Part shown: in pieces, positions 1 to 64,000 of the stretch
How the letters are laid out: every line of letters starts with the position of its first letter
Position numbering within the stretch: position 1 is the first letter of the stretch
IMG/VR virus record: IMGVR_UViG_2758568661_000004
DNA length: 64,000 bases
DNA from: a virus
Lineage: Duplodnaviria; Heunggongvirae; Uroviricota; Caudoviricetes
Reading direction: 5' to 3' (one strand)
Program-made: the position numbers and the translations under genes
Notes under the pieces: generated by a model
The model's input: only the letters and a program-made list of their open reading frames with translations
Told to the model about the DNA's origin: nothing
Databases searched by the model: none

Positions 1-273
1 CTGTCTGGCTGAACCTCGGGTTCAGGGTCCGGTGCGGGGGTGAACGGAACGTACGTGCCCGCCTTCACATCAGCTTTGTGGATCTTGTGCCAGTTCCGCC
101 GAGCGTATGCGGACGGGAACGCGTCGGACAGTTGACCGCAGGAGCAGAGGGCGCGACCTTCACCGGCGGAGGTGATGTAGCGCGCACCGTTGGTGATGCG
201 GTTCTTGTAGATGTTGAACGGGGCGCCCTCGTTGAGGAGGTAGTGCCCGGAGACTCGTGTGAACTCGGTCATG
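1..273 (-). CDS. hypothetical protein (N-terminal part; gene continues beyond window start)
   Basis: Minus-strand ATG at 271-273 preceded by AGGAAAGGA SD and a class-I junction motif at 295-305; frame open to window edge (MTEFTRVSGHYLLNEGAPF...). Absent from ORF track because truncated. Confidence 0.45.
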
Positions 274-309
274 GTGTTTCCTTTCCTACCGCATCATGCG
301 CAGGTTCGT

Positions 310-618
310 TCAACCGGCCTTATTTACCCCGTAGGAATCACCGATTTCGAACTCGTGGTACGTCGTCTCGTCGACGTACACCCAGCCGGTGTCCCGGCCG
401 TCATCCAGGTTGAATCTCCACTTCTCGGACACATGCTGCTGAACCGGCATCTGCACGGTGCAGTTCATGTTCTTGTCGTAGGAGTAGCACTGCATGGTTG
501 TGTAGCTGTACGCCGGCTCGTAGTTCTTCCCGGTGACCGTTCCGGCGGAGATTGCGGAACAGCCCGCGAGGATGACAACAGCGGCAGCCACGGTAACAGC
601 GACGAGGATCTTCTTCAT
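310..618 (-). CDS. lipoprotein (signal peptide + LAGC lipobox)
   Basis: ORF track; N-term MKKILVAVTVAAAVVILAGCSA; junction motif 627-637 with 4-codon minicistron ending ATGA on start. Confidence 0.7.
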   Translation of the reverse strand: MKKILVAVTVAAAVVILAGCSAISAGTVTGKNYEPAYSYTTMQCYSYDKNMNCTVQMPVQQHVSEKWRFNLDDGRDTGWVYVDETTYHEFEIGDSYGVNKAG

Positions 619-626
619 GCCACCCT

Positions 627-637
627 CATGCGCAGGA
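627..637 (-). promoter_or_regulatory. class-I junction motif (coding-strand TCCTGCGCATGAGG), representative
   Basis: 2 nt after upstream stop, motif ATG 11 nt before downstream ATG. Confidence 0.6.
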
Positions 638-639
638 GC

Positions 640-889
640 TCAGACGAACTGTCCGACTTTGAGGTTGTTGAACATGCCAGGTGACACGTACCGCCAGCCG
701 ACGCGGCCGCGTTCGTCTCGCACGTCAAGGCGGTACAGGGTGCGGTCGCCGCGCTTCTCGATCGCCTTCACGAGGATGCGGCCGTTACGGGTGAGCGGGA
801 GGCGGTACAGGTAGCCGAGAGCGGCGACGGCAGCTGAGGCGAGGGCAGCGAGGATGAGGGAATTCTTGGGGGTCATATGGGTAGTCATG
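640..889 (-). CDS. small membrane-anchored hypothetical protein
   Basis: ORF track (640..924) trimmed to class-II motif ATG (MTTHMTPKNSLILAALASAAVAALG...); ATGA overlap with upstream stop. Confidence 0.5.
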
Positions 890-1319
890 CGGCGAACATC
901 GGCTGGGCCTGCCGTGCAGACCACCCCCAGAACGCCCGTATCGTCACCATGAGAACCGTGCCGATGATGGCACCGGACGCGTTCATCGCCACATCTTGGA
1001 GGCTGGGGAACCGGTTATGCAGGAACAGCAGCTGCCCCAGTTCCGCCGTCATGGATGCGGCCGCACCGCCTGCCGGTGCAACCCACCACAGGCGGGGCGG
1101 TAGTGATGCGGCGAGCAGGAACCCGACGGGGATGAAGAACATGATGTTCGCGGTCGCCTCCAACTGCGGGTACCCGAACCAGCTGGGAAGCACACCAGCG
1201 TGAGCCCAGGTGAGGGCGTCGGAAATCTGGGTGGAGAACGGGGCGTCAACCGGTCCGGGAGAAGCCACAACTGCGACCCCGAACCCGATGTAGAGGGCGA
1301 GAAGGATCCGGGGAAGCAT
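885..1319 (-). CDS. VanZ-like membrane protein
   Basis: ORF track; multi-TM; SLQDVAMNASGAIIG resembles VanZ family motif. Confidence 0.6.
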   Translation of the reverse strand: MLPRILLALYIGFGVAVVASPGPVDAPFSTQISDALTWAHAGVLPSWFGYPQLEATANIMFFIPVGFLLAASLPPRLWWVAPAGGAAASMTAELGQLLFLHNRFPSLQDVAMNASGAIIGTVLMVTIRAFWGWSARQAQPMFAA

Positions 1320-2522
1320 CAGTACAGGTTCACGCCGCGGGCGCTCATGAACGGTTGCGCGTCGATACGGGAGCCGTCCTGGAACACCTCGAAGTGCAGG
1401 TGGCAGCCGGTGGAAGCGCCGGTTGATCCGACAAGCGCGATGACCTGACCTGCGGTCACCTGCTGGCCGTCGGCCACTTGGATGCCTCCGTCAACGATGT
1501 GGGCGTACCCAGTTTCGAAGTCACCGTGGGAGATCTTCACGAAGTTCCCGTATGTTCCAAGACGTCCAGCCCAGACGACAGTTCCGGTGGCGGCTGCGTA
1601 GATCGGGGAGTTGCAGGACGCGCCGATGTCGGTTCCGTAATGGGTGCCGCCGGAGCATCCACCGGATGAGCAGATGACGGCACGGGGGCCGTACACATCG
1701 GTGATTCCGCCGGCGGCAGGTCGTGCCCAACCGGATGGGCCGACAGCACCGGCTGTGTAGCTACCACCGACACGGGATGGTGTGATGATGGCGCTTCGGT
1801 AGGCGGCAGCTGTTGCAGCCTCCTGGTTGCGGAGGAATGCAACCTTCGCTTCCATCTCGACGATCTTCACCTGCTGGGCGGCGAGGGCAGCGTCCGCTTC
1901 CTGCTGGGCATCTTTCGCGTCATCCAGTTTCGCCTCAGCTTCCTCGCGGAGCTTCTCCCGGGCGCTTTCCGCTGCGTCAGCCTGGCCGGACAGCGATTCG
2001 GACGTGTTCGATGCAACCTCAGCGGCTTCGTACACGGTGGCGGTTGAACTGGTGACTTTGGACATCCGCGCCAGCCTCGACAGCATGTCTTTGGATTTGC
2101 TTTCATCGGAGAGGAACATCTGCACCTGCTGGTCGCCGACGTTCCCGGAACGATACATCTGCGCAGCCATCTGCCCAGCTATTTTCGATGCGTGCTTCGC
2201 TTCCGCCTGAGCTTTGCCAGCCCTCTCGGAGAGGTCGTCCGCGCGTTCGGTGGCGGCATCCAGTTTCTGCTGCGCTTCATCCAGGTCTGCGGCTGCGGAG
2301 TCCGCAACCTTCTGAGCGTTCTTGATGTCGTCGTTCAGTTGGCCGATGGATGCTTCCAGTGAGTCAACCTGCGCTTGGGCGTCGGCGGTGTTCGCTTTCG
2401 CTTTCTCCACATCCGACCAGCTGGGGTTCTCGACAGCGTTTGCGGGTGCTGCGGCAGCACCGATGGCAACGGTCAAGGTGATTGCTGCGGCGGCAAGGGC
2501 GGTACGGAGTGCGGATTTCATA
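1319..2522 (-). CDS. secreted M23 (LytM-type) peptidoglycan metalloendopeptidase with coiled-coil region
   Basis: ORF track trimmed to MKSALRTALAAAAITLTVAIGAAAAPANA signal peptide; long Ala/Glu/Lys-rich coiled coil; C-term GSTGASTGCHLHFEV M23 signature. Confidence 0.85.
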
Positions 2523-2609
2523 GGATTGTGTTTCCGGGTGAGTACGGCGAAGGGGTTACCTGCACAGACATGCGGCAACCCCTCCGATGGAGACGAAATC
2601 GTGTCGGGG

Positions 2610-3833
2610 TCAGCCGACGGTGGAGCCTACGGATGCCATGAACGGCTGCGGGTCAACACGGCTGCCGAACAGGTACACCTCGTAGTGGAGGTGGCATCCG
2701 GTGGAAGCGCCGGTGGACCCGACGAAGCCGATGACATCGCCGGCCTGCACGTACTGACCAAGGCCGACGTTGTATCCGGACAGGTGGGCGTAGCCGGTCT
2801 GGGCGTTGGCGCCGTGGTCGACCATGATGAAGTTGCCGTGGGTGCCGTCGTAGGCGGCGAAGTTGACGGTTCCGGCGTGGGCTGCGAGGACGGGGGTTCC
2901 GCATCCTGCGGCAACGTCGGTGCCCGAGTGGAACCCGGAGGAGCAACCGTCGCCGGCGCAGATGACGGCGCGGGGTCCGTAACCGTCGGAGATCCCACCG
3001 GTAGCGGGGTCAACCCAACGGTTCAGGTAGGCCTGCTCGGCGGCGATGCGTGCAGCTTCAGCCTCAGCAGCCTTGCGGGCTTCCTCAGCCTTGCGGGCTT
3101 CCTCTTCCGCCTTCTTCTGCGCTTCGATGTCGGCGAGGCGCTGCTCCGCGGCGGTCTGCGCCTTCTTCTCAGCCTTGACGGCTTCCTTCTCGAATGCGGT
3201 GGTGTCCTGAGCGTTCTTGTCTTCGAGGAAGTCCAGCTGAGCCTTCAGCTCTGCCGCCTTGACCTCGTGGGCGGCCAGGTCTGCCTCTGCCAGCTTCTGA
3301 ATCTCGGCGGCAGCGGCAAGCTCCTCCTCGGGGGTGAGGGCGGGTTCCGGCTTCGCGGCGGCGCCGTTGGCGATGTCGTTCACAGGTGCCGGTGCTGGTG
3401 CGGCGAGGGCCGGTGCGTCCTTCTGCACGTCCTCGACTGCTGACAGGACAGCCGTGACGGATTCCTTATCTTCGGCCGGGGCGGGTTCCACAACATCACC
3501 GGTGGCTTTCAGGCGGGCGTCCACGAGGGCGGCTGCGGCTGCCTCGGCGTTCTCCCGTGCCTTCTCGACTTCATCGTCGATGTGCTTGAGGCTGGTGACG
3601 ATGACCTTGGCCTGCTTGTGAGCGGTTTCAGGGGCAGCCTTCACAGCGGTCAGGGTTGTCCAGGACGGGTTCTCGCTGACGGTTGCGGTTGTTGCCATGG
3701 CGTTGGCGCTGGCTCCGAACACGGTGGCTGCTGCGATGGATGCTGCGATGATCGTGGTGCGGACTCGGGTTTTGGTGCTGGGGGTCAAAATGGTGGTTCT
3801 CCTTGAGTGGGGCGATTTCTTCGCTATCCCCAT
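2610..3833 (-). CDS. secreted M23 peptidase paralog with coiled-coil region
   Basis: ORF track; start is either motif ATG 3833 (HSRRTTIL possible Tat-like n-region) or TTG ~3788 behind AAGGAG SD; C-term GSTGASTGCHLHYEV. Confidence 0.85.
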   Translation of the reverse strand: MGIAKKSPHSRRTTILTPSTKTRVRTTIIAASIAAATVFGASANAMATTATVSENPSWTTLTAVKAAPETAHKQAKVIVTSLKHIDDEVEKARENAEAAAAALVDARLKATGDVVEPAPAEDKESVTAVLSAVEDVQKDAPALAAPAPAPVNDIANGAAAKPEPALTPEEELAAAAEIQKLAEADLAAHEVKAAELKAQLDFLEDKNAQDTTAFEKEAVKAEKKAQTAAEQRLADIEAQKKAEEEARKAEEARKAAEAEAARIAAEQAYLNRWVDPATGGISDGYGPRAVICAGDGCSSGFHSGTDVAAGCGTPVLAAHAGTVNFAAYDGTHGNFIMVDHGANAQTGYAHLSGYNVGLGQYVQAGDVIGFVGSTGASTGCHLHYEVYLFGSRVDPQPFMASVGSTVG

Positions 3834-3989
3834 GCGCAGGACTGCCCGCTAGAACGCGGAAAGTGCCTTTGGCGCTCTCCTATTTGCCTTTTGACCGGGC
3901 TTTCTAACAGTTCCCTGAATGCCACGCTCAGGCTCTTCGCTCGCTTGATTGACTGTCGAATGGCGCCGATACCCAGCTGCCGGGAACAC

Positions 3990-4024
3990 GAAAGCCGTCA
4001 CGGTTCGGGTCCGTGACGGCTTTC
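3990..4024 (-). terminator. intrinsic terminator hairpin (14-bp perfect stem GAAAGCCGTCACGG/CCGTGACGGCTTTC)
   Basis: Perfect inverted repeat 14 nt after the stop of the 4038..4538 gene. Confidence 0.6.
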
Positions 4025-4037
4025 GTGGGCTTGTGGG

Positions 4038-4538
4038 TCAGGCTGCGAGTGGCAGCTCCTCGTCCTCGTCGCCGATCAGGTAGAACGTGCGGGCGATGTT
4101 CGCTGCGTCATCCCATCGGTCGCCGGACAGGTCGAAGGTGACCTCCTCGACGGTGGCGTTGTTCGTGTCGGCGATCGCGTAGACGATCTCGTCGTTGTCC
4201 ACGACGTCGTGCAGGGCGACGACGAAACCGTCGGGTGCGATCAGGTTGAGCTCGTCGAGGATGGTGAGGGCGCGGCGTGCGAGCTCCAGCTCTTCAACGG
4301 CTTCCTCGACGCTGGCGCGGACGATGTCATCCGAGTCTGCATCAGTGATTGTGATGAACGTCTCGAGGCCGGTGATCTGGCTGACGATGTCGAACTCGTA
4401 CAGGGGTGAACCGTTGAACGTGTCGGCGGCGCTGAACACGGCGACGTGGAAGGGAGGCAGGAACTGCTCGATGCGGTCCAGTCCGTCCATGATCTGCTCG
4501 AGAGCTGCGGCGTCGAGGGTGGCGAAGTTGTTGCTCAT
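4038..4538 (-). CDS. acidic hypothetical protein
   Basis: ORF track (4038..4556) trimmed to ATG behind GGAGGAG SD (MSNNFATL...). Confidence 0.6.
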   Translation of the reverse strand: MSNNFATLDAAALEQIMDGLDRIEQFLPPFHVAVFSAADTFNGSPLYEFDIVSQITGLETFITITDADSDDIVRASVEEAVEELELARRALTILDELNLIAPDGFVVALHDVVDNDEIVYAIADTNNATVEEVTFDLSGDRWDDAANIARTFYLIGDEDEELPLAA

Positions 4539-4711
4539 GGTGTGGTGCTCCTCCATAGGGGCGGTGCGGCAGGACGCTGCACCGGCTGGTCACTCACGAC
4601 ATGCGCAGAGGACCGATTCCGGTGAAGGCTTCTAGGAAGTCTGAGGATTGCAACCAAACATCACGCCGGAGGAGACGATTCCGTTGCGGAAACCTCACCC
4701 ATGTACCCCGC

Positions 4712-7700
4712 TCAGTTCACTGTTGTCGTCTGGGCGCTGGTCCACACGGTGTCTTTGTACCCGGCTTTGACCGCGGTGACGGTGACGGTGAGCTTCGCAC
4801 CTTTGTCAGCCAACACCAGCTTGTAGGTCTTCGCGGAGCCGCCGGCGATGGCGGTTCCGTTGCGGAACCACTGGTACTTGAACGTGGTGGTGACGGGGGT
4901 CCAACCGGTTCCGGCTGTCGCGGTCAGCAGCTGACCGACGGTGGTAGTTCCGGAGATGGTGGGCAGGTTCGACCCGGTGAAGGACGGCTTCTCAGCGATT
5001 GCGGCGGTGGCGCTGCTCGTCCAGGACTTCTCGACGTAGAGCGGGTTGATGGCGGTGACCGTGACTGTGATGGTCTTGCCCACCTCGGCGTCCTTCAACA
5101 CGTACGTCTTCGCGGCCGCTCCGACGATGGGTGCACCGTTGCGGAACCACTGGTACTTGAACGTGGTGGGTGCCGGTGTGAGGCCGGACGGGACGGCAGT
5201 CAGTGTCTGCCCGTTGGTGGTGATGCCGGTGATCGCGGTTGTCGCGGTTCCGGAGAACGGGAGTGTCGCACCGGTTGTCCCTTGCCCGTCAACCACCCAC
5301 ACTTTGCTGACATAGGTGGCGCGGATCCCGGTCACCTGTACGGTGATTACCTTTCCGAGGTCAGCTGCAACCTGAACGTAGACGTTCTTGGTGGCTCCGG
5401 TGATGGCAACACCGTCACGCAGCCACTGGTAGGTGTAGCTGGCGGGCATCGGGGTGAGACCGGCGGTGCCGGGCTTCACTGTCAACGTCTGGGCGACGTT
5501 GCGGATGCCGGAGACCGTTGCCGTGGGGGTGCCGTCCAACGGGAGCATCGCACCGGTGGTGAGCTGATCCCCGGCGGTCCATACCTTATTCTGGTAGTTG
5601 ACGCGAACACCGGTGACTTTCACGGTGACCTTCTTGTTGAGGTCGTCGTTCGTCTGGATGTATGTGTTCTTGGTGGCTCCGGTGATGGCAACACCGTCAC
5701 GCAGCCACTGGTAGGTGTAGCTGGCGGGCATCGGGGTGAGACCGGCGGTGCCGGGCTTCACTGTCAACGTCTGGGCGACGTTGCGTATGCCGGAGACAAC
5801 AGCGTCGGGGGTGCCGTCCATCGGCAGCATGTCCCCGGCGATGGTCCCGCCGACAGTCCATGTGCGACTGGTGTATCCGGGTGTTGCTGCGGTCACCTTG
5901 ACCGTGATCGCTTTCCCGAGCTCGGCTGCTTTCACCATGTACAGGTTCTTGGTGGCTCCGGTGATGGCGACACCGTCCGCGTTCCACTGGTACGTGTATG
6001 CCTTCGGTGCGGGGGTGAGGCCGGACGGGGTGACGAGCAGGGACTGTCCGACGTTGAACTTCCCTCCAACACCGGCCGCGGGGATTCCGGCGAAGGTGGA
6101 CAGGACGCCGGCTTGCACCGGGTTGCTGGTCCAAGTGGTGTTCGTCACACCTGGGCGGATTCCAGTGACGGCGACAGTGAGCTGCGCTGTCATGTCGGCG
6201 TCACCGACAGTGTAGGCGGCGGCGATCGCACCGGTGATGGCGGCACCGTTCCGGTACCACTGGTACTTGTAGGAGGCGGGTTTCGGCGCCCAGCCGGCGT
6301 CCGGGACGGCGGTGAGCTTGGTGCCCCATGCGATCGGTGAGGTGCCAACGAATGTGATGGCGGGCTTGTTCGTTCCGGTGAACGGTCCGACCGGCGGGAC
6401 GGTCACCTGTTCGGACATCCAGGTGCGGTTGGTGCGCCCCGTGGCGGTCGCGGTGACAGCGACGGACAAGTTCTTCTGGATGTCCGCGGTGGTGACCGTG
6501 TACGTGTTCTTGGTTGCTCCAGCGATGAGGGCGCTGTCGCGCATCCACTGGTACTTGTATGTGGTGGGCTTCGGAACCCAGTCGTTGCCAGGTGCGGCGG
6601 TGAGAACCGATCCGGTGAGCTTGTCGCCGGTGATGGTGGGCAGTACATTTCCGGCGAAGCTGTTGGCTCCGCCGGCGTTCGCGCCAGCGGTCACGGAGAC
6701 GGTAGCGGTGGCGCCGTCGACGGAATCAACTTTCACGGAAACGCCGAGGGCTGCGGAATTGAAGGTGTCACCTGCACCCCAGACGAAGGAGCGGACACCG
6801 GCGGACACCTGCTTCGGGATGACGACGGATGCGCCGTTCGCGTCGATTTTCAGGATGCGGACACCGGTTCCGACGCGGGGGCGTTCGTTCCCTGACGGGT
6901 TCGGGTAGCGGGTGTAAAGGGCGTTGGCGTCACGTCCGGTGGCGTTGCGGTACTCGACGTAGTAGGTGACGTTCGAGTTGGTGTCGGTGACCTTGATGCC
7001 GCGGGTGCCGGTGCCGGATGCGCTGTTCAGTGTGAACTGGGTGGTTCCGGACGTTGGTGCGGTGATGAGGTCGGATCCGAGCAGGTTCAGTCGTGAGCGC
7101 TGGGTGACGTTCAACGCGGTCAGGGTGGGGTTGGATGCGCCGTTCAGCAGGTAGGAGGCGGCCATTGTGTCGTATAGGTCGCCGTACACCTGGTCGGTGC
7201 AGCCGGTGGTGTAAGGGGCGACACCATCTACGGTGGGGGCGGTGCAGTTGTGGGTGTTGGAGTGGTTCAAGGAGAAGTTGTGACCGAACTCATGGGCGAT
7301 GGTCTGGGTGTTCGCCCCGGGCAGGTCCGCCAGCCAGACGAGGCCGCCGGAGTTGATGCCGGATCCGACGGTGGCGAGTCCGATAGCGCCGGTGGCGCAG
7401 CTGTTGGGAGAGATGACCAGCAGGTGCTTGCCGGGGGTGTTGTAGTACGTGTTCGTGGTGTTGCCGAACTTCGTGGCTGCTTCGGTCCAGAGGTTGTTCT
7501 GGTTGCAGGCGTTTGCGGAGCTGTACCGCTGGACGGTGCCGACCCGGTTGATGGCGGAAACGGATCCGCCAGCCTGGTCGGACCAGAACTCTGACGCGAG
7601 GCTGACGAGGTTGTCCACGGCTGCGTCGTTGAATGGTGCCGCCTGACCGCTGGTGGTGACGACGGCGACGTCGACTGTGTGAATGGCTGGTGTCGCTGCG

Positions 7701-8158
7701 ACTTCCGTGGCGGCGACCTCGACTGCGGCGAGCGGGAACGGGGATTCGCCTGCTTCGTCGGTGATTGTCTGACCGGCTGCGGATGTGGCTTCTACTGTGC
7801 CTGAGGTTCGGATCCCGGCGTCTGCGACGAGGTGGGAATCGGCTACGGCGGTCGCTTCGATGTCGGCGCCGGTTGCGGCGTCAGCGGGCAGGGCGTCAGG
7901 TTCGATTGGTACTTGGTCGCCGGTGTCGGTGACGATGTATGCGATGCGGTCTGTTTCAGCCCCTGTTGCGGTGTCCGGTTGGAGGATGACGAGTTCACCG
8001 GTGATGTGGATGTTCACATCCGTCTGTGGTGCCGTCTCAGCGTGCGCTGGGGTAACAGCCGATGCGATGAGGGTCACGGAGGCGAGAGTCGCGAGAAGCG
8101 CCTTCCGAATCCAAGGACGTCGGGTGGTGCCGTGTTCGAGATCGGTTGTGACGCTCAT
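4712..8158 (-). CDS. secreted metzincin-type zinc metalloprotease with ~8 tandem Ig-like repeats
   Basis: ORF track; signal peptide ...TLIASAVTPAHA; HEFGHNFSLNHSN (HExxHxxSxxH); C-terminal ~85-aa repeats with YxYQWxRDGxAIxGAT...Y...D.G..I.V.VT consensus. Confidence 0.85.
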   Translation of the reverse strand: MSVTTDLEHGTTRRPWIRKALLATLASVTLIASAVTPAHAETAPQTDVNIHITGELVILQPDTATGAETDRIAYIVTDTGDQVPIEPDALPADAATGADIEATAVADSHLVADAGIRTSGTVEATSAAGQTITDEAGESPFPLAAVEVAATEVAATPAIHTVDVAVVTTSGQAAPFNDAAVDNLVSLASEFWSDQAGGSVSAINRVGTVQRYSSANACNQNNLWTEAATKFGNTTNTYYNTPGKHLLVISPNSCATGAIGLATVGSGINSGGLVWLADLPGANTQTIAHEFGHNFSLNHSNTHNCTAPTVDGVAPYTTGCTDQVYGDLYDTMAASYLLNGASNPTLTALNVTQRSRLNLLGSDLITAPTSGTTQFTLNSASGTGTRGIKVTDTNSNVTYYVEYRNATGRDANALYTRYPNPSGNERPRVGTGVRILKIDANGASVVIPKQVSAGVRSFVWGAGDTFNSAALGVSVKVDSVDGATATVSVTAGANAGGANSFAGNVLPTITGDKLTGSVLTAAPGNDWVPKPTTYKYQWMRDSALIAGATKNTYTVTTADIQKNLSVAVTATATGRTNRTWMSEQVTVPPVGPFTGTNKPAITFVGTSPIAWGTKLTAVPDAGWAPKPASYKYQWYRNGAAITGAIAAAYTVGDADMTAQLTVAVTGIRPGVTNTTWTSNPVQAGVLSTFAGIPAAGVGGKFNVGQSLLVTPSGLTPAPKAYTYQWNADGVAITGATKNLYMVKAAELGKAITVKVTAATPGYTSRTWTVGGTIAGDMLPMDGTPDAVVSGIRNVAQTLTVKPGTAGLTPMPASYTYQWLRDGVAITGATKNTYIQTNDDLNKKVTVKVTGVRVNYQNKVWTAGDQLTTGAMLPLDGTPTATVSGIRNVAQTLTVKPGTAGLTPMPASYTYQWLRDGVAITGATKNVYVQVAADLGKVITVQVTGIRATYVSKVWVVDGQGTTGATLPFSGTATTAITGITTNGQTLTAVPSGLTPAPTTFKYQWFRNGAPIVGAAAKTYVLKDAEVGKTITVTVTAINPLYVEKSWTSSATAAIAEKPSFTGSNLPTISGTTTVGQLLTATAGTGWTPVTTTFKYQWFRNGTAIAGGSAKTYKLVLADKGAKLTVTVTAVKAGYKDTVWTSAQTTTVN

Positions 8159-8256
8159 GCTGCGTTAGGCATGCGGCGGTCCGGCCTGGTTGCGTCAGTG
8201 GCGCGGGGTTCGCTGCGTGTCACGCAAAGATTGTGCGGATCGGGTGTGAACGTGTT

Positions 8257-8706
8257 TCAGGCGACGGGGGCGAGAGCCTCAGCGATGACCCGGGTCTTTG
8301 CCTCATCGAACGACCACATGAGAAGTGCGTTGTACGCCCACCATGCATCGATACGCCAGGTGTCTTCACCCTCGAAGTACCGGTCCATGTAAGTCGCTTC
8401 CATGGAGTCAAGGTGCTCAGCGGAAACCCATTCGGTGAACGCGGTGACCGCTTCGTCGATGGTCGATGCGGGACCGGTGAACCATGCGGTGCGGGTGACA
8501 CCTTTCCTTGTAACCTCAGCGGAGGTGACAGTGATGTCCCCGGGTTCTCTGATGGCTTTGAGGGCTCGGTTCGGGCCACCCCATTCGTACTCCGAGCTGC
8601 CCATGTAGTCCAAGCTGACGTGAGCGTCGAACCCGGTCTTGTGGGGGCGTTCCTCTACCGTCATTCGGTGGACGAGGTAGAAGCTGCCGGCGGTGAACTG
8701 TGTCAT
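8257..8706 (-). CDS. hypothetical protein
   Basis: ORF track (8257..8775) trimmed to MTQFTAGSFYLVHR; class-I motif 8715-8725 in fixed 11-nt register. Confidence 0.55.
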   Translation of the reverse strand: MTQFTAGSFYLVHRMTVEERPHKTGFDAHVSLDYMGSSEYEWGGPNRALKAIREPGDITVTSAEVTRKGVTRTAWFTGPASTIDEAVTAFTEWVSAEHLDSMEATYMDRYFEGEDTWRIDAWWAYNALLMWSFDEAKTRVIAEALAPVA

Positions 8707-8784
8707 GTTCACATCATGCGCAGAACCTATCTGTTTGGAACAACTGCATAGGCCCGCGCCGGTGGTGACCCCCACGAAAATGAT

Positions 8785-8811
8785 GACGCCCCGACAGATT
8801 GCCGGGGCGTC
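8785..8811 (-). terminator. hairpin terminator GACGCCCCG-N9-CGGGGCGTC followed by T-rich tract on minus strand
   Basis: 9-bp perfect stem; ATCATTTTCG follows on minus strand. Confidence 0.5.
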
Positions 8812-8974
8812 AGACGAACACTTACGGCGTCACCGGCAGGGGTAGCTCACCGAGGTCCTGCACCCTTCGGAGCAGTTGCTCCGGGTTCGCGTGTTAGGTG
8901 CGCTTGATCGGTGCCCGTTGCTGGGCGCTGGAACCTGTTGGTTCCCTTCCACACGGGTTGCCCCGCGCGGATCT

Positions 8975-9175
8975 CTATTCAGCCATGCGGCGAGCTTGCC
9001 GCTGGGCGAGTACTTTGTCCCGGTTCTCCCGGTACCAGGACGGCCACGAGTCCGGGCCGCCTTCCTCCAGTCGCGCGATGGAGTCCTCGAGGACACGGTT
9101 GAACCATGGAAGCTCGTGAACGCTTTCGATGGTCAAGCGCTTCATGGTCTTGATGGCTTCAGCTTCTGTCGGCAT
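8975..9175 (-). CDS. hypothetical small protein
   Basis: ORF track; C-terminus ...RRMAE* is encoded by a class-II motif copy (CGCCGCATGGCTGAATAG). Confidence 0.5.
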   Translation of the reverse strand: MPTEAEAIKTMKRLTIESVHELPWFNRVLEDSIARLEEGGPDSWPSWYRENRDKVLAQRQARRMAE

Positions 9176-9316
9176 CTGCGATCTCCCTGTCCGAGGCGGT
9201 CGTGTGCTCGATCTTGGACATGGCGAATCGGAAGCCGATGTTCATGGACACCCACCCGATGAGCGTTGCGGCGATCGGTACGGCGAAGGCGATGAGGGCG
9301 ACGATCAGGATGATGA

Positions 9317-9730
9317 TCACAGGGCGCCTTTCCGTGCACGGCTCACAGCTTTCCGTGTGGCTTTCGCCACCTTCCGGGGGTCGGTGAGCTTCCCGCCGAG
9401 GGTTGCGATGTCGCTAGCCCCGGTCATCCGCAGCGACCAGCTGCTGTCGGTGACTTCCAGAAGAACCTGGTTCGGGCTCAACGGCCAGACGATGTTCACT
9501 GCACCATCAGTTCGGTCTTCAAGGCATGCCGCCATGACATCGTTCACGGGGAGCATGGAGAGGACGTTGGAGACGTTCCGCTGTGCAGGGTTCCGGTGAA
9601 CTCCGGTACTCACCAGGATGCGTCTCGCAAGACGGGTTCCGTGAACTGTTGCGAACAGGTGGATGGTGAACACGGCGACAGCGGTGGCGCCGGTGACAGC
9701 AGCAACGGCAAGGATGGTGGCGTCGATCAT
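9317..9730 (-). CDS. membrane-anchored hypothetical protein
   Basis: ORF track; N-terminal TM helix; ATGA overlap with upstream gene. Confidence 0.55.
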   Translation of the reverse strand: MIDATILAVAAVTGATAVAVFTIHLFATVHGTRLARRILVSTGVHRNPAQRNVSNVLSMLPVNDVMAACLEDRTDGAVNIVWPLSPNQVLLEVTDSSWSLRMTGASDIATLGGKLTDPRKVAKATRKAVSRARKGAL

Positions 9731-10176
9731 GCGTACACTTCCGCCGGCCAGTCCTCAACAGGCAGGTATCCGCCCCATTTCAGGCCGGAACCTCCGCCGT
9801 CACGGTGCTCGCGGTTGCATTTCCAGCAGGTGCGTTCATGGAAGATGATTTCGCTCATCTCGCCGCGGACCCAGTCGATCTTCTTCTCGTCGTCGAGTGA
9901 GTCGAAAGTGTCAACTTCGATGGTGTTGCTGAACCTGTCGAGTTCCTCACCGGTTTCCGGGTCGGTGATCACAATCTCGTACACCGGACGTCCTGCCGGG
10001 AGGACGATCAGCTGCACGGGAGCGTCGTCGTCATCGAAGTCGGCGTCGCCGCGGTCTTCCCAGCTGTCGTCGAACTTGGCTGTGCTGAGGACGGCGGTGC
10101 CGCGGTATTGGCGGCCGTCACCGTCGAAAGTCATCAGGTAAGTGGGGTAAGTGGGGTCTGTCATCGTCTCAGTCAT
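9727..10176 (-). CDS. acidic hypothetical protein with C-terminal CxxC
   Basis: ORF track; degenerate motif CCTGCGAATGCGATGA upstream. Confidence 0.6.
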   Translation of the reverse strand: MTETMTDPTYPTYLMTFDGDGRQYRGTAVLSTAKFDDSWEDRGDADFDDDDAPVQLIVLPAGRPVYEIVITDPETGEELDRFSNTIEVDTFDSLDDEKKIDWVRGEMSEIIFHERTCWKCNREHRDGGGSGLKWGGYLPVEDWPAEVYA

Positions 10177-10366
10177 CGCATTCGCAGGGTTTGATCATCC
10201 AGCAGCCGGTGCAGGTCGTCTCCTGCTTGGTGGGGGCTTCGAAGGCGTCCTCGCATTCGGCGTGCACGAGCGTGCCGTCGGAGGCGTATCCGACCTCGTC
10301 GCCGACCTCGATCGGGTGGCCGCATTCCCCGCAGATGCCGGGGTATTTCGCTTCGAAGGTGTTCAC
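10169..10366 (-). CDS. zinc-ribbon mini-protein
   Basis: ORF track; CGECGH...CTGC...CEC; GTGA overlap with an upstream ~50-aa ORF. Confidence 0.5.
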   Translation of the reverse strand: MNTFEAKYPGICGECGHPIEVGDEVGYASDGTLVHAECEDAFEAPTKQETTCTGCWMIKPCECDD

Positions 10367-10375
10367 GCGGCCCGG

Positions 10376-10522
10376 TTCTCCGGGTTGCAGAAGAAGATCA
10401 CGGAACCGGGTGTGGTGCGGCCGAGGAACTCGGCGATGGAGTTTCCGGGCAGCTGGCTGCGCAGCATCGCGAACCCCTCAGCAATCTCCGGGGTGATGAC
10501 GATGGGTGCGGATGTATCTGGC
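10376..10522 (-). CDS. small hypothetical protein (~48 aa, below ORF-track cutoff)
   Basis: Minus-strand ATG ~10 nt after class-I motif 10533; ends GTGA-overlapping the 10169..10366 start. Confidence 0.3.
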
Positions 10523-10544
10523 ATGGGATTCCCATGCGCAGGAT

Positions 10545-10931
10545 TTACAGGCTGGCGGTGATCTTCGCTTCGAAGTAGTCGGCGATACCCACCCAGAACT
10601 CCCCCATGCTGTCGTACTCGCGGGACAGCGGGAAGTCGTCGTGGTGGTGGGCGAGGATGTCGCCGATACCGTCAACGTCCTCAGCGGTGAACTTGCCGTC
10701 GCTGCGCTCGTACGAGGCGATGATCTTGTCGACGTATCGGCGGGCGACCACCACATCGTTCAGACGTGCCACCCATGCCTCGAACACCTCAGCGGACAGG
10801 ACGACAGCTGAAGCGTCTTCACCGGCCGGGCTGGCGAGGATGATGGCGGTGCCGTCCTCGAAGCTCACCTCGACGGTGTCTCCGGTGTGGGTGCCGACGG
10901 CGGCAAGTTCGTGAAGCGGCTGAACGGTCAT
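10545..10931 (-). CDS. acidic hypothetical protein
   Basis: ORF track (10545..11003) trimmed to ATG behind CAGGAGGAC SD (MTVQPLHELAAV); motif-initiated 12-codon uORF ends ATGA on this start. Confidence 0.6.
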   Translation of the reverse strand: MTVQPLHELAAVGTHTGDTVEVSFEDGTAIILASPAGEDASAVVLSAEVFEAWVARLNDVVVARRYVDKIIASYERSDGKFTAEDVDGIGDILAHHHDDFPLSREYDSMGEFWVGIADYFEAKITASL

Positions 10932-10975
10932 TGGTGAGTCCTCCTGTGTTGGTTCGACCTTCTCATGCGCAGGTA

Positions 10976-11959
10976 TCACCGTGCAGGAATGGTGACCGCC
11001 CACACATCCACGTCAGGTCTCGCCCTCAGGAACCGCACCGAATGTCGGAACGACTCCCCTGACCAGGCGATGTCAGCGGACACCTCCACAACCATGGGCT
11101 CGATCAGGGTGAGGTGGATGGCGTCTTTCATAGTCGAGAAATGGCTTATTGCTCCGGGCTTCACCACTGGAGGCCACGGGTGCGCGGCCAATGGTGGGAG
11201 CAGCAGCGGCGCCAACTGCCTCACCTGCACTGGGGATAGAGGTGAGCTTCTCCCCGCAATGCGAAGCTTCCCGTTCACCCGGAAACCCACCACCAGCTCC
11301 TGCGGACGGTCTCGCGTCCCGATGACCGCCCCGGCGATCGTGTCGATGGTGTCCCGATGTTTCACCTTCACCCATTCGCGGCGGCCGCCGCTATAGGCGC
11401 CGTCCAACGCTTTGATGACCAGACCTTCCACTCCGACACTGTGTAAAGCGCCCATCCATTGGGCGGCTTCATTCGGGTCGCGGGTGGCGGAGTTCACGGA
11501 CAGCGGCGGCAGCCATCCTTTCCCGAGTTCCTCCAGCAGTTCCCGACGGACACGAAGTAACTGCCGGCGGATGTCATGGCGTGGGATGGCTAGGAGGTCG
11601 AACGCAGCGAACGATGCAGGCTCCTGCCTGGACAGCTCCCCGGCGCTGCGTTCACCTCGAGCCATCCGTCTTTGCATCGCGTCGAAACTGAGCCGCCCTC
11701 CCGACCAGATGACCGTCTCCCCGTCAACCACGCATCCGTCCGGGATCATCCGGGCTGCGGCGTTCACAATTTCCGGGAACAGCTGTGTGAGCTCCTTCTT
11801 CTGCCTCGACCACAGTCTGGTGTCACCGTCCCGGACGATGACGGTGCGGAACCCATCCAGTTTCGGTTCCGCTTGGGCGTCAACCAGACTTGGGATGGTC
11901 GCGGCTGGTCGGGCGAGCGCTACGTCCACGGGGACAGTGAACGTTTCCGGCAGCGCCAT
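10976..11959 (-). CDS. ATP-dependent DNA ligase (LigC/LigD ligase-domain-like)
   Basis: ORF track; motif I EPKLDGFR (KxDGxR), EGLVIK, WVKVK. Confidence 0.8.
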   Translation of the reverse strand: MALPETFTVPVDVALARPAATIPSLVDAQAEPKLDGFRTVIVRDGDTRLWSRQKKELTQLFPEIVNAAARMIPDGCVVDGETVIWSGGRLSFDAMQRRMARGERSAGELSRQEPASFAAFDLLAIPRHDIRRQLLRVRRELLEELGKGWLPPLSVNSATRDPNEAAQWMGALHSVGVEGLVIKALDGAYSGGRREWVKVKHRDTIDTIAGAVIGTRDRPQELVVGFRVNGKLRIAGRSSPLSPVQVRQLAPLLLPPLAAHPWPPVVKPGAISHFSTMKDAIHLTLIEPMVVEVSADIAWSGESFRHSVRFLRARPDVDVWAVTIPAR

Positions 11960-12010
11960 GCTGGGAGCCTACGCCTTCACCTTCTGGTGCCGTGTGGACG
12001 TTGACCCCCC

Positions 12011-15000
12011 CTATTTTCCCTTGACCGTCGCCGGTGGTGCAGCCTTGACCACCGCTGTCGGCAGCGACGTGTACGTCCTGGACGAGTACGTCGCCTTGGA
12101 TACGGTTGCCTCAACAGTGAACGTGTGCCCAATGTCTGCTGCGGTCACCGTGTGGTAGTTCGTGCCGGTGATGGCCACTCCGTCCCGGAACCACTTGAAG
12201 ACCGTCTTCGTCGGTGTCGGGAGGACTCCGGCGGGTGTGTTGGCGACCAGTTTCCCTCCGACGACAGCTTCACCTGTGATGACGGGGAGGTTCTCGCCGA
12301 CGAACGGCGGCAACGGCTTGATGACCGGGGTCGGGTTGCTCATCCATGTCTTCGTCTTGTAGTCCTTCCGAGAGCCGGTGATGGCGACGGTCAGGGTGTG
12401 GCCGACGTCAGCTGCGACCGGCAGGTAGGACGACTGCTTCCCCAGAGATCCGGGAATCAGGACGCCTTCCCGGTACCACTGGTATTTGTACGACGTGGGT
12501 GTGGGTGTCCACTTGCCGGGCTTCGCGTAGATGCGGTGCGCCAGCTCGTAGGAGCCTTCGATGGAGATGCCGCTGGGGTTTCCGGGGATGATCGTCCCGG
12601 GGTTGTCGAAGCCTTTGCCGCCGGGGTCTACCGTTCCGACCCAGACGCCGTTCTCCCAGCTTCCGCCGCTTTCATGGTTCGGGTCGGTGCTGGATCCCAT
12701 CTCCGGGTCACCGATTCCGTACTCCCGGTGTTCGTCGCCTTCCTCGAAGGAGAACCAGGGGAGGTCGTCGCCGGCGAACTCGAGGAGACCGACGATTTTG
12801 ATGGCGATGGTGACGATCCATACACGTGATTCGAAACCTACGCGTGTGCCTGTGATCTTCACGCCGATGAGCGTTCCGAGGTCATCTTCCACGAGCTTGT
12901 ACACCTTCGCCGTGGCCTTCGGGATGTCCACCCCGTTCCGCTGCCACTGGTATTTGAAGGAGGGTGCCGGGGTCAGCCCTGTCGGCGGGAATGCAGTCAG
13001 GGACTGGCCGACCTTGGCGCTGCCGGTGATGTACGGCCTACCTTCGCCGGCGAATGTGGACTGGCCGATCATCGAGGAGGAATCCGAGACGCTTGTCCAT
13101 GTCCGGTCGATGTAGAACTGCCGTGAGGCGGTGATCGACACGGTGAGTTTCTTGCCGGCGTCCGCAGCTGTGGGTGCGTACGTGGTCTTCGTTGCTCCGG
13201 CGATGGGCTGCCCGTTAAGGAACCACTGGTACTTGTAGGAGGTGGCTGATGGCGCCCATCCGTCACCCTTGACCGCGGTCACTGTGACACCGGTCTTCGG
13301 CGGGGCAGGAGACAGTGTGGGCAGGTTGTCGCCGGTGAACACGTCAGGTCCTGCCGTGACTGTGTCCCCTTCACTCTTCCAAGTGCGGTCAGGCAGTCCG
13401 ACCTTGTGGGCTGTCAAGGCGACGCTAAGAACATGGTCCACGTCGGCTGCGGTCTGCGTGAAGGATCGGGCTGTAGCCCCGGCGATCAGCTGGCCGTCAC
13501 GGAACCACTGCACGGTCACTGTGGTGGGTGTGGGTGCCCATCCTGTCCCGTTGGTCGCTGTAAGGACTTTCCCGATGCGGCGTTCCCCGGTGATGGTGGG
13601 GAGGTTCTCGCCTGCGAACGAGGTCAGGTCGGTGGTGACGAGGGTGCTCTCCGATGTCCAGGTGCGTTCCTTGACGAGGGGTCGCGTTCCGGTGACGGCG
13701 ATGTTCAGGACATGTCCGACGTCGGCGGCGACCTGGCGGTATGTGGCGGCTGTGGCGCCAGCGATAGCTTTCCCGTCACGGAGCCATTTGTAGGTGTACG
13801 CAGTCGGTGTTGGTGCCCAGTCCACTCCGGGTGCTGCGGTGAGCAGCTGGTTCAGCTGGTGGGTTCCGGTGATTGTGGGGAGGTCTTCTCCTGTGAAGTC
13901 GGGAACATCTGTGGTGATTTCGGTGTCTGAGCTCACCCATTCGCGGTTGTCGTATGCGGCCCGGATGTAGGTGATGCCGACGGAGGTGTTCGTTCCGATG
14001 TCAGCGCTGGTGAGTGTGTAGTTTCTTGAGGCGGCTCCGGTGATGGCGACGCCGTCGCGGTACCACTGGTACTTGGTTGTGGTCGGTGTTGGTGCCCACC
14101 CTGCCCCGGGGACGGCGGTCAGGGCCTGCCCGATGCTTCGGATTCCGGTGATGGTGGGGAGGTTATCTCCGGTGAACTTGTCCCAGCCGATCACTTCGGA
14201 CCCTTCAAGGGACGTCCATGTGGTTGCTTTGTAGCCGGTGACGGTGCCGGTGACGGCGACGCTGATGTGGTGGGTGACATCATCCGCGGTCAGCGTGTAT
14301 GTGACGGCTGTTGCCCCAGGGATCGGTTGTCCGTCGCGGAGCCATACGTAGGTGAGCGTTGTCGGGACGGGTGTCCATGTGGTCGCCGGTGTTGCTGTGA
14401 GTGTCTTGGTGATCCGCTGTTCGCCAGTGATGGTGGGCAGGTCCGTTCCGGTGACCTTTGGCAGGTCTTCGATGGTTCCGGTCGGGTCACTGACGGCTGT
14501 GTGCGCGGTGTATCCGGACTTGGAGCCGGTGACGCTGACACTGAGGGCGTGTCCGACGTCAGCAGCTTGCAGCAGGTACGGCTTGCCGACAGCGCCGGCG
14601 ATAGGGGCACCGTCGCGGAACCACTGGTAGGAGTAGTTGGTCGGCGCGGGAGCCCAACCGGCACCCGGCACTGCGGTCAGGGTCTGCCCGAGCCGGAGCG
14701 TTCCGGTGATTGTCGGCAGTGTGGTGCCGTCAATTGAACCGATACCGGCGATGGTGACCGGGTTCGATGTCCAGGTGCGGTCGACGAACACGTTCCGTTT
14801 TCCTGTCACGGCGACACTGATCTGCTTGCCAGCGTCTGACACCTGTGTGGTGAACGTCTTGGTGGTGGCGCCGGAGATGGGTGCGCCATCCCGGAGCCAC
14901 TGGTAGGTGTATGAGGTGGGTGACGGCGACCATGATGCTGGGTTCGCGGTCAGTGTCTGCTCGACGATCAGGACGCCGGTGATTGTGGGGAGATTGTCGC

Positions 15001-16825
15001 CGGCGAAGGTGGGGTTAGCGATGATCGCGAGCGGCTCGCTTGTCCAGGTGCGGTCTTCGTATGCGAGCTTCGAACCGGTGATGGCTGCGGTGATGGCGTG
15101 ACCTGCGTCAGCGGCGGTGACGATGTAGTTGCGGCTTTCAGCGCCGGGGATGGCCACTCCGTCACGGAACCACTGGTAGCTGTTTCCTGAGGGGATGGGC
15201 GACCAGGTGGACGGGTTCACGGCGAGGTTTTCACCGACCCAGGGGTTCCCGGCGATTGTGGGGAGGCCTTCTCCGGTGAATTTGGCGAGGACCGGTGTGA
15301 TGAGGGTGATGTCGATCTTCGCTGTTCCACCGGCTGCGGTGACAACGTTGATCTTCACTTTCCCCGACGTTGACGTGAACGTTGACGCGACCGGCCAGAC
15401 TGCACTGCGTGTTGTGGACGTGGTGTACGGGAGGACGACACTGGACTGGTCGGCGCCGTACTTGAGGATGCGGACACCTGTCCCCATTTTCGGCAGGACG
15501 CCGGATCCTTGGTCGGGGAGTTGGGAGTAGATGGATCCGGTGTCCCGGTAGGTGGCGTTGCGGTATTCGACGTAGTAGTGGGCACCGGTTTTCGGGTCGG
15601 TGATGTCAATGCCTCGCACGCCTGTCGTGGCGGATTGAGGGTAGATGACAACCGATGTCGTCTCGGTCAGTGAACCAGATGGCAGGGAGACTGGTGTGAC
15701 ACTCTGGTATGCGTTCAGGCGGAGGCGGTGTGTGACGTTCAGCGCGGGGGTGTTCGTGTTGCCCTTGCAGGTGGGTGCGCAGATGAGGTAGCCCATCCCC
15801 ATGGGGTCGTACAGGTCGGCGTACTCCTGGATTCCGCAGCCGGAGGCACCGTCTGATGCCGGGTAGGTGCAGCTCTCCACGTTGGAGTGGCGGAGGGAGA
15901 AGTTGTGGCCGAGCTCGTGGGTGATGGTGAGTTCGTCTGCGAGCGGCAGGGTGGTGGTTCCGCCGAGGGCGGTCCAGAGAACACCACCGTTGCTCATGCC
16001 AGCGCCGATGTTCGCGAGCCCGGAGTCGAGTCCGCATTCTTGTGGTGCGATGACGAGAAGGTGGTTGGTGGTCGAGTTGATGTAGGAGCTGTAGCCCACG
16101 CGGCCGAACTTGGCGGCGGCTTCATTCCAGAGTGACCATTTGTCGGCGGCGCACGGGTCGAGGGTGGTGGAGTACCGCTTGATGGAGGACAGGTAGATGG
16201 AGGGCAGCTGCCCGGTCTGGTCGTTCCAGTAGGTGGCGGATTTGGAGACCATCGAGGTGATGAACGCGTCTGTGACTGGGGAGACACGACCTTCGCTGTC
16301 CGTTACGACAGCGACTTCGAGCTGGTGGTTGGCCGATACTGCTGTCGCGGCGGCAACCTTCGGTGTGATGGTCCCTGTTGCGAGGGTGAGCGGCTCTCCT
16401 ACGGTGGTGGAGGCTTCAACGATGTTTTGCCCGGCGGTGGAGGTGGCTTCCACGGGGCCGGGTGGTGCGTTGCCGGCTTCTTGGAGGGTGGCGTCGGTGG
16501 GTGTGGCGATTGCGTCTACGGTGGCGCCGGATGTGGCGTCGGCGGGGATGAGGTTGCCGTCGACGGGGATGGTGGTTCCGTCGGCGGTTTGGACGACGTA
16601 GCTGGTGTCGGTGGCTGTGTTCTGGCCGATGGCACCGGTTGTGGTTTCGGCTTCGACGACGGCCAGTGTTCCTTGGATGTGGATGGTGGTGGGGTCGGGT
16701 TCGGCGGCGTTGGCGGGGACTGCGAATCCGGTGATGAGTACGGCTGCGGCGACGAGTGACGCCAGCGATCGCCACGCCCAGGAGTGTTCATTCCGGGCTG
16801 TTCGTGGGACCGTTGTGGTGCTCAT
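12011..16825 (-). CDS. secreted metzincin-type metalloprotease with ~12 tandem Ig-like repeats (paralog)
   Basis: ORF track (12011..17023) trimmed to MSTTTVPRTARNEHSWAWRSLASLVAAAVLITGFAVPANA; HELGHNFSLRHSN; same repeat consensus as 4712..8158. Confidence 0.85.
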   Translation of the reverse strand: MSTTTVPRTARNEHSWAWRSLASLVAAAVLITGFAVPANAAEPDPTTIHIQGTLAVVEAETTTGAIGQNTATDTSYVVQTADGTTIPVDGNLIPADATSGATVDAIATPTDATLQEAGNAPPGPVEATSTAGQNIVEASTTVGEPLTLATGTITPKVAAATAVSANHQLEVAVVTDSEGRVSPVTDAFITSMVSKSATYWNDQTGQLPSIYLSSIKRYSTTLDPCAADKWSLWNEAAAKFGRVGYSSYINSTTNHLLVIAPQECGLDSGLANIGAGMSNGGVLWTALGGTTTLPLADELTITHELGHNFSLRHSNVESCTYPASDGASGCGIQEYADLYDPMGMGYLICAPTCKGNTNTPALNVTHRLRLNAYQSVTPVSLPSGSLTETTSVVIYPQSATTGVRGIDITDPKTGAHYYVEYRNATYRDTGSIYSQLPDQGSGVLPKMGTGVRILKYGADQSSVVLPYTTSTTRSAVWPVASTFTSTSGKVKINVVTAAGGTAKIDITLITPVLAKFTGEGLPTIAGNPWVGENLAVNPSTWSPIPSGNSYQWFRDGVAIPGAESRNYIVTAADAGHAITAAITGSKLAYEDRTWTSEPLAIIANPTFAGDNLPTITGVLIVEQTLTANPASWSPSPTSYTYQWLRDGAPISGATTKTFTTQVSDAGKQISVAVTGKRNVFVDRTWTSNPVTIAGIGSIDGTTLPTITGTLRLGQTLTAVPGAGWAPAPTNYSYQWFRDGAPIAGAVGKPYLLQAADVGHALSVSVTGSKSGYTAHTAVSDPTGTIEDLPKVTGTDLPTITGEQRITKTLTATPATTWTPVPTTLTYVWLRDGQPIPGATAVTYTLTADDVTHHISVAVTGTVTGYKATTWTSLEGSEVIGWDKFTGDNLPTITGIRSIGQALTAVPGAGWAPTPTTTKYQWYRDGVAITGAASRNYTLTSADIGTNTSVGITYIRAAYDNREWVSSDTEITTDVPDFTGEDLPTITGTHQLNQLLTAAPGVDWAPTPTAYTYKWLRDGKAIAGATAATYRQVAADVGHVLNIAVTGTRPLVKERTWTSESTLVTTDLTSFAGENLPTITGERRIGKVLTATNGTGWAPTPTTVTVQWFRDGQLIAGATARSFTQTAADVDHVLSVALTAHKVGLPDRTWKSEGDTVTAGPDVFTGDNLPTLSPAPPKTGVTVTAVKGDGWAPSATSYKYQWFLNGQPIAGATKTTYAPTAADAGKKLTVSITASRQFYIDRTWTSVSDSSSMIGQSTFAGEGRPYITGSAKVGQSLTAFPPTGLTPAPSFKYQWQRNGVDIPKATAKVYKLVEDDLGTLIGVKITGTRVGFESRVWIVTIAIKIVGLLEFAGDDLPWFSFEEGDEHREYGIGDPEMGSSTDPNHESGGSWENGVWVGTVDPGGKGFDNPGTIIPGNPSGISIEGSYELAHRIYAKPGKWTPTPTSYKYQWYREGVLIPGSLGKQSSYLPVAADVGHTLTVAITGSRKDYKTKTWMSNPTPVIKPLPPFVGENLPVITGEAVVGGKLVANTPAGVLPTPTKTVFKWFRDGVAITGTNYHTVTAADIGHTFTVEATVSKATYSSRTYTSLPTAVVKAAPPATVKGK

Positions 16826-16911
16826 GTGCCGGAGACATGCGGCGAAACGCCCCCGTTTGGGGTACAAGCCGTGAAATGTCGGTTCGGGGAGGCTGGACCC
16901 GCCTCGAGCAG

Positions 16912-19900
16912 CTACCCCTTCGAGGCGGTGAGCCCGCAGCTGACGACGTCTCCGGCGGCGAGGGTGATGCTGACGCTGGGGCCTTCGATGGTGATGCCGG
17001 AGGCTCGGGTCTTCGAGGTGCACACCGGATGTGGGTAGCCTGCGAACTCGTCGTTGGTCTCAGCTTGGAAGTACCAGAGGTCACCGGCGGCGCGGATGAA
17101 GCTGGATGTTCCCGGATTGTCTGGTGTGGCGTTCAAACGGAAGTCGTTCTGGTCGTCTTCGTCTTCGTTGCTGTAGGAGATGTTCCCGTCGAACTTGAAC
17201 GACCCGGCCCCGCCGGTCACGTTCTGCGTGACGATGATCTCCCCGGCTTCCGGTGCGAACCCTGTCGGTGAGTAGGTGACAGGTTCGGTGTCTGCGGTGG
17301 TGAAGCTGTCGACCTGGGTTTCGGCGTTCCAGGCGGTGACGGTGACGTTGATCACATGGTCGATGTCCTCGGGCTGCAGTTCGTACATGCCGGAGTTCGC
17401 GTAGACGATCGGTTCGCCGTCGCGGAGCCACTGGAACAGCAGGTAGTCGGCTTTCGGCGCCCACGACCAGCCGGTGTTGACGGTGAGGGTGGCGCCGTTC
17501 TTGCGGATGCCGGAGATGGCCGGGTTGATGACGGCTGGGGCGGGCGGTTCGTCAGCGAGGACGGTGAGCTGGTCGCCGTTGGATGCCCAGCTGCGCTCAT
17601 CCCATCCGGTCTTGACGGCGGTCACGGTGACGGAGATGGTGCGGCCGGCGTCGAAGTCCGTCTGTGTGTACCACTCGGTTCCCGACGTTTCGAAAGGGTC
17701 GCCGTCGCGCATCCAGGTGTACCGGTAGGACTCAGGGGTTGGAGCCACGGTGCCCGCGGGAATGGCGTGGAGCTCAGACCCGACCACCCGTTCGCCTGTC
17801 AGGGTGGGGGTGGCGTCGCCGTAGAAGAGGCCGTTGGTGGCTTCGTCCCCGGCGGATACGGCTTTCTGGTCGATGACCCCGGCGCGGTGGGCGGTGGTCT
17901 CCACGGAGATGACGTGGCCCTTGTCGGCCGTCCGCTGCGTGTAGTGGTCGCGGTTCTCCCCTGCCACGGCGACACCGTCTCGGAGCCACTGGTACGTGAA
18001 CGACGTCGGCGCTGGTGCGTACGAAGCTGCGGCCGGGACGGCGGTGAGTGTCCCGGTCATCGTCCGGTAGCCGGTGATGGTGGGGCGGCCGCCGTCAGCG
18101 ACGACGAAAGCTCCCGTGGTCACCGGTGCAACTGCTGACGCTGCTGTTCTCTCCGTGTACCCGAACTTCCGGGCGGTGACCTTCACTGTGACGACGCTTG
18201 CGTTGTCGGCGAGTTGCTGTGTGTACGTCTTCCCGGTAGCTCCGGGGATGGGCGCGCCGCCACGGAGCCATTGGTAGCTGTAGGTGACGCCGAGGTTCGG
18301 TGCCCATGCCGGGGTGGCGGCTGTCAGGACGGAGCCGATCTTTCGGGTTCCGGTCACCACAGGCACGGCTGTCCCGGTGAACGTCGACAACTTTCCGATG
18401 GTCGCACTGTAAACGGATTCGATGTTCCTGCCCAGGTACCCGGCCCGGTGGGATCCGACCTTCACCGTCAGTCGGTACCCTCGGTCTGCGGCGGTCGCCG
18501 TGTATGTCTTCCCGGTCGCTCCGGGGATCACCGCAACTGACCTGTAATACGGGTCATTCCGGTACCACTGGTAGGTGTACGACGTTGCTGCCGGCGCCCA
18601 GGTCGAACGGGCTCCCGCAGTCAGGGTGCGTCCAACGAACGGCTCGCCGGAGATTAACGCCGGGTCGGCACCGACGAACACGTTCAGGGTCGCGGGGCCG
18701 GCGGCAGCCTTCCAGGTTCGGGACGTGGTGCCTTTCCGGTCAGCTGCGACGTTCACGGTGATGACCTTGCCGACATCTGACCCGGTCTGCTTGTAGGTGG
18801 CGGCGGTTGCCTTCGGGATGGCGGCGCCGTTCCGGAACCACTGGTACCGGTACCCGGTCGGTTTCGGCGACCAGCCGCTGTTCGGGTGCGCGGTCAGCGT
18901 GGACCCGTTCGCGCGGGTGCCGGTGATGGTGGGGAGTCCGTCACCGACGAATACGTTCAAGCCGACGGTCTTAGCTACGACGGGGCTGGCGTCTACCTTT
19001 GGCAGGTACCCGGAGCGCGCTGCGGTCAGTTTGACTGTGACTGCCCGGTTGAGGTCAGCTGCGGTGATGACGTAGGTGGCGGCGGTTGCCTTCGGGATGG
19101 CTGTCTCGTCTCGGTACCACTGGTACGTGTACGTGGACGGGGTGGGGTTCAAGGTGCTGACTTGGGCTGCGGTGAGTTTCTGTCCGACCTGACGGTAGCC
19201 GGTGACCTCTGCGGTGAGTGTGCCGGCGAATACCGGGGCTGCCGGGATGAGGACTCTGGGTGTCAGCGACACTTTCGCGTTGTGGAAGGGGATTGTCCCT
19301 CCGACCAAACCCATGACCTGGTGGCCGGTGTCAGCAACGGTCAGTTTGTAGCTTTGGTTGGTCGCTCCGTCGATGGCGATGTTGTCTCGGTACCACCGGT
19401 AGTAGTAGGCCGTTGGTTTGGGTGTCCAGTCGGTGCCGGGGTGGGCGGTGAGCGTCTGGTCAAGTCCGGGTGTGCCGGTGATTGTCGCGTTTGAAGTGCC
19501 GGTGACCTTGGGCGTTGTCAGAACGGTGACAGGGTCGCTGGTTCGGACGCGGGTCTCGTATCCGTCCCGCATGGTTGTGACGGCCACGGTCAGCTTCGTC
19601 CCGATGTCAGCTGCAACCGGTTTGTAGGTGGAACTCTGTGCGTACGGGGCGGTCGCGATGACGTTGCCGTCCCGGAACCACTGGTAGGTGTACTTCTGCG
19701 CGGCGGGAGTCCATCCGGCGCCGTCCTTGGCGGTCACCTCCCCGAGAGCCCAGGGGGAACCTGTGATGACGGGAGCCGTGTTGCCGGTGAACTTGGCTTG
19801 GTTGACGTCTGTGAGTGTGACAGTGACTGATGCGCTGGCAGCTGTCTTCGAGTTCACCTTCACTTTCACACCACCGGAGCGTGACGTGAATGTGTATCCG

Positions 19901-28524: not shown

Positions 28525-28851
28525 TCAGTCGTCAATGCCGAGCTGCTGCGGGACGGTGAGTGCCGGGTAGCGCAGCCGCTGTTCTTTCGGTTCGCTCTCG
28601 TTGGCGAGTTGGTGGTAGATGCTGAGGCCGGCGGAGGAGTTCAGCAGTTTCCGTTTCCGCTCTTCACCGGTGTTGCCGGTAGCCTCCACGGATCCGCGGA
28701 CGTGGACGGCCAGCTCCTGCTTCTCTGCCGGCATGGGGATGAACCCGTGCGCCCACCCGTGAACGGTTCGTTCGGACGCACCGAGGATCGCCCCGACCTG
28801 GCGTGGTGTGAGGCCGGATTCTTTGAGCAGCCAGCGGACGTCGGTGGTCAC
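28525..28851 (-). CDS. HTH (XRE-like) DNA-binding protein
   Basis: ORF track; LKESGLTPRQVGAILGASERTVHGWAHG helix-turn-helix. Confidence 0.6.
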   Translation of the reverse strand: MTTDVRWLLKESGLTPRQVGAILGASERTVHGWAHGFIPMPAEKQELAVHVRGSVEATGNTGEERKRKLLNSSAGLSIYHQLANESEPKEQRLRYPALTVPQQLGIDD

Positions 28852-29360
28852 CGGTTCTCCTCCCGGCGCTGCAGAAGTTCGTACGCTCCGCCTTTCCCAG
28901 CGAGGAGAACAGCTGGGGATGCTTTCAGGAGGGCGACAATCTCTGCTGACTCATCAGCGCGCACCTGTCGGTCGTGGCCTTCCAGCCAGTCGGCGACGGC
29001 CAAGGCGATGTTCTCCGCGTGGGCGAAGAAAACACCGTCCGGGAACAAGTTCATGATCGTCCGGAAGTCCGGGTGGGCGGGTGCTGGTCCGGTCAGCTGC
29101 CGCTGATGGTTGTACAGCCCGGTTGGGTAGCCGTCGTCCGCCCACCGGTTCATCGTCTCCACCAGGTTGTCGGCGGTCGGTTCGGTGCCGGCGGCGCTGG
29201 TCAGGTGGATGTGCGCGGTCAGGTCGCGAAGCGCTGCAACCATCCCCTGCTTCCGGGCTTCGGAAGCTTTCCGGTCGGCGCTCAGGTCAGCGTCCCGGAG
29301 TTCACGGCGGAGGTCTTCAATCTCCTCCCTGAGATCCTGGATCAGGTCGTGTTCAGGCAT
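28848..29360 (-). CDS. hypothetical protein
   Basis: ORF track (..29483) trimmed to MPEHDLIQDL; Arg-rich N-extension rejected. Confidence 0.5.
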   Translation of the reverse strand: MPEHDLIQDLREEIEDLRRELRDADLSADRKASEARKQGMVAALRDLTAHIHLTSAAGTEPTADNLVETMNRWADDGYPTGLYNHQRQLTGPAPAHPDFRTIMNLFPDGVFFAHAENIALAVADWLEGHDRQVRADESAEIVALLKASPAVLLAGKGGAYELLQRREENR

Positions 29361-29679
29361 GACGCTCCACGATCGCCGCAGCCAAAGCCAGCGTCTCCTT
29401 GTTATCCTGCTCCCACAGTTCAAGATGGGTTTGCGAGAACGTGGCAAGACCCTCCGGGATAACCGGGTAGGCGGTGATGGCACGGTTCAGCAGGGCGGTG
29501 ACCGCATCGATCGCCGGTTCGGAGGTCAGATGCATGATGGCGATGGCGGCGCGGGCATCCTCCCGGGACTTCCTCGCCCAGCGGAGCATCGACTTCTCCA
29601 CCTTCGGGTGCACCGGGTAGTTGCGCACCTCGGTGAGCCAGCTGACGGCGGCGGTCAGGGTCTCCATGTGGGTGCTCAT
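29353..29679 (-). CDS. hypothetical protein
   Basis: ORF track trimmed to MSTHMETL behind GGAGAC SD. Confidence 0.5.
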   Translation of the reverse strand: MSTHMETLTAAVSWLTEVRNYPVHPKVEKSMLRWARKSREDARAAIAIMHLTSEPAIDAVTALLNRAITAYPVIPEGLATFSQTHLELWEQDNKETLALAAAIVERHA

Positions 29680-30035
29680 GCACTGTCTCCGTTGATGAGG
29701 GCAGCGAACCGCAACGCCAAGGTCTGGTTGAGGATGGAAGGGTTCACATGCGCTGACCGTCCCGGCCACGGTGCTGACTGCCCGACCACGTTCGCGTGGC
29801 GGAGCACAGCGAGGATGGTGTCCATCACCTCAGCCGACGTGAGGACCAGGAAAGCTTCCGCGACTGTCTGATGCTGCTCGGACTTCCCGGCAGCGCGAGT
29901 CCACCGCTTCTCCGTCTTCGCGTCGATCTCGTACTCCCGGGCGACCGACAACCGGCGGATTGCTTGGGCGATGGCGGAGGCTGCTGCTTCGGCTTCCGCA
30001 TTGGATGGTTTCTGTTTGCGCACACGGTTAGGCAT
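29676..30035 (-). CDS. hypothetical protein
   Basis: ORF track; start is a class-II motif ATG (TGCCGCATGCCTAAC). Confidence 0.55.
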   Translation of the reverse strand: MPNRVRKQKPSNAEAEAAASAIAQAIRRLSVAREYEIDAKTEKRWTRAAGKSEQHQTVAEAFLVLTSAEVMDTILAVLRHANVVGQSAPWPGRSAHVNPSILNQTLALRFAALINGDSA

Positions 30036-30041
30036 GCGGCA

Positions 30042-30650
30042 TCACAGTCCCCGGATGCCGGTCTTCGCGTTCCGGTTGGTGCGGGCCTCCAGCTGCCTCA
30101 GCAGCGACCGGCCGAACGACCACCGTTCGTGATGATCCCAGTTCGGGTTCGGTATCAGATGCTGTGCGAGAGCGTCCAGACGGAGTCGGCCGTCCTCTTT
30201 CGTGGCGGTGTTCGCGGCGTCGATCGTCGCGGACACACCGTCGCGGAACTGGTCGCGGTCGCGGGCTTGCAACCATTCGGAGTTGAGGATTTTGGTGGCG
30301 AGCAGATCAGCGGATTTGTCATCCGCCTTCACCCCGGCCGCCGTGATCAGGTCGAGCAGGTACCGGTGGTCGAACGGGAGTGTGGTGACCGGGTCCAACC
30401 GTCGGACGGGGCGACGGAACAGCCTCTGCAGCCATGTCTGCTGCATGTACAGCGGCTCCCGGAAGGTCTTCCGATCCGCCGGGTACGGGTCGAGCCTGCC
30501 TTCGGTGAGGATGACCTTCTCCCCGGATAGCAGCTGCACTTTGTACTCAACGTTCCCGTGGGCGGTCAGCACCACACCGACCTCGCCAACGTTCGGGCCT
30601 GACTTCACGATGACCGGGTCGTTGTCGAAGTACCTGTCGGTTTCGCTCAT
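30042..30650 (-). CDS. hypothetical protein with KOW-like N-terminus
   Basis: ORF track; VIVKSGPNVGEVGVVL. Confidence 0.55.
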   Translation of the reverse strand: MSETDRYFDNDPVIVKSGPNVGEVGVVLTAHGNVEYKVQLLSGEKVILTEGRLDPYPADRKTFREPLYMQQTWLQRLFRRPVRRLDPVTTLPFDHRYLLDLITAAGVKADDKSADLLATKILNSEWLQARDRDQFRDGVSATIDAANTATKEDGRLRLDALAQHLIPNPNWDHHERWSFGRSLLRQLEARTNRNAKTGIRGL

Positions 30651-30805
30651 GCGGTCACCCCGAGAAGGTGTCGGGTTTCCACAGCGGCGAGCTCTTTGAG
30701 GGTGGGCGCATGCCCGACTGTCTCATCGAAGCTCCCGCAGATGCAGGTGGCGTGGACACCGTCATCGTTGACGGTGTAGCTGACGCGGATCTCATGCGGC
30801 TCCAA
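30647..30805 (-). CDS. possible small Cys-containing protein
   Basis: C-terminal ~52 aa of ORF 30647..31000 (…VSYTVNDDGVHATCICGSFDETVGHAPTLKELAAV…); start uncertain (TTG); ATGA coupling to next gene. Confidence 0.3.
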   Translation of the reverse strand: MEPHEIRVSYTVNDDGVHATCICGSFDETVGHAPTLKELAAVETRHLLGVTA

Positions 30806-31265
30806 GGGGAACCTCCTCTGTCCATAGGTGGCGGATGATGATGCGGGCGGCACGGCGTGCCTTGTTGTGCTGGCCGGAGCCGAGGATGACGGGTCGCTCT
30901 TGGTAGGAGGACCATGCGCTGAGGCACCATTCGGAGGATGTGACCTCGAGGATGAGCTTGCGAATCTTCCCGTCCCAGTGCACGTCGACGGCACCGTCAC
31001 GGCGGGTCAGGTCGAACTGTCCAGCGAGTACCAGCGAATCTGGGAGCTGCCGGAGGATGGCTGCTGCATTCATCCCCTGGGTTCGGTTCCGGGCGCGTGT
31101 GTCGTTCAGGAGACCGGCGATGGTGAAGGACGCCGCAACCTGCTCTCGTCCTTCGTCCGCGGGTGTCAGGTTCCGTCGTGCGGGCCTGGCGAATGGGCGT
31201 GCGAACACGACGATGATCACGATGGCTGGTACGACGACGATCAGGAGGATGGCAGCCACGATCAT
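30792..31265 (-). CDS. membrane-anchored hypothetical protein
   Basis: ORF track; N-terminal TM; GGAGG SD. Confidence 0.55.
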   Translation of the reverse strand: MIVAAILLIVVVPAIVIIVVFARPFARPARRNLTPADEGREQVAASFTIAGLLNDTRARNRTQGMNAAAILRQLPDSLVLAGQFDLTRRDGAVDVHWDGKIRKLILEVTSSEWCLSAWSSYQERPVILGSGQHNKARRAARIIIRHLWTEEVPLGAA

Positions 31266-31639
31266 GCGGAAGCCTCCACAGCCTGTCTGACGGCGGCTGC
31301 GCGCTCCTCATCGGTTTCATGCGGGTTCCGGATCTTCGAACCGCCGATCACCACGATGTGCTGGTCGATGAAACCTTCGAAGGGTTCGTCATCCTGGACA
31401 TGCTTGGCGGCGTAGCTGATAACCGCGGTGCGGCCTTCATTGAACGCTTCTCGCCGGATGTGGCGGATGAAGTCGGAGGCGAGGATGGAGGTGACGATGC
31501 GGTCACGGTCTTCAACCGCCATGTACGTTGTCACAGCGCGGGGGATCCCGTTCTCCGGGAACGATGCGGTGATCGTGTCGTATCCGATGGCCGCTTCGAG
31601 CGCTCGAGCTTCGGGGGTGTTCAGGAGGTCGTTCGTCAT
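31262..31639 (-). CDS. hypothetical protein
   Basis: ORF track (..32011) trimmed to class-II motif ATG (MTNDLLNTPEARALEAAIGYDT); ATGA overlap. Confidence 0.5.
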   Translation of the reverse strand: MTNDLLNTPEARALEAAIGYDTITASFPENGIPRAVTTYMAVEDRDRIVTSILASDFIRHIRREAFNEGRTAVISYAAKHVQDDEPFEGFIDQHIVVIGGSKIRNPHETDEERAAAVRQAVEASA

Positions 31640-31938
31640 GCGGCGGCTTCGCTTTCCTTCGAGGGCTTGGACAGGTCGACGGTGGTCTGGCTGACGCCGG
31701 TAGCGGCGGCGGTTTCCTCGTCGAGGATTGACTGCTCGCACAGGGTGCACAGGTCGCCGAACTGGTAGATGGCGCAGGTTTCCTCGTGCGTCCACACCTT
31801 GTCGCCGTTGTGGTCGCGGACGGAGCAGTCCGGGAACCCTCCCCCGCCGCAGCAGGGGCAGAGGGGTTCGTCGGCGTACTCGGCCGGGTCGGTGAACTCT
31901 TCCAGGCCCCATTTCGTTTGGATGGTGATCGTGGTCAA
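31636..31938 (-). CDS. Cys-rich hypothetical protein
   Basis: ORF track; CPCCGGGGFPDC...CTLCEQS. Confidence 0.5.
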   Translation of the reverse strand: MTTITIQTKWGLEEFTDPAEYADEPLCPCCGGGGFPDCSVRDHNGDKVWTHEETCAIYQFGDLCTLCEQSILDEETAAATGVSQTTVDLSKPSKESEAAA

Positions 31939-32486
31939 CGGGACTCCTTCTTCGGGGTGCGGTTGGCGAGCATCCGCGAAAGTTCAGGGAACGGGATGGT
32001 GGTCGCTGCACGCCCGGATTTCGTCTTCATCGACGCGAGGACGGTTGCAACGTCGCTGTGCAGTTCGATGAGCGGTGGCAGGCCGACGGGGACGTTCGGT
32101 ACGGAGCCGGACGCAGCATGTTTCGCCCATGCGAGCCTCTGCTGTTGGATGCGGCGGAGGAAGTCGTGCATGTCGTCCACTTGGACGCCGGGTCGGGTGT
32201 ACTCGACCGCCAGCTGCTGTAGGCGGCGCCGTTCCCGTTTAGAGAACTCTGGTGCGTCCTGGCGTGGGGTGGTGGCAGCGATCAAGTCAACGAGCGAGCG
32301 GTGGTACACGTCAGGCTGGAACCGGTCGAGGGTGTCCCTGACTTCGATGAGCAGGCCCAGTTGAATGCCGAGCTCATCCAGAGTCTGCGGTGGGAGCAGG
32401 GCGGTCTGCCCGATGACAGCGTTCACCTGGGTGAGCAGCTCGTCGAATGGGATGTGCGTTTTCACGGAGTTGCTTGCGGCGCTCAT
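31935..32486 (-). CDS. hypothetical protein
   Basis: ORF track. Confidence 0.55.
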   Translation of the reverse strand: MSAASNSVKTHIPFDELLTQVNAVIGQTALLPPQTLDELGIQLGLLIEVRDTLDRFQPDVYHRSLVDLIAATTPRQDAPEFSKRERRRLQQLAVEYTRPGVQVDDMHDFLRRIQQQRLAWAKHAASGSVPNVPVGLPPLIELHSDVATVLASMKTKSGRAATTIPFPELSRMLANRTPKKESR

Positions 32487-32610
32487 CTGCTTCCCCCTGG
32501 CCGGTAGATCGTGTCAGCCGCCCCGATGTGGAGGTCATGCAGTTTCCCGCCGGCGCAACGACCGGCGGCATGGCGGAGCCGGTCGGGTGGCAGGGTGTTG
32601 CGCAGCATGA
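32487..32610 (-). CDS. small hypothetical protein (~41 aa)
   Basis: ATG behind GGAGAC SD downstream of class-I motif 32649; stop TGA overlaps start of 31935..32486 (ATGA). Confidence 0.3.
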
Positions 32611-32673
32611 GTCTCCGGGGTCGCGAAGGGTGAATGGTTCAGCTAACCCATGCGCAGGAACCCCGGTGCGCCC

Positions 32674-33696
32674 TTACTTGGCGGTGGGCGCTGGGAGGCG
32701 AGCCATCTTGTGCGGCACGTTCAACCTCCCGAACCCCGGGAGCATCACCTTGTAGTTGGCGGGGTTGACCTTCTCCACGGTGCCCACCGCGAGATGGTAT
32801 TTCGTCCCTGGCGCCCAGATGACCGCGGGGTTGCCGGGTTTGATTCGAACACCACGGGGAACTTCGATGGGTTCACCGGTCGCCACCTGGGCGTCCCCTA
32901 CAGCTACGGGCGGCTTCTCGGGGATGGGTTTGTTGGCGCCGCGACCGTTCTCGGTGAAGCTGACCGACTCGAACGGGATCAGATATTTTGTTCCGCCGGG
33001 GATGGCGTACACGTACTTGGTGCGTCGCGATTCCACGATCACCCCGACCTCACCGGTTCTGGTGATGATCTCGTCACCACTTCTGGCGAGGGGAAGGTAT
33101 TTCCCTTCGTACAGTTTCCGGAACGCATCCTCACCGCGTACAGCTCCGGCGTTTTCCGGTTTGGTGGCGTTGAGCTTTCGTTCCTGATCTTCGGCGTACG
33201 GGTTCACACCACACCTGTCGCCGGTGCATCCGATCCGGCGGGCGTTCGCTTTCCATTCGGGGCCGTGGATGACCCGGCGGCGGCGTCCGGAAGGCCCGAC
33301 AGTGAAGGTTGTTGGCGTGATGGCGTGTGCAATCTCATGCAGGACGGTGTTCCGGAATTCATCCTCCGAAGCGAACCTCGTGTAGTGGGAGCTGACCGAG
33401 ATCGTCTTGGTTGACTTCATGCACCAGCCGATGCGGCTCTTTTCGTTGTTGAACTCGAAACGCCACCCGTCTTTGAGTAGCCCATGCTCCCCCATCTGAT
33501 CCATCGCGAACTCCCGCGCGGTGTCCACATCCCAGGGGCGGTTGACCGTGAGGCCTCCGAACTCCTCAGACCCGTGCTGATGGGCGACGTAGGTTCCCGG
33601 TCTCGCCGAACCAGTAGACGGGGCGTGCCCGCGTCCGGTTATGTCGATGACACCGATTGGTGCTCCGAACGTTGCTAGGTTCAGGCTCTGACTCAT
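32674..33696 (-). CDS. SprT-like zinc metalloprotease domain protein
   Basis: ORF track; VLHEIAHAITP HExxH motif. Confidence 0.6.
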   Translation of the reverse strand: MSQSLNLATFGAPIGVIDITGRGHAPSTGSARPGTYVAHQHGSEEFGGLTVNRPWDVDTAREFAMDQMGEHGLLKDGWRFEFNNEKSRIGWCMKSTKTISVSSHYTRFASEDEFRNTVLHEIAHAITPTTFTVGPSGRRRRVIHGPEWKANARRIGCTGDRCGVNPYAEDQERKLNATKPENAGAVRGEDAFRKLYEGKYLPLARSGDEIITRTGEVGVIVESRRTKYVYAIPGGTKYLIPFESVSFTENGRGANKPIPEKPPVAVGDAQVATGEPIEVPRGVRIKPGNPAVIWAPGTKYHLAVGTVEKVNPANYKVMLPGFGRLNVPHKMARLPAPTAK

Positions 33697-33726
33697 GCCC
33701 GATTACGTGTGCGGCACTAACTCACA

Positions 33727-33939
33727 TCAGGCGGCGGCGAGTGATGCGGTGTCGGTCAGGTCGTACCGGTAGACGGGTCCGTCAGCGTCAATCCCGGTCG
33801 CCCATCTGCCTTCAACAAGGTAGGTGCGACCTGCGTCGGTGAGCCTCTGCCCGAAGGCGAGGATCCGGTTGGTGGAGATCTGGTGGTTGCGGCCTTCGTG
33901 GGCGCGGACGACAACGTCGAGGGGGTGTGTGGCGGACAT
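33727..33939 (-). CDS. hypothetical small protein
   Basis: ORF track. Confidence 0.45.
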   Translation of the reverse strand: MSATHPLDVVVRAHEGRNHQISTNRILAFGQRLTDAGRTYLVEGRWATGIDADGPVYRYDLTDTASLAAA

Positions 33940-34001
33940 CGAATGTCTCCAAAGTGGTGCAAGGGCGGGTGGGGGTACCCGATGGAGACATGCGGCGGAA
34001 C

Positions 34002-34256
34002 TCAGCCGATCCGGTCGTTTTCGAGCATGTCGCGGACGAACTCGTCGAACTCCGGGTTGTTCACCGGTTTGGGTGTGGGGCGTGGCCGGCCGTGACGGAT
34101 GCGATGGTGCAGCTTCCGGAGCTTCCGTCGAGGTTCGTCTTCTGCGTCATCGAAATGCTCGTCGAGGCCCAACGATTGAGCGATGAGGAACACAAGGACG
34201 GCGCGCACTGTGAGGGCTACGGCACCGAGGAGGATGTCGGTTGCGAACGTGTTCAT
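34002..34256 (-). CDS. small membrane protein
   Basis: ORF track; N-terminal TM. Confidence 0.5.
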   Translation of the reverse strand: MNTFATDILLGAVALTVRAVLVFLIAQSLGLDEHFDDAEDEPRRKLRKLHHRIRHGRPRPTPKPVNNPEFDEFVRDMLENDRIG

Positions 34257-34687
34257 GCAGCGGCCGACTCCGGGGTTGCCTCATCCAGGTACCACCAGAT
34301 GACGTATTCGTGCTCCCATTCCCAATCGAATTCGCCGTCGGGGAAGGAGCCGTCCTCGAGGGCACGGTCACCGGTTTCGTCGGTGCAGGTGTCGCGGAGG
34401 TTCCCGTCCAGCCACCACAGCATCCAGCAGGTGTCATGCGGGTTGTAGTCGCATCCGCACGGCCAGAAGTCATGGTCGCAGTCAGGGTGCAGATGGCAGT
34501 AGGAGCCCTGGTCGCCGTCGCAAACAGGTTGACCGTCCACGATGCGGTGCACGGCACGCGGCGCTGCGAGCACGTCCGCCGGGGTCTCCTGGCGAGGCAC
34601 CGCCGGTGCCACCGGTGCAGGCTTGGGGGCACCGACGTAGAACTCTGGATGCTCGACGATGTGCTGGGCGTGGTCGATGGTAGTCAT
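34253..34687 (-). CDS. Cys/His-rich metal-binding hypothetical protein
   Basis: ORF track (..34876) trimmed to MTTIDHAQHIVEHPEFYV behind TGAGGAC; CHLHPDCDHDFWPCGCDYNPHDTC. Confidence 0.55.
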   Translation of the reverse strand: MTTIDHAQHIVEHPEFYVGAPKPAPVAPAVPRQETPADVLAAPRAVHRIVDGQPVCDGDQGSYCHLHPDCDHDFWPCGCDYNPHDTCWMLWWLDGNLRDTCTDETGDRALEDGSFPDGEFDWEWEHEYVIWWYLDEATPESAAA

Positions 34688-34774
34688 CAGAGTCCTCAAT
34701 GGTCGGTGCGGGTCTACGTCTGAGGAATGCGGCGGGCACCCTTCAACGTGAAGGTCATGCGCAGAAACAGTGAA

Positions 34775-34800
34775 CGCCGCCACCTCGCGAGGTGGCGGCG
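34775..34800 (-). terminator. perfect 13-bp palindromic hairpin CGCCGCCACCTCG/CGAGGTGGCGGCG
   Basis: 22 nt after the stop of 34822..35694; next class-I motif follows at 34756. Confidence 0.55.
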
Positions 34801-34821
34801 TCCAAACGGATTCGTGGTTTG

Positions 34822-35694
34822 TCAGCCTTCGTCGGCAGCGACAGTGAAACGGTCGGTGATCTTGGCGAGTCCCCAACCGTCGAGCCGGTAGATGACAGAT
34901 TTGGCGGCTTCTGTGGTCAGCCCGTACGTGTCGATGAGGTGGCGGGACAGTTGTGTGGAGCGAACGTCGCCGCCCTGTCGGAGGATCCAGGCGAGCACAT
35001 CGTCGATGTCGACACCGCTGATCTCTCGCTCGGTGCGACGCATGAGCACGTCGGCTGCGTCGAGGCGGGCCTGCTGACGCCGGCCATCACCGGGGAGCGG
35101 CTCGTCATGCCGAAGCCCCAGATGGGCGCGGAGGATGACCTCCACCATGTTCGCCGCATCAGACAGGCCACCGTTGTACCCACGCTGGAACTCAGACCCA
35201 GCCCGGTTCGGGTGGCGGAACGATTCGGCTAGGTCGGCAACCTGCTCGGCGAGGTTCTCCGCACCGGCACGGCTTACCCGGGCTGTTGCGCCGGCATCCG
35301 ACTGACGGATGACCGCCTCGGACACCACAGTGTCCACCGTGACGTTCCGGTCCTCAGCGGTTGTCGCGGCGAGGATGGTGGCGGCCGGTGACAGCTTGAC
35401 CACGGAAGGGTCACGGTCACCTTCGATGTGCTCCCCGACCAGGTGGAACCAACGCCCGAGCCCGTTCGCGTGCTGAACATCTTCGGGGTAGTCGCCGGCG
35501 CCGAGAGCGCTGACCTCATCTGAGAGCATCAGGTGGTTGAGGCTGAGGTCACCCAAAGCGTGCAGGACAGCAGCGACCTGGTTGATGGTGGGTGCCGGGT
35601 CGCCGTGCAAGTACACGCTCCCGGACACCGCCAGATGCGCTGTGATGCGGTCGCCCGGGTGCTGCCCTCCGATGGTGAATGCTGCGTCGGTCAC
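34822..35694 (-). CDS. hypothetical protein with C-terminal winged-helix-like region
   Basis: ORF track; GTG start overlapping upstream stop (GTGA); C-term STQLSRHLIDTYGLTTEAAKSVIYRLDGWGLAKI. Confidence 0.55.
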   Translation of the reverse strand: MTDAAFTIGGQHPGDRITAHLAVSGSVYLHGDPAPTINQVAAVLHALGDLSLNHLMLSDEVSALGAGDYPEDVQHANGLGRWFHLVGEHIEGDRDPSVVKLSPAATILAATTAEDRNVTVDTVVSEAVIRQSDAGATARVSRAGAENLAEQVADLAESFRHPNRAGSEFQRGYNGGLSDAANMVEVILRAHLGLRHDEPLPGDGRRQQARLDAADVLMRRTEREISGVDIDDVLAWILRQGGDVRSTQLSRHLIDTYGLTTEAAKSVIYRLDGWGLAKITDRFTVAADEG

Positions 35695-36131
35695 TGGTTC
35701 TCCTCCGTAGCAAGTGCGGCGGCGATCGCTTCCAGGACTTCGATCTCCTCGGCTTCCGGGTCGTTCAGGTAGTCGATGATGAGTTTGCGTGCCGCGGTCC
35801 GCTGGGCGAGCAGTTCTTTGTTCTCCTCGAGCACGTCGGTGGCTTCGTCAGCGGTCATCCCGCCGGCGTACTGCTCGTTGGACAGGACAACCCACCGCCC
35901 GGACTCGGACGGCACTGTCCTCTGGAAGTTGTCTCGGGCGGCGTCACGGAGACGCCCCACCTCAGCATGCTCGGCGTTCACCCGGTCGATGAGTTTCCGG
36001 ATGACAGCAAAAGTCCCCTTCTTCACGTCACTGTCTGTTGTCCGCCATGCTTCTGCGGTACGCCATTCCTGGTCGATGTACTGGGCGGCTTCCGTGGTGA
36101 GCTCGTCGATGGTCTGCTTGTTCTCAGTCAT
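35691..36131 (-). CDS. acidic helical hypothetical protein
   Basis: ORF track; 8-nt overlap with upstream gene. Confidence 0.55.
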   Translation of the reverse strand: MTENKQTIDELTTEAAQYIDQEWRTAEAWRTTDSDVKKGTFAVIRKLIDRVNAEHAEVGRLRDAARDNFQRTVPSESGRWVVLSNEQYAGGMTADEATDVLEENKELLAQRTAARKLIIDYLNDPEAEEIEVLEAIAAALATEENQ

Positions 36132-36624
36132 CCTGGTCTTCCTCGTAGTAGTCGCGCATCCACGCCATGATCTGCTGGCCTTGGAAGGTGATGACGTTCC
36201 GCTTCCGGCGGCGGGCGCGCTGTATACGGGATCCGTGACGGCCGACAGCTTTCACGTTGAAGGACGGCTTCCCCATCGCTTCTGGCCGGTCCCGGTTCCA
36301 GCCGGGGGTGTTGTCGCAGGGGCAGCCGATGACACCGAAGCCTCCGGTCACTCTTCCGTGCTGGTCGAGGGTGTGGGTGCAGTTCCCCCATGCGCATCGC
36401 ACCTGGGATCCGTACTTTCGGCGTTCGCGTGCAGCCTGCTTCGCTTCCGCGCGGACACGGGTGAGGGACGGGTTGTTGGAGTCGATGCCCACCATCTTGG
36501 CGAGGGTGTCCTGGTACACAGGCTCGTAACCGGGCTGCTCTGTGAGGGCTTTGAAAGCCTGCATCTCCGGGGTGCGCCAGTAACGGACGTCGTACCGTTT
36601 CCGGGTCTTCGATTTCCGTGTCAT
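36124..36624 (-). CDS. basic Cys/His-cluster protein (zinc-finger or HNH-like, unassigned)
   Basis: ORF track; CAWGNCTHTLDQHGRVTGGFGVIGCPCDN. Confidence 0.5.
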   Translation of the reverse strand: MTRKSKTRKRYDVRYWRTPEMQAFKALTEQPGYEPVYQDTLAKMVGIDSNNPSLTRVRAEAKQAARERRKYGSQVRCAWGNCTHTLDQHGRVTGGFGVIGCPCDNTPGWNRDRPEAMGKPSFNVKAVGRHGSRIQRARRRKRNVITFQGQQIMAWMRDYYEEDQDD

Positions 36625-37313
36625 CGGTCTTCCTTCGGGGTGTAGTTCAAGGTGACGGTGTACTGGATGGTGACCTCTGCGGCGTTCGCGAGGTACCGCA
36701 GCTCCGTCAACGTCATGTCGTACTCTCCGGCGAGGACCGACCGCACCTTCTCGACCGGCTGGTCAAGACGTTCCGCGATCAGTTCCACCGGGACGGTGGT
36801 GGTGTTCCTGATCGCTTCGATCAGCTGCTCTTGGGATTCGTAGTTGCTGGACGCGGCACGGGCTACTTCGTCAGCGAAGGCTGGACTTCCGATCAGCTGC
36901 TCCGTGAACCACACCTTCAACAGGTTGGTGGGGATCTTCTCCTGCTGCTCGGTGACGCACGTCTCCCACGGGGAGCCGGGGACGGCGATCAGGTTGTTCA
37001 GATGGGTGCCGCTGAGCGCTCCGTACTGGGCGGTGATGCTGTCCAGGATCACCCGCTGTTTGACGGTGATCGCGTCGATGTTCCCGGCGTCCCAGCTGCC
37101 GATGGTGTACCGGCCGTCGTACCGTGACCGGAGGTCGGCGGAGAAGGGGCAGCCGGGCAGGGCGGTGAACTGCTCGTTGAACAGAGGGTCGCCGGTCAGG
37201 GCGAGGGACCATCCTTGTGCGATGTAGGTGAGGGCTTGCAGTTTCGAGGTGGAGACGCCTTCGTTCGGGAATCGGGCGACGATCCCTGCGGCAATGTCAT
37301 GGATGGTCGTCAT
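36621..37313 (-). CDS. Panacea (DUF4065, SocA-like) domain protein, putative antitoxin
   Basis: ORF track; KLQALTYIAQGWSLALTGDPLFNEQFTALPGCPFSADLRSRY matches the Panacea-domain core; ATGA overlaps on both sides. Confidence 0.6.
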   Translation of the reverse strand: MTTIHDIAAGIVARFPNEGVSTSKLQALTYIAQGWSLALTGDPLFNEQFTALPGCPFSADLRSRYDGRYTIGSWDAGNIDAITVKQRVILDSITAQYGALSGTHLNNLIAVPGSPWETCVTEQQEKIPTNLLKVWFTEQLIGSPAFADEVARAASSNYESQEQLIEAIRNTTTVPVELIAERLDQPVEKVRSVLAGEYDMTLTELRYLANAAEVTIQYTVTLNYTPKEDR

Positions 37314-37660
37314 TCGCGACCCTTCGTGGATGCTTGGCCGACGAGGACGCCGAGGACGTGGACGGCGTTGATCCCGGCGAGCATCGCTTCGGTCTTCTCA
37401 AACTTGGATGTGCGATCGTTCGCCCCTGCGAGATGCTGTGTGAAAGCGGTGGTGAATGCTGTGTACAGCTCCTGCTGGCGTTCATCCGCGATGTTCGGGT
37501 TCGCCCCCGGCATGGCTGAGGCGACCATCCCGGTACGTATGGTGCTCTTGAGGGCCTTCCGGTACCAGGGTGTGGCAATCCAGGTGAGCGCCCAAGAGGC
37601 GATAGCCCACGCCGTTCTGTCGCGGGCGCGACCGAGCGTGCTGCGGTCAGCTGTGATCAT
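37310..37660 (-). CDS. small membrane-associated hypothetical protein (first gene of coupled operon)
   Basis: ORF track (..37693) trimmed to ATG behind CGGAGGA SD (MITADRSTL); hydrophobic TAWAIASWALTWIATPW; 13-codon motif uORF ends ATGA on start. Confidence 0.5.
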   Translation of the reverse strand: MITADRSTLGRARDRTAWAIASWALTWIATPWYRKALKSTIRTGMVASAMPGANPNIADERQQELYTAFTTAFTQHLAGANDRTSKFEKTEAMLAGINAVHVLGVLVGQASTKGRE

Positions 37661-37710
37661 CTGAATCCTCCGTGCGTTGTGGTGCTTACACACCTCATGC
37701 GCAGAACAGG

Positions 37711-37872
37711 TCAGACGTACATCACCGGGCGGTCACCGGTTTCATGCAACGTCAAGTTGAACTGGGCGAGCGCCAGTTCGACAGCATCCACCGGGGTGGT
37801 GTCGTCAATCCCGAAGACGGGGATGTCTCCGGTGAGGTGTTCAGCGAGTGCGCGGGTCGGGGTTGCGGGCAT
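37711..37872 (-). CDS. small hypothetical protein (~53 aa)
   Basis: ORF track (..37953) trimmed to second of two tandem CCGCATGCC motif ATGs. Confidence 0.4.
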   Translation of the reverse strand: MPATPTRALAEHLTGDIPVFGIDDTTPVDAVELALAQFNLTLHETGDRPVMYV

Positions 37873-37898
37873 GCGGTGGAGGCATGCGGCGACTGGGT

Positions 37899-38198
37899 TC
37901 AGGCCAGCTCGAGCGAAGCTGCGGCTCGAACTGCTTTCAGGCATCCGCGGCACACCTTCATGTGTTTGATGTCGCCGGGCCAGAAGTTGTCGGGGATCCC
38001 ACCGTCAGCGACAGCTTTATCCAAGTAGGTGAGAACCTCGGAGATGTCTTTCAGCCGGTAGTCGTCAGGTTTGAAGCCGTCCCAGAACTCCCTGATGCGG
38101 GGGCAGCCGGCTTTGACCAGCACCTTCCCCTGCTCGTCAACATGGGTTTCGATGTGCGCGTGGATGGTGGTTCGTTCACGCCAGGCGAAAGCTCTCAC
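37899..38198 (-). CDS. hypothetical protein
   Basis: ORF track; C-terminal CRGC. Confidence 0.5.
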   Translation of the reverse strand: MRAFAWRERTTIHAHIETHVDEQGKVLVKAGCPRIREFWDGFKPDDYRLKDISEVLTYLDKAVADGGIPDNFWPGDIKHMKVCRGCLKAVRAAASLELA

Positions 38199-38485
38199 TG
38201 CCGTGCTCCGACCAACGCTTCGAACACCCGAAGAGACACTTGGGAGATGATCTTGGATGCTTCGGTGCCGTGCTGGTCGATGGTCCGGGACTCCTTGATG
38301 GCGTCCTTGACGATGGCCGCGATGTCCGTGGAGGTGAGGTCGGGCTTGTCACGGTCTGATGCGCCGGCGGCGATGAGTGCGTCACGGGCTTGACCGTACG
38401 TGGTGACAGCGTCCGGGCGGGAGGAGGACATCCGGTGGGCGCGGTCCAGCTTCTCGATGAGCTCGGCGGTGGTCAGGTCTGTCAT
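38195..38485 (-). CDS. hypothetical protein
   Basis: ORF track; class-I motif 38494-38504, 4-codon minicistron ATGAACCTTCCATGA. Confidence 0.55.
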   Translation of the reverse strand: MTDLTTAELIEKLDRAHRMSSSRPDAVTTYGQARDALIAAGASDRDKPDLTSTDIAAIVKDAIKESRTIDQHGTEASKIISQVSLRVFEALVGARQ

Positions 38486-38493
38486 GGAAGGTT

Positions 38494-38504
38494 CATGCGC
38501 AGGA
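38494..38504 (-). promoter_or_regulatory. class-I junction motif, representative
   Basis: GTCCTGCGCATGAACCTTCCATGACA; fixed 11-nt register. Confidence 0.6.
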
Positions 38505-38512
38505 CGCGATGG

Positions 38513-38923
38513 TCAGTCATCTTCGGGGATCCCGTCCGGGTGGAGCAGGTTCAGCAGCTCACCGCACGGGTGGCACCAACCGCCAATCCGGGGCGGGTGC
38601 GGGCAGTTGCCGACCATCCGGTCGGTGACGGCAGCGATCCGCGCTTCGGCTTCCTCGAGTGCGTCGGCGAGCTTCGCGACGTGAACGGCGAGGGTCGCTT
38701 CAAGGACTCGGCAGCCGAACTCCGGGTAGCACTTCAACCGGACGTCATGCCCGTGCGCTTCCTCCCAAGCGGCCAACAGTGCGCTGTCGTATGGCGGGTC
38801 GATTCCGAGCTTCTCGTCACGGTCGGACGGTTCGTAGTCGGTGCGGACACCGGCGATTTCATCGCGGCCGGCGGCGATCAGCTCAGCGTGCATCAGCGGC
38901 ACCTCGGGTGAACGTGCGGACAA
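38513..38923 (-). CDS. Cys-rich hypothetical protein
   Basis: ORF track; CPHPPRIGGWCHPCG. Confidence 0.55.
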   Translation of the reverse strand: MSARSPEVPLMHAELIAAGRDEIAGVRTDYEPSDRDEKLGIDPPYDSALLAAWEEAHGHDVRLKCYPEFGCRVLEATLAVHVAKLADALEEAEARIAAVTDRMVGNCPHPPRIGGWCHPCGELLNLLHPDGIPEDD

Positions 38924-38982
38924 CCCGCAGGAGTGGGCTGGGGCGGTTCCGTCGGGCGGCGCGGTCTCCGGCCAGGTAGTAC

Positions 38983-39360
38983 TTACCCTTTCGCATACTG
39001 GGTGTCCTTGTCTGTGTTGGCGCGAAGCACCGTGATCAGCTCCATGAGTTCCGGCTTGGAACCCTCCGGTGTCTCACCGAAGGTGGTGGCGGCGTCGAGA
39101 ATCGGGGTGTCCAGTTGCTCGAACAGGGCGAGCATCGTCTTCGCGTCGCTGATGTTGGCGTACCGAGATCCGGTGCCCAACCCGGTGGGCAGATGGGTTG
39201 TCGTCCACCCGCTCTTAGCCACCTCGTGGTTGATGATGGGGCGGTGCGCAGCCCAACGACCGGACGGGGTGACGTGAGCGTCAAGCTCGGTGGTCAGGAT
39301 TTCACCGCGGACACGGCGTGCAACAGTGACGGGTCGGTGGGTGGTTCGGATCGCTGTCAT
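38983..39360 (-). CDS. hypothetical protein
   Basis: ORF track; GAGGGAG SD. Confidence 0.55.
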   Translation of the reverse strand: MTAIRTTHRPVTVARRVRGEILTTELDAHVTPSGRWAAHRPIINHEVAKSGWTTTHLPTGLGTGSRYANISDAKTMLALFEQLDTPILDAATTFGETPEGSKPELMELITVLRANTDKDTQYAKG

Positions 39361-39401
39361 GGCTTGCTCCCTCTGGTGTCACTGGGTTCATGCGCAGAAC
39401 A

Positions 39402-39803
39402 TCAAGCGGAAAGGACAGTTGACGCCAACCGAAGGTGAGCTGCGAACCGGACAGGGAAGCCGGGGTCAGCTTGGTCAGCACCCAATGCTTCATTCAGCAG
39501 GTCAAGTTGTGGTTGGACGGTGCGATGCAGCGTGGCGATGAGCAGTGCGTCGTCGCGGCGGACAACCACCGGTTCCATCGACGGGCCTTCCAGCCGGCCA
39601 TCGACCGATTCCAGTTCCGAGTACCCGTCCACCGTTTCGTAGCAGGACAGGCACCGGCAACCAGCCTCGAGGCGGGTGTGAGGTTCCACCGCCCACGGTC
39701 CGGTAGAAGAGAACTGGGTGAGGTATTCAAGCCGGGAGATGGCCGCGGTCAACAGTTCGTAGTTCCGGCCGGCGTCCCCGGTGAGGAAAGATTCGGCGGT
39801 CAT
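39402..39803 (-). CDS. Cys-containing hypothetical protein
   Basis: ORF track; class-I motif begins 1 nt after its stop. Confidence 0.55.
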   Translation of the reverse strand: MTAESFLTGDAGRNYELLTAAISRLEYLTQFSSTGPWAVEPHTRLEAGCRCLSCYETVDGYSELESVDGRLEGPSMEPVVVRRDDALLIATLHRTVQPQLDLLNEALGADQADPGFPVRFAAHLRLASTVLSA

Positions 39804-39825
39804 ACAAGTCAGGCATGCGGCAAGG

Positions 39826-40341
39826 TCAGCCGGTCACCCATTCGCGTTGATGGCGAGCGAATGTGATCGGGTTCCCGGCGAACTTGACCGGCAGGTCGTA
39901 CGCGGACCGGTGAGCGCGAACACCAATCAGGGTGGAGGAGCGCTCGAACCGTCGGGAGACGGCGCGGACAGCGTCATGGAAGTCGATGGGGAGGAAGTCA
40001 CCGGCGACCAACGACAATGTGAGGCTGCTGTCCTGGCCGTGCTCGCGGGCATCCAACGTCAGGTAGGCGCGGTGGGAGTTGCGTCGTTTCGGTCGGAACG
40101 CTTTCGGATGCGCGGATCGGCGGCGGGTTTCATGTGCTTCGAACAGCAGCGACCCGGCACCGGTTCTGCCTACCGGCATCCAACCGTTGATGCGCAACGT
40201 CTCAGCGACCACTGCCGCGCATTCGGCCGGGTCACCGGTGGCGACGACGGTTGTGGCTGGGTGGGCGATCGCGTAGCTGGTGAGCGGGTGCGGTGGTGTG
40301 GTTCTCACAGGCAGGATGCCTTCGGCTGCGGTGTCAGCCAT
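39826..40341 (-). CDS. hypothetical protein
   Basis: C-terminal 171 codons of ORF 39826..40725 from MADTAAEGILPV; upstream 128 codons are R/T/S-rich and rejected. Confidence 0.45.
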   Translation of the reverse strand: MADTAAEGILPVRTTPPHPLTSYAIAHPATTVVATGDPAECAAVVAETLRINGWMPVGRTGAGSLLFEAHETRRRSAHPKAFRPKRRNSHRAYLTLDAREHGQDSSLTLSLVAGDFLPIDFHDAVRAVSRRFERSSTLIGVRAHRSAYDLPVKFAGNPITFARHQREWVTG

Positions 40342-40450
40342 GCATTGCCCGGCTCCGGGGTTGATGGCCGCATCCGGCCGGCGCTGCTCACGTTCCGGCA
40401 CGGAGGTGCGTACTTCCCCGCGAGAATGAGGGTGAGCAACGCGTCGGTGT

Positions 40451-40834
40451 TCAACGTCCACCTCGAAGCACCTTCGGGATGAGCTTGTTCTGAATCCTCG
40501 CGTACACGGTCTGCCGCCGGCGGTGCTCCTTGTACTTCTTGTGCCCGCCGTCGAAACCGTACTGGGCGCGGTACACGTTGATGCGGGAACCGTCCCAGTC
40601 GTCAAGTGTGGACCAGAGCCTTTGCAGATGGTCGACTGCTTCCTCGAGCGTGTTGTAATCCTCCGCCATCGGGTACCCGTCGAACACGAGGTTCGAGGCG
40701 ACAATCGTGGTGGCTTCACCTTCATTGACCAGGCTCGGCCAGCGTCGCTCAGCTTTACGTCGGAGTCTGTGCAGGCGCGCTTCCAACCGGATCTTGATCC
40801 GGTAGAAGGCCATGGGAAGGTCGAGGCTGGTCAC
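40451..40834 (-). CDS. hypothetical protein
   Basis: ORF track; GTG start with 4-codon motif minicistron ending GTGA. Confidence 0.55.
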   Translation of the reverse strand: MTSLDLPMAFYRIKIRLEARLHRLRRKAERRWPSLVNEGEATTIVASNLVFDGYPMAEDYNTLEEAVDHLQRLWSTLDDWDGSRINVYRAQYGFDGGHKKYKEHRRRQTVYARIQNKLIPKVLRGGR

Positions 40835-40854
40835 AGGGTGACCATGCGCAGGAA

Positions 40855-41241
40855 CTACTCGCCGCGCACACCCGTGGAGTTCAGCAGGAGCGCCGGGTAG
40901 CCGGCGGCGTTGTTCGTGAGCGCGAACAGGGTCGCGAAATCGGTGGCGTCATCGAACTTGTAGCTGACGTCAGCTTCAACCATCCACAGCTGTACCCAGC
41001 GTGCACCTCGCAGCTGGGAGCGGTGGTCGAAGGAGTCCTTCGCGTCACCAGCTCCGCGGTAGAGGAGAGCGTCGGGGCTGCCCTTGCCGAAATCGGTGAT
41101 GGACAGGTACACGCTTCGTGATGGGTCCGGCAGCTTCACCGTGAGCTCGCTGATCGCCGCATCCAGATAGTCGGCGACCTTCGGATCGGTGTTCAGCTTC
41201 TGAGCCTTGAGGAGGCTTCTCAGTGCAGCGTTCTTCGTCAT
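40855..41241 (-). CDS. hypothetical protein
   Basis: ORF track; motif 41250-41260 + minicistron ATGGGGACAGCATGA. Confidence 0.55.
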   Translation of the reverse strand: MTKNAALRSLLKAQKLNTDPKVADYLDAAISELTVKLPDPSRSVYLSITDFGKGSPDALLYRGAGDAKDSFDHRSQLRGARWVQLWMVEADVSYKFDDATDFATLFALTNNAAGYPALLLNSTGVRGE

Positions 41242-41263
41242 GCTGTCCCCATGCGCAGGAACC

Positions 41264-41596
41264 CTACTCAGTGTTCTCTGCTGCGTCCGTCACATGCTGG
41301 GCGTACCTGGCCTTGTTGATGAGGTCTGTGAGACGGTCAGTCCAACCGACACGCCAGCCGGGCTGTTTACTGGCATCCGCCAGGAACGTTTCGAGGTTAT
41401 CGGCGATGCTACGGGCTGCCTTCGCTTCGTCGCTGAGGGCGTTCACGTACACGCGCACAGCGGAGGCTTCCCGGGCTGCGCGTACAGTCCACCGGCTGGT
41501 GTCCTCACGCTCGACGGTGTAATGGCCGGCGGAACCGATCGCCTGGTCGAGCAGCTGCTCGAGCATGGTCACCGGGGCGGGTGTGGTGTCAGGCAT
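41264..41596 (-). CDS. hypothetical protein
   Basis: ORF track (..41638) trimmed to ATG behind AAGGAC (MPDTTPAPVTM). Confidence 0.5.
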   Translation of the reverse strand: MPDTTPAPVTMLEQLLDQAIGSAGHYTVEREDTSRWTVRAAREASAVRVYVNALSDEAKAARSIADNLETFLADASKQPGWRVGWTDRLTDLINKARYAQHVTDAAENTE

Positions 41597-41634
41597 TCTG
41601 GCGTCCTTCAAAGTGAGTGATGACAGGTGAGGTG

Positions 41635-41803
41635 TCACGCGTGATCGTCCGTGGTACCGGGATCATGCGCAGGAACCTTCACGTACCCGTCGTTGAGGAA
41701 CTGCTGCCCGCAGCTCCCGCAGTTGAACCATTCCTCGTCATCCTTCGGGAATGGAAGGAACGCACCGCAGAACGGGCATTGCGGATGTGTCATGCGTTCA
41801 CTC
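41635..41803 (-). CDS. zinc-ribbon mini-protein (~56 aa, below ORF-track cutoff)
   Basis: MSERMTHPQCPFCGAFLPFPKDDEEWFNCGSCGQQFLNDGYVKVPAHDPGTTDDHA; the class-I motif encodes its ...VPAHD... C-terminal segment. Confidence 0.4.
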
Positions 41804-41842
41804 ATGCCCGCACGTTACCGGGGCCGAACTGCCGGTGGCGTT

Positions 41843-43327
41843 TTACGGCTTGATCGTCCACGCCTGGTTCTTGAACTCGAACCATTTCGTCTGGTCGGTG
41901 GTGGACCCGATACCCAACCCGATTGCGCCAGCCCATGGGGTCAGGTTCACCGGGAACAGGGTGGTGCCGGACACGACCACTGTCCCTCCTGACGGGGCAG
42001 CCCACACATCAGCTGTCTTCGGGAAGAACTGCTGTGCCGTGGTGTTCTCAGAAGACAGGTAGTCCGTGGAACCGTCAGTGTTGCGGATGACAGCCAGCCA
42101 CCCTTGCTTGCGTGTGGTGAAGTACGTCGGCAGGTAGAACACCTTCGACCCGCTGATGACGTCAACGTGGTAGCCGATGTTCACGGTGACAGCGTCGATG
42201 TCGATGGTTGTGCCGACGCCGCCCCAGTTGACGGAGCCGACCATGACCCTCATGCTGGCGGTGTTCGTGGGTGAGTCAGATGCGAGCGAGCCGCCCATGC
42301 GAGCCCATGTTCCAACGGCGGAGGTGATGTCCGTGCCCGTTGTCACAGCGGTGCTGAGTGCCGTTCCCGCGGCGTTGTAGAACTGAACTTGGACACGCAG
42401 GTTCGTGGCGAAGCTCGCCCTTCCCATCAGGCTCAACGTGTACCGCTTCCCTGCGACAGCAGGGATTGTGTACGCGCCGGCACCGTCCAGATATGCGGAT
42501 TTTGTGGTGACTTGCAGTGAACCGCCGGTTGTCTGGGTGGCGCGGATGTAGGAGCCGCCTTCAGGCGCGTCCGCTGCGGTGACCCTGGCGAATGTGGCGC
42601 CGGTGACAGCCGGGAATCGCGTGGCACCGGTGGTGTCCGTTTCGAAGCTGCCGTCGGTGACCAGGTTGGAGTAGTCCGGGTCTGGGCTGAGGAGGACTTT
42701 CGCTGCCTCCCCGGAGGAGAGGACGGGTTTCCCGTAGGCGGTGTCCAAGGCGGGCAGCGAGTTGCTGTACGACCCGTTGGCGGTGAAGTAGGCAGCCTCC
42801 GCAGCGGCCAGTTTCGCGGGTGTGGTCAACGGTGTCGGCGGAGGTGTGACGGCGACGGATCCGTCGCCACCGTTCGCCACATCGGCAAGGCCGGCGAGCA
42901 TGACTGTGAACGCAACACAGGAGCTGGTGTCCGGGATGGGTTTGCCGTCCCGGTACTCCCCGATGGTGTCGGAGGCGTTTGACCGCCAGAACACTGAACC
43001 TGTCGGGGATTGGGTTGCACCCACCCAGCAGGTTCCGGCCGGGTTCGCCTGAACGAACACATCCTTCCGGTCCGGCATGAGTTGCGCGGCGCGAAGCACT
43101 TTCAGTTCCCCATACCCGGAGTACTGGGATTGGTGTGCGGCTTCAGCGATCGCGACTGTGTTCAGGTTCTGCTTGGTGGCTTGATCCTGCGCCCAGGGTA
43201 CGGCGGAGAACACCACTGGCAGTGCGACAGCGGTGATGATTCCGACGATCAGAACACCGACCATGATTGACGCAAGGTCAATGGCGGCGCGGCTGTTTCT
43301 GGCGAACGTGTGGAGCAGGCGAAGCAT
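41843..43327 (-). CDS. membrane-anchored secreted protein with CBM4/9-like (DGSFE...) carbohydrate-binding-type domain
   Basis: ORF track; hydrophobic N-terminus IDLASIMVGVLIVGIITAVALPVVF; Thr/Pro linker; C-terminal beta-rich domain; no LPxTG. Confidence 0.55.
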   Translation of the reverse strand: MLRLLHTFARNSRAAIDLASIMVGVLIVGIITAVALPVVFSAVPWAQDQATKQNLNTVAIAEAAHQSQYSGYGELKVLRAAQLMPDRKDVFVQANPAGTCWVGATQSPTGSVFWRSNASDTIGEYRDGKPIPDTSSCVAFTVMLAGLADVANGGDGSVAVTPPPTPLTTPAKLAAAEAAYFTANGSYSNSLPALDTAYGKPVLSSGEAAKVLLSPDPDYSNLVTDGSFETDTTGATRFPAVTGATFARVTAADAPEGGSYIRATQTTGGSLQVTTKSAYLDGAGAYTIPAVAGKRYTLSLMGRASFATNLRVQVQFYNAAGTALSTAVTTGTDITSAVGTWARMGGSLASDSPTNTASMRVMVGSVNWGGVGTTIDIDAVTVNIGYHVDVISGSKVFYLPTYFTTRKQGWLAVIRNTDGSTDYLSSENTTAQQFFPKTADVWAAPSGGTVVVSGTTLFPVNLTPWAGAIGLGIGSTTDQTKWFEFKNQAWTIKP

Positions 43328-43431
43328 GGGTTGGACTGGTTTTCGGGTTGTTGTTCACCGTCGGGTTACGGTTCACAGTCCGCAGACATGCGGCACACAC
43401 CATACGCACTCAGGTTTCGTACTGCTAACTC

Positions 43432-44196
43432 TCAGCCTTGTGCTGCGACTTGGGCTGCGATCACCTTCGGCGGTCCAGCTGACAGGGGTCGCCAGTTGTC
43501 GAACACACCGAACGCTGCAATTCGTTTCGCGGTGGAGTACAGCGGGGTGCAGGTGGTGAGGGTGATGACCCGTTCGGTGGGTGTCTGGTCGACGACCGGT
43601 TCCCCGTTCATCCCGGGGACGGCATCCAGCACCTCCACATGATCTGGGGTGACGATCTCCTCCTGCTGGAACAGGTACGTGTACCAACCATCCTTCGTTT
43701 GGACGATGATCGGGTCACCGGGCACAAGCTGGTCAATCCAGTGAAGACCTCCGCCGTACGCGGACCGGTGGGACGCGACAGCGAAGTTCCCGTACGCGCC
43801 GGGCAGGTTGGTGTCCGGGTAATGTCCGAGGCCGAGCTCGAATGAGTTCAGGACGTCATGTCCGATGCCTTCGGCAATGTTCCGCCGGTAGTCAGGACCG
43901 AACCTGGGGACGTAGAGGACAGCGAAAGCTTCACCGTTGCCGGCTGGTGAGTCGGCGACCGGCGGTTCGCCGTAGTCGATGGTGTAGTCGGGGCTGTGAG
44001 GGGTGACATCCTTCACCCATTCCTGGGAGGTGGCGTCTGCCGCTGAGGATTGCTGGTTCACGTAGATGGCGTCCTGCCAGAACAGCTTCCATCCGAGGAA
44101 CAGCAGGATGAGGACCGCTGCGGTCATCAGCACCTCACCGGAGATGGTGAACACGGTGGCGCGCGAACGGCGCTTGGCTGGTGCGGTGTCAGTCAA
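43432..44196 (-). CDS. sortase (class E-like transpeptidase)
   Basis: ORF track; N-terminal TM; catalytic TLTTCTP (TLxTC) motif; TTG start behind AAGGAC SD. Confidence 0.8.
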   Translation of the reverse strand: MTDTAPAKRRSRATVFTISGEVLMTAAVLILLFLGWKLFWQDAIYVNQQSSAADATSQEWVKDVTPHSPDYTIDYGEPPVADSPAGNGEAFAVLYVPRFGPDYRRNIAEGIGHDVLNSFELGLGHYPDTNLPGAYGNFAVASHRSAYGGGLHWIDQLVPGDPIIVQTKDGWYTYLFQQEEIVTPDHVEVLDAVPGMNGEPVVDQTPTERVITLTTCTPLYSTAKRIAAFGVFDNWRPLSAGPPKVIAAQVAAQG

Positions 44197-44205
44197 CTGG
44201 GGTCC

Positions 44206-44508
44206 TTACGGTGCGGGCTGGTCAGCTACCCCATGCGCAGAACCGGCAACCTGGGCGTAGTTCCACCGTGACAGGGACGGGTGAACACCAGCACCGGCGG
44301 TCTTCTCATGCAGATGCCCGTGGTACTCCTCGAAGCTGCCCGTGTGCTCACCGCACCCGCAGACGTACACACCGTCAACGAATTGTGGGGTGTGCGCAGC
44401 GAACACCTGACCGAGCAGCGACACGTTCACGGCGATACCGGCGTTGGTCACTGTTGTCAAATGGGTGGTCACGGATGCTCCTCGTGGGTTGGGGTTCACG
44501 GGAGGCAT
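44206..44508 (-). CDS. Cys/His-cluster hypothetical protein
   Basis: ORF track; VCGCGEHTGSFEEYHGHLHEK; class-I motif encodes ...GSAHG... near its C-terminus; start is motif ATG 44508 or GTG ~44469. Confidence 0.5.
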   Translation of the reverse strand: MPPVNPNPRGASVTTHLTTVTNAGIAVNVSLLGQVFAAHTPQFVDGVYVCGCGEHTGSFEEYHGHLHEKTAGAGVHPSLSRWNYAQVAGSAHGVADQPAP

Positions 44509-44516
44509 GCGGCGAC

Positions 44517-44780
44517 CTAGGCGGGGAGGCTCACTCCGGCGTTGATGAGTGCTGCCGCGTACATGTGTTCACGGGTGACACCGAACGACCATTGGCAGTT
44601 GTCTTCCTCCCAGCAGAGGTGGTCGCCTTCGCCGCCTTCGTACAGGTTCCAGTCCTCGTCGGTGGCGTGCGGTCGGAAGCAGTGGGTGCAACGGCCGTCA
44701 AGGGCATGCTCGAGGACTGTGGTGATGCTCAGAACTTCCGGGGTCAGCGCCGGAAGGTTATCGATCGTGGCGACGGTCAC
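44517..44780 (-). CDS. Cys-rich hypothetical protein
   Basis: ORF track; CTHCF...HLCW. Confidence 0.5.
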   Translation of the reverse strand: MTVATIDNLPALTPEVLSITTVLEHALDGRCTHCFRPHATDEDWNLYEGGEGDHLCWEEDNCQWSFGVTREHMYAAALINAGVSLPA

Positions 44781-45121
44781 GCGGTCACCTCGACGGTGGC
44801 GGTGGGGTGTGCTTCGCAGGCGTCTGCGATGTCCAGTAGGAACCGGACTGTGGATTCGACTGTGCCGTTCATGATGGACGGGGTGACACCGTCGCGGCGT
44901 CGCGGGACGTGGTGCACGAAGTCGGCAGGCCGGATGGCGATCTGGTGAGCTGCGGCACGAACCGGCTGCACCATGGTGGCTGCGGGTGCCCCGTTGAAGT
45001 CTTTGAGGTTGACGCCGGCGTCACGCCACATCTGGGCGGTGTTCGAGGTGTGGTTCGCGTAGAACAGTTCCCGGTCGGTGCCGTCGGTGGCCTTCTCAAC
45101 CAGGGTGACGTCGTAGCTCAT
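44777..45121 (-). CDS. hypothetical protein
   Basis: ORF track trimmed to ATG behind GGAAGGA (MSYDVTLV); 18-codon motif uORF ends ATGA on this start. Confidence 0.55.
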   Translation of the reverse strand: MSYDVTLVEKATDGTDRELFYANHTSNTAQMWRDAGVNLKDFNGAPAATMVQPVRAAAHQIAIRPADFVHHVPRRRDGVTPSIMNGTVESTVRFLLDIADACEAHPTATVEVTA

Positions 45122-45186
45122 GTGATGCATCCTTCCACGGCTGGTCGTTCCAGCCTCGTCTTCACCAACCTCATGCGCAGGAACTG

Positions 45187-45642
45187 TCAGAGGTTCCGCG
45201 TCCTGATCTGCTCGGCGATGTCCTCAGCGACCGCCACCCGGTGATGCAGTTCCCCGGCACGGCGGTCAAGCTGGTCGCGGTGCTCGTCGTAGAGAAGCTC
45301 GGCGTGCTGTTTGATCAGGTGCGCGTCAGCGGACAGGTGCGGCTTCGGGTCCATCAGCCATGAGACGAACGCGTCGAAACCGGCGGCTTCGTCAGCGAAC
45401 TGCTTCGCTGTCCGGTGCGCCTCACGGACACGGTCCGGCTGCTGCTCGGGGAGGTTGCTCACCCAGCCGTGCTCAGCGTGCGGGAGCAGTTGTTCGACGG
45501 GGATGCTGACAGCTTTCGCCAGCGGGAGCAGCTTCTGCTCCTGTTCGGTGAGGCCGGGCTGTCCGAGGATGGCGAGGAGCTGGTCGGCGTTGTTCTCACG
45601 CGCCCATGTGATGGCGCGGTCGATGGTCTTCTGGTCGGTCAT
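45187..45642 (-). CDS. hypothetical helical protein
   Basis: ORF track. Confidence 0.55.
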   Translation of the reverse strand: MTDQKTIDRAITWARENNADQLLAILGQPGLTEQEQKLLPLAKAVSIPVEQLLPHAEHGWVSNLPEQQPDRVREAHRTAKQFADEAAGFDAFVSWLMDPKPHLSADAHLIKQHAELLYDEHRDQLDRRAGELHHRVAVAEDIAEQIRTRNL

Positions 45643-45899
45643 CGGACGATGTCTCCTGTGATGGTCATGAAGTCGTGGGCGAGGGTGCCCGGTTGGTTCA
45701 GCTGGCGGGTGAGGGTGTCGTTCTCCAGGGTGAGCGCTGCGCTCATCTTTTGTGCTGCGGCGAGTTCCTTCCGGAGTTTCCGGTTGGTATGCAGAAGGTC
45801 TGACGCGAGTTGGGCGAGGTTGGCGATGAGCTTCCGGTGCGGACCCTCGATGGCGATGGCGAACCGTGCTTGCCGGAACAGCTTCTTTGATGACGACAA
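45639..45899 (-). CDS. hypothetical small protein
   Basis: ORF track; TTG start behind GAAGGAGG. Confidence 0.5.
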   Translation of the reverse strand: MSSSKKLFRQARFAIAIEGPHRKLIANLAQLASDLLHTNRKLRKELAAAQKMSAALTLENDTLTRQLNQPGTLAHDFMTITGDIVR

Positions 45900-45938
45900 C
45901 TGGTCAAACCTCCTTCTCGAGGTGTCATGCGCAGAACG

Positions 45939-46556
45939 TCACGCGAGACGCAACGGAACCCATGCTTCATGGATGAGTTCAGCGACTGTCCCGGGTTGAG
46001 TTCCGGTGAGGGTGCCGAGGCGGGTGACGGATGCGTCATGCCCGTCCGGGTCACGGAGATGCAGTGCGGCGACTGTCAGTTGCGGGTGCGCGTCGATGAG
46101 CCACAGCCAGACGTCGTCGGCTCTGGCGCCGCCGAGATGAGCACATACCTGTGAGGACAGGCTCTCGTTCTCTTCCGCCGGCAATGCTTGGTGGGCGCCG
46201 TCGATGAACTCCACACTGGTCAAAGCCCAGCCGCGGCCGATGGCGTACCCGGCAAGGTGGAGCATGTCCCCGGTTCCGAACCTGGGGATGGAGAGTCCAA
46301 GGTTCGGGTCTTCGAAGTCGATGGGTGTGTCACCTTTGCCGACGGTTTCCGCGACGACTTGCGGGTCGGTGCTCGCAGCGTCAGCGACAACCAACTGTTC
46401 AACACTCGGGGCGGTGTTCAAGTGTGCGCGGATCGCGGCGATCGTGTCACCGACAGCTTCCTGGTAGATGGCTGCGGCGTCCGGGTGGAGCATGTCCGGG
46501 GGTGCGGCGGATGAGGCTGCGTCCAACGCGGCCTCGACGGCTGCTGGCACTGCCAT
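45939..46556 (-). CDS. hypothetical protein
   Basis: ORF track (..46643) trimmed to ATG behind GGAGGGGAG (MAVPAAVEAAL). Confidence 0.55.
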   Translation of the reverse strand: MAVPAAVEAALDAASSAAPPDMLHPDAAAIYQEAVGDTIAAIRAHLNTAPSVEQLVVADAASTDPQVVAETVGKGDTPIDFEDPNLGLSIPRFGTGDMLHLAGYAIGRGWALTSVEFIDGAHQALPAEENESLSSQVCAHLGGARADDVWLWLIDAHPQLTVAALHLRDPDGHDASVTRLGTLTGTQPGTVAELIHEAWVPLRLA

Positions 46557-46599
46557 GTCATGCTCCCCTCCGGTACTGAGGGAGTCATGCGGCGACAGG

Positions 46600-46884
46600 T
46601 CAGGCGGTGGGTGACCATTCGCCGGCCGCCCGGCGGCTGACAACCTTCATCAGCTCCGGGTTCCGGAGGCGTTTGTTCAGTCGTGTGTACTGACGTTCAA
46701 GGCGTCGGGCGGCAGGTTCTGAGGTTTGCGGTTCCACCCAGTCGCCGTTCTCCCACCAGATCCCCCACTCCACATCGTCTGCGTCGGCAGCGTCGATGCG
46801 GCTGAGGAGCTCGTCGATGATCTCCCGGAATGCTGTGTTCTCTCCGGCGGCCGCGTAGGCGCGTTCGGCGAGGTCACTGGTCAC
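46600..46884 (-). CDS. hypothetical protein
   Basis: ORF track. Confidence 0.55.
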   Translation of the reverse strand: MTSDLAERAYAAAGENTAFREIIDELLSRIDAADADDVEWGIWWENGDWVEPQTSEPAARRLERQYTRLNKRLRNPELMKVVSRRAAGEWSPTA

Positions 46885-46982
46885 GGCGGAAGAAGTCCAA
46901 GTTGTTGTGGGCGGCGATCGACAGGACGACGATGACGGCGATGGCGGATGCGATGATTTCTGCGGGCATGTTGTGGTTCCTT

Positions 46983-47183
46983 TCAGGCACCTTCCCCATG
47001 CGCAGGATCACGTTTCGCGCGTCGTTTCTCCTCCCGACGCCATTGCCGGGTTTTCGATCGTTCATGCCAGGAGATGAACGAGTCGACGATCCCGTGGAAG
47101 ATGAGTTCGATGAAAAGGTCGACGATCAGCCAGCGGAACACCCAGAAGATGCCTCGGAATAGTGCTTCAAGCAGGTCGGACAT
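46983..47183 (-). CDS. small membrane protein
   Basis: ORF track; C-terminal ...DPAHGEGA* encoded by a class-I motif. Confidence 0.5.
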   Translation of the reverse strand: MSDLLEALFRGIFWVFRWLIVDLFIELIFHGIVDSFISWHERSKTRQWRREEKRRAKRDPAHGEGA

Positions 47184-47246
47184 GGGTTCGCTTCCGGGTC
47201 GGGGTTGACGGCCGATGTTCAGGCATGCGGCGCATAGCCGACTGGT

Positions 47247-47720
47247 TCAGCTGATGCTGACGGAGCTGATCTGCCCTACCCATAGGCTCTGACGTTCCAT
47301 GTCGGTGGCCGCGTCGAAACGTTCGATGGCTTCCTCGGCGAACATGTCGAGGTGGATGCCGAGCGGCATGTTCATGGGTGCTTCAAGCCAGTAGGTGGTG
47401 ATGCGGTGTGAGTCGCCGCTGAGCGCGGCTACGTCGGCGACTCGCGCTTTCAGCTGGTCGGCGTGCAGGGAGGCGTCGTCGAGGGTGATGAACACTTTCA
47501 CGGGGACGATGGCGCCGAGGTCGGCGGTGGTTCCGACGGCGTACACCCGGTCGGTGATCGTCGCGGGCAGGGATGCGGGTGCAGCACCGTTGCGGTGCAC
47601 AGCATCCAGGATGAGACGTGCCTGCCAGACGGTGGCTGCTTGGTGGGCGCTGCGGTTGTCGAGCAGTTCCGACTGGATCAAGGACAGTTCGGTGGAGATG
47701 ACGTCGAGGTCGAGGGTCAC
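47247..47720 (-). CDS. hypothetical protein
   Basis: ORF track; GTG start behind GAAGGAT. Confidence 0.55.
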   Translation of the reverse strand: MTLDLDVISTELSLIQSELLDNRSAHQAATVWQARLILDAVHRNGAAPASLPATITDRVYAVGTTADLGAIVPVKVFITLDDASLHADQLKARVADVAALSGDSHRITTYWLEAPMNMPLGIHLDMFAEEAIERFDAATDMERQSLWVGQISSVSIS

Positions 47721-47782
47721 TGTGAATCCTTCATATTGATGGTCGATTTCTAACGTCTCATGCGCAGGAGCGACAGGCGAGA

Positions 47783-47887
47783 CTACTCGTCCTCAGGAAC
47801 CCAGCCGACTATGGGTGCGATCGCCACGCACACAACAATGATGAGGATGAGCGCGCCGACGACCCCGGCGATGATCTGGACGACGGT
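47783..47887 (-). CDS. tiny membrane peptide (~34 aa)
   Basis: TTG start overlapping the upstream stop (TTGA); MTVVQIIAGVVGALILIIVVCVAIAPIVGWVPEDE. Confidence 0.3.
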   Translation of the reverse strand, partial: TVVQIIAGVVGALILIIVVCVAIAPIVGWVPEDE

Positions 47888-48315
47888 CAATCGTCGCCCC
47901 AGTTCTGGTTCTCGCGGTGGTGCTCGAGGGCGGCTTCGTTCTCCACTGCCCACTTGATAAGGGCGTCATGGTCGAGGCCGGCGGGTGCGTAGCCGTGCAT
48001 GGCCTTCTTGAATGACACCGGCTCGAGACGGATGGTGTCGTAGAAGACGTCAGCGAAGCTGAGGTCGTAGGTGACCCAGATGTCGTCCCACGGTTCAACG
48101 TTGTGACGGCGGGTGGTGTCGGAGTTCAGGACGGTGACAGCAACCGGGACAAGGATCGGTTCCTCGTCAAGCACCGGGGTGGCGCCGGACTTGATGAACC
48201 CGTCCAGCAGCCGCAGTGCAGCGCGGGCGGTGTTGTATTCACGGGTGCTGCCGTCACCGGCGGCACGGTCGCGGATGTCGCGGATACCGTCAAGGATGTT
48301 CCCGAAGTTCGTCAT
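47887..48315 (-). CDS. hypothetical protein
   Basis: ORF track. Confidence 0.55.
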   Translation of the reverse strand: MTNFGNILDGIRDIRDRAAGDGSTREYNTARAALRLLDGFIKSGATPVLDEEPILVPVAVTVLNSDTTRRHNVEPWDDIWVTYDLSFADVFYDTIRLEPVSFKKAMHGYAPAGLDHDALIKWAVENEAALEHHRENQNWGDD

Positions 48316-48854
48316 GCTCGGATCATGCGCAGGATCGCGGCTGCACCAGCGCGGGCAGTCGCGACTGTCGCGTGCACAGCGGGGACGGCGACGTCCCTGA
48401 TTGTGACCGCTGCCTTCGACAGGTGTGGTTGCGCGGCGGCGGCAGCACGGCGGGCAACGTCCATGGTCGCTGGCGCTGTTTCAGAGGCGACCCGGGAGGT
48501 GTGCGCCAACGCAACCTGTCGCGCACCAGCGGTGATGTGGCGGAGGTCACGGACGGCGGGGCTGCCGGCAACCATGTCCACCCGGCGTGCAAGCTGACTG
48601 GCTGCCGGTGAGTTCCGGATAGCATCCAACCTCAGGTCAACCCTGTCCGGGTGGGCGACATGGTTGCCGTCCAGGATCAGCTGGAACCACTCCTGGTCAG
48701 TCATCACTGCCCCGGTCTCCGGGGATACAGCATCGAGCAGTGAATCGGCGATGCTTCCGGGGATCCCGGTGAGGATGCCGGTGCGGGCGTGCACGGCCAA
48801 TGCGACCACAGCAGTGGCGAAGGTCACAGCCAGGACGATGATGATCTCGGACAT
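48312..48854 (-). CDS. membrane-anchored hypothetical protein
   Basis: ORF track; C-terminus ...AILRMIRA* is the class-I motif read in frame; stop overlaps the next ATG. Confidence 0.55.
   Translation of the reverse strand: MSEIIIVLAVTFATAVVALAVHARTGILTGIPGSIADSLLDAVSPETGAVMTDQEWFQLILDGNHVAHPDRVDLRLDAIRNSPAASQLARRVDMVAGSPAVRDLRHITAGARQVALAHTSRVASETAPATMDVARRAAAAAQPHLSKAAVTIRDVAVPAVHATVATARAGAAAILRMIRA
48324..48334 (-). promoter_or_regulatory. class-I junction motif embedded in C-terminal coding sequence
   Basis: GATCCTGCGCATGATCCGAGCATGACG; near-identical junction at 48856-48880. Confidence 0.6.
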
Positions 48855-48874
48855 GCCTGGATCATGCGCAGGAA

Positions 48875-49156
48875 TCAGGCGGCGGCTTTCTCCGACAAGA
48901 CCACGGACGAGATGGTGTTCGCCCCGTCGTACATCCAGTTCTTCGCCCAGATGAAGTCGATGACCAGTTCACTGTCATGCGGGAGTCTGACTTCGTGAAG
49001 GGTGACTGTCTGACCGGGTGCCGGCTCGACAGTGTCGAAGGATGAGTCAGCGGTTGTGCGGCGGGTGTACGTGTCAGCACGGCGAACCTGCCCGTCGTCG
49101 TACACAATCACCCACGCCCGCATTGTTCGGGCGACTATGCGGCGTTCCATCCCCAT
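48875..49156 (-). CDS. hypothetical protein
   Basis: ORF track. Confidence 0.5.
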   Translation of the reverse strand: MGMERRIVARTMRAWVIVYDDGQVRRADTYTRRTTADSSFDTVEPAPGQTVTLHEVRLPHDSELVIDFIWAKNWMYDGANTISSVVLSEKAAA

Positions 49157-49326
49157 CAGTCGGTGCTCTCCTGCTCGGACGGGAGGGCATCCAGAGCGCG
49201 GAGCTCATCGATGGCCGCGTCAAGGACAGCCCGGTCATCAGCGCGGACGGTTCGGTTTCGAAGAATGGACAGGTCGGTGAGCAGGTCGCGATGCTTCGGC
49301 GTGTATGTGCCTTTCGGGTACCCCAT
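49156..49326 (-). CDS. small hypothetical protein
   Basis: C-terminal 56 aa of ORF 49156..49452 (MGYPKGTYTPKHRDLL...); CCCCATCAG junctions repeated at both ends. Confidence 0.4.
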   Translation of the reverse strand: MGYPKGTYTPKHRDLLTDLSILRNRTVRADDRAVLDAAIDELRALDALPSEQESTD

Positions 49327-49709
49327 CAGCTCGCATCCTCCGACCGGAGCAGACGGCCGACTCCCCCGCGCCGTGCGCGGACGCTTGTCCAGTCGCGGGC
49401 GAGGTTGCGAAGCCCGTAGTAGTCGTCGGTGCTGGTGTTTTCCACCGCCCACATCTCCTTCGCCGTACCGTCATCTGTGGTGACCCAGTTGAAGTGGATG
49501 TCTGCCGTCTCCTGGTCGGCGAACGCTTGCGTGTCCGGGTTCGCGCCGTCCTCAGTCGTCATGACCAGGTAGGAGACGCGGGGGTCCTTGGCTCGGTAGA
49601 TGGCGGCGATGGCGTCACCGATGGCGTCCGTCACACCGTCATCGAAAGGTGCCTGCTCCATCAGCTCGCGAAGCTGGTCGATGATTCGTTCACGGTTCAC
49701 ATGGGTCAT
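49326..49709 (-). CDS. acidic hypothetical protein
   Basis: ORF track (..49730) trimmed to ATG behind GGAGGAA. Confidence 0.5.
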   Translation of the reverse strand: MTHVNRERIIDQLRELMEQAPFDDGVTDAIGDAIAAIYRAKDPRVSYLVMTTEDGANPDTQAFADQETADIHFNWVTTDDGTAKEMWAVENTSTDDYYGLRNLARDWTSVRARRGGVGRLLRSEDAS

Positions 49710-49745
49710 GGGTTCCTCCGAAGGTGGCATTGGATAGGGGAAGGT

Positions 49746-50144
49746 TCAGGCGGCGCGGCGGTCCCGCTTGGCGGTGACCCTGGATTCGAGCAGCCACCCG
49801 TCATGGTGCGGTTCCACGGAATACCAGCGGGCGGCGAACCGGTTCAACGCTGTGTCGGACAGACCGACCTTCCCGGCGACCCGCCACAGCTGTGCCGACC
49901 ATCCGGCTCCCGGTGCGAGGTGCGCGTCGTCGTACAGGTCCTGCGCTTCCACCGGGTCGTAGGACCCGGCAACGGACACCGGCTTCTGCCGGTGATCCAG
50001 GACGATGACTGCGTACACGGGGATGGTGTTGTCGTACTCATCGGGGAGTCGGCCGCCGAGAGCACGAATCGTCTCATCGAGGGTGTCCGCCGTTTCAGGG
50101 TGAGCGGTGCGGATCCGGACGAGCTTCGGGATGAGCGGTGACAT
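49746..50144 (-). CDS. hypothetical protein
   Basis: ORF track; AAGGAA SD. Confidence 0.55.
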   Translation of the reverse strand: MSPLIPKLVRIRTAHPETADTLDETIRALGGRLPDEYDNTIPVYAVIVLDHRQKPVSVAGSYDPVEAQDLYDDAHLAPGAGWSAQLWRVAGKVGLSDTALNRFAARWYSVEPHHDGWLLESRVTAKRDRRAA

Positions 50145-50192
50145 GCGTTGTTTCCTTGCGGTCGGTGATGTTCACCACACCCATGCGCAGAG

Positions 50193-50684
50193 TCAACGGA
50201 TACGCGGACCGAACGGGTACTGCCCTTTCTTGATCATCCTCGTGATGTCAGCACCGGAGTACGGCCCGCCGGGGCTGGGTTCACGGCGTTGGTCGGCGAT
50301 GCGTTGCATCTGACCGAGTTCACGCAGCACCAACTGCTCCGCGGGTGCATCCTTGAACCCGGTGTCCTCCACCGGGCGGCCGTGACGGATGATGACCACC
50401 TTGAACTGTTCTGCTCTGTTCACGGTGACTTCGACGCGGTCACGGTCCTGCGCCCAACTGATGGTGGCGCCGCCGGCACCGTCGGACAGGATTTCCGGGT
50501 TCGGCACCGGGCCACGCTGAGCGCGAGCCAGCACCCGATCCAGTTTCATTGCCACCGGCGCTGAGATGCCGAGGTCCGGGTTGTCGTCGTACCGTCCGGT
50601 CAGTGCACGGACCTGATATTCGGGGCGGATGTTCGTCGGCAACCTGGCTCCTCTTCCTGTTGCAGGTGTCATGCGCAGCAACAC
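50193..50684 (-). CDS. hypothetical protein
   Basis: ORF track; start ambiguous (GTG 50684, motif ATG 50672 or later TTG). Confidence 0.5.
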   Translation of the reverse strand: MLLRMTPATGRGARLPTNIRPEYQVRALTGRYDDNPDLGISAPVAMKLDRVLARAQRGPVPNPEILSDGAGGATISWAQDRDRVEVTVNRAEQFKVVIIRHGRPVEDTGFKDAPAEQLVLRELGQMQRIADQRREPSPGGPYSGADITRMIKKGQYPFGPRIR

Positions 50685-50688
50685 CCGG

Positions 50689-51744
50689 TCAGTTCAGGTG
50701 GTTGAGTTCGCCATCATCCGGGAGGGTGACAGCGAACGCCCACTCGGGGATGTGCTGACGTTCGATCATCACATCCAACAGTCGCGGGAACGTGAACCCC
50801 GGCGCGGCGGCCATGGACCGGTGAACCACCACAGCGGCGGCGGAGCTTTTCCCTAACGCCCACAGCAACCATCCGGCCATCGCCAACGGTGCAGCATCCA
50901 ACCCGTCCGGCGCCAGAGCAGCCAAACGGAGGCACAACCGGGTTGCGGCGTCAACACGGTGGGGGTCCGGGCGTGGTCCGATGCCTCGGAACAGCTCACC
51001 GAAGCTGTCGTCGCTGACAGATCCTGTCTCCGCGTACTCCTGCCGGTCCCGATCTGCGAGAGCCCCCACATCATCACCGAACGCCCATCGGAGCAGGGTG
51101 ACATCCCGATGGGCTGGCTGCTGGAACAGAACCAGCAGGTTGGCTGCACGCACAGGATCCGGCATCCCGTCCAAAGAGCCGGTAACCACGTCAGAGGTGA
51201 CGCCGTCCACGTTCACCAGCTTCAACGCTGAGGCAACCGCGGCGCGTTCCGCATCGGACGCGGCAGGGAGTACCGCGTCAGCATCCACAGCCACAGCTGG
51301 GGCTGGCGCGATTGCGTTCACCGGTGAGCTGGTGACCATCTCCCACGGGAAACCGTTCGTTGGTGTGTCCGGGTCCAGCAGGGAACCCCACCCGTCCTCA
51401 CAGACGATCAAGGCGTCACGCACCTGATACCCGCTTGAATCGGCGAGGTCACAGAAACTGAACAGCTGCGACCTGAACTCGGTCGTCTGGTCGCCGGCGA
51501 AACGCCCGTCGGCGTACAACACAGGGACGATACCGTCAGCCACGTCCACACGCGCAACCAACCCCAGCATCGACGATGCGGAACCTGGCGCACCCAACAC
51601 CGCACTGTCCAGCCGGAGCGCTCCGGCGGTGCGGTTACCGGCAAACATCACCAGCACCAGTGAATCCTTCGGCTGGTATCCAAGGAGAGTGGGCAGCAGC
51701 GCGAGAAGGTCCTCAGGCTTGGAAGCGCGGATCACATCAGTCAT
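50689..51744 (-). CDS. DUF4192-family protein
   Basis: ORF track; N-terminus ...PEDLLALLPTLLGYQPKDSLVLVMF resembles DUF4192; own promoter region after a terminator. Confidence 0.65.
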   Translation of the reverse strand: MTDVIRASKPEDLLALLPTLLGYQPKDSLVLVMFAGNRTAGALRLDSAVLGAPGSASSMLGLVARVDVADGIVPVLYADGRFAGDQTTEFRSQLFSFCDLADSSGYQVRDALIVCEDGWGSLLDPDTPTNGFPWEMVTSSPVNAIAPAPAVAVDADAVLPAASDAERAAVASALKLVNVDGVTSDVVTGSLDGMPDPVRAANLLVLFQQPAHRDVTLLRWAFGDDVGALADRDRQEYAETGSVSDDSFGELFRGIGPRPDPHRVDAATRLCLRLAALAPDGLDAAPLAMAGWLLWALGKSSAAAVVVHRSMAAAPGFTFPRLLDVMIERQHIPEWAFAVTLPDDGELNHLN

Positions 51745-51850
51745 AAGGAGTTCCTACCACCCCAAGGAAGGCCGCAGGATTTTCCGAGCATGAAGCTTCC
51801 CCGGCGCTGGATGTTCGCTGGGAGGCGAACAGCGAACAGGATACACAAAA

Positions 51851-51885
51851 GGGCGGCAACCCCACATGATGTGGAACTGCCGCCC
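51851..51885. terminator. bidirectional-looking hairpin terminator (GGGCGGCA...TGCCGCCC with nested CCACATgATGTGG)
   Basis: 20 nt after the flotillin gene stop; TTTTGTGT on minus strand, CCTGTTTGTT on plus strand. Confidence 0.55.
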
Positions 51886-51901
51886 TCCTGTTTGTTACTG
51901 G

Positions 51902-53356
51902 TTACGCACTGACGGTGACATCACCGGCGGGGGTCTCCACCTTGACGGTGCCGAGGTCGATGATCTCCGGGGTGGTCGACTTCGACTTGACGGCACCAGC
52001 CGCAGCGCGACCGGCGGCGCTACCGCCGACGAAGGAGCCGAGGATGCCCTTCAGGTCGAGGCCGAGGGTGGCGGAGAGCATCGAGTCGACCTCAGCCATT
52101 CCGGAGACGACGTTCTTCGCCAGCTGGCCGGCGCCGTCCGTGGAGACGACGGTGAGGTTGTCGATGTTGCCCATCGGGGCTGCGATCTCACGGGCGATCA
52201 GCGGCAGAGCCTCGATCACCTTGAGCTGGAGGAGCGCCTCGGACTGCTCGGCGACAGCCTCAGCGGCCAGCTTCGTGGAGCGTGCCTCAGCTTCACCGCG
52301 AGCGGCGATGGCCTTCGCCTCTGCGAGACCTTCAGCTTCGAGAGCCTCAGCAGCGGCGACACGGGAGTCGCGCTCAGCGTTCGCGCGGATGAGCTTCTCG
52401 TCAGCCTGAGCCTGAGCGATGGTCTTCACACGGTACGCCTCAGCGTCGGCGACAGCCTTGACCTCGGAGTCGAGCTCGGCGGCGCGGAGCGAAGCCTTCT
52501 TCTGGGCGGTGATCTCCTGCTGGGCGACGACAGCCTGCTGCGACTGAGCCTCAGCGAGCGGTCGGGCGGCGGCAGCCTCAGCGGTCGCCTTGTCGGTGAT
52601 GCGCTGCAGCTCAGCCTTCTTCTGCGCGAGGGATGCCTCACGCTCGGCGACGGCCTGCTCTGCGGTGATCGCAGCCTCGCGGGACTCCTTCTGGGCGATG
52701 GACTCGGCGATCTCAGCGCGCTGGCGTACAGCGGCCTGCTCGGCACGGCCGAGGTCTTCGATGTACCCGTTGTTGTCCTGGATGCCCTTGATCTCGAACG
52801 AGTCAACGTCGAGGCCCTGGTTCACGAGGGACTGCTTGGCGATGTCGAGAACGGCGGTGGACAGCTCGTCACGCTTCGTGATGATGGTCTGCACGTCGGT
52901 GGAGCCGATGGAGGAGCGCAGCGAACCGGACAGAACCTCGAGGGCGAACTGGTCGATGTTCTTGTCCTGGCCGAGGAAGCGCTGAGCGGCGGCGCGGATG
53001 GACTCGTCGGAGGAGCCGACCTTGACGATGGCGACAGCGTCCACGGACATGGTGATGCCGTTGGAGGTCTGAGCGATGGCCTGAATGTCGATGGCGCGTG
53101 AGCGCAGCGAGATCTTGTGCCCCTTCTGGAAGAACGGCATGATCCAGATGCCCTGGCCGTGGACGACGCGCTGGCCGGACTGCTGCGTCTCGATGCCGTC
53201 GACGACCTTGCGCTTGGAGCGCTTGCCGGTGACGATGAGCGCCTCGTCGGGGCCGACGTTCTTGTAGAGCGTCTTCGCCCAGATGAACACGATGAAGCCG
53301 ATCACGAGGACGGCGAGGATGGCTCCGAATACGGGGCCGAACAGGAAGTCGATCAA
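51902..53356 (-). CDS. flotillin-like SPFH/band-7 domain protein
   Basis: ORF track; N-terminal TM, SPFH core, long Ala/Glu/Gln-rich coiled coil; TTG start behind AAAGGAGG SD. Confidence 0.85.
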   Translation of the reverse strand: MIDFLFGPVFGAILAVLVIGFIVFIWAKTLYKNVGPDEALIVTGKRSKRKVVDGIETQQSGQRVVHGQGIWIMPFFQKGHKISLRSRAIDIQAIAQTSNGITMSVDAVAIVKVGSSDESIRAAAQRFLGQDKNIDQFALEVLSGSLRSSIGSTDVQTIITKRDELSTAVLDIAKQSLVNQGLDVDSFEIKGIQDNNGYIEDLGRAEQAAVRQRAEIAESIAQKESREAAITAEQAVAEREASLAQKKAELQRITDKATAEAAAARPLAEAQSQQAVVAQQEITAQKKASLRAAELDSEVKAVADAEAYRVKTIAQAQADEKLIRANAERDSRVAAAEALEAEGLAEAKAIAARGEAEARSTKLAAEAVAEQSEALLQLKVIEALPLIAREIAAPMGNIDNLTVVSTDGAGQLAKNVVSGMAEVDSMLSATLGLDLKGILGSFVGGSAAGRAAAGAVKSKSTTPEIIDLGTVKVETPAGDVTVSA

Positions 53357-53493
53357 GGCGACTTCCTCCTTTCTTATTGGGGTTGTGTGCCCGTGCGGGC
53401 GTGGGTGCTGCTGGTTTTGGGGCTGCCGGTGGGCAGCGTGGACGCCGGGGTTAGACGGTGTTCATCTGACCCATGCGCAGAATCTGCGGAAGG

Positions 53494-54612
53494 TCACAGT
53501 GCCGGCAGGGGCGGGAGGGTGAATCCGAGGTGGATGGTGCTGCGCGTGGATGCGAGCAGGGCGCCGGGCTTCATGGAGAGGAACGTGGCGTTGTCCTCGA
53601 GGTACGCCCATTCGCCGCCCAGGTTGATGGCAGGGTCGGCGCTCACACCGTCCAGTTCGATGACGACGGAGCGGTTCGGGAGCGCATCCAGCTGCCATTT
53701 CTCGGTGAGTTCCGGTGACGGGGTGTCCGGGTTCCAGGTGACGAGAACACTGAGCTTGTCCCGCTTGGTTGCGATCACCCAGATGGCTTCGTTCGTGTAC
53801 TCGCGGTCGTCGGGGTCTTCCGGGTCGAGGTGGATCCAGTTCCCGTAGTACTTCTTGTACGTGACGGTGCGTGGGAACCGGTCGTTGATGTACCCGAACA
53901 TGGTGATGATCGACCCGGACGGCAGGGCGGTGACGTCCGCCTCGCTGGTCAGTGCCGGGTTCGGGCGGATCTGGGCAAGGAACTCGGTGACTTCGTCATC
54001 GGAAGGCACCCGATGCGATGGCTCGTCATCCGCCGGGATCGGGTACAGGATCGGCGGGTGCCCGGGGTGAACAAGCACAGTGGGGCTGGCAGGGGCAAAA
54101 GCGATCGCTTCGAGTTCGCTGATCCGTGCATCCTTCTCAGCGATGACCGCTTCGAGCTCAGCGACCTTAGCCTCAGCCACCTGTCGGAGGTTATGGGCGG
54201 TGGGGTTCCCAGCTTTCTGGACGGTGAACACGAATTCCTCATCGACGCCTTCGGTGACGAGGCGAGCTTCGACGTAGTTGATGGCTTGGTGATGGTCGAA
54301 CCAACGCCGCACCATCGTTCCGATGAGCAGGGTGGTGTGCTCCGCCTCCTCGAAGGTGACGCTTGCGACGTTGTCACGAACTTCATGCCAGCGGAGGAGG
54401 CCGTCGTTGTCAGCGACTGTGTTCGGTTTACGGCGGCCGGTTTTCACCGGACCCCACCCGTCAACGGGTGGGAAGATGCGGATGGTGTCACCGTCTGCGG
54501 ACATCATCGTCTCGCCGGTGCCGTACACACGTTGGATGGCTTCGTTGATCTCCGGGAGTGCGGTGAGGGGCATCGGGAGGGAGAACGCCGCTACAGGCTG
54601 ACGGTTGGTCAC
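53494..54612 (-). CDS. hypothetical protein
   Basis: ORF track; GTG start overlapping upstream stop (GTGA). Confidence 0.6.
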   Translation of the reverse strand: MTNRQPVAAFSLPMPLTALPEINEAIQRVYGTGETMMSADGDTIRIFPPVDGWGPVKTGRRKPNTVADNDGLLRWHEVRDNVASVTFEEAEHTTLLIGTMVRRWFDHHQAINYVEARLVTEGVDEEFVFTVQKAGNPTAHNLRQVAEAKVAELEAVIAEKDARISELEAIAFAPASPTVLVHPGHPPILYPIPADDEPSHRVPSDDEVTEFLAQIRPNPALTSEADVTALPSGSIITMFGYINDRFPRTVTYKKYYGNWIHLDPEDPDDREYTNEAIWVIATKRDKLSVLVTWNPDTPSPELTEKWQLDALPNRSVVIELDGVSADPAINLGGEWAYLEDNATFLSMKPGALLASTRSTIHLGFTLPPLPAL

Positions 54613-54989
54613 TTGTCTGTTCCTTCTGAACCCTCAGCATCTGCCGGCACGGCGGACGGGTCGGTGATCGTGGAGTCGAGGCAGTCGATGGACGGGTTCT
54701 CGGAGGTCAGGTACGTGTTCGCTGCGATGACGCAGATGACGTTGCGACCGTCGCCGAGGTTCTGCCGGATGACGGTCGTGGTCATGTCGTCACCCTCGGT
54801 GTACTCAGTCCTTGTGGACCCGATGACGACCACGGAGGTGTCCGGTGACACTGGTTCCGGTGCGGCGACCGGCTGGTCCGTCTCCATGATGGACGGGTCG
54901 GAGTCGAGGTAGTCCTGCATGGCGGAGCAGGAGGTGAGGGTGAGGGTGAGACCAGCCACAACGGCTGCGGTCACGAAAAGGTTGCGCAT
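54609..54989 (-). CDS. lipoprotein
   Basis: ORF track; MRNLFVTAAVVAGLTLTLTSCSA lipobox; class-I motif in fixed 11-nt register. Confidence 0.65.
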   Translation of the reverse strand: MRNLFVTAAVVAGLTLTLTSCSAMQDYLDSDPSIMETDQPVAAPEPVSPDTSVVVIGSTRTEYTEGDDMTTTVIRQNLGDGRNVICVIAANTYLTSENPSIDCLDSTITDPSAVPADAEGSEGTDK

Positions 54990-55016
54990 GGGATGGTCAT
55001 GCGCAGGAACTCTTGC

Positions 55017-55418
55017 CTAGCCGACGTCGACTGCCGGCCGGTCGTTCAGGACACTCATCACACGCTCGTACACGAGGTCGCACACCCCGTCCGGGACGTT
55101 ATGAAGGTACCGGGTCGGTTTGCCGACACTGTTGCATTCCACCAGCTGCGCCACCCATCGGATGGGTGTGGCGATGCTCTCCACCGTCCATGACCGGTTG
55201 TTGAACGCCTTGTCAGCCGTGCCGGGCTTCGTCCCGTTCAGCTCCACCAGATAGTGGCCGGGAACATCCGGGTTGTCGGTCGTCAGCAGAAGCCTGGCGA
55301 TCTCCTCGGCGAGGTCGTGGGTGGGGGTGTTCACATCCAGGTTGGATGAACGGATCTTGTTCAAGTTCACGGCGGGTGTCTCCTCTATGCGGTCGTGCTC
55401 AGAGGAGGCATGCGGCAA
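55017..55418 (-). CDS. hypothetical protein
   Basis: ORF track; TTG within class-II motif or GTG ~55365 behind GAGGAG. Confidence 0.5.
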   Translation of the reverse strand: MPHASSEHDRIEETPAVNLNKIRSSNLDVNTPTHDLAEEIARLLLTTDNPDVPGHYLVELNGTKPGTADKAFNNRSWTVESIATPIRWVAQLVECNSVGKPTRYLHNVPDGVCDLVYERVMSVLNDRPAVDVG

Positions 55419-55428
55419 CGGGGTGTCG

Positions 55429-56544
55429 TCAGCTGTTCGGCTGCGATGCAGCCTCAGGCTCGCCGCCCGTGGCCTCGGGTTCCGGATCTGGTTCAGTGTC
55501 CGTGCCCGCCAGATGCCGGGTGACCACGTTCACGACCGCGGCTGCTGGAACGGCGAACAGCGCGCCGGGGATCCCAGCGACGATGCTTCCGATGGCCACG
55601 GCGAGGACAACAGCCAACGGGTGGACGTTCACAGCGCTGCCCATCACCAACGGTTGCAGCAGGTGGCCTTCGATCTGCTGGACGGCGATGATGACCACCA
55701 GCATCCACACGGCAACCCACGGCCCGCAGTACAGCAGGGCGAGGAGGACGGCGGCTGTCCCGGCGACGAGCGCACCGACCACGGGGATGAACGCTCCAAG
55801 GAACACGAGGATGGCGATCGGTACAGCCATCGGCACCCCGAGGAGGAACGCTCCCAACCCGATACCGAAAGCGTCGAAGCCGGCGACCAGGACTTGGATT
55901 CGAGCGAAGCTGGACAGGGTCGTCCATGCGGCCTGCCCTGCGCCGTCAGCTTTCTCGCGTGCAGCTTTCGGGAACAGGCTGACCGTCCACGACCAGATGC
56001 GTGGACCGTCGATGAGGATGAACAGGAGGGTGAAGAACGCCAACGCCACACCGACACCCGCATGCCCGACACCGGATCCGATGGATACCGCGCCGTCCAG
56101 CAGGGCGCTGGAATCTGATTGCAGCTTCGTGACAGCGGAGTCGACGTACCCGTTGATCTCCTTGTCGGTGAGGCCGAGCGGGGAGTCGTGAAGGAACACC
56201 TTCACCCCATCCCAGAACTCGACGGCACGGCCGGCGACATCACGGGAGCCCTGGATGATCTGGATGACCGCGACGGTGAGCAGCCCACCGATGAGAGCGA
56301 CCGTTCCGACGAGGGTGGTGGTGATCGCCAACCATGTCGGCCACCGTTTGCTGCGAAGGTATCCGACTGCGGGGACGAGAAGGGATCCGAGGAGGATGGC
56401 GATGAGGACGGGGATGACGATTTCGGAGAGTTTCGACACTCCCCACATGGCAGCTGCCGCGGCGGCGACAATCACCAGGATCCGCCACGCCCATGACGCA
56501 GCAGCTTGCACTGGTGTGGGGACGGGGTGGATGTTGTCGGTCAT
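55429..56544 (-). CDS. AI-2E family transporter (PerM/UPF0118-like permease)
   Basis: ORF track; ~8 TM helices; typical AI-2E length and hydrophobic pattern. Confidence 0.75.
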   Translation of the reverse strand: MTDNIHPVPTPVQAAASWAWRILVIVAAAAAAMWGVSKLSEIVIPVLIAILLGSLLVPAVGYLRSKRWPTWLAITTTLVGTVALIGGLLTVAVIQIIQGSRDVAGRAVEFWDGVKVFLHDSPLGLTDKEINGYVDSAVTKLQSDSSALLDGAVSIGSGVGHAGVGVALAFFTLLFILIDGPRIWSWTVSLFPKAAREKADGAGQAAWTTLSSFARIQVLVAGFDAFGIGLGAFLLGVPMAVPIAILVFLGAFIPVVGALVAGTAAVLLALLYCGPWVAVWMLVVIIAVQQIEGHLLQPLVMGSAVNVHPLAVVLAVAIGSIVAGIPGALFAVPAAAVVNVVTRHLAGTDTEPDPEPEATGGEPEAASQPNS

Positions 56545-56569
56545 GCCGGTGAGGCATGCGGCGGGATGG

Positions 56570-57319
56570 TTACACGCCGGCGGCTTTCCTGACCGCTGCG
56601 AGAACCTGCTCCGGTGTGCGACCCCGGTCGGCGAGGGCGCGGCGGATCTCCTTCAACACCTTCCGGTCGCGCTTCGTCTTCGCTTCGAACGCTTCCAACC
56701 AGTCACCGTCGACAACAACGTCGTCGGGGCCGTAGAAGGTGGGGCTGGCTCCAGGCTGCAGGTATCCGAGGTACGTGTCGGGACGGTCGTCATGCTCGGC
56801 AAGCCAGGTCTTCCGCGCTTCGGAGTCTGCACGGACACGCTCCAAATGTGCGGCATGCTCCGCGTCATCACGGACACGGTTCCGTTCAAGCTCACGCTGC
56901 TGCTCATCCAGAAGGGAGGCGGCGTTCATGATCAGGCCGGACAGTTGCGGGGAGGCGACCAAGGTCGCGCGAAGCGCAGCAGAAACCGGGTTGACCTGCT
57001 CTGTCGTGGGTCGCGGTCGGCGTCCCGGGAACAGCCGGTCGAACCGTGCCATTGACTCCACGGACACGATCACGTTCACGCACCGGTTGATGAGGTTCTC
57101 AGCGTCCGGGTGGGCGGCGGCGTAGTCATTCAGCTCTTCGACGAACCCTTCAACGACTGGTGATGACGGTCGTTCCGGGTTGATGTACGCCTGCAGTTCC
57201 CACACTTCCTGCTGCTTCGAGTGGAGCATCTTCGCGGCAGCGGCAAGGAGCTCACCGGCGACGACGTCGGGGGTCTCGGCGAGGCTGCGGAGGTCACGTT
57301 CAAGCTTGTCGGTTGTCAT
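56570..57319 (-). CDS. hypothetical protein
   Basis: ORF track (..57364) trimmed to MTTDKLERDL, which gives ATGA overlap with upstream gene. Confidence 0.55.
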   Translation of the reverse strand: MTTDKLERDLRSLAETPDVVAGELLAAAAKMLHSKQQEVWELQAYINPERPSSPVVEGFVEELNDYAAAHPDAENLINRCVNVIVSVESMARFDRLFPGRRPRPTTEQVNPVSAALRATLVASPQLSGLIMNAASLLDEQQRELERNRVRDDAEHAAHLERVRADSEARKTWLAEHDDRPDTYLGYLQPGASPTFYGPDDVVVDGDWLEAFEAKTKRDRKVLKEIRRALADRGRTPEQVLAAVRKAAGV

Positions 57320-57921
57320 GGTAGTTGCCTGTCTGTGGTGGTGTCGGTTTCTGCGACCGGCCACGGGGTTGATTCGGAAGGCCAGACGGTTCCTGTGTCG
57401 GCGTGCCAGGTGTTCTCGGCACGCACCTTCTGGATGTGGTCAGCGGCGAACCTGGTGAGAGCCGGCCGGAGGTACCGGGTGAAGGGGATGGTTTTGCTGA
57501 GCTCCCCGAGAATCATGAACAGGATGACGGGGACGCCGATGAGGGCGATGAACTTGGAGGCGTCGTCGGTCAACGCGTAGAGGCGTGGTGAGTTGAGCAG
57601 ACCGGAATGGAGGATGACCGCGTCAGCGACCAGGCCGACGGTGACGCCGATGGTCCGGCCGAGGATCCGGTCGGTTGCCACCATCTTCTGGGTGACCTCG
57701 TTCACGTCCGCGGTCTCGATGTTGGCGCCGAGGGTGGTGAGGAACGGTTTCCGGTCGGGGAAGGTGAGGAGGACGGTGGGGTTGTCCTGCCAGCCGGGGT
57801 CGGTTTCGTCGTCTTCGCTCTGCGGCCCGACTTTCGCTCCGGTGATGGCGTGGACGTCACCGTCCAGACGGACGAAACGGCCGACGATGCGGTCAGGGTC
57901 GGTGATGGTGATCATGCCCAT
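57316..57921 (-). CDS. membrane protein
   Basis: ORF track; central TM helices; GAGGAG SD. Confidence 0.55.
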   Translation of the reverse strand: MGMITITDPDRIVGRFVRLDGDVHAITGAKVGPQSEDDETDPGWQDNPTVLLTFPDRKPFLTTLGANIETADVNEVTQKMVATDRILGRTIGVTVGLVADAVILHSGLLNSPRLYALTDDASKFIALIGVPVILFMILGELSKTIPFTRYLRPALTRFAADHIQKVRAENTWHADTGTVWPSESTPWPVAETDTTTDRQLP

Positions 57922-57968
57922 CGGGGTGGTGCTCCTCGGTTGCTGTGGTTACTGGGTTGCCATGCGCA

Positions 57969-58113
57969 GGTTCACCCGAACGCAGGCTGGGCTGCGGCGC
58001 ACGAACGGCAGAAGACGATGAAGTTGTACGGGTTGTCGGCGACCTGTCTTGCTTCTGCTGCGGTGAGTTTCCGGAGGACGGTGCCGCAGTCCTGGCAGTC
58101 GAGGGTGGGTTCG
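57969..58113 (-). CDS. zinc-ribbon mini-protein (~48 aa, below ORF-track cutoff)
   Basis: MSFHEPTLDCQDCGTVLRKLTAAEARQVADNPYNFIVFCRSCAAAQPAFG; ATGA overlap with 58121..58339 stop; class-I motif right after its stop. Confidence 0.35.
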
Positions 58114-58120
58114 TGGAAGC

Positions 58121-58339
58121 TCATCCGTTGTGTTCCGGCTTGTGGATGAGGGTGAGGCCTTCGGGATACTGGCGGGACAGTTCGTAGCTGTCCCAGAGGG
58201 CTTCCTCGCCCGGCTCAGCCCAGTATTTGACTCCGCTGGGTGTTCCGATGCATTGGAACGCGATGCCGCTGTCGGTGAGGACGACTGCTTTCTCAGGCAG
58301 TTTGCTGAGGTAGATCGATGAGGTGAATTTCTGAGCCAT
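58121..58339 (-). CDS. hypothetical small protein
   Basis: ORF track. Confidence 0.5.
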   Translation of the reverse strand: MAQKFTSSIYLSKLPEKAVVLTDSGIAFQCIGTPSGVKYWAEPGEEALWDSYELSRQYPEGLTLIHKPEHNG

Positions 58340-58342
58340 AGG

Positions 58343-58600
58343 TCAGGCCTCCGGAAGCCAGATGATGGTGAACGTGGGTGTGCGGCCGCCGAAGGAGCGG
58401 GAGCGGATGAGGTTGGCGGCGTCCTGCGTGTGGCCGGTGCCGACCTGCATGAACTTGACGTCCCCGCGCTGGTCCATGCCCAGCTGGATGGCGGCGCCCA
58501 TGTTGTCGCGGAGGATGGTGCCGACAGGGATGCGGGCAAGGTCGATGGCGTCGGTGAGGACTTCTCCGACGTTGTGGGTGGCCTGCAAGGTTGTGCTCAT
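58343..58600 (-). CDS. hypothetical protein (first gene downstream of the regulatory hub)
   Basis: ORF track (..58630) trimmed to MSTTLQATHNVGEV; minicistron ATGACCACCATATGA ends ATGA on start. Confidence 0.5.
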   Translation of the reverse strand: MSTTLQATHNVGEVLTDAIDLARIPVGTILRDNMGAAIQLGMDQRGDVKFMQVGTGHTQDAANLIRSRSFGGRTPTFTIIWLPEA

Positions 58601-58758
58601 ATGGTGGTCATGCGCAGGGTTGACGCCCATCCAACCGGATTACATCGTTACACCTTGATTACCGCTTCGCTGTAACAGGCTTTTTCCCGGTCAGCGCTTT
58701 GTTTTTAGGCTCGTTACATCCGTTACACTTCATAGGTGCATGTATATGGGAGGAAGAT

Positions 58759-58794
58759 GACATGTTTCGACGCCGGCCTGGGCGCAAACATGTC
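58759..58794 (+). terminator. plus-strand hairpin (GACATGTTTCG...CGCAAACATGTC) followed by TCTTTTCTCTT
   Basis: Sits inside a 17-codon mini-ORF preceded by GGGAGGAAG SD at 58748. Confidence 0.45.
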
Positions 58795-58957
58795 TCTTTT
58801 CTCTTAACGTAAGTAATAATGAATTGTAATCTTGTAATATATAGATAGAAGGGTGTCTCGCCCTACTCCCGTCTGGGATCCACCGTTACGCAGGTGGTGT
58901 AACGAGATGCAATCGGAGTAATCCGGGGCGACTCGTCGCGCGTTTCGGCGCTCATCT

Positions 58958-59061
58958 GTCAACCCTGGTTGACAAGACTGATTCTGAGGCCATCTGGGCG
59001 TCAACCGTGGTTGACACACGAAGTCAACGCGGGTTGACGTTTCCTGTCAACGTAGGTTGAC
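58958..59061. repeat. array of four 16-bp palindromes GTCAAC-N4-GTTGAC (operator, iteron or centromere-like)
   Basis: Copies at 58958-58973, 59000-59015, 59023-59038, 59046-59061 (spacing 42, 23, 23 bp); extra half-sites at 58620 and 59067. Confidence 0.7.
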
Positions 59062-59102
59062 GAATGCTTGACCGTTATCCCGGCCGCATCCCGGAAACAG
59101 CG

Positions 59103-59128
59103 AAAGCCGCCCACAGTCGGACGGCTTC
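59103..59128 (-). terminator. hairpin terminator after 59150..59410 gene
   Basis: AAGCCGTCC-GACTGTG-GGCGGCTT followed by TCGCTGTTTCC on minus strand, 25 nt after stop. Confidence 0.5.
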
Positions 59129-59149
59129 ACACTACGGATCGTCGGCAGC

Positions 59150-59410
59150 TCAGCTCGACTTCCACTCCCGGAACACCCGCGCCAGCGACTTCCCGCCAAG
59201 CCAGTCGAGACGACCGATCTGGGCATTCATCACCTTCGTGTCGGCGTACACCGCACACTCCTCAAGGACATCATCACGGAGCGCATACCCGGCGTCGACG
59301 AGTGCACGGGCAACCACCAGCTCCGGGGTCTCCCGGTGGGCGGCGTTGGACAGCTGCGCGTCACGGACGATCTTCGCGATTACCTGGGTCTGGTCCTGCG
59401 TGGTGGTCAT
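59150..59410 (-). CDS. hypothetical protein
   Basis: ORF track (..59443) trimmed to ATG behind AAGGAAGG (MTTTQDQTQVIAKIV). Confidence 0.5.
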   Translation of the reverse strand: MTTTQDQTQVIAKIVRDAQLSNAAHRETPELVVARALVDAGYALRDDVLEECAVYADTKVMNAQIGRLDWLGGKSLARVFREWKSS

Positions 59411-59451
59411 GGGTGAGCCTTCCTTCGTTGTCACATGGTTCATGCGCAGAG

Positions 59452-59775
59452 TCAGTTGAAGACCATCACACGTTTACAGGAACCGCACAACCGGTAGTTG
59501 GGGTCGGTACGTCGTCCGCAGTTCGGGCAGGTCACCCTCTGAGGGAGGTTGCGGATGACCGCCCAGATGATCAGACCGACAACTCCGATGACAGCGACCG
59601 GGATGAGGATCCAGAGGAACTGGCCGACAGCACCCCAGAAGTCACCGTGCTCCCACTCCTTGGCGACAGCTTCCCACCAAGCCTGGAACGCCAGCATCAC
59701 CCCGAAAAACGCGGCGATGCCGATCAACGCCACCCCGGAACAACCGATCCCAGACTTCTTCGTGCTCGTAGCCAC
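59452..59775 (-). CDS. membrane protein with C-terminal zinc ribbon
   Basis: ORF track; two TM helices; CPNCGRRTDPNYRLCGSC; GTTGAC half-site 10 nt upstream of start. Confidence 0.55.
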   Translation of the reverse strand: MATSTKKSGIGCSGVALIGIAAFFGVMLAFQAWWEAVAKEWEHGDFWGAVGQFLWILIPVAVIGVVGLIIWAVIRNLPQRVTCPNCGRRTDPNYRLCGSCKRVMVFN

Positions 59776-59887
59776 ACCACTCCTCTGCCGTTGACAACAG
59801 AGGCCATTCTCACGGACCGTGTGGCGTCACGGGAAAACCGGCACACCACCCGATCAGGTGGGGCGAGGACGCGGCTCCTGGCGCACG

Positions 59888-60274
59888 TCAGCGCATGAAC
59901 TGCGCCACCACGACCATGGCCGGGTTGTCCGTCACTTCAATGGCGGAAACGTCGGGATGGGTATTGAAGTAGTCCTCTGCCCACGCGATCGCCTCCTCGC
60001 GGTCGAAGAAGCTCCCGTTGTACCGGTTCGGGTTCGGACCGCTCTTCGGGTTCCACGAATAGCCGCCGACGGGGATCCACGAGACGTTGAATGAGCCGAC
60101 CGGACGGGAAGGGTCAAGGGCTGCAAGCAGCTTGTCAACTTCGGCGACCAGCGCTGGGGCCTCCTCGCCTCGTTCCGCTGAATACCTCTCACGGGCATCG
60201 AACAGAGCTCCACTGATTGCGGCGGCATTCCTCGGGCTGATCGTCGAAAAATCGACAGTGGACTCTGCGCTCAT
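59888..60274 (-). CDS. hypothetical protein
   Basis: ORF track; C-terminus overlaps an inverted partial motif palindrome GCGCATGAACTGCGC. Confidence 0.55.
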   Translation of the reverse strand: MSAESTVDFSTISPRNAAAISGALFDARERYSAERGEEAPALVAEVDKLLAALDPSRPVGSFNVSWIPVGGYSWNPKSGPNPNRYNGSFFDREEAIAWAEDYFNTHPDVSAIEVTDNPAMVVVAQFMR

Positions 60275-60345
60275 GAAGGCTCCTTCGTGGTGCTCTGTCT
60301 GTGAATTTGTCTGTGGTTTCGCATCGTACCCATACTGCCGGGCAC

Positions 60346-60957
60346 TCAGAACTGTGAGATGAACGCGTCGATGCGCGCCACGTCGTCCATGGTCACACCA
60401 ACCGTCGGCAGTGGCTCAATCATCATGTGCGGGACGTCGAAGATGGTGTCCTCATGGAAGTTCGACCATGTACGGCCGATAGCGATCTCCTGGTCGTCAA
60501 TCCAGATCCACGGCTGTTGGGTGTCCTGGATGCGCCAGCGGAGGCCTTCACGTTTCCATTCGGCTGGGACGGCACCACGGACGCGGGACGGCATCTTTCG
60601 GAGGACGAATCCACCGGCCATCTTCCCGTCGAACGCTTGCTCGACGAGGGCGCGGGCGCCGGGACCCCATGTGGTCAACCAGCCGAGCTCAACACGACCG
60701 CTGCGAACGAAGCCGTCGAGGGCGTCGATGATGTCCGGGTTGAAATCCACCCAATACTTCTGGCCATGCTGCAACCTGACCCGACGGCGGACGTTCCCGT
60801 CAGCAACCGGAGGGATCACGCTGTCCAGCGTGAGACCGCCGGCACGGTTCCTCTCCCACTGCTCGAAGTCGATGATGTTCAAGCAGTCATCGATGTCCTG
60901 GGCGAGCAACGGCTTCGAGCCGTCGAACGCGTCAGGTGGGAGCAAGGTTTCCATGCT
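60346..60957 (-). CDS. hypothetical protein
   Basis: ORF track (..61437) trimmed to METLLPPDAFDG; class-I motif 60963-60973 (CTGCGCATGATGTGAGCATGG, near-identical to the 8715 junction). Confidence 0.55.
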   Translation of the reverse strand, partial: SMETLLPPDAFDGSKPLLAQDIDDCLNIIDFEQWERNRAGGLTLDSVIPPVADGNVRRRVRLQHGQKYWVDFNPDIIDALDGFVRSGRVELGWLTTWGPGARALVEQAFDGKMAGGFVLRKMPSRVRGAVPAEWKREGLRWRIQDTQQPWIWIDDQEIAIGRTWSNFHEDTIFDVPHMMIEPLPTVGVTMDDVARIDAFISQF

Positions 60958-60974
60958 CACATCATGCGCAGAGT

Positions 60975-61577
60975 TCACGCCATTCCGCGTGCAGTTTGGG
61001 CGATGCCGACAAACAAATACAGGACACCCAGCACCAACCCGACGATCGGCATCCACCGACCCTTCTGCCCGGGCGTGAACTTCGACAGCCCAATCCCGGA
61101 GAACACGATAGCGCTGAGCGTCACAGGCACCCCGATGATCAGCGGGATGAACGCGAAGATGGACACGATGCCGAGGATGAACCCGGTGGTGGCGAACCCG
61201 TTCGACGTGGTCTGCGTGGTCTTGATCGCAGGCGGTCCAGGTGACGGCCGCTGCGACCCTGTGTAGCCGTTTGCCGGTGCTAGCCGTGCCGGTGACGGTG
61301 ATGTGCTCGGCGGCTGCTTCTTGGTGAGTGCCGTCGAGGCGGTCGACTGCTGCCTGCCCTCTGATGCCGTCATCGGCAGCGGATGCGGTTTTGGCAGGTT
61401 CTGCGCAACTGCGGTTGGCGTGTTCTCCGTCACCCATTGCTGATACCGGCGATGCAGCGCCGCAGGATCCGCCGCCAACGCATTCGCGAAGTCGTCGGTG
61501 GCGCTGACATCAATCCGTTTCCTACCCTCCGGGGTGGCGAAGTGAAACGACCATTGCGCAAAGTCGAGCTCAGCCAA
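60975..61577 (-). CDS. membrane protein with Pro/Ser-rich linker
   Basis: ORF track; C-terminal TM helices. Confidence 0.55.
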   Translation of the reverse strand: MAELDFAQWSFHFATPEGRKRIDVSATDDFANALAADPAALHRRYQQWVTENTPTAVAQNLPKPHPLPMTASEGRQQSTASTALTKKQPPSTSPSPARLAPANGYTGSQRPSPGPPAIKTTQTTSNGFATTGFILGIVSIFAFIPLIIGVPVTLSAIVFSGIGLSKFTPGQKGRWMPIVGLVLGVLYLFVGIAQTARGMA

Positions 61578-61634
61578 CCTGTCCTCCTGACGGTCCTGAT
61601 GCGTTGAGTGTACCGACGCGGGTCACTAGGCGAT

Positions 61635-62489
61635 TCAGCCAGCTGCGGCTGCCTCGAATGTGAACGCACCGGTCTTGTCAGTGATGGTCACCGTGACATT
61701 CGCGGTGCTGCTGTCTGACCCTGTAGCCACACAGGTGTACACAGCACCGGCAGTGAAACCGATGTGTTCCGGGCAGGTGACGTCGGTGACGGTGACCGTT
61801 GAACCGGCAGCGACCAGCTGGGCGGTGTACTCAGTTGAGATTTGAGATTCCACGTTCTCCGACTGGGCTGTCTCGAGGACACTGCTGTCTCCGGTGACCC
61901 CGCCGGCGAGCCCGAGAGTGAACCCGAGGATGAACGGGATGAGTGCGAGTGCGGCGACGATGATGGAGATGATCCCGAGGGCTTTACCTCCGCGATGGCG
62001 TCGTTTCAAGCCGATGGACCCGAGGATAATGGCGGTGACAGCACCGATGGCGGGGATGGGTGCGTCACCGGACATGATGGCGCCGAGCAACGCGACGCCG
62101 GCGAGGATGGCTGAGCTGATGATCAGGCTGCCGCGCTTCCGCTGGCGTTCTTCCTTCCATGGCGAGCTGACCGGGGCGTTCACCGCTGCGTTGACCTGTG
62201 CAGGAGTCCACCCCTGCGTGGGCTGATGCTGCGGGGCAGGCGGGATAGCGGTGCCACCAGGCTGCTGAGGGGCACTGAACGCCGGTGCTGCTGAAGGTGC
62301 AACCAGAACCGGTTGGGCGTACGCCTGCTGCTGTGGGGCGTACTGCACGGCAGGTGTCACCGGAGGTGCTGTGATCGACACAGCCTCACGGGTGTGCGTC
62401 GACCATGATCCGTCCCACCAGCGGAGCATGTCCGGTCCAGTCGGGTCAGCTTCCGGGTCGGGGTACCAGCCGGGCTTCGGTGCGTTCAA
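61635..62489 (-). CDS. DUF2510-like membrane protein
   Basis: ORF track; N-terminal GWYPDPEADPTGPDMLRWWDGSWS; Pro-rich linker, central TM; TTG start behind GAAGGAG. Confidence 0.6.
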   Translation of the reverse strand: MNAPKPGWYPDPEADPTGPDMLRWWDGSWSTHTREAVSITAPPVTPAVQYAPQQQAYAQPVLVAPSAAPAFSAPQQPGGTAIPPAPQHQPTQGWTPAQVNAAVNAPVSSPWKEERQRKRGSLIISSAILAGVALLGAIMSGDAPIPAIGAVTAIILGSIGLKRRHRGGKALGIISIIVAALALIPFILGFTLGLAGGVTGDSSVLETAQSENVESQISTEYTAQLVAAGSTVTVTDVTCPEHIGFTAGAVYTCVATGSDSSTANVTVTITDKTGAFTFEAAAAG

Positions 62490-62607
62490 CAGTGGGCTCC
62501 TTCAAGGGTGGTTCGCCCATGCGGGGCGGTGACGCCGGACGGGCGCGAACACCACGGTAGGGGGTCCGTGAACGTGCCGGAGAAAACGCCACAGTGTTCG
62601 GCTGTTC

Positions 62608-62628
62608 CTGCGCATGGGAGATGCGCAG
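62608..62628. promoter_or_regulatory. head-to-head junction-motif palindrome CTGCGCAT-N5-ATGCGCAG in the divergent intergenic region
   Basis: Perfect 8-bp arms; only place where both motif orientations meet; lies between the minus-strand 61635..62489 and plus-strand 62718..63452 genes. Confidence 0.6.
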
Positions 62629-62717
62629 CCCTGCACTCGGTGCGGCGCGCCTCGAATTTTGGAGACCCCTTCATGAACACACCCACCGCTGCCGTACGGA
62701 CAGAGAGCGAGTAGCCG

Positions 62718-63452
62718 ATGTACAAGACTTCTGATGCCGGGCAGGTCCTCTGGGGGATCTTCGGACCGGTCATCACTGTGATCGTGATCGTTGCCATCGT
62801 GGCTGCTGTCGGGTGGGCTGGCCTCAGGTACGCCCGCCTGCGGCTGGCGAAACTGTTGGAGGAGAAGGCTGAGCTTCGGAAGATCGCTGAGCGTGCTGAG
62901 CGTTCAGCTGCTGCCCGTGCAGCGAAAGCCTCTCACGAGCTCGCCACGTTCAAATCCGGCACCCGAAGGGTCGGGTCCGACTGGGGCGGGAACCGTGCCC
63001 CTTGGAACGCTCCGTCGTCGTTGTCGTTCCGTGACCGTTCGGAGAAGCCTGCCTGGGCGACCGGTGTTCAGTCTGCTGTGGCCGCGTTCCCAGACGCGGT
63101 TGCACCCGCTGACGGTGCCGGTTTCAAGGATCTCTTCGAGGTCGCGAAGTCAACACCGGAGAGCGGCTACCTGATGTCGAAGCTTCGCGCCGCCTCGAAC
63201 GGCGCCACCGCGTCGTCCATGTTCGGTGCGCCGGACAACGTCTCGGCCGCGACGCTCCTGATCGCGGACTCGTTGGGTATCGACACCAGCAAGGTGGACG
63301 GTCTGATCCGGCAGATTGAGCAGCTTGCCGGGCAGGGGCATGTGACAGGGCAGCTGGAAATCCCGACCGATTCCGGCCTCAAGCGCCGGTACACCGTCGG
63401 CGAGCTTGCCTCGTTGATCCGTGCTGCGCAGAAGACCGCAGGCGAAGACTGA
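62718..63452 (+). CDS. membrane-anchored hypothetical protein
   Basis: ORF track; N-terminal TM; followed by terminator hairpin. Confidence 0.6.
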   Translation: MYKTSDAGQVLWGIFGPVITVIVIVAIVAAVGWAGLRYARLRLAKLLEEKAELRKIAERAERSAAARAAKASHELATFKSGTRRVGSDWGGNRAPWNAPSSLSFRDRSEKPAWATGVQSAVAAFPDAVAPADGAGFKDLFEVAKSTPESGYLMSKLRAASNGATASSMFGAPDNVSAATLLIADSLGIDTSKVDGLIRQIEQLAGQGHVTGQLEIPTDSGLKRRYTVGELASLIRAAQKTAGED

Positions 63453-63516
63453 CCGCGGTGCTGGTCGGTGCCGCACACATAGTTTCTGTGCCACCAACCG
63501 GTGCCATAACCGATAC

Positions 63517-63555
63517 GGGGCCGTGACGTCGATGAAGACGTCCGGCCCCTTTCTC
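63517..63555 (+). terminator. intrinsic terminator (GGGGCCGTGACGTC...GACGTCCGGCCCC + TTTCTC)
   Basis: ~65 nt after the stop of 62718..63452. Confidence 0.55.
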
Positions 63556-63713
63556 ATGCCCTGCCTGTCAGAGACCGCAGATGATCTCGCCGATGCCACC
63601 GGGCCGGGAACTCACCCGTGAAGACGCCGAACCGCACGCTCAGCCTGGCAATCCTGCGCATGGACACGGTGAGGCAATCCCGCCTCGCGATTAGGGTTTT
63701 CACAAACCTGGGG

Positions 63714-63740
63714 AAGCCCCGCTTCGGCGGGGCTTTTCTG
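63714..63740 (+). terminator. hairpin AAGCCCCGC-TTCG-GCGGGGCTT followed by TTCTGGTT
   Basis: 9-bp stem with TTCG tetraloop; preceded at 63652-63663 by a plus-orientation class-I motif copy. Confidence 0.5.
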
Positions 63741-63751
63741 GTTCCATCGCC

Positions 63752-64000: not shown

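What the first reader, a model, noticed from the sequence alone, without database searches (positions are those of the whole stretch)
58600..59130. Regulatory hub: AT-rich stretch, four evenly spaced GTCAAC-N4-GTTGAC palindromes, a mini-ORF/terminator cassette and flanking terminators
Between two minus-strand operons lies the only strongly AT-rich segment of the window (58795-58852, about 25% GC against ~63% overall). Next to it are four 16-bp palindromes with perfect GTCAAC/GTTGAC arms at 58958, 59000, 59023 and 59046. The last three are exactly 23 bp apart, about two helical turns, and extra half-sites lie at 58620, 59067 and 59785. On the plus strand at 58748-58812 a strong SD (GGGAGGAAG) precedes a 17-codon ORF that contains a hairpin followed by a T-tract, with a candidate promoter TTGTTT-18-TACACT at 58699-58728; this looks like a small RNA, leader peptide or attenuator unit. 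The segment is bracketed by a minus-strand terminator at 59103-59128 and by the first motif copy of the next operon at 58609. The layout fits a repressor operator array or immunity-like switch, a plasmid origin (iterons plus a DNA-unwinding element) or a parS-type centromere, and is the best candidate control or replication locus in the window.
Basis: seen in the sequence. Interest (0 to 1): 0.75.

Follow-up and report, generated by a model that had tools for sequence, protein, structure and literature searches.

The report
Operator array in conserved non-coding module
Four perfect copies of a DNA palindrome known as the binding site of a small actinobacterial repressor family (ClpC2/RelI type) sit in the largest gene-free stretch of an uncharacterised plasmid-like element, inside a roughly 0.5 kb non-coding unit also found in a Leifsonia genome, and most likely mark where a protein encoded elsewhere controls this element.

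Summary
Four perfect GTCAAC-N4-GTTGAC palindromes lie at 58958, 59000, 59023 and 59046 (0.02 expected), with no site of two or fewer mismatches elsewhere in the window. The only AT-rich patch (22% GC; next lowest 43%) and the largest intergenic gap (519 bp) are here too.

The palindrome is a known motif: the experimentally shown ClpC2 operator of Actinobacteria. In at least 68 of the 120 genome loci retrieved it occurs as a pair 26-30 bp apart, directly upstream of a leaderless ClpC2-N-terminal/RelI-type HTH gene. The window array does not fit that layout. Its spacing is 23/23/42 bp, it forms no promoter, and no such HTH gene exists in about 88 kb of the replicon.

The same palindrome also serves TetR-type promoters and iteron-like arrays beside Rep/O-like genes, so the motif alone does not name the binder.

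A Leifsonia genome carries a homologous intergenic module (three palindromes, the same sequence blocks, an AT-rich core) between unrelated genes.

Best reading (about 0.35): a cis-acting control module whose operator array recruits a trans-encoded dimeric HTH repressor to gate transcription between two operons. Replication origin, oriT and centromere are not excluded. The mini-ORF/terminator cassette is real here but its hairpin is not conserved.

The parts
58958..58973 (.). Palindrome P1, tGTCAACCCTGGTTGACa (perfect 18-bp palindrome with its flanks)
   Evidence: Read on the minus strand its N4 is CAGG, the commonest N4 of distal ClpC2-type operators. With its downstream flank it aligns to the first Leifsonia palindrome.
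59000..59015 (.). Palindrome P2, cGTCAACCGTGGTTGACa
   Evidence: Its left flank TGGGCGTCAACC is repeated in inverted orientation at 58618-58629. The P2-P3 spacer ACACGAA resembles those of L159 (ACCACGAA) and L158 (AAACGAA).
59023..59038 (.). Palindrome P3, aGTCAACGCGGGTTGACg
   Evidence: It lies 23 bp from both P2 and P4.
59046..59061 (.). Palindrome P4, tGTCAACGTAGGTTGACg, followed by gaATG
   Evidence: N4 = GTAG is the commonest N4 of the gene-proximal ClpC2-type operator (15 of 68). No coding ORF follows: the six-frame HMM search for the HTH family was negative.
59103..59128 (-). Hairpin downstream of the 86-aa gene (59150-59410); probable weak intrinsic terminator of the upstream operon
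   Evidence: Fold -24.6 kcal/mol on the minus strand against -14.5 on the plus strand. Not called by the consensus terminator scan.
58875..58926 (.). Left conserved block in gene direction: CCGGATTAC ... CGTTAC-N9-GTAACGG-GATCCCAG
   Evidence: Collinear with Leifsonia CCGGAGTTACC / GTTAC-N9-GTAACGG..GATCCCAG. The arms 58918-58926 and 58896-58905 are perfectly complementary to 58635-58643 and 58645-58654.
58795..58852 (.). AT-rich core (22-25% GC), with TTGTAAT x2 and CTTAACGTAAG
   Evidence: Lowest GC of the whole window. The homologous position in Leifsonia is also the only AT-rich spot in 20 kb.
58747..58812 (+). SD (GGGAGGAAG), 16-codon mini-ORF (58762-58812), and a strong hairpin followed by a T-rich tract
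   Evidence: z -4.6. The block CTTCCTCC..TATA..TGCACC on the other strand is conserved in Leifsonia. The hairpin is not conserved there.
58635..58728 (.). Right-hand repeat block: GTTACA / TGTAAC copies (58647, 58671, 58713, 58722) and GATTAC copies; 58635-58654 is the right arm of the module-bounding inverted repeat
   Evidence: 5 of the 7 GTTACA copies in the window lie in 58647-58903. Inverted repeats I12, I15, I16 and I18.
58609..58629 (-). TGGGCGTCAACC half-operator abutting CTGCGCATG, the element-wide promoter-like motif. The ATG at 58600 lies 8 nt after the motif and is the probable leaderless start of the downstream gene (58343-58600).

Best explanation
The region is a self-contained cis-acting control module (about 58605-59130) of a large, uncharacterised plasmid-like element of a Micrococcales bacterium.

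At its upstream end, in the direction of transcription, it carries four high-affinity sites for a dimeric helix-turn-helix protein. The sites are of the actinobacterial GTCAAC-N4-GTTGAC type, whose best-documented user is the ClpC2-N-terminal/RelI family of small autorepressors. No such protein is encoded nearby, so the binder acts in trans. It is either the host's chromosomal copy or a gene on an unseen part of the replicon.

Inferred mechanism: the protein occupies the three phased sites and the fourth site cooperatively. The array lies just downstream of the terminator of the upstream operon. A fifth half-site, carrying the same 12-nt flank, abuts the promoter-like motif of the downstream gene. 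Together these would block read-through and/or loop onto the downstream promoter. The operon that starts at 58600 would then open only when the repressor is lost, for example through ligand binding or proteolysis under stress.

Shown: the sites, their uniqueness in the window, their identity to the family's operator consensus, the absence of a cognate gene, and the conservation of the module.

Inferred: who binds, and the effect on transcription.
For: The palindromes are four perfect copies, far beyond chance, and occur nowhere else in the window even with 2 mismatches.

The same 16-mer is the published ClpC2 operator. That work describes two copies overlapping -35/-10, a leaderless gene, and binding shown by EMSA (PMC10030653).

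Of the 120 genome loci returned by the pattern scan, at least 68 carry the pair 26-30 bp apart, 1-6 nt upstream of a roughly 70-aa HTH gene; one locus has a 240-aa ClpC2-like gene. The profile of that family matches PDB Rv2667/ClpC2 (5e-5) and RelI (4e-10).

The window sites fit the extended consensus (c/t)GTCAAC-N4-GTTGAC(a/g). They include the commonest proximal (GTAG) and distal (CAGG) centres.

Spacing of 23-24 bp with the spacer A(C/A)(C)ACGAA is seen in a bona fide family locus with three operators (L159). It is also seen in a chromosomal promoter with no adjacent HTH gene (L158), so the site can be used in trans.

Micrococcales genomes (Arthrobacter, Microbacterium, Cryobacterium, Okibacterium, Galbitalea, Georgenia) carry the HTH gene with its operator pair.

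A phage contig (L008) combines its own family HTH with a separate array of five sites, which shows that mobile elements use such arrays.

The 12-mer flank of P2 recurs inverted next to the downstream promoter-like motif.

The module is conserved in Leifsonia, with three palindromes.
Against: The array does not reproduce the family's defining promoter architecture. The spacing is 23/23/42 bp, not 27-29 bp, and no -35/-10 pair is formed on either strand (my reading; one search found no promoter-like site).

No ClpC2-like HTH and no TetR gene is present in about 88 kb of the replicon.

The palindrome is not specific to one protein family. It occurs in TetR-type divergent promoters and in iteron-like arrays beside wHTH Rep/O-like or plasmid Rep/Mob genes. 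Most of the 42 metagenome arrays spaced 21-26 bp lack the ClpC2-like HTH.

The genes flanking the homologous Leifsonia module are unrelated to those in the window. That pattern suits an autonomous cis site (origin, oriT or RNA gene) better than the operator of a particular operon.

The putative promoter next to the first Leifsonia palindrome (TAAAAT) is not conserved in the window.
Confidence: 0.35

Rival explanations
1. Vegetative replication origin. The four palindromes are iterons for an initiator, the 58-bp AT-rich patch is the unwinding element, and the GTTACA/GATTAC repeats bind accessory or host factors.
For: Three sites are phased at 23 bp, about two helical turns. The region holds the only AT-rich patch in 64 kb and the largest intergenic gap. 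A second clustered repeat family is present.

The identical palindrome at 21-24 bp spacing occurs inside or beside wHTH replication-protein-like genes and small Mob/Rep plasmids in metagenome contigs. A viral contig (L003/L007) has four perfect palindromes plus a near-copy flanking an AT-rich hairpin next to a DnaC-like gene.

The module is conserved as a unit between unrelated genes, as expected of an autonomous cis site.
Against: No Rep, initiator or DnaA-type gene was recognised in about 88 kb by Pfam or PHROGs. The array-adjacent proteins from other contigs have no homologue in the window.

The AT-rich patch is about 105 bp from the nearest palindrome rather than adjacent to it. Cumulative GC skew rises monotonically with no inflection.

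The Leifsonia copy lies in a 701-kb contig, about 59 kb from its end.
Confidence: 0.2
2. Origin of transfer or another DNA-processing site (oriT, ssDNA initiation site or recombination site) at the head of a leading-region-like block of co-oriented establishment genes.
For: Nearly all genes run one way. They include an orphan D12 methylase, an ATP-dependent ligase, SprT-like and DUF4192 genes, and UvrD and DnaJ genes.

The module is bounded by perfect inverted repeats: 58635-58654 against 58896-58926. The 371-nt region folds far better than shuffles, with DNA z -3.4 to -3.75 and RNA plus-strand z -5.4.

In Leifsonia the module sits two genes after a strand switch, at the head of a run of same-strand genes. 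Only the roughly 8 kb that follow it, and a second same-strand block about 95 kb away (L179), were actually seen.
Against: No relaxase, coupling protein or recombinase was found in the sequence available. The long hairpin is not conserved in Leifsonia (z -0.4 to -0.5). No recognisable nic-site consensus was established. In the window at least 14 kb of mostly same-direction genes lie upstream of the module.
Confidence: 0.12
3. Partition centromere: repeated palindromes bound by a small centromere-binding protein.
For: A clustered array of identical palindromes, unique in the replicon, with phased spacing.
Against: No ParA-type ATPase, ParB or small RHH/HTH partner is recognisable in about 88 kb. 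The 86-aa upstream protein is an ORFan with a low-confidence helical model.
Confidence: 0.07
4. A non-coding RNA, or a leader-peptide attenuator, transcribed on the plus strand (antisense to the genes). The palindromes would act as its downstream operators.
For: A strong SD and a short ORF keep their position in both the window and Leifsonia. The window hairpin has z -4.6 and a T-rich tail. The plus-strand RNA fold of the whole module is much better than the minus-strand fold, -138.8 against -118.4 kcal/mol.
Against: No Rfam family matches, even at E = 1. The peptides differ: MFRRRPGRKHVSFLLT against MLTASAERYSDSLLNYLT. Neither the Leifsonia hairpin nor the fold of its whole module is significant. 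The proposed promoter is weak and is not conserved. The T-tract would end the RNA before the ORF's stop codon.
Confidence: 0.1

Closest known systems
clpC2 operator (clpC2o) of Mycobacterium and other Actinobacteria, bound by ClpC2 (Rv2667); same HTH family as the RelI antitoxin (Rv2664)
   Same: It has the same palindrome core and flanks, (C)GTCAAC-N4-GTTGAC(G/A). The commonest centre sequences are also shared. Multiple adjacent copies occur in both, in an actinobacterial high-GC context.
   Different: The known operators come as a pair about 27-29 bp apart that forms the -35/-10 of a leaderless autoregulated gene. Here there are four copies at 23/23/42 bp, with no promoter formed and no cognate gene within about 88 kb, on a mobile element. 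The paper's text writes the spacer as n5. Every locus I retrieved, including a 240-aa ClpC2-like gene, has N4.
Iteron-type origins such as phage lambda ori (four dyad-symmetric initiator sites phased about two turns apart, next to an AT-rich region)
   Same: Both have four dyad-symmetric sites, three of them here phased at 23 bp, with an AT-rich segment nearby. The identical palindrome is used in iteron-like arrays within O-like genes in metagenome contigs. The comparison with lambda rests on general knowledge.
   Different: No initiator gene surrounds or adjoins the array. The AT-rich patch is about 105 bp away. There is no skew signal.
Host-repressor operators captured by mobile elements (for example LexA boxes in prophage and integron promoters) and the repeated 'stoperator' roadblock sites of Cluster A mycobacteriophages
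   Same: The concept is shared: a mobile element carries binding sites for a repressor, placed to block transcription. Phage contig L008 shows a five-site array plus its own HTH. The comparison itself rests on general knowledge.
   Different: The sites here form a single cluster rather than being spread across the genome. The binder is unidentified. No effect on transcription has been shown.
TetR-family operators in divergent promoters of Mycolicibacterium and Rhodococcus (L076, L085)
   Same: They use the same GTCAAC-N4-GTTGAC palindromes, in pairs.
   Different: They are 43-45 bp apart, between a TetR gene and a monooxygenase gene. The window encodes no TetR family member.

Membership tests
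ClpC2/RelI-family HTH operator (clpC2o) | 16-bp palindrome (C/T)GTCAAC-N4-GTTGAC(A/G) | tested here: met
   Four perfect copies. Flanks and centres fit the matrix built from 68 chromosomal pairs.
ClpC2/RelI-family HTH operator (clpC2o) | Two copies about 27-29 bp apart overlapping the -35 and -10 of a leaderless gene | tested here: not met
   Spacings are 42, 23 and 23 bp, which puts the -35/-10 elements 13-14 or 32-36 nt apart. The genome loci give 27 (40), 28 (51) and 29 (15) bp.
ClpC2/RelI-family HTH operator (clpC2o) | Cognate ClpC2-NTD-like HTH gene directly downstream, or elsewhere on the element | tested here: not met
   An HMM of the family run against all six frames of the window, L001, L180 and L184 gave a best E of 0.02-0.08, in non-coding frames. 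The same HMM did detect the divergent phage homologue in L008 at 1e-11.
ClpC2/RelI-family HTH operator (clpC2o) | Binding by the protein | not testable with these tools
   Needs EMSA, footprinting or ChIP.
Iteron-type replication origin | Three or more initiator sites phased at an integral number of helical turns | tested here: met
   Spacing of 23 bp, twice.
Iteron-type replication origin | AT-rich unwinding element adjacent to the iterons | tested here: inconclusive
   A unique patch of 22% GC exists, but it lies about 105 bp from the nearest palindrome.
Iteron-type replication origin | Initiator (Rep/O-type) gene in cis | tested here: not met
   No Pfam or PHROG replication family was found in any called gene of the window. 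There are no BLAST hits to array-adjacent wHTH proteins from other contigs. ORFan genes cannot be excluded.
Iteron-type replication origin | Strand-composition inflection at the site | tested here: not met
   Cumulative GC skew rises monotonically across the window. Because the genes are co-oriented, this test is weak.
parS-type or type Ib centromere | Repeat array plus a neighbouring ParA-type ATPase and a centromere-binding protein | tested here: not met
   The array is present. No ParA, ParB or CbiA family was found in about 88 kb.
Frpo-like single-strand promoter / long ssDNA hairpin | Long imperfect hairpin conserved among homologues | tested here: not met
   The window gives z -3.4 to -5.4. 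The Leifsonia homologue gives z -0.4 to -0.5.
Leader-peptide attenuator / small RNA | SD, short ORF and terminator hairpin conserved among homologues; a known RNA family | tested here: inconclusive
   The SD and the short ORF are conserved in position. The hairpin is significant only in the window. There is no Rfam match.

The most novel reading that the evidence does not exclude
The roughly 0.5-0.65 kb unit is a previously undescribed, portable cis-acting module of Micrococcales mobile elements. It comprises an operator array, GTTAC/GATTAC repeats, an AT-rich core and bounding inverted repeats.

On this reading it couples a captured host stress-repressor operator (ClpC2/RelI type) to the start-up of a very long array of leaderless genes. 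That array is driven by an element-specific promoter motif: CTGCGCATG here, CCGCACATG in Leifsonia. Functionally the module could be a switch, or a new kind of origin or oriT, that reads the host's proteostasis state.
Probability: 0.2. Interest if true: 0.7.

Novelty: new variant of a known kind. Interest (0 to 1): 0.5.

Why it matters
The palindrome itself is known, but its setting is new. Here it forms an orphan four-site array inside a conserved non-coding module, on an element made almost entirely of ORFan genes.

If a host ClpC2/RelI-type repressor binds the array, a mobile element would be shown to tap a repressor family so far known only for autoregulation, antibiotic sponging and antitoxin function. 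That would give the family a trans-acting regulon.

If the module proves instead to be an origin or oriT, it would define the replication or transfer site of an uncharacterised class of Micrococcales elements.

Either way the module is a compact target of about 500 bp that can be cloned and tested by EMSA, reporter fusions, and replication or mobilisation assays.

Tried and rejected
DNA similarity. The region (or 19 kb around it) has no match in the INPHARED phages or the PLSDB plasmids, in near or distant mode.

Rfam. No match at gathering score for the window, and none at E up to 1 for the region. tRNA and tmRNA: none.

Flanking genes. The downstream 85-aa product has no homologue in the 5.8-billion-sequence clustered protein collection. 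The upstream 86-aa product has none among 1.8 billion cluster representatives. The AlphaFold model of the 86-aa protein is helical but low-confidence (pLDDT 61), so no fold search was run. hhalign of the ClpC2-like profile against the 86-aa protein, and against the 63-aa protein upstream of the Leifsonia module, found no relation.

More homologues of the module. Two block-derived DNA patterns found nothing relevant in viral contigs. nhmmer over all fetched loci found only Leifsonia. The Arthrobacter homologue of the gene downstream of the Leifsonia module lacks the module.

The 494-aa 'shared' protein. It turned out to share only an Ig-like domain with the Leifsonia proteins, so it is not evidence that the elements are related.

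Circular replicon of 66.8 kb. Rejected. The start of the window lies on a different Logan contig.

Two-sequence consensus folding. Too poorly aligned to support any structure.

Alignment A4. Discarded because I had typed two C-termini from memory. It was rebuilt as A5 from retrieved sequences only.
Full report
**Context of the window**

The window is high-GC (about 63%) and almost every gene lies on the minus strand. Recognisable functions are few:
- two M23 peptidases, a VanZ-like protein and a sortase;
- three giant Ig/M12B-like surface proteins;
- an ATP-dependent ligase and a D12 methylase;
- SprT-like, DUF4192, SPFH/flotillin and AI-2E transporter genes;
- a Panacea-domain protein.

The remaining genes have no family match.

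The window matches Logan contigs of run SRR7126390, but it spans two of them. Contig _18 covers window 6237-73066 and contig _11 covers the window start and beyond. The replicon is therefore larger than the window. In all, about 88 kb could be inspected.

The closest annotated relatives are Microbacterium plasmids, with 30-38% identity for DUF4192 and the same layout of many small co-oriented genes. No phage structural genes were seen. I treat the replicon as a plasmid-like or integrative element of a Micrococcales host.

**Check of the observation**

All the main features are present.

- Palindromes. Four perfect GTCAAC-N4-GTTGAC palindromes lie at 58958, 59000, 59023 and 59046. Shuffles give 0.02 expected. 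Spacings are 42, 23 and 23 bp. No further site with up to two mismatches exists in the 64 kb, although 3.7 are expected.
- AT-rich stretch. The 58-nt windows starting at 58786-58793 have 22% GC. The next lowest place in the window has 43%.
- Intergenic gap. The 519-bp gap between the genes ending at 59150 and starting at 58630/58600 is the largest real gap.
- Plus-strand SD, 16-codon ORF and hairpin. All are present, and the hairpin is strong (z -4.6).
- Proposed promoter. It is weak: 19-nt spacer, poor -35, and not reported by the scan.
- Minus-strand hairpin at 59103-59128. It folds at -24.6 kcal/mol but has a poor T-tract.
- 'Extra half-sites'. They are no commoner than the background of about 1.1 per kb. 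One is an exception. The half-site at 58619 is part of a 12-nt exact inverted copy (TGGGCGTCAACC) of the flank of the 59000 palindrome (0.01 expected). It abuts the CTGCGCATG motif of the downstream gene.

**What the palindrome is**

- The spacing is sharply peaked at 27-29 bp.
- In at least 68 of these loci the pair lies 1-6 nt upstream of a roughly 70-aa HTH gene (MTEATDLA...GWSWQEIA..LGVSRQAVHKK), usually leaderless. One locus has a 240-aa ClpC2-like gene instead.
- The first palindrome supplies TTGACA as the -35. The centre of the second (commonly GTAG, giving TAGGTT) supplies the -10.

This is exactly the architecture published for the clpC2 operator, which ClpC2 binds in EMSA (PMC10030653).

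A profile of the small HTH proteins matches the solved Rv2667/ClpC2 N-terminal domain (5e-5) and the RelI antitoxin (4e-10). The RelI paper describes the family as ClpC2-like and specific to Actinomycetes (PMC13284704).

The four window sites fit the extended consensus. They include the commonest proximal (GTAG) and distal (CAGG) centres.

**Where the window array departs from that family**

- The spacing is 23/23/42 bp. No combination places a TTGACA-like hexamer 16-19 nt from a TANNNT hexamer on either strand, and the promoter scan found nothing.
- No ClpC2-like HTH is encoded in the window or in the flanking sequence I could fetch. The same HMM does detect a divergent phage homologue.
- No TetR-family gene is present either.

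**The motif alone does not name the binder**

- The same palindrome occurs in TetR-type divergent promoters of Mycolicibacterium and Rhodococcus.
- It occurs at 21-26 bp spacing in 42 metagenome contigs with GC from 0.33 to 0.69, and most of these lack the ClpC2-like HTH.
- Some of those arrays lie inside or beside wHTH replication-protein-like genes, or on small Mob/Rep plasmids. These look like iterons.

Several results still favour the ClpC2-type reading for the window:
- A bona fide family locus (L159) has three operators spaced 28 and 24 bp, with the spacer ACCACGAA.
- A chromosomal promoter (L158/L160) has a 23-bp pair with the spacer AAACGAA and no adjacent HTH gene.
- The window's P2-P3 spacer is ACACGAA.
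- A phage contig (L008) carries its own family HTH with a 27-bp operator pair. It also has five tandem 27-bp repeats, each containing the palindrome, inside its capsid-protease gene.

**A homologous module in Leifsonia**

The pattern scan also returned Leifsonia sp. Leaf264 (L062, which equals L181 9336-10000). A 665-bp intergenic region there holds three palindromes, spaced 64 and 25 bp. After them come blocks in the same order as in the window, read in gene direction:
- CCGGA(G)TTAC(C);
- GTTAC-N9-GTAACGG..GATCCCAG;
- an AT-rich core with CTTAAGTTAAG / CTTACGTTAAG;
- CTTCCTCC..TATA..TGCACC;
- G(G)TAAT(T)CCGG;
- and then, within about 30 nt, the next gene.

A local alignment of the parts after the palindromes scores 48. 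Composition-preserving shuffles give 24.1 +/- 3.4, with a maximum of 38.

In both genomes this is the only AT-rich spot in about 20 kb or more. In both, GTAAC/GTTAC-type motifs are clustered. The flanking genes are not homologous.

The two elements are probably of the same kind. Both carry a DnaJ-UvrD gene pair. Both have a related promoter-like motif 8 nt upstream of leaderless ATGs: CTGCGCATG in the window and CCGCACATG(T) in Leifsonia.

No third homologue was found.

**Structure**

The 371-nt window segment folds far better than shuffles. The plus-strand RNA fold is -138.8 kcal/mol (z -5.4), the minus-strand RNA fold gives z -3.4, and the DNA folds give z -3.4 to -3.75. Perfect nested inverted repeats contribute to this: 58615-24/58958-67, 58635-43/58918-26 and 58645-54/58896-905.

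The Leifsonia module does not fold significantly (z -0.4 to -0.5). Its counterpart of the mini-ORF hairpin is not significant either. Only the bounding inverted repeat is shared. I therefore give little weight to the long-hairpin, Frpo-like or structured-RNA readings.

The SD plus short ORF is conserved in position but not in peptide sequence.

**Interpretation**

What is shown:
- a unique cluster of four perfect sites of a well-documented actinobacterial operator type;
- its place inside a conserved, self-contained non-coding module;
- its position between the terminator-like hairpin of one operon and the promoter-like motif of the next;
- a fifth half-site of identical flank at that promoter;
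- no cognate protein gene within about 88 kb.

My best-supported reading is that a trans-encoded dimeric HTH protein binds the array and gates transcription across this junction, by roadblock or by looping to the half-site. The most likely binder is a ClpC2-NTD/RelI-type repressor, either of the host or from an unseen part of the replicon. I put this at about 0.35.

The strongest argument against it is that the module is conserved while its neighbouring genes are not. That pattern is what one expects of an autonomous cis site. It keeps an iteron-type origin (0.2), an oriT or other DNA-processing site (0.12), an RNA or attenuator unit (0.1) and a centromere (0.07) in play.

None of these can be settled by sequence analysis with only two homologues.

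**Novelty and score**

The palindrome is already known. What is new is the orphan four-site array at a non-canonical spacing, embedded in a conserved non-coding module on an ORFan-rich mobile element. I class this as a new variant of a known kind.

Interest is moderate (0.5). The finding gives a concrete, easily testable locus in an uncharacterised class of elements, and it hints at trans use of a repressor family known only for autoregulation. The mechanism remains inferred.

Noticed in passing
window, 35 sites (e.g. 295, 627, 3831 ... 58609, 59441, 60963 on the minus strand; 62608, 63654 on the plus strand); also L180 and L184: CTGCGCATG occurs 35 times against 0.86 expected. It is always oriented with the gene that follows, including the only two plus-strand genes. 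The extended form is (t)TC-CTGCGCATG-N7-(A)TGA. In about ten copies the ATG 8 nt after the motif is the start codon, which implies leaderless mRNAs. It looks like an element-specific promoter that does not fit the TANNNT -10. The Leifsonia element has an analogous CCGCACATG(T)-N8-ATG motif.
   Followed up: partly
L008 (IMGVR_UViG_3300031902_000417) 290-640 and 2393-2516: A phage contig encodes its own ClpC2-NTD-like HTH (101 aa) behind a 27-bp operator pair. It also carries five perfect tandem 27-bp repeats, each containing GTCAACCGATGTTGAC, in frame inside the prohead protease/capsid gene, where they encode ETSTDVDSS repeats. These may be repressor roadblock sites within a late gene.
   Followed up: partly
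Genome loci L013-L132 (e.g. L033, L035, L060) and PDB 8ada / 9sdc: Stand-alone proteins of about 70 aa, homologous only to the N-terminal part of ClpC2, sit behind the same operator pair as full-length ClpC2. This suggests the N-terminal HTH is the operator-reading domain. The ClpC2 paper instead discusses a positively charged surface of the C-terminal domain. The paper's text also gives the spacer as n5, while every retrieved locus has N4.
   Followed up: partly
L042 and L118 (uncultured Actinomycetes MAG contigs): The operator pair, with a leaderless ATG, lies directly upstream of a 323-aa ABC-transporter ATPase. Its first residues (MTDAAGLA) resemble the HTH family's N-terminus. L158/L160 have a 23-bp pair in front of a 1139-aa gene. 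The family may therefore have regulon members beyond autoregulation.
   Followed up: no
window 11874-11885: A third exact copy of the 12-mer TGGGCGTCAACC (0.01 expected in the window) lies inside the 5' part of the ATP-dependent DNA ligase gene (10976-11959, minus strand).
   Followed up: no
L182 / L181 about 9752 (Leifsonia sp. Leaf264, LMMR01000005.1 about 59.5 kb): The independent Logan assembly of the same strain (ERR1103913_13, 123.5 kb) begins inside the AT-rich core of the Leifsonia module, while the NCBI contig runs through it. This could be a coverage drop in AT-rich DNA, or a real repeat or junction at this point.
   Followed up: no
L184 13566-15004 (window coordinates 67317-68755, beyond the window end): A plus-strand pair of a 270-aa protein and a 208-aa RES-domain protein interrupts the minus-strand gene array. 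It looks like a RES-Xre type toxin-antitoxin module.
   Followed up: no
window 4712-8158, 12011-17023, 16912-21312, with sortase at 43432-44196: Three giant proteins (1148, 1670 and 1466 aa) combine reprolysin-like M12B metallopeptidase signatures with many Ig-like repeats. A sortase is encoded on the same element, and L180 continues with He_PIG-repeat proteins. This is an unusual surface-protein load for a plasmid-like element.
   Followed up: no
L003 1427-1600 and L007 6673-6850 (IMG/VR contigs, GC 0.54-0.58): Four perfect GTCAAC-N4-GTTGAC palindromes (three GTCAACTATAGTTGAC, one GTCAACCTGAGTTGAC) plus one near-copy (gCAACTATAGTTGAC) lie at 30-bp spacing. They flank an AT-rich inverted repeat about 240 bp upstream of a DnaC/IstB-like ATPase gene. 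The layout looks like an origin or early-control region built from the same palindrome, in a non-actinobacterial virus.
   Followed up: no

What the first reader, a model, noticed from the sequence alone, without database searches (positions are those of the whole stretch)
62597..62720. Strand-switch point marked by a perfect head-to-head motif palindrome
After about 62 kb of exclusively minus-strand genes, gene orientation switches at 62489/62718. In the 228-bp divergent gap the junction motif appears in both orientations, fused as CTGCGCAT-GGGAG-ATGCGCAG (62608-62628), a perfect 8-bp-arm palindrome. A weaker minus-type copy (CCGCATGGG at 62518) sits nearer the leftward gene. A second, partial inverted pair (GCGCATGAACTGCGC) lies at 59891-59905. 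If the motif is a binding site or promoter element, this is a natural bidirectional control point. Given the extreme strand monotony, the switch might also coincide with a replication origin or terminus, or an element boundary.
Basis: partly seen in the sequence, partly recalled or inferred. Interest (0 to 1): 0.55.

Follow-up and report, generated by a model that had tools for sequence, protein, structure and literature searches.

The report
Rightward promoter motif with mirrored half
The palindrome is one rightward-pointing copy of a promoter-like signal that precedes more than half the genes of an undescribed mobile element of Microbacteriaceae, followed by an imperfect mirror half; it heads a two-gene inverted island and is not a replication origin, terminus or element boundary.

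Summary
CTGCGCAT-GGGAG-ATGCGCAG lies at 62608-62628 in the 228-bp gap between a leftward gene (start 62489) and a rightward gene (start 62718).

- The "junction motif" is a strictly direction-bound signal, TYC-TGCGCATG-R (F1). There are 43 copies in 82.7 kb, and all point the same way as the gene downstream.
- A pyrimidine-purine step sits 15-16 nt after the T of TGCGCATG. In 15 of the 43 copies a start codon sits exactly at +16.
- This is the geometry of an actinobacterial -10-only promoter that often makes leaderless mRNA.
- A second class, yGCCGCATGyCT (F2), has about 20 copies.
- Related elements, including one in Leifsonia sp. Leaf264, keep the +16 geometry with their own motif variants.

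The left arm of the palindrome is a top-scoring F1 copy serving the rightward gene. The right arm is a poor mirror copy (below 4 bits).

Minus-strand genes resume 13 bp beyond the window's end, motif copies continue on both sides, and cumulative GC skew does not turn. Origin, terminus and boundary readings are therefore not supported. The factor that reads the motif is unidentified, and there is no transcript evidence.

The parts
62604..62618 (+). Canonical F1 promoter-like motif copy, GTTCCTGCGCATGGG. It forms the left arm of the palindrome and points towards the rightward gene.
   Evidence: PWM score 22.4 bits, rank 8 of all positions on both strands of the 82.7-kb supercontig. Sequence read.
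62625..62625 (+). Predicted transcription start: G at +16 from the T of TGCGCATG, preceded by C at +15.
   Evidence: Inferred from the family-wide pyrimidine(+15)/purine(+16) signal and from start codons at +16 in 15 of 43 copies. There is no transcript evidence.
62621..62628 (-). Mirror arm ATGCGCAG. On the minus strand it reads CTGCGCATC, preceded by GGG. It is a degenerate, probably non-functional copy.
   Evidence: Perfect 8-nt complement of 62608-62615. It scores below 4 bits with the F1 matrix. It is the only CTGCGCAT-not-G variant in 82.7 kb.
62517..62527 (-). Degenerate motif-like sequence, CCCCGCATGGG on the minus strand. It sits back-to-back with the plus copy, about 20 nt upstream of the SD (GAAGGAG) and TTG start of the leftward gene. 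It may be a weak leftward promoter.
   Evidence: Sequence. It scores below 4 bits in both matrices. The 7-mer CCGCATG is listed.
61635..62489 (-). Leftward gene: a 284-aa membrane protein with DUF2510 and DUF4333 domains.
   Evidence: Pfam hits, database gene call, translation.
62673..62714 (+). A 13-codon upstream ORF with its own SD (GGAG). Its stop codon lies 3 nt before the ATG of the 244-aa gene, so translational coupling is possible.
   Evidence: Read directly from the sequence. Function is inferred only.
62718..63452 (+). Rightward gene: a 244-aa ORFan with an N-terminal transmembrane helix.
   Evidence: Codon log-likelihood 0.215 per codon, the same as confident genes. Translation. The only match among 5.8 billion proteins is itself.
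63518..63549 (+). Imperfect hairpin after the 244-aa gene, terminator-like with a weak T tract.
   Evidence: Inverted repeat I6.
63650..63664 (+). Second plus-oriented F1 copy, AATCCTGCGCATGGA.
   Evidence: PWM score 21.4 bits, rank 17. Context.
63671..63740 (+). Predicted structured RNA of about 70 nt. It starts at +16 of the second plus copy and ends in a strong terminator hairpin (63714-63735) followed by TTTTCTGG.
   Evidence: Fold energy -37 kcal/mol, z = -3.8. Terminator-like site. Sub-threshold Rfam sRNA matches, RsmY 28 bits against a gathering score of 57.
63752..64000 (+). Second plus-strand ORF: an 82-aa small membrane protein, the last gene of the island.
   Evidence: Database gene call, codon log-likelihood 0.133 per codon, translation.
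54982..55005 (-). The only other motif-plus-mirror palindrome in the element: CTGCGCATG-ACCATCC-CATGCGCA. Its mirror arm contains the leaderless ATG of gene 54609-54989.
   Evidence: The independent gene call starts at 54989, which is +16.

Best explanation
**What the element is.** The window is part of a large (at least 83 kb) undescribed mobile element of Microbacteriaceae. More than half of its genes are preceded by one of two short, nearly invariant, direction-bound motifs:
- F1 = TYC-TGCGCATG-R
- F2 = yGCCGCATGyCT

**How the motifs most likely work.** They are most likely -10-type promoter elements without a -35 box.
- In F1, the A of CATG falls at -11 relative to a start site 16 nt after the T of TGCGCATG.
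- Where a start codon sits exactly at that position, the mRNA would be leaderless.
- Elsewhere a leader of 26-123 nt with its own Shine-Dalgarno sequence follows.

**What the palindrome is.** At 62608-62628 there is one strong plus-oriented F1 copy that fires rightward from about 62625 into a small inverted island. The island holds a 13-codon upstream ORF, a 244-aa membrane-protein ORFan, a second F1 copy that drives a terminated RNA of about 70 nt, and an 82-aa membrane protein. The mirror half ATGCGCAG is a degenerate reverse copy and is probably incidental.

**What the strand switch is.** It is an internal two-gene inversion of orientation within the element. It is not a replication landmark and not an end of the element.

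**Shown and inferred.** Shown here: sequence, orientation, spacing, conservation in relatives, skew and gene order. Inferred: that the motif is a promoter, where the start site lies, and that the mirror arm is non-functional. The protein that reads the motif was not identified.
For: **Orientation.** There are 43 exact TGCGCATG copies in 82.7 kb. Forty are on the minus strand among minus-strand genes. Three are on the plus strand, each directly upstream of a plus-strand gene, at -2538, 62609 and 63655.

**Motif shape.** Conservation is limited to positions -5 to +8 plus Y(+15), R(+16) and W(+17). There is no -35 signal back to -50.

**Spacing.**
- A start codon opening a long ORF (at least 45 aa) lies exactly at +16 in 15 of the 43 copies.
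- The 28 copies with leaders still show Y(+15) in 23, G(+16) in 22 and A(+17) in 17. The signal is therefore not just the start codon.
- This matches what is known of mycobacterial promoters: a -10 element 7-12 bp upstream of the start, no -35, a purine at +1 with a pyrimidine at -1, and 22-26% of genes expressed as leaderless transcripts (PMC3898074).

**Independent gene calls.** Database gene starts coincide with +16 for the UvrD-like helicase, the DUF2637 gene and others.

**Invariance.** Only about 21 one-mismatch variants occur on both strands, against 44 perfect copies.

**Second class.** F2 has about 20 intergenic copies, all in the gene direction, with ATG at +17 to +19.

**Relatives.** They were found through the UvrD-like helicase (58-71% identity) and share gene order.
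- They keep the geometry with their own variants: GCCGCGCATG in three metagenome contigs and CCGCACATG in Leifsonia sp. Leaf264.
- Start codons lie at +16 in 10/14, 5/10, 8/12 and 2/7 copies.
- Copies on either strand follow gene orientation.

**This site.** The plus copy scores 22.4 bits (rank 8). The mirror arm and the copy at 62517-62527 score below 4 bits.

**Not a replication landmark or boundary.** Skew rises steadily across the region. Minus-strand genes and motif copies resume to the right.
Against: - There is no transcript or 5'-end evidence.
- The -10-like hexamer CATGRN lacks the T at -7 of the housekeeping consensus TANNNT, so the principal sigma factor is an unlikely reader.
- No sigma factor, RNA polymerase or clear DNA-binding regulator was detected among about 90 proteins of the window.
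- Two motif-plus-mirror palindromes in one element exceed the chance expectation (P(at least 2) = 0.003), and a third occurs in a relative at a divergent gap. A function for the mirror arm cannot be excluded.
- The leftward gene has no recognisable promoter of either class, which leaves room for the mirror arm to serve it.
- The orthologous region in relatives could not be retrieved.
Confidence: 0.68

Rival explanations
1. The two arms are two overlapping face-to-face promoters and form a true bidirectional or toggle control point. The plus copy would start at 62625 and the mirror copy at about 62611 on the minus strand. RNA polymerase could occupy only one at a time, so the leftward operon and the rightward island would be expressed alternately.
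For: - The leftward gene has no other F1 or F2 copy in the gap.
- The mirror arm keeps 8 of the 9 core bases.
- Mirror arms next to motif copies are commoner than chance.
- A relative has the same order (minus copy, plus copy, mirrored core) at a divergent gap next to the homologue of the HAD_SAK_2-like gene.
Against: - The mirror arm deviates at four conserved positions (-3, -2, +7, +8) and scores below 4 bits.
- No other CTGCGCAT-not-G copy exists in 82.7 kb, so there is no sign that the variant is tolerated.
- Divergent gaps elsewhere in the family use back-to-back pairs.
- The three mirror arms lie at different distances from their motif copy (5, 7 and 12 nt). Each begins with ATG-CGC-A, which in one case is the called start codon and in a second case one of two candidate starts of the downstream gene.
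Confidence: 0.12
2. The motif is an operator for an element-encoded DNA-binding protein, comparable to the asymmetric stoperators of cluster A mycobacteriophages. The palindrome would be a double site where two molecules bind and shut down or insulate the island.
For: - There are many nearly identical, asymmetric, co-oriented sites at gene junctions.
- The variants are element-specific, which suggests co-evolution with a cognate protein.
- A GTCAAC half-site of a separate palindromic operator array abuts one F1 copy at 58616-58625.
Against: - The fixed +16 spacing to start codons, and a pyrimidine-purine step at +15/+16 even where no start codon follows, are properties of start-site selection rather than of an operator.
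- The core is not a dimer-type palindrome in F2 or in the Leaf264 variant.
- The spacing of the mirror arms varies.
- No repressor-like protein was found.
- An operator that overlaps the -10 element of every promoter is not excluded.
Confidence: 0.12
3. The strand switch marks a replication origin or terminus, or an end of the element, and the palindrome is its cis-acting site.
For: The window is strongly strand-monotonous, and the palindrome lies in one of its few non-coding gaps.
Against: - Skew shows no inflection.
- Orientation reverts after two genes.
- The same motif families continue on both sides.
- The gap has no iterons, no AT-rich stretch and 66% GC. The window has no tRNA.
- No flanking inverted repeats suggest an invertible or inserted segment.
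Confidence: 0.03
4. The palindrome acts at the RNA level, as a hairpin that terminates, stabilises or marks a processing site in transcripts crossing the gap.
For: An 8-bp stem with a 5-nt loop folds at -14.8 kcal/mol.
Against: - The fold is no better than shuffled sequence (z = -1.2 and -0.8), and no U tract follows on either strand.
- A transcript starting at +16 would lack the 5' arm.
- No transcription unit is known to enter the gap from outside.
Confidence: 0.03

Closest known systems
Actinobacterial -10-only promoters that give leaderless mRNAs (Mycobacterium tuberculosis TSS map, PMC3898074)
   Same: There is no -35 element. An A lies at -11. The conserved block ends about 7-8 nt before the start. 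A purine at +1 is preceded by a pyrimidine. About a third of the copies place the start codon at the predicted start site.
   Different: The hexamer is CATGRN, not TANNNT, and lacks the T at -7. Conservation extends upstream to about -21 and is almost invariant within one element. Two classes and element-specific variants exist.
Sets of repeated phage-specific promoters, for example T4 late promoters (TATAAATA, -10 only, read by gp55) or T7-type promoters. This comparison rests on my own knowledge.
   Same: One short, highly uniform motif is repeated before many genes of one mobile element. It differs from host promoters and occurs in classes.
   Different: No cognate sigma factor or polymerase gene was found here. 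The element has no detectable phage structural genes. One relative lies on a 701-kb Leifsonia contig and so appears to be integrated.
Stoperators of cluster A mycobacteriophages (L5 gp71 sites). This comparison rests on my own knowledge.
   Same: Dozens of asymmetric sites of about 13 bp lie in short intergenic gaps, all oriented with transcription.
   Different: Stoperators have no fixed distance to start codons. Here the +16 register is strict. No repressor homologue was found.
Start-associated sequences of cluster K mycobacteriophages. This comparison rests on my own knowledge.
   Same: A conserved motif lies just upstream of many start codons, in the gene direction.
   Different: Start-associated sequences include the ribosome-binding site. 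Here the motif has no Shine-Dalgarno complementarity. It precedes either a start codon with no leader or a long leader that carries its own SD.
Face-to-face promoter switches of temperate phages such as 186 and P2. This comparison rests on my own knowledge and applies only to the rival reading.
   Same: Two promoters point at each other, so that their transcription interferes.
   Different: Here the second promoter is a degenerate half-site that overlaps the first, and its activity is unsupported.

Membership tests
Sigma-70-family -10-type promoter (actinobacterial, leaderless-capable) | Conserved A at -11 and a conserved block 7-12 nt upstream of the start | tested here: met
   The A of CATG is invariant and falls at -11 when the start is at +16.
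Sigma-70-family -10-type promoter (actinobacterial, leaderless-capable) | T at -7 and T at -12 (the housekeeping TANNNT consensus) | tested here: not met
   Position -12 is C in every copy. Position -7 (index +9) is unconserved: G 18, A 7, C 7, T 7. The motif is therefore not a housekeeping-type -10 element.
Sigma-70-family -10-type promoter (actinobacterial, leaderless-capable) | Pyrimidine at -1 and purine at +1 at a fixed distance from the motif | tested here: met
   In the 28 copies with leaders, Y(+15) occurs in 23 and R(+16) in 26. The same holds in four relatives.
Sigma-70-family -10-type promoter (actinobacterial, leaderless-capable) | Primary 5'-triphosphate transcript ends at the predicted position | not testable with these tools
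   No transcriptome data are available for this element.
Stoperator-type repressor sites (cluster A mycobacteriophages) | Many asymmetric sites co-oriented with transcription | tested here: met
   All 43 copies are co-oriented with the downstream gene.
Stoperator-type repressor sites (cluster A mycobacteriophages) | A cognate immunity repressor encoded by the element | tested here: inconclusive
   No repressor-like family was detected in the window's proteins. There is only one HTH_23 hit in an unidentified member and a weak RHH_9 hit. The element is incomplete.
Replication origin or terminus | Extremum of cumulative GC skew at the site | tested here: not met
   Skew rises steadily from -9.7 kb to +73 kb, with only local dips under the plus-strand islands.
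Replication origin or terminus | Iterons or DnaA-box-like repeats with an AT-rich unwinding stretch | tested here: not met
   The gap has 66% GC and no repeats other than the palindrome. Such features do occur at 58631-59149.
End of a mobile element (att site) | A change of gene content or signals across the site, or a tRNA, integrase or direct repeats | tested here: not met
   The same F1 and F2 motifs lie on both sides. The window and L001 contain no tRNA. No integrase family was detected.
Invertible DNA switch | Matching inverted repeats at both ends of the segment, plus a recombinase | tested here: not met
   No convincing inverted repeats flank 62.6-64.1 kb. No recombinase was detected.
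Intrinsic terminator | G+C-rich hairpin followed by a U tract | tested here: not met
   No T run follows either strand of the palindrome, and the terminator scan does not report it.

The most novel reading that the evidence does not exclude
This family of Microbacteriaceae mobile elements runs its own transcription programme through an unidentified factor, either a sigma-like protein or a polymerase. The factor would recognise YGCRCATG about 8-11 nt upstream of the start, and its specificity would co-evolve element by element (TGCGCATG, CGCGCATG, CGCACATG). The head-to-head palindrome at 62608-62628 would be a site where this factor can load in either direction, giving a mutually exclusive toggle between the leftward operon and the rightward island with its small RNA.
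Probability: 0.1. Interest if true: 0.6.

Novelty: new variant of a known kind. Interest (0 to 1): 0.35.

Why it matters
The palindrome on its own is a minor feature. What it belongs to is more useful. A previously undescribed family of large mobile elements in Microbacteriaceae places a nearly invariant promoter-like motif without a -35 box in front of most of its genes, and many of those genes would then be expressed from leaderless mRNAs.

- The motif comes in two classes and varies in sequence from element to element.
- If it is confirmed as a promoter, every occurrence marks a transcription start. That would fix many gene starts in otherwise ORFan-rich DNA.
- It would also provide a compact promoter of about 25 bp for high-GC actinobacteria.
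- It points to an unidentified specificity factor.
- One relative sits in a cultured strain, Leifsonia sp. Leaf264, so these ideas can be tested directly.

Tried and rejected
- **DNA similarity.** Megablast of the region against phage and plasmid collections found no match.
- **Exact source in IMG/VR.** Not found.
- **Relatives through the 244-aa gene.** There were none in genome contigs, and the only match among 5.8 billion proteins was the protein itself.
- **DUF4192 protein.** The only homologue has 34% identity and sits in an unrelated chromosomal context.
- **Two-motif DNA patterns in IMG/VR, JGI metagenomes and GTDB genomes.** They returned only unrelated hits, mostly coding (Leu-Arg-Met codons, tandem-repeat proteins).
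- **Best sortase match.** The Arthrobacter replicon concerned holds a single chance motif copy in 40.7 kb, so no motif array.
- **tblastn of the ligase and the SprT-like protein against phages.** Only distant hits.
- **Family searches of 68 further ORFs (Pfam, PHROGs, NCBIfam).** No sigma factor, polymerase, phage structural or type IV secretion families.
- **PDB sequence searches of three conserved unknown proteins.** Nothing useful.
- **Literature.** Searches for CTGCGCATG, GCCGCGCATG and the SRA run number found nothing relevant.
- **Integron-cassette (attC) reading.** Rejected, because many junctions are only about 20 nt long.
- **Chi- or KOPS-like strand-polarity signal.** Rejected, because the copies are confined to gene junctions at a fixed register to start codons.
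- **Target search for the predicted small RNA.** No significant complementarity within the element.
- **tRNA-Arg call in L002.** It overlaps the DUF2637 gene and was disregarded.
Full report
**1. The observation**

The sequence at 62608-62628 is CTGCGCAT-GGGAG-ATGCGCAG. It is a perfect inverted repeat with 8-nt arms and a 5-nt spacer. It lies in the 228-bp gap between a minus-strand gene (61635-62489, TTG start with a GAAGGAG SD) and a plus-strand gene (62718-63452). An independent database gene call on an overlapping contig gives the same coordinates.

A codon-usage log-likelihood scan trained on the long genes finds no credible plus-strand gene anywhere in 1-62489.

The two other items in the finding also exist:
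- The copy at 62517-62527 reads CCCCGCATGGG on the minus strand. It has two mismatches in an otherwise invariant core.
- The pair at 59891-59905 has only 5-bp arms and lies inside the 3' end of a gene.

**2. What the junction motif is**

I built an 82.7-kb supercontig from the window plus two overlapping Logan contigs of run SRR7126390. On it there are 44 exact copies of TGCGCATG.
- One plus-strand copy, at 54983, is merely the mirror of a minus-strand copy.
- Of the other 43, 40 lie on the minus strand among minus-strand genes.
- The remaining three lie on the plus strand, each directly upstream of a plus-strand gene. They stand at -2538 (before a DUF2637 gene to the left of the window), at 62609 and at 63655.

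Conservation covers G-w-T-Y-C-TGCGCATG-R and then a pyrimidine, a purine and A/T at +15, +16 and +17, counted from the T of TGCGCATG. Nothing is conserved further upstream to -50, so there is no -35 element.

In 15 of the 43 copies an ATG or GTG that opens a long ORF (at least 45 aa) lies exactly at +16. Independent gene calls agree for the UvrD-like helicase, the DUF2637 gene and several others. The other 28 copies have leaders of 26-123 nt with a Shine-Dalgarno sequence. They still show Y(+15) in 23, G(+16) in 22 and A(+17) in 17, so the +16 signal does not depend on the start codon.

With a start at +16 the invariant A of CATG falls at -11. This is the architecture reported for mycobacterial promoters: a -10 element 7-12 bp upstream of the start, no -35, a purine at +1 with a pyrimidine at -1, and 22-26% of genes expressed as leaderless transcripts (PMC3898074). 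The hexamer CATGRN is not TANNNT, however. The housekeeping sigma factor is therefore an unlikely reader.

The motif is nearly invariant. Only about 21 one-mismatch variants of CTGCGCATG occur on both strands, which is roughly the chance level.

**3. A second class**

While examining the other divergent gap I found a second motif, yGCCGCATGyCT (F2). It has about 20 intergenic copies, all in the gene direction, with a leaderless ATG at +17 to +19. F2 precedes the three giant Ig/reprolysin genes, the AI-2E transporter, the D12 methyltransferase and others. Together F1 and F2 precede more than half of the genes.

**4. Relatives**

The genes next to the switch are ORFans or have only distant homologues. 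The UvrD-like helicase to the left of the window does have close homologues, in Leifsonia sp. Leaf264 (71% identity, on a 701-kb contig) and in several metagenome contigs (55-58%).

Their neighbourhoods share gene order with this element: flotillin, a small opposite-strand island containing DUF2637, DnaJ-domain proteins, and the helicase.

Each relative has its own version of the motif in the same register:
- ctGCCGCGCATG in three metagenome contigs;
- tCCGCACATGrrG in Leaf264.

Start codons lie at +16 in 10/14, 5/10, 8/12 and 2/7 copies. Most of the remaining copies have Y-R at +15/+16. Copies on either strand follow gene orientation. In all four loci the helicase gene starts exactly 16 nt after the motif. 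F2-like GCC(G/A)CATGTCT is also present in the relatives.

Conserved geometry combined with drifting sequence is strong evidence of function. It also hints at a cognate factor that differs between elements. No sigma factor, polymerase or clear regulator was found among the window's proteins.

**5. The palindrome in this light**

The left arm, with its flanks (GTTCCTGCGCATGGG), is among the best F1 copies of the element at 22.4 bits, rank 8. The predicted start at 62625 has the required C-G step.

From there the transcript would run through a 93-nt leader that carries a 13-codon upstream ORF with its own SD. The stop codon of that ORF lies 3 nt before the ATG of the 244-aa gene.

The right arm read on the minus strand is GGG-CTGCGCATC-T.
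- It deviates from the consensus at four conserved positions and scores below 4 bits.
- It is the only CTGCGCAT-not-G variant in 82.7 kb.
- The copy at 62517-62527 also scores below 4 bits, so the leftward gene has no recognisable F1 or F2 promoter.

Is the mirror arm more than chance?
- A perfect 8-nt mirror within 30 nt of a copy is expected 0.078 times per 43 copies. Two are seen, which gives P = 0.003.
- Several bases of each arm are forced. The C-G of the arm here is the Y-R step at +15/+16. In the 55005 case the CATG of the arm is the leaderless start.
- A third example lies in a relative, L092 at 1414.
- The three mirror arms lie 5, 7 and 12 nt from their motif copy, and each begins with ATG-CGC-A.
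- This variable spacing argues against an operator of fixed geometry.
- Typical divergent gaps in the family carry back-to-back pairs instead: F2 and F1 at -2582/-2538 here, and CATGCGCGgcacCTGCCGCATGTCT in L094.

I therefore read the mirror arm as probably incidental. I give about 0.12 to each of two alternatives: a face-to-face promoter toggle, and a reading in which the motif is a protein operator and the palindrome a double binding site.

**6. The strand switch**

The overlapping contig shows that the plus-strand stretch comprises only two genes, a 244-aa and an 82-aa membrane protein. A small minus-strand ORF begins 13 bp after the window's end, and minus-strand genes continue for at least 9 kb. 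These carry F1 copies at about 65.7, 66.8 and 67.3 kb and an F2 copy at 71.6 kb.

- Cumulative GC skew rises throughout and dips only under the three plus-strand islands.
- The gap has 66% GC and no iterons.
- The window contains no tRNA.
- No inverted repeats flank the island.

Origin, terminus, element-boundary and invertible-switch readings therefore all fail the tests I could apply. A similar small island (DUF2637) lies to the left of the window and is conserved in the relatives. A third plus-strand pair, an antitoxin-like gene with a RES toxin, has no motif. Strand switches in this family are small and local, and their positions vary between elements.

**7. What the element is**

Its GC content is about 63%. 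It has no DNA match in the phage or plasmid collections, and most of its ORFs have no family.

Recognisable genes include:
- a sortase, a pilin-like protein and three Ig/reprolysin proteins of 1148-1670 aa;
- two M23 peptidases, VanZ, flotillin and an AI-2E transporter;
- DUF4192, a SprT-like protein, an ATP-dependent ligase, a D12 methyltransferase and a SocA/Panacea protein.

The best protein matches are to Microbacterium, Arthrobacter, Leifsonia and Agromyces. Compared with the Leaf264 relative, about 51 kb of the window (roughly 1.0-51.9 kb) is additional cargo. I could not decide whether the element is a plasmid, an integrative element or a prophage-like element.

**8. Verdict**

It is not supported for bidirectional control, origin, terminus or boundary.

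The promoter reading rests on orientation, register and conservation across elements. It does not rest on transcript data, and the factor that reads the motif is unknown.

Noticed in passing
window 58631-59149: A 519-bp non-coding gap with the lowest GC content of the window (0.52). It holds four 17-bp palindromes GTCAAC-N5-GTTGAC (58958-59062, spaced 42, 23 and 23 nt). A GTCAAC half-site abuts the F1 copy at 58616-58625. It also holds an AT-rich stretch of about 60 bp (around 58790-58850), several GTAACG/TGTAAC repeats, and a terminator-like hairpin at about 59095-59130. This looks like an operator array, or an origin- or partition-like region. It is a far better candidate for a regulatory or replication hub than the palindrome. 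The adjacent 97-aa protein has only a weak ribbon-helix-helix hit.
   Followed up: partly
whole window and flanks; for example window 56562, 39821, 21330, 16843, 8177: A second junction motif class, F2 (yGCCGCATGyCT), with about 20 copies, all in the gene direction. A leaderless ATG lies at +17 to +19. F2 precedes the three giant Ig/reprolysin genes, the AI-2E transporter and the methyltransferase. F2-like GCC(G/A)CATGTCT also occurs in the related elements.
   Followed up: partly
window 63671-63740 (+): The second plus-oriented F1 copy (63655) is followed, from its predicted start, by a three-hairpin RNA of about 70 nt. It ends in a 13-bp terminator stem plus UUUUCUGG (z = -3.8) and gives sub-threshold Rfam sRNA matches. 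No complementary target was found within the element.
   Followed up: partly
window about 1014-51900, compared with L090 (Leifsonia sp. Leaf264): In the Leaf264 relative the flotillin homologue (77% identity) lies only about 1 kb from homologues of window genes 310-1014. About 51 kb of the window is therefore extra cargo relative to that element. This cargo includes the sortase, the pilin-like protein, the giant adhesin-like proteins, SprT, the ligase and the methyltransferase.
   Followed up: partly
L001 14600-16038 (equivalent to window coordinates 67317-68755, beyond the window): A plus-strand pair consisting of a 270-aa protein and a RES-domain toxin, with no F1 or F2 copy upstream. It is probably an acquired toxin-antitoxin cassette with its own promoter. 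RES pairs also occur in relatives L092 and L094.
   Followed up: no
window 64101 equivalent (L001 about 11384), plus strand: A one-mismatch F1 copy (TACTCTGCGGATGAA, 11.6 bits, the best-scoring non-member). It points rightward, lies inside a small minus-strand ORF just past the island, and has no plus-strand gene downstream. It could be a relic or an antisense promoter.
   Followed up: no
window 62673-62714 (+): A 13-codon upstream ORF with SD GGAG. It ends 3 nt before the ATG of the 244-aa gene, so translational coupling or leader-peptide control is possible.
   Followed up: no
whole window: GC skew is positive on the plus strand although nearly all genes are on the minus strand, so the coding strand has more C than G. 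The skew dips only under the plus-strand islands, which means it tracks gene orientation.
   Followed up: partly
L094 15039-19988 and L095 14534-19342: The relatives carry a methyltransferase-helicase fusion protein of about 1600 aa, preceded by the motif with GTG at +16. No counterpart was seen in the 82.7 kb available for this element.
   Followed up: no
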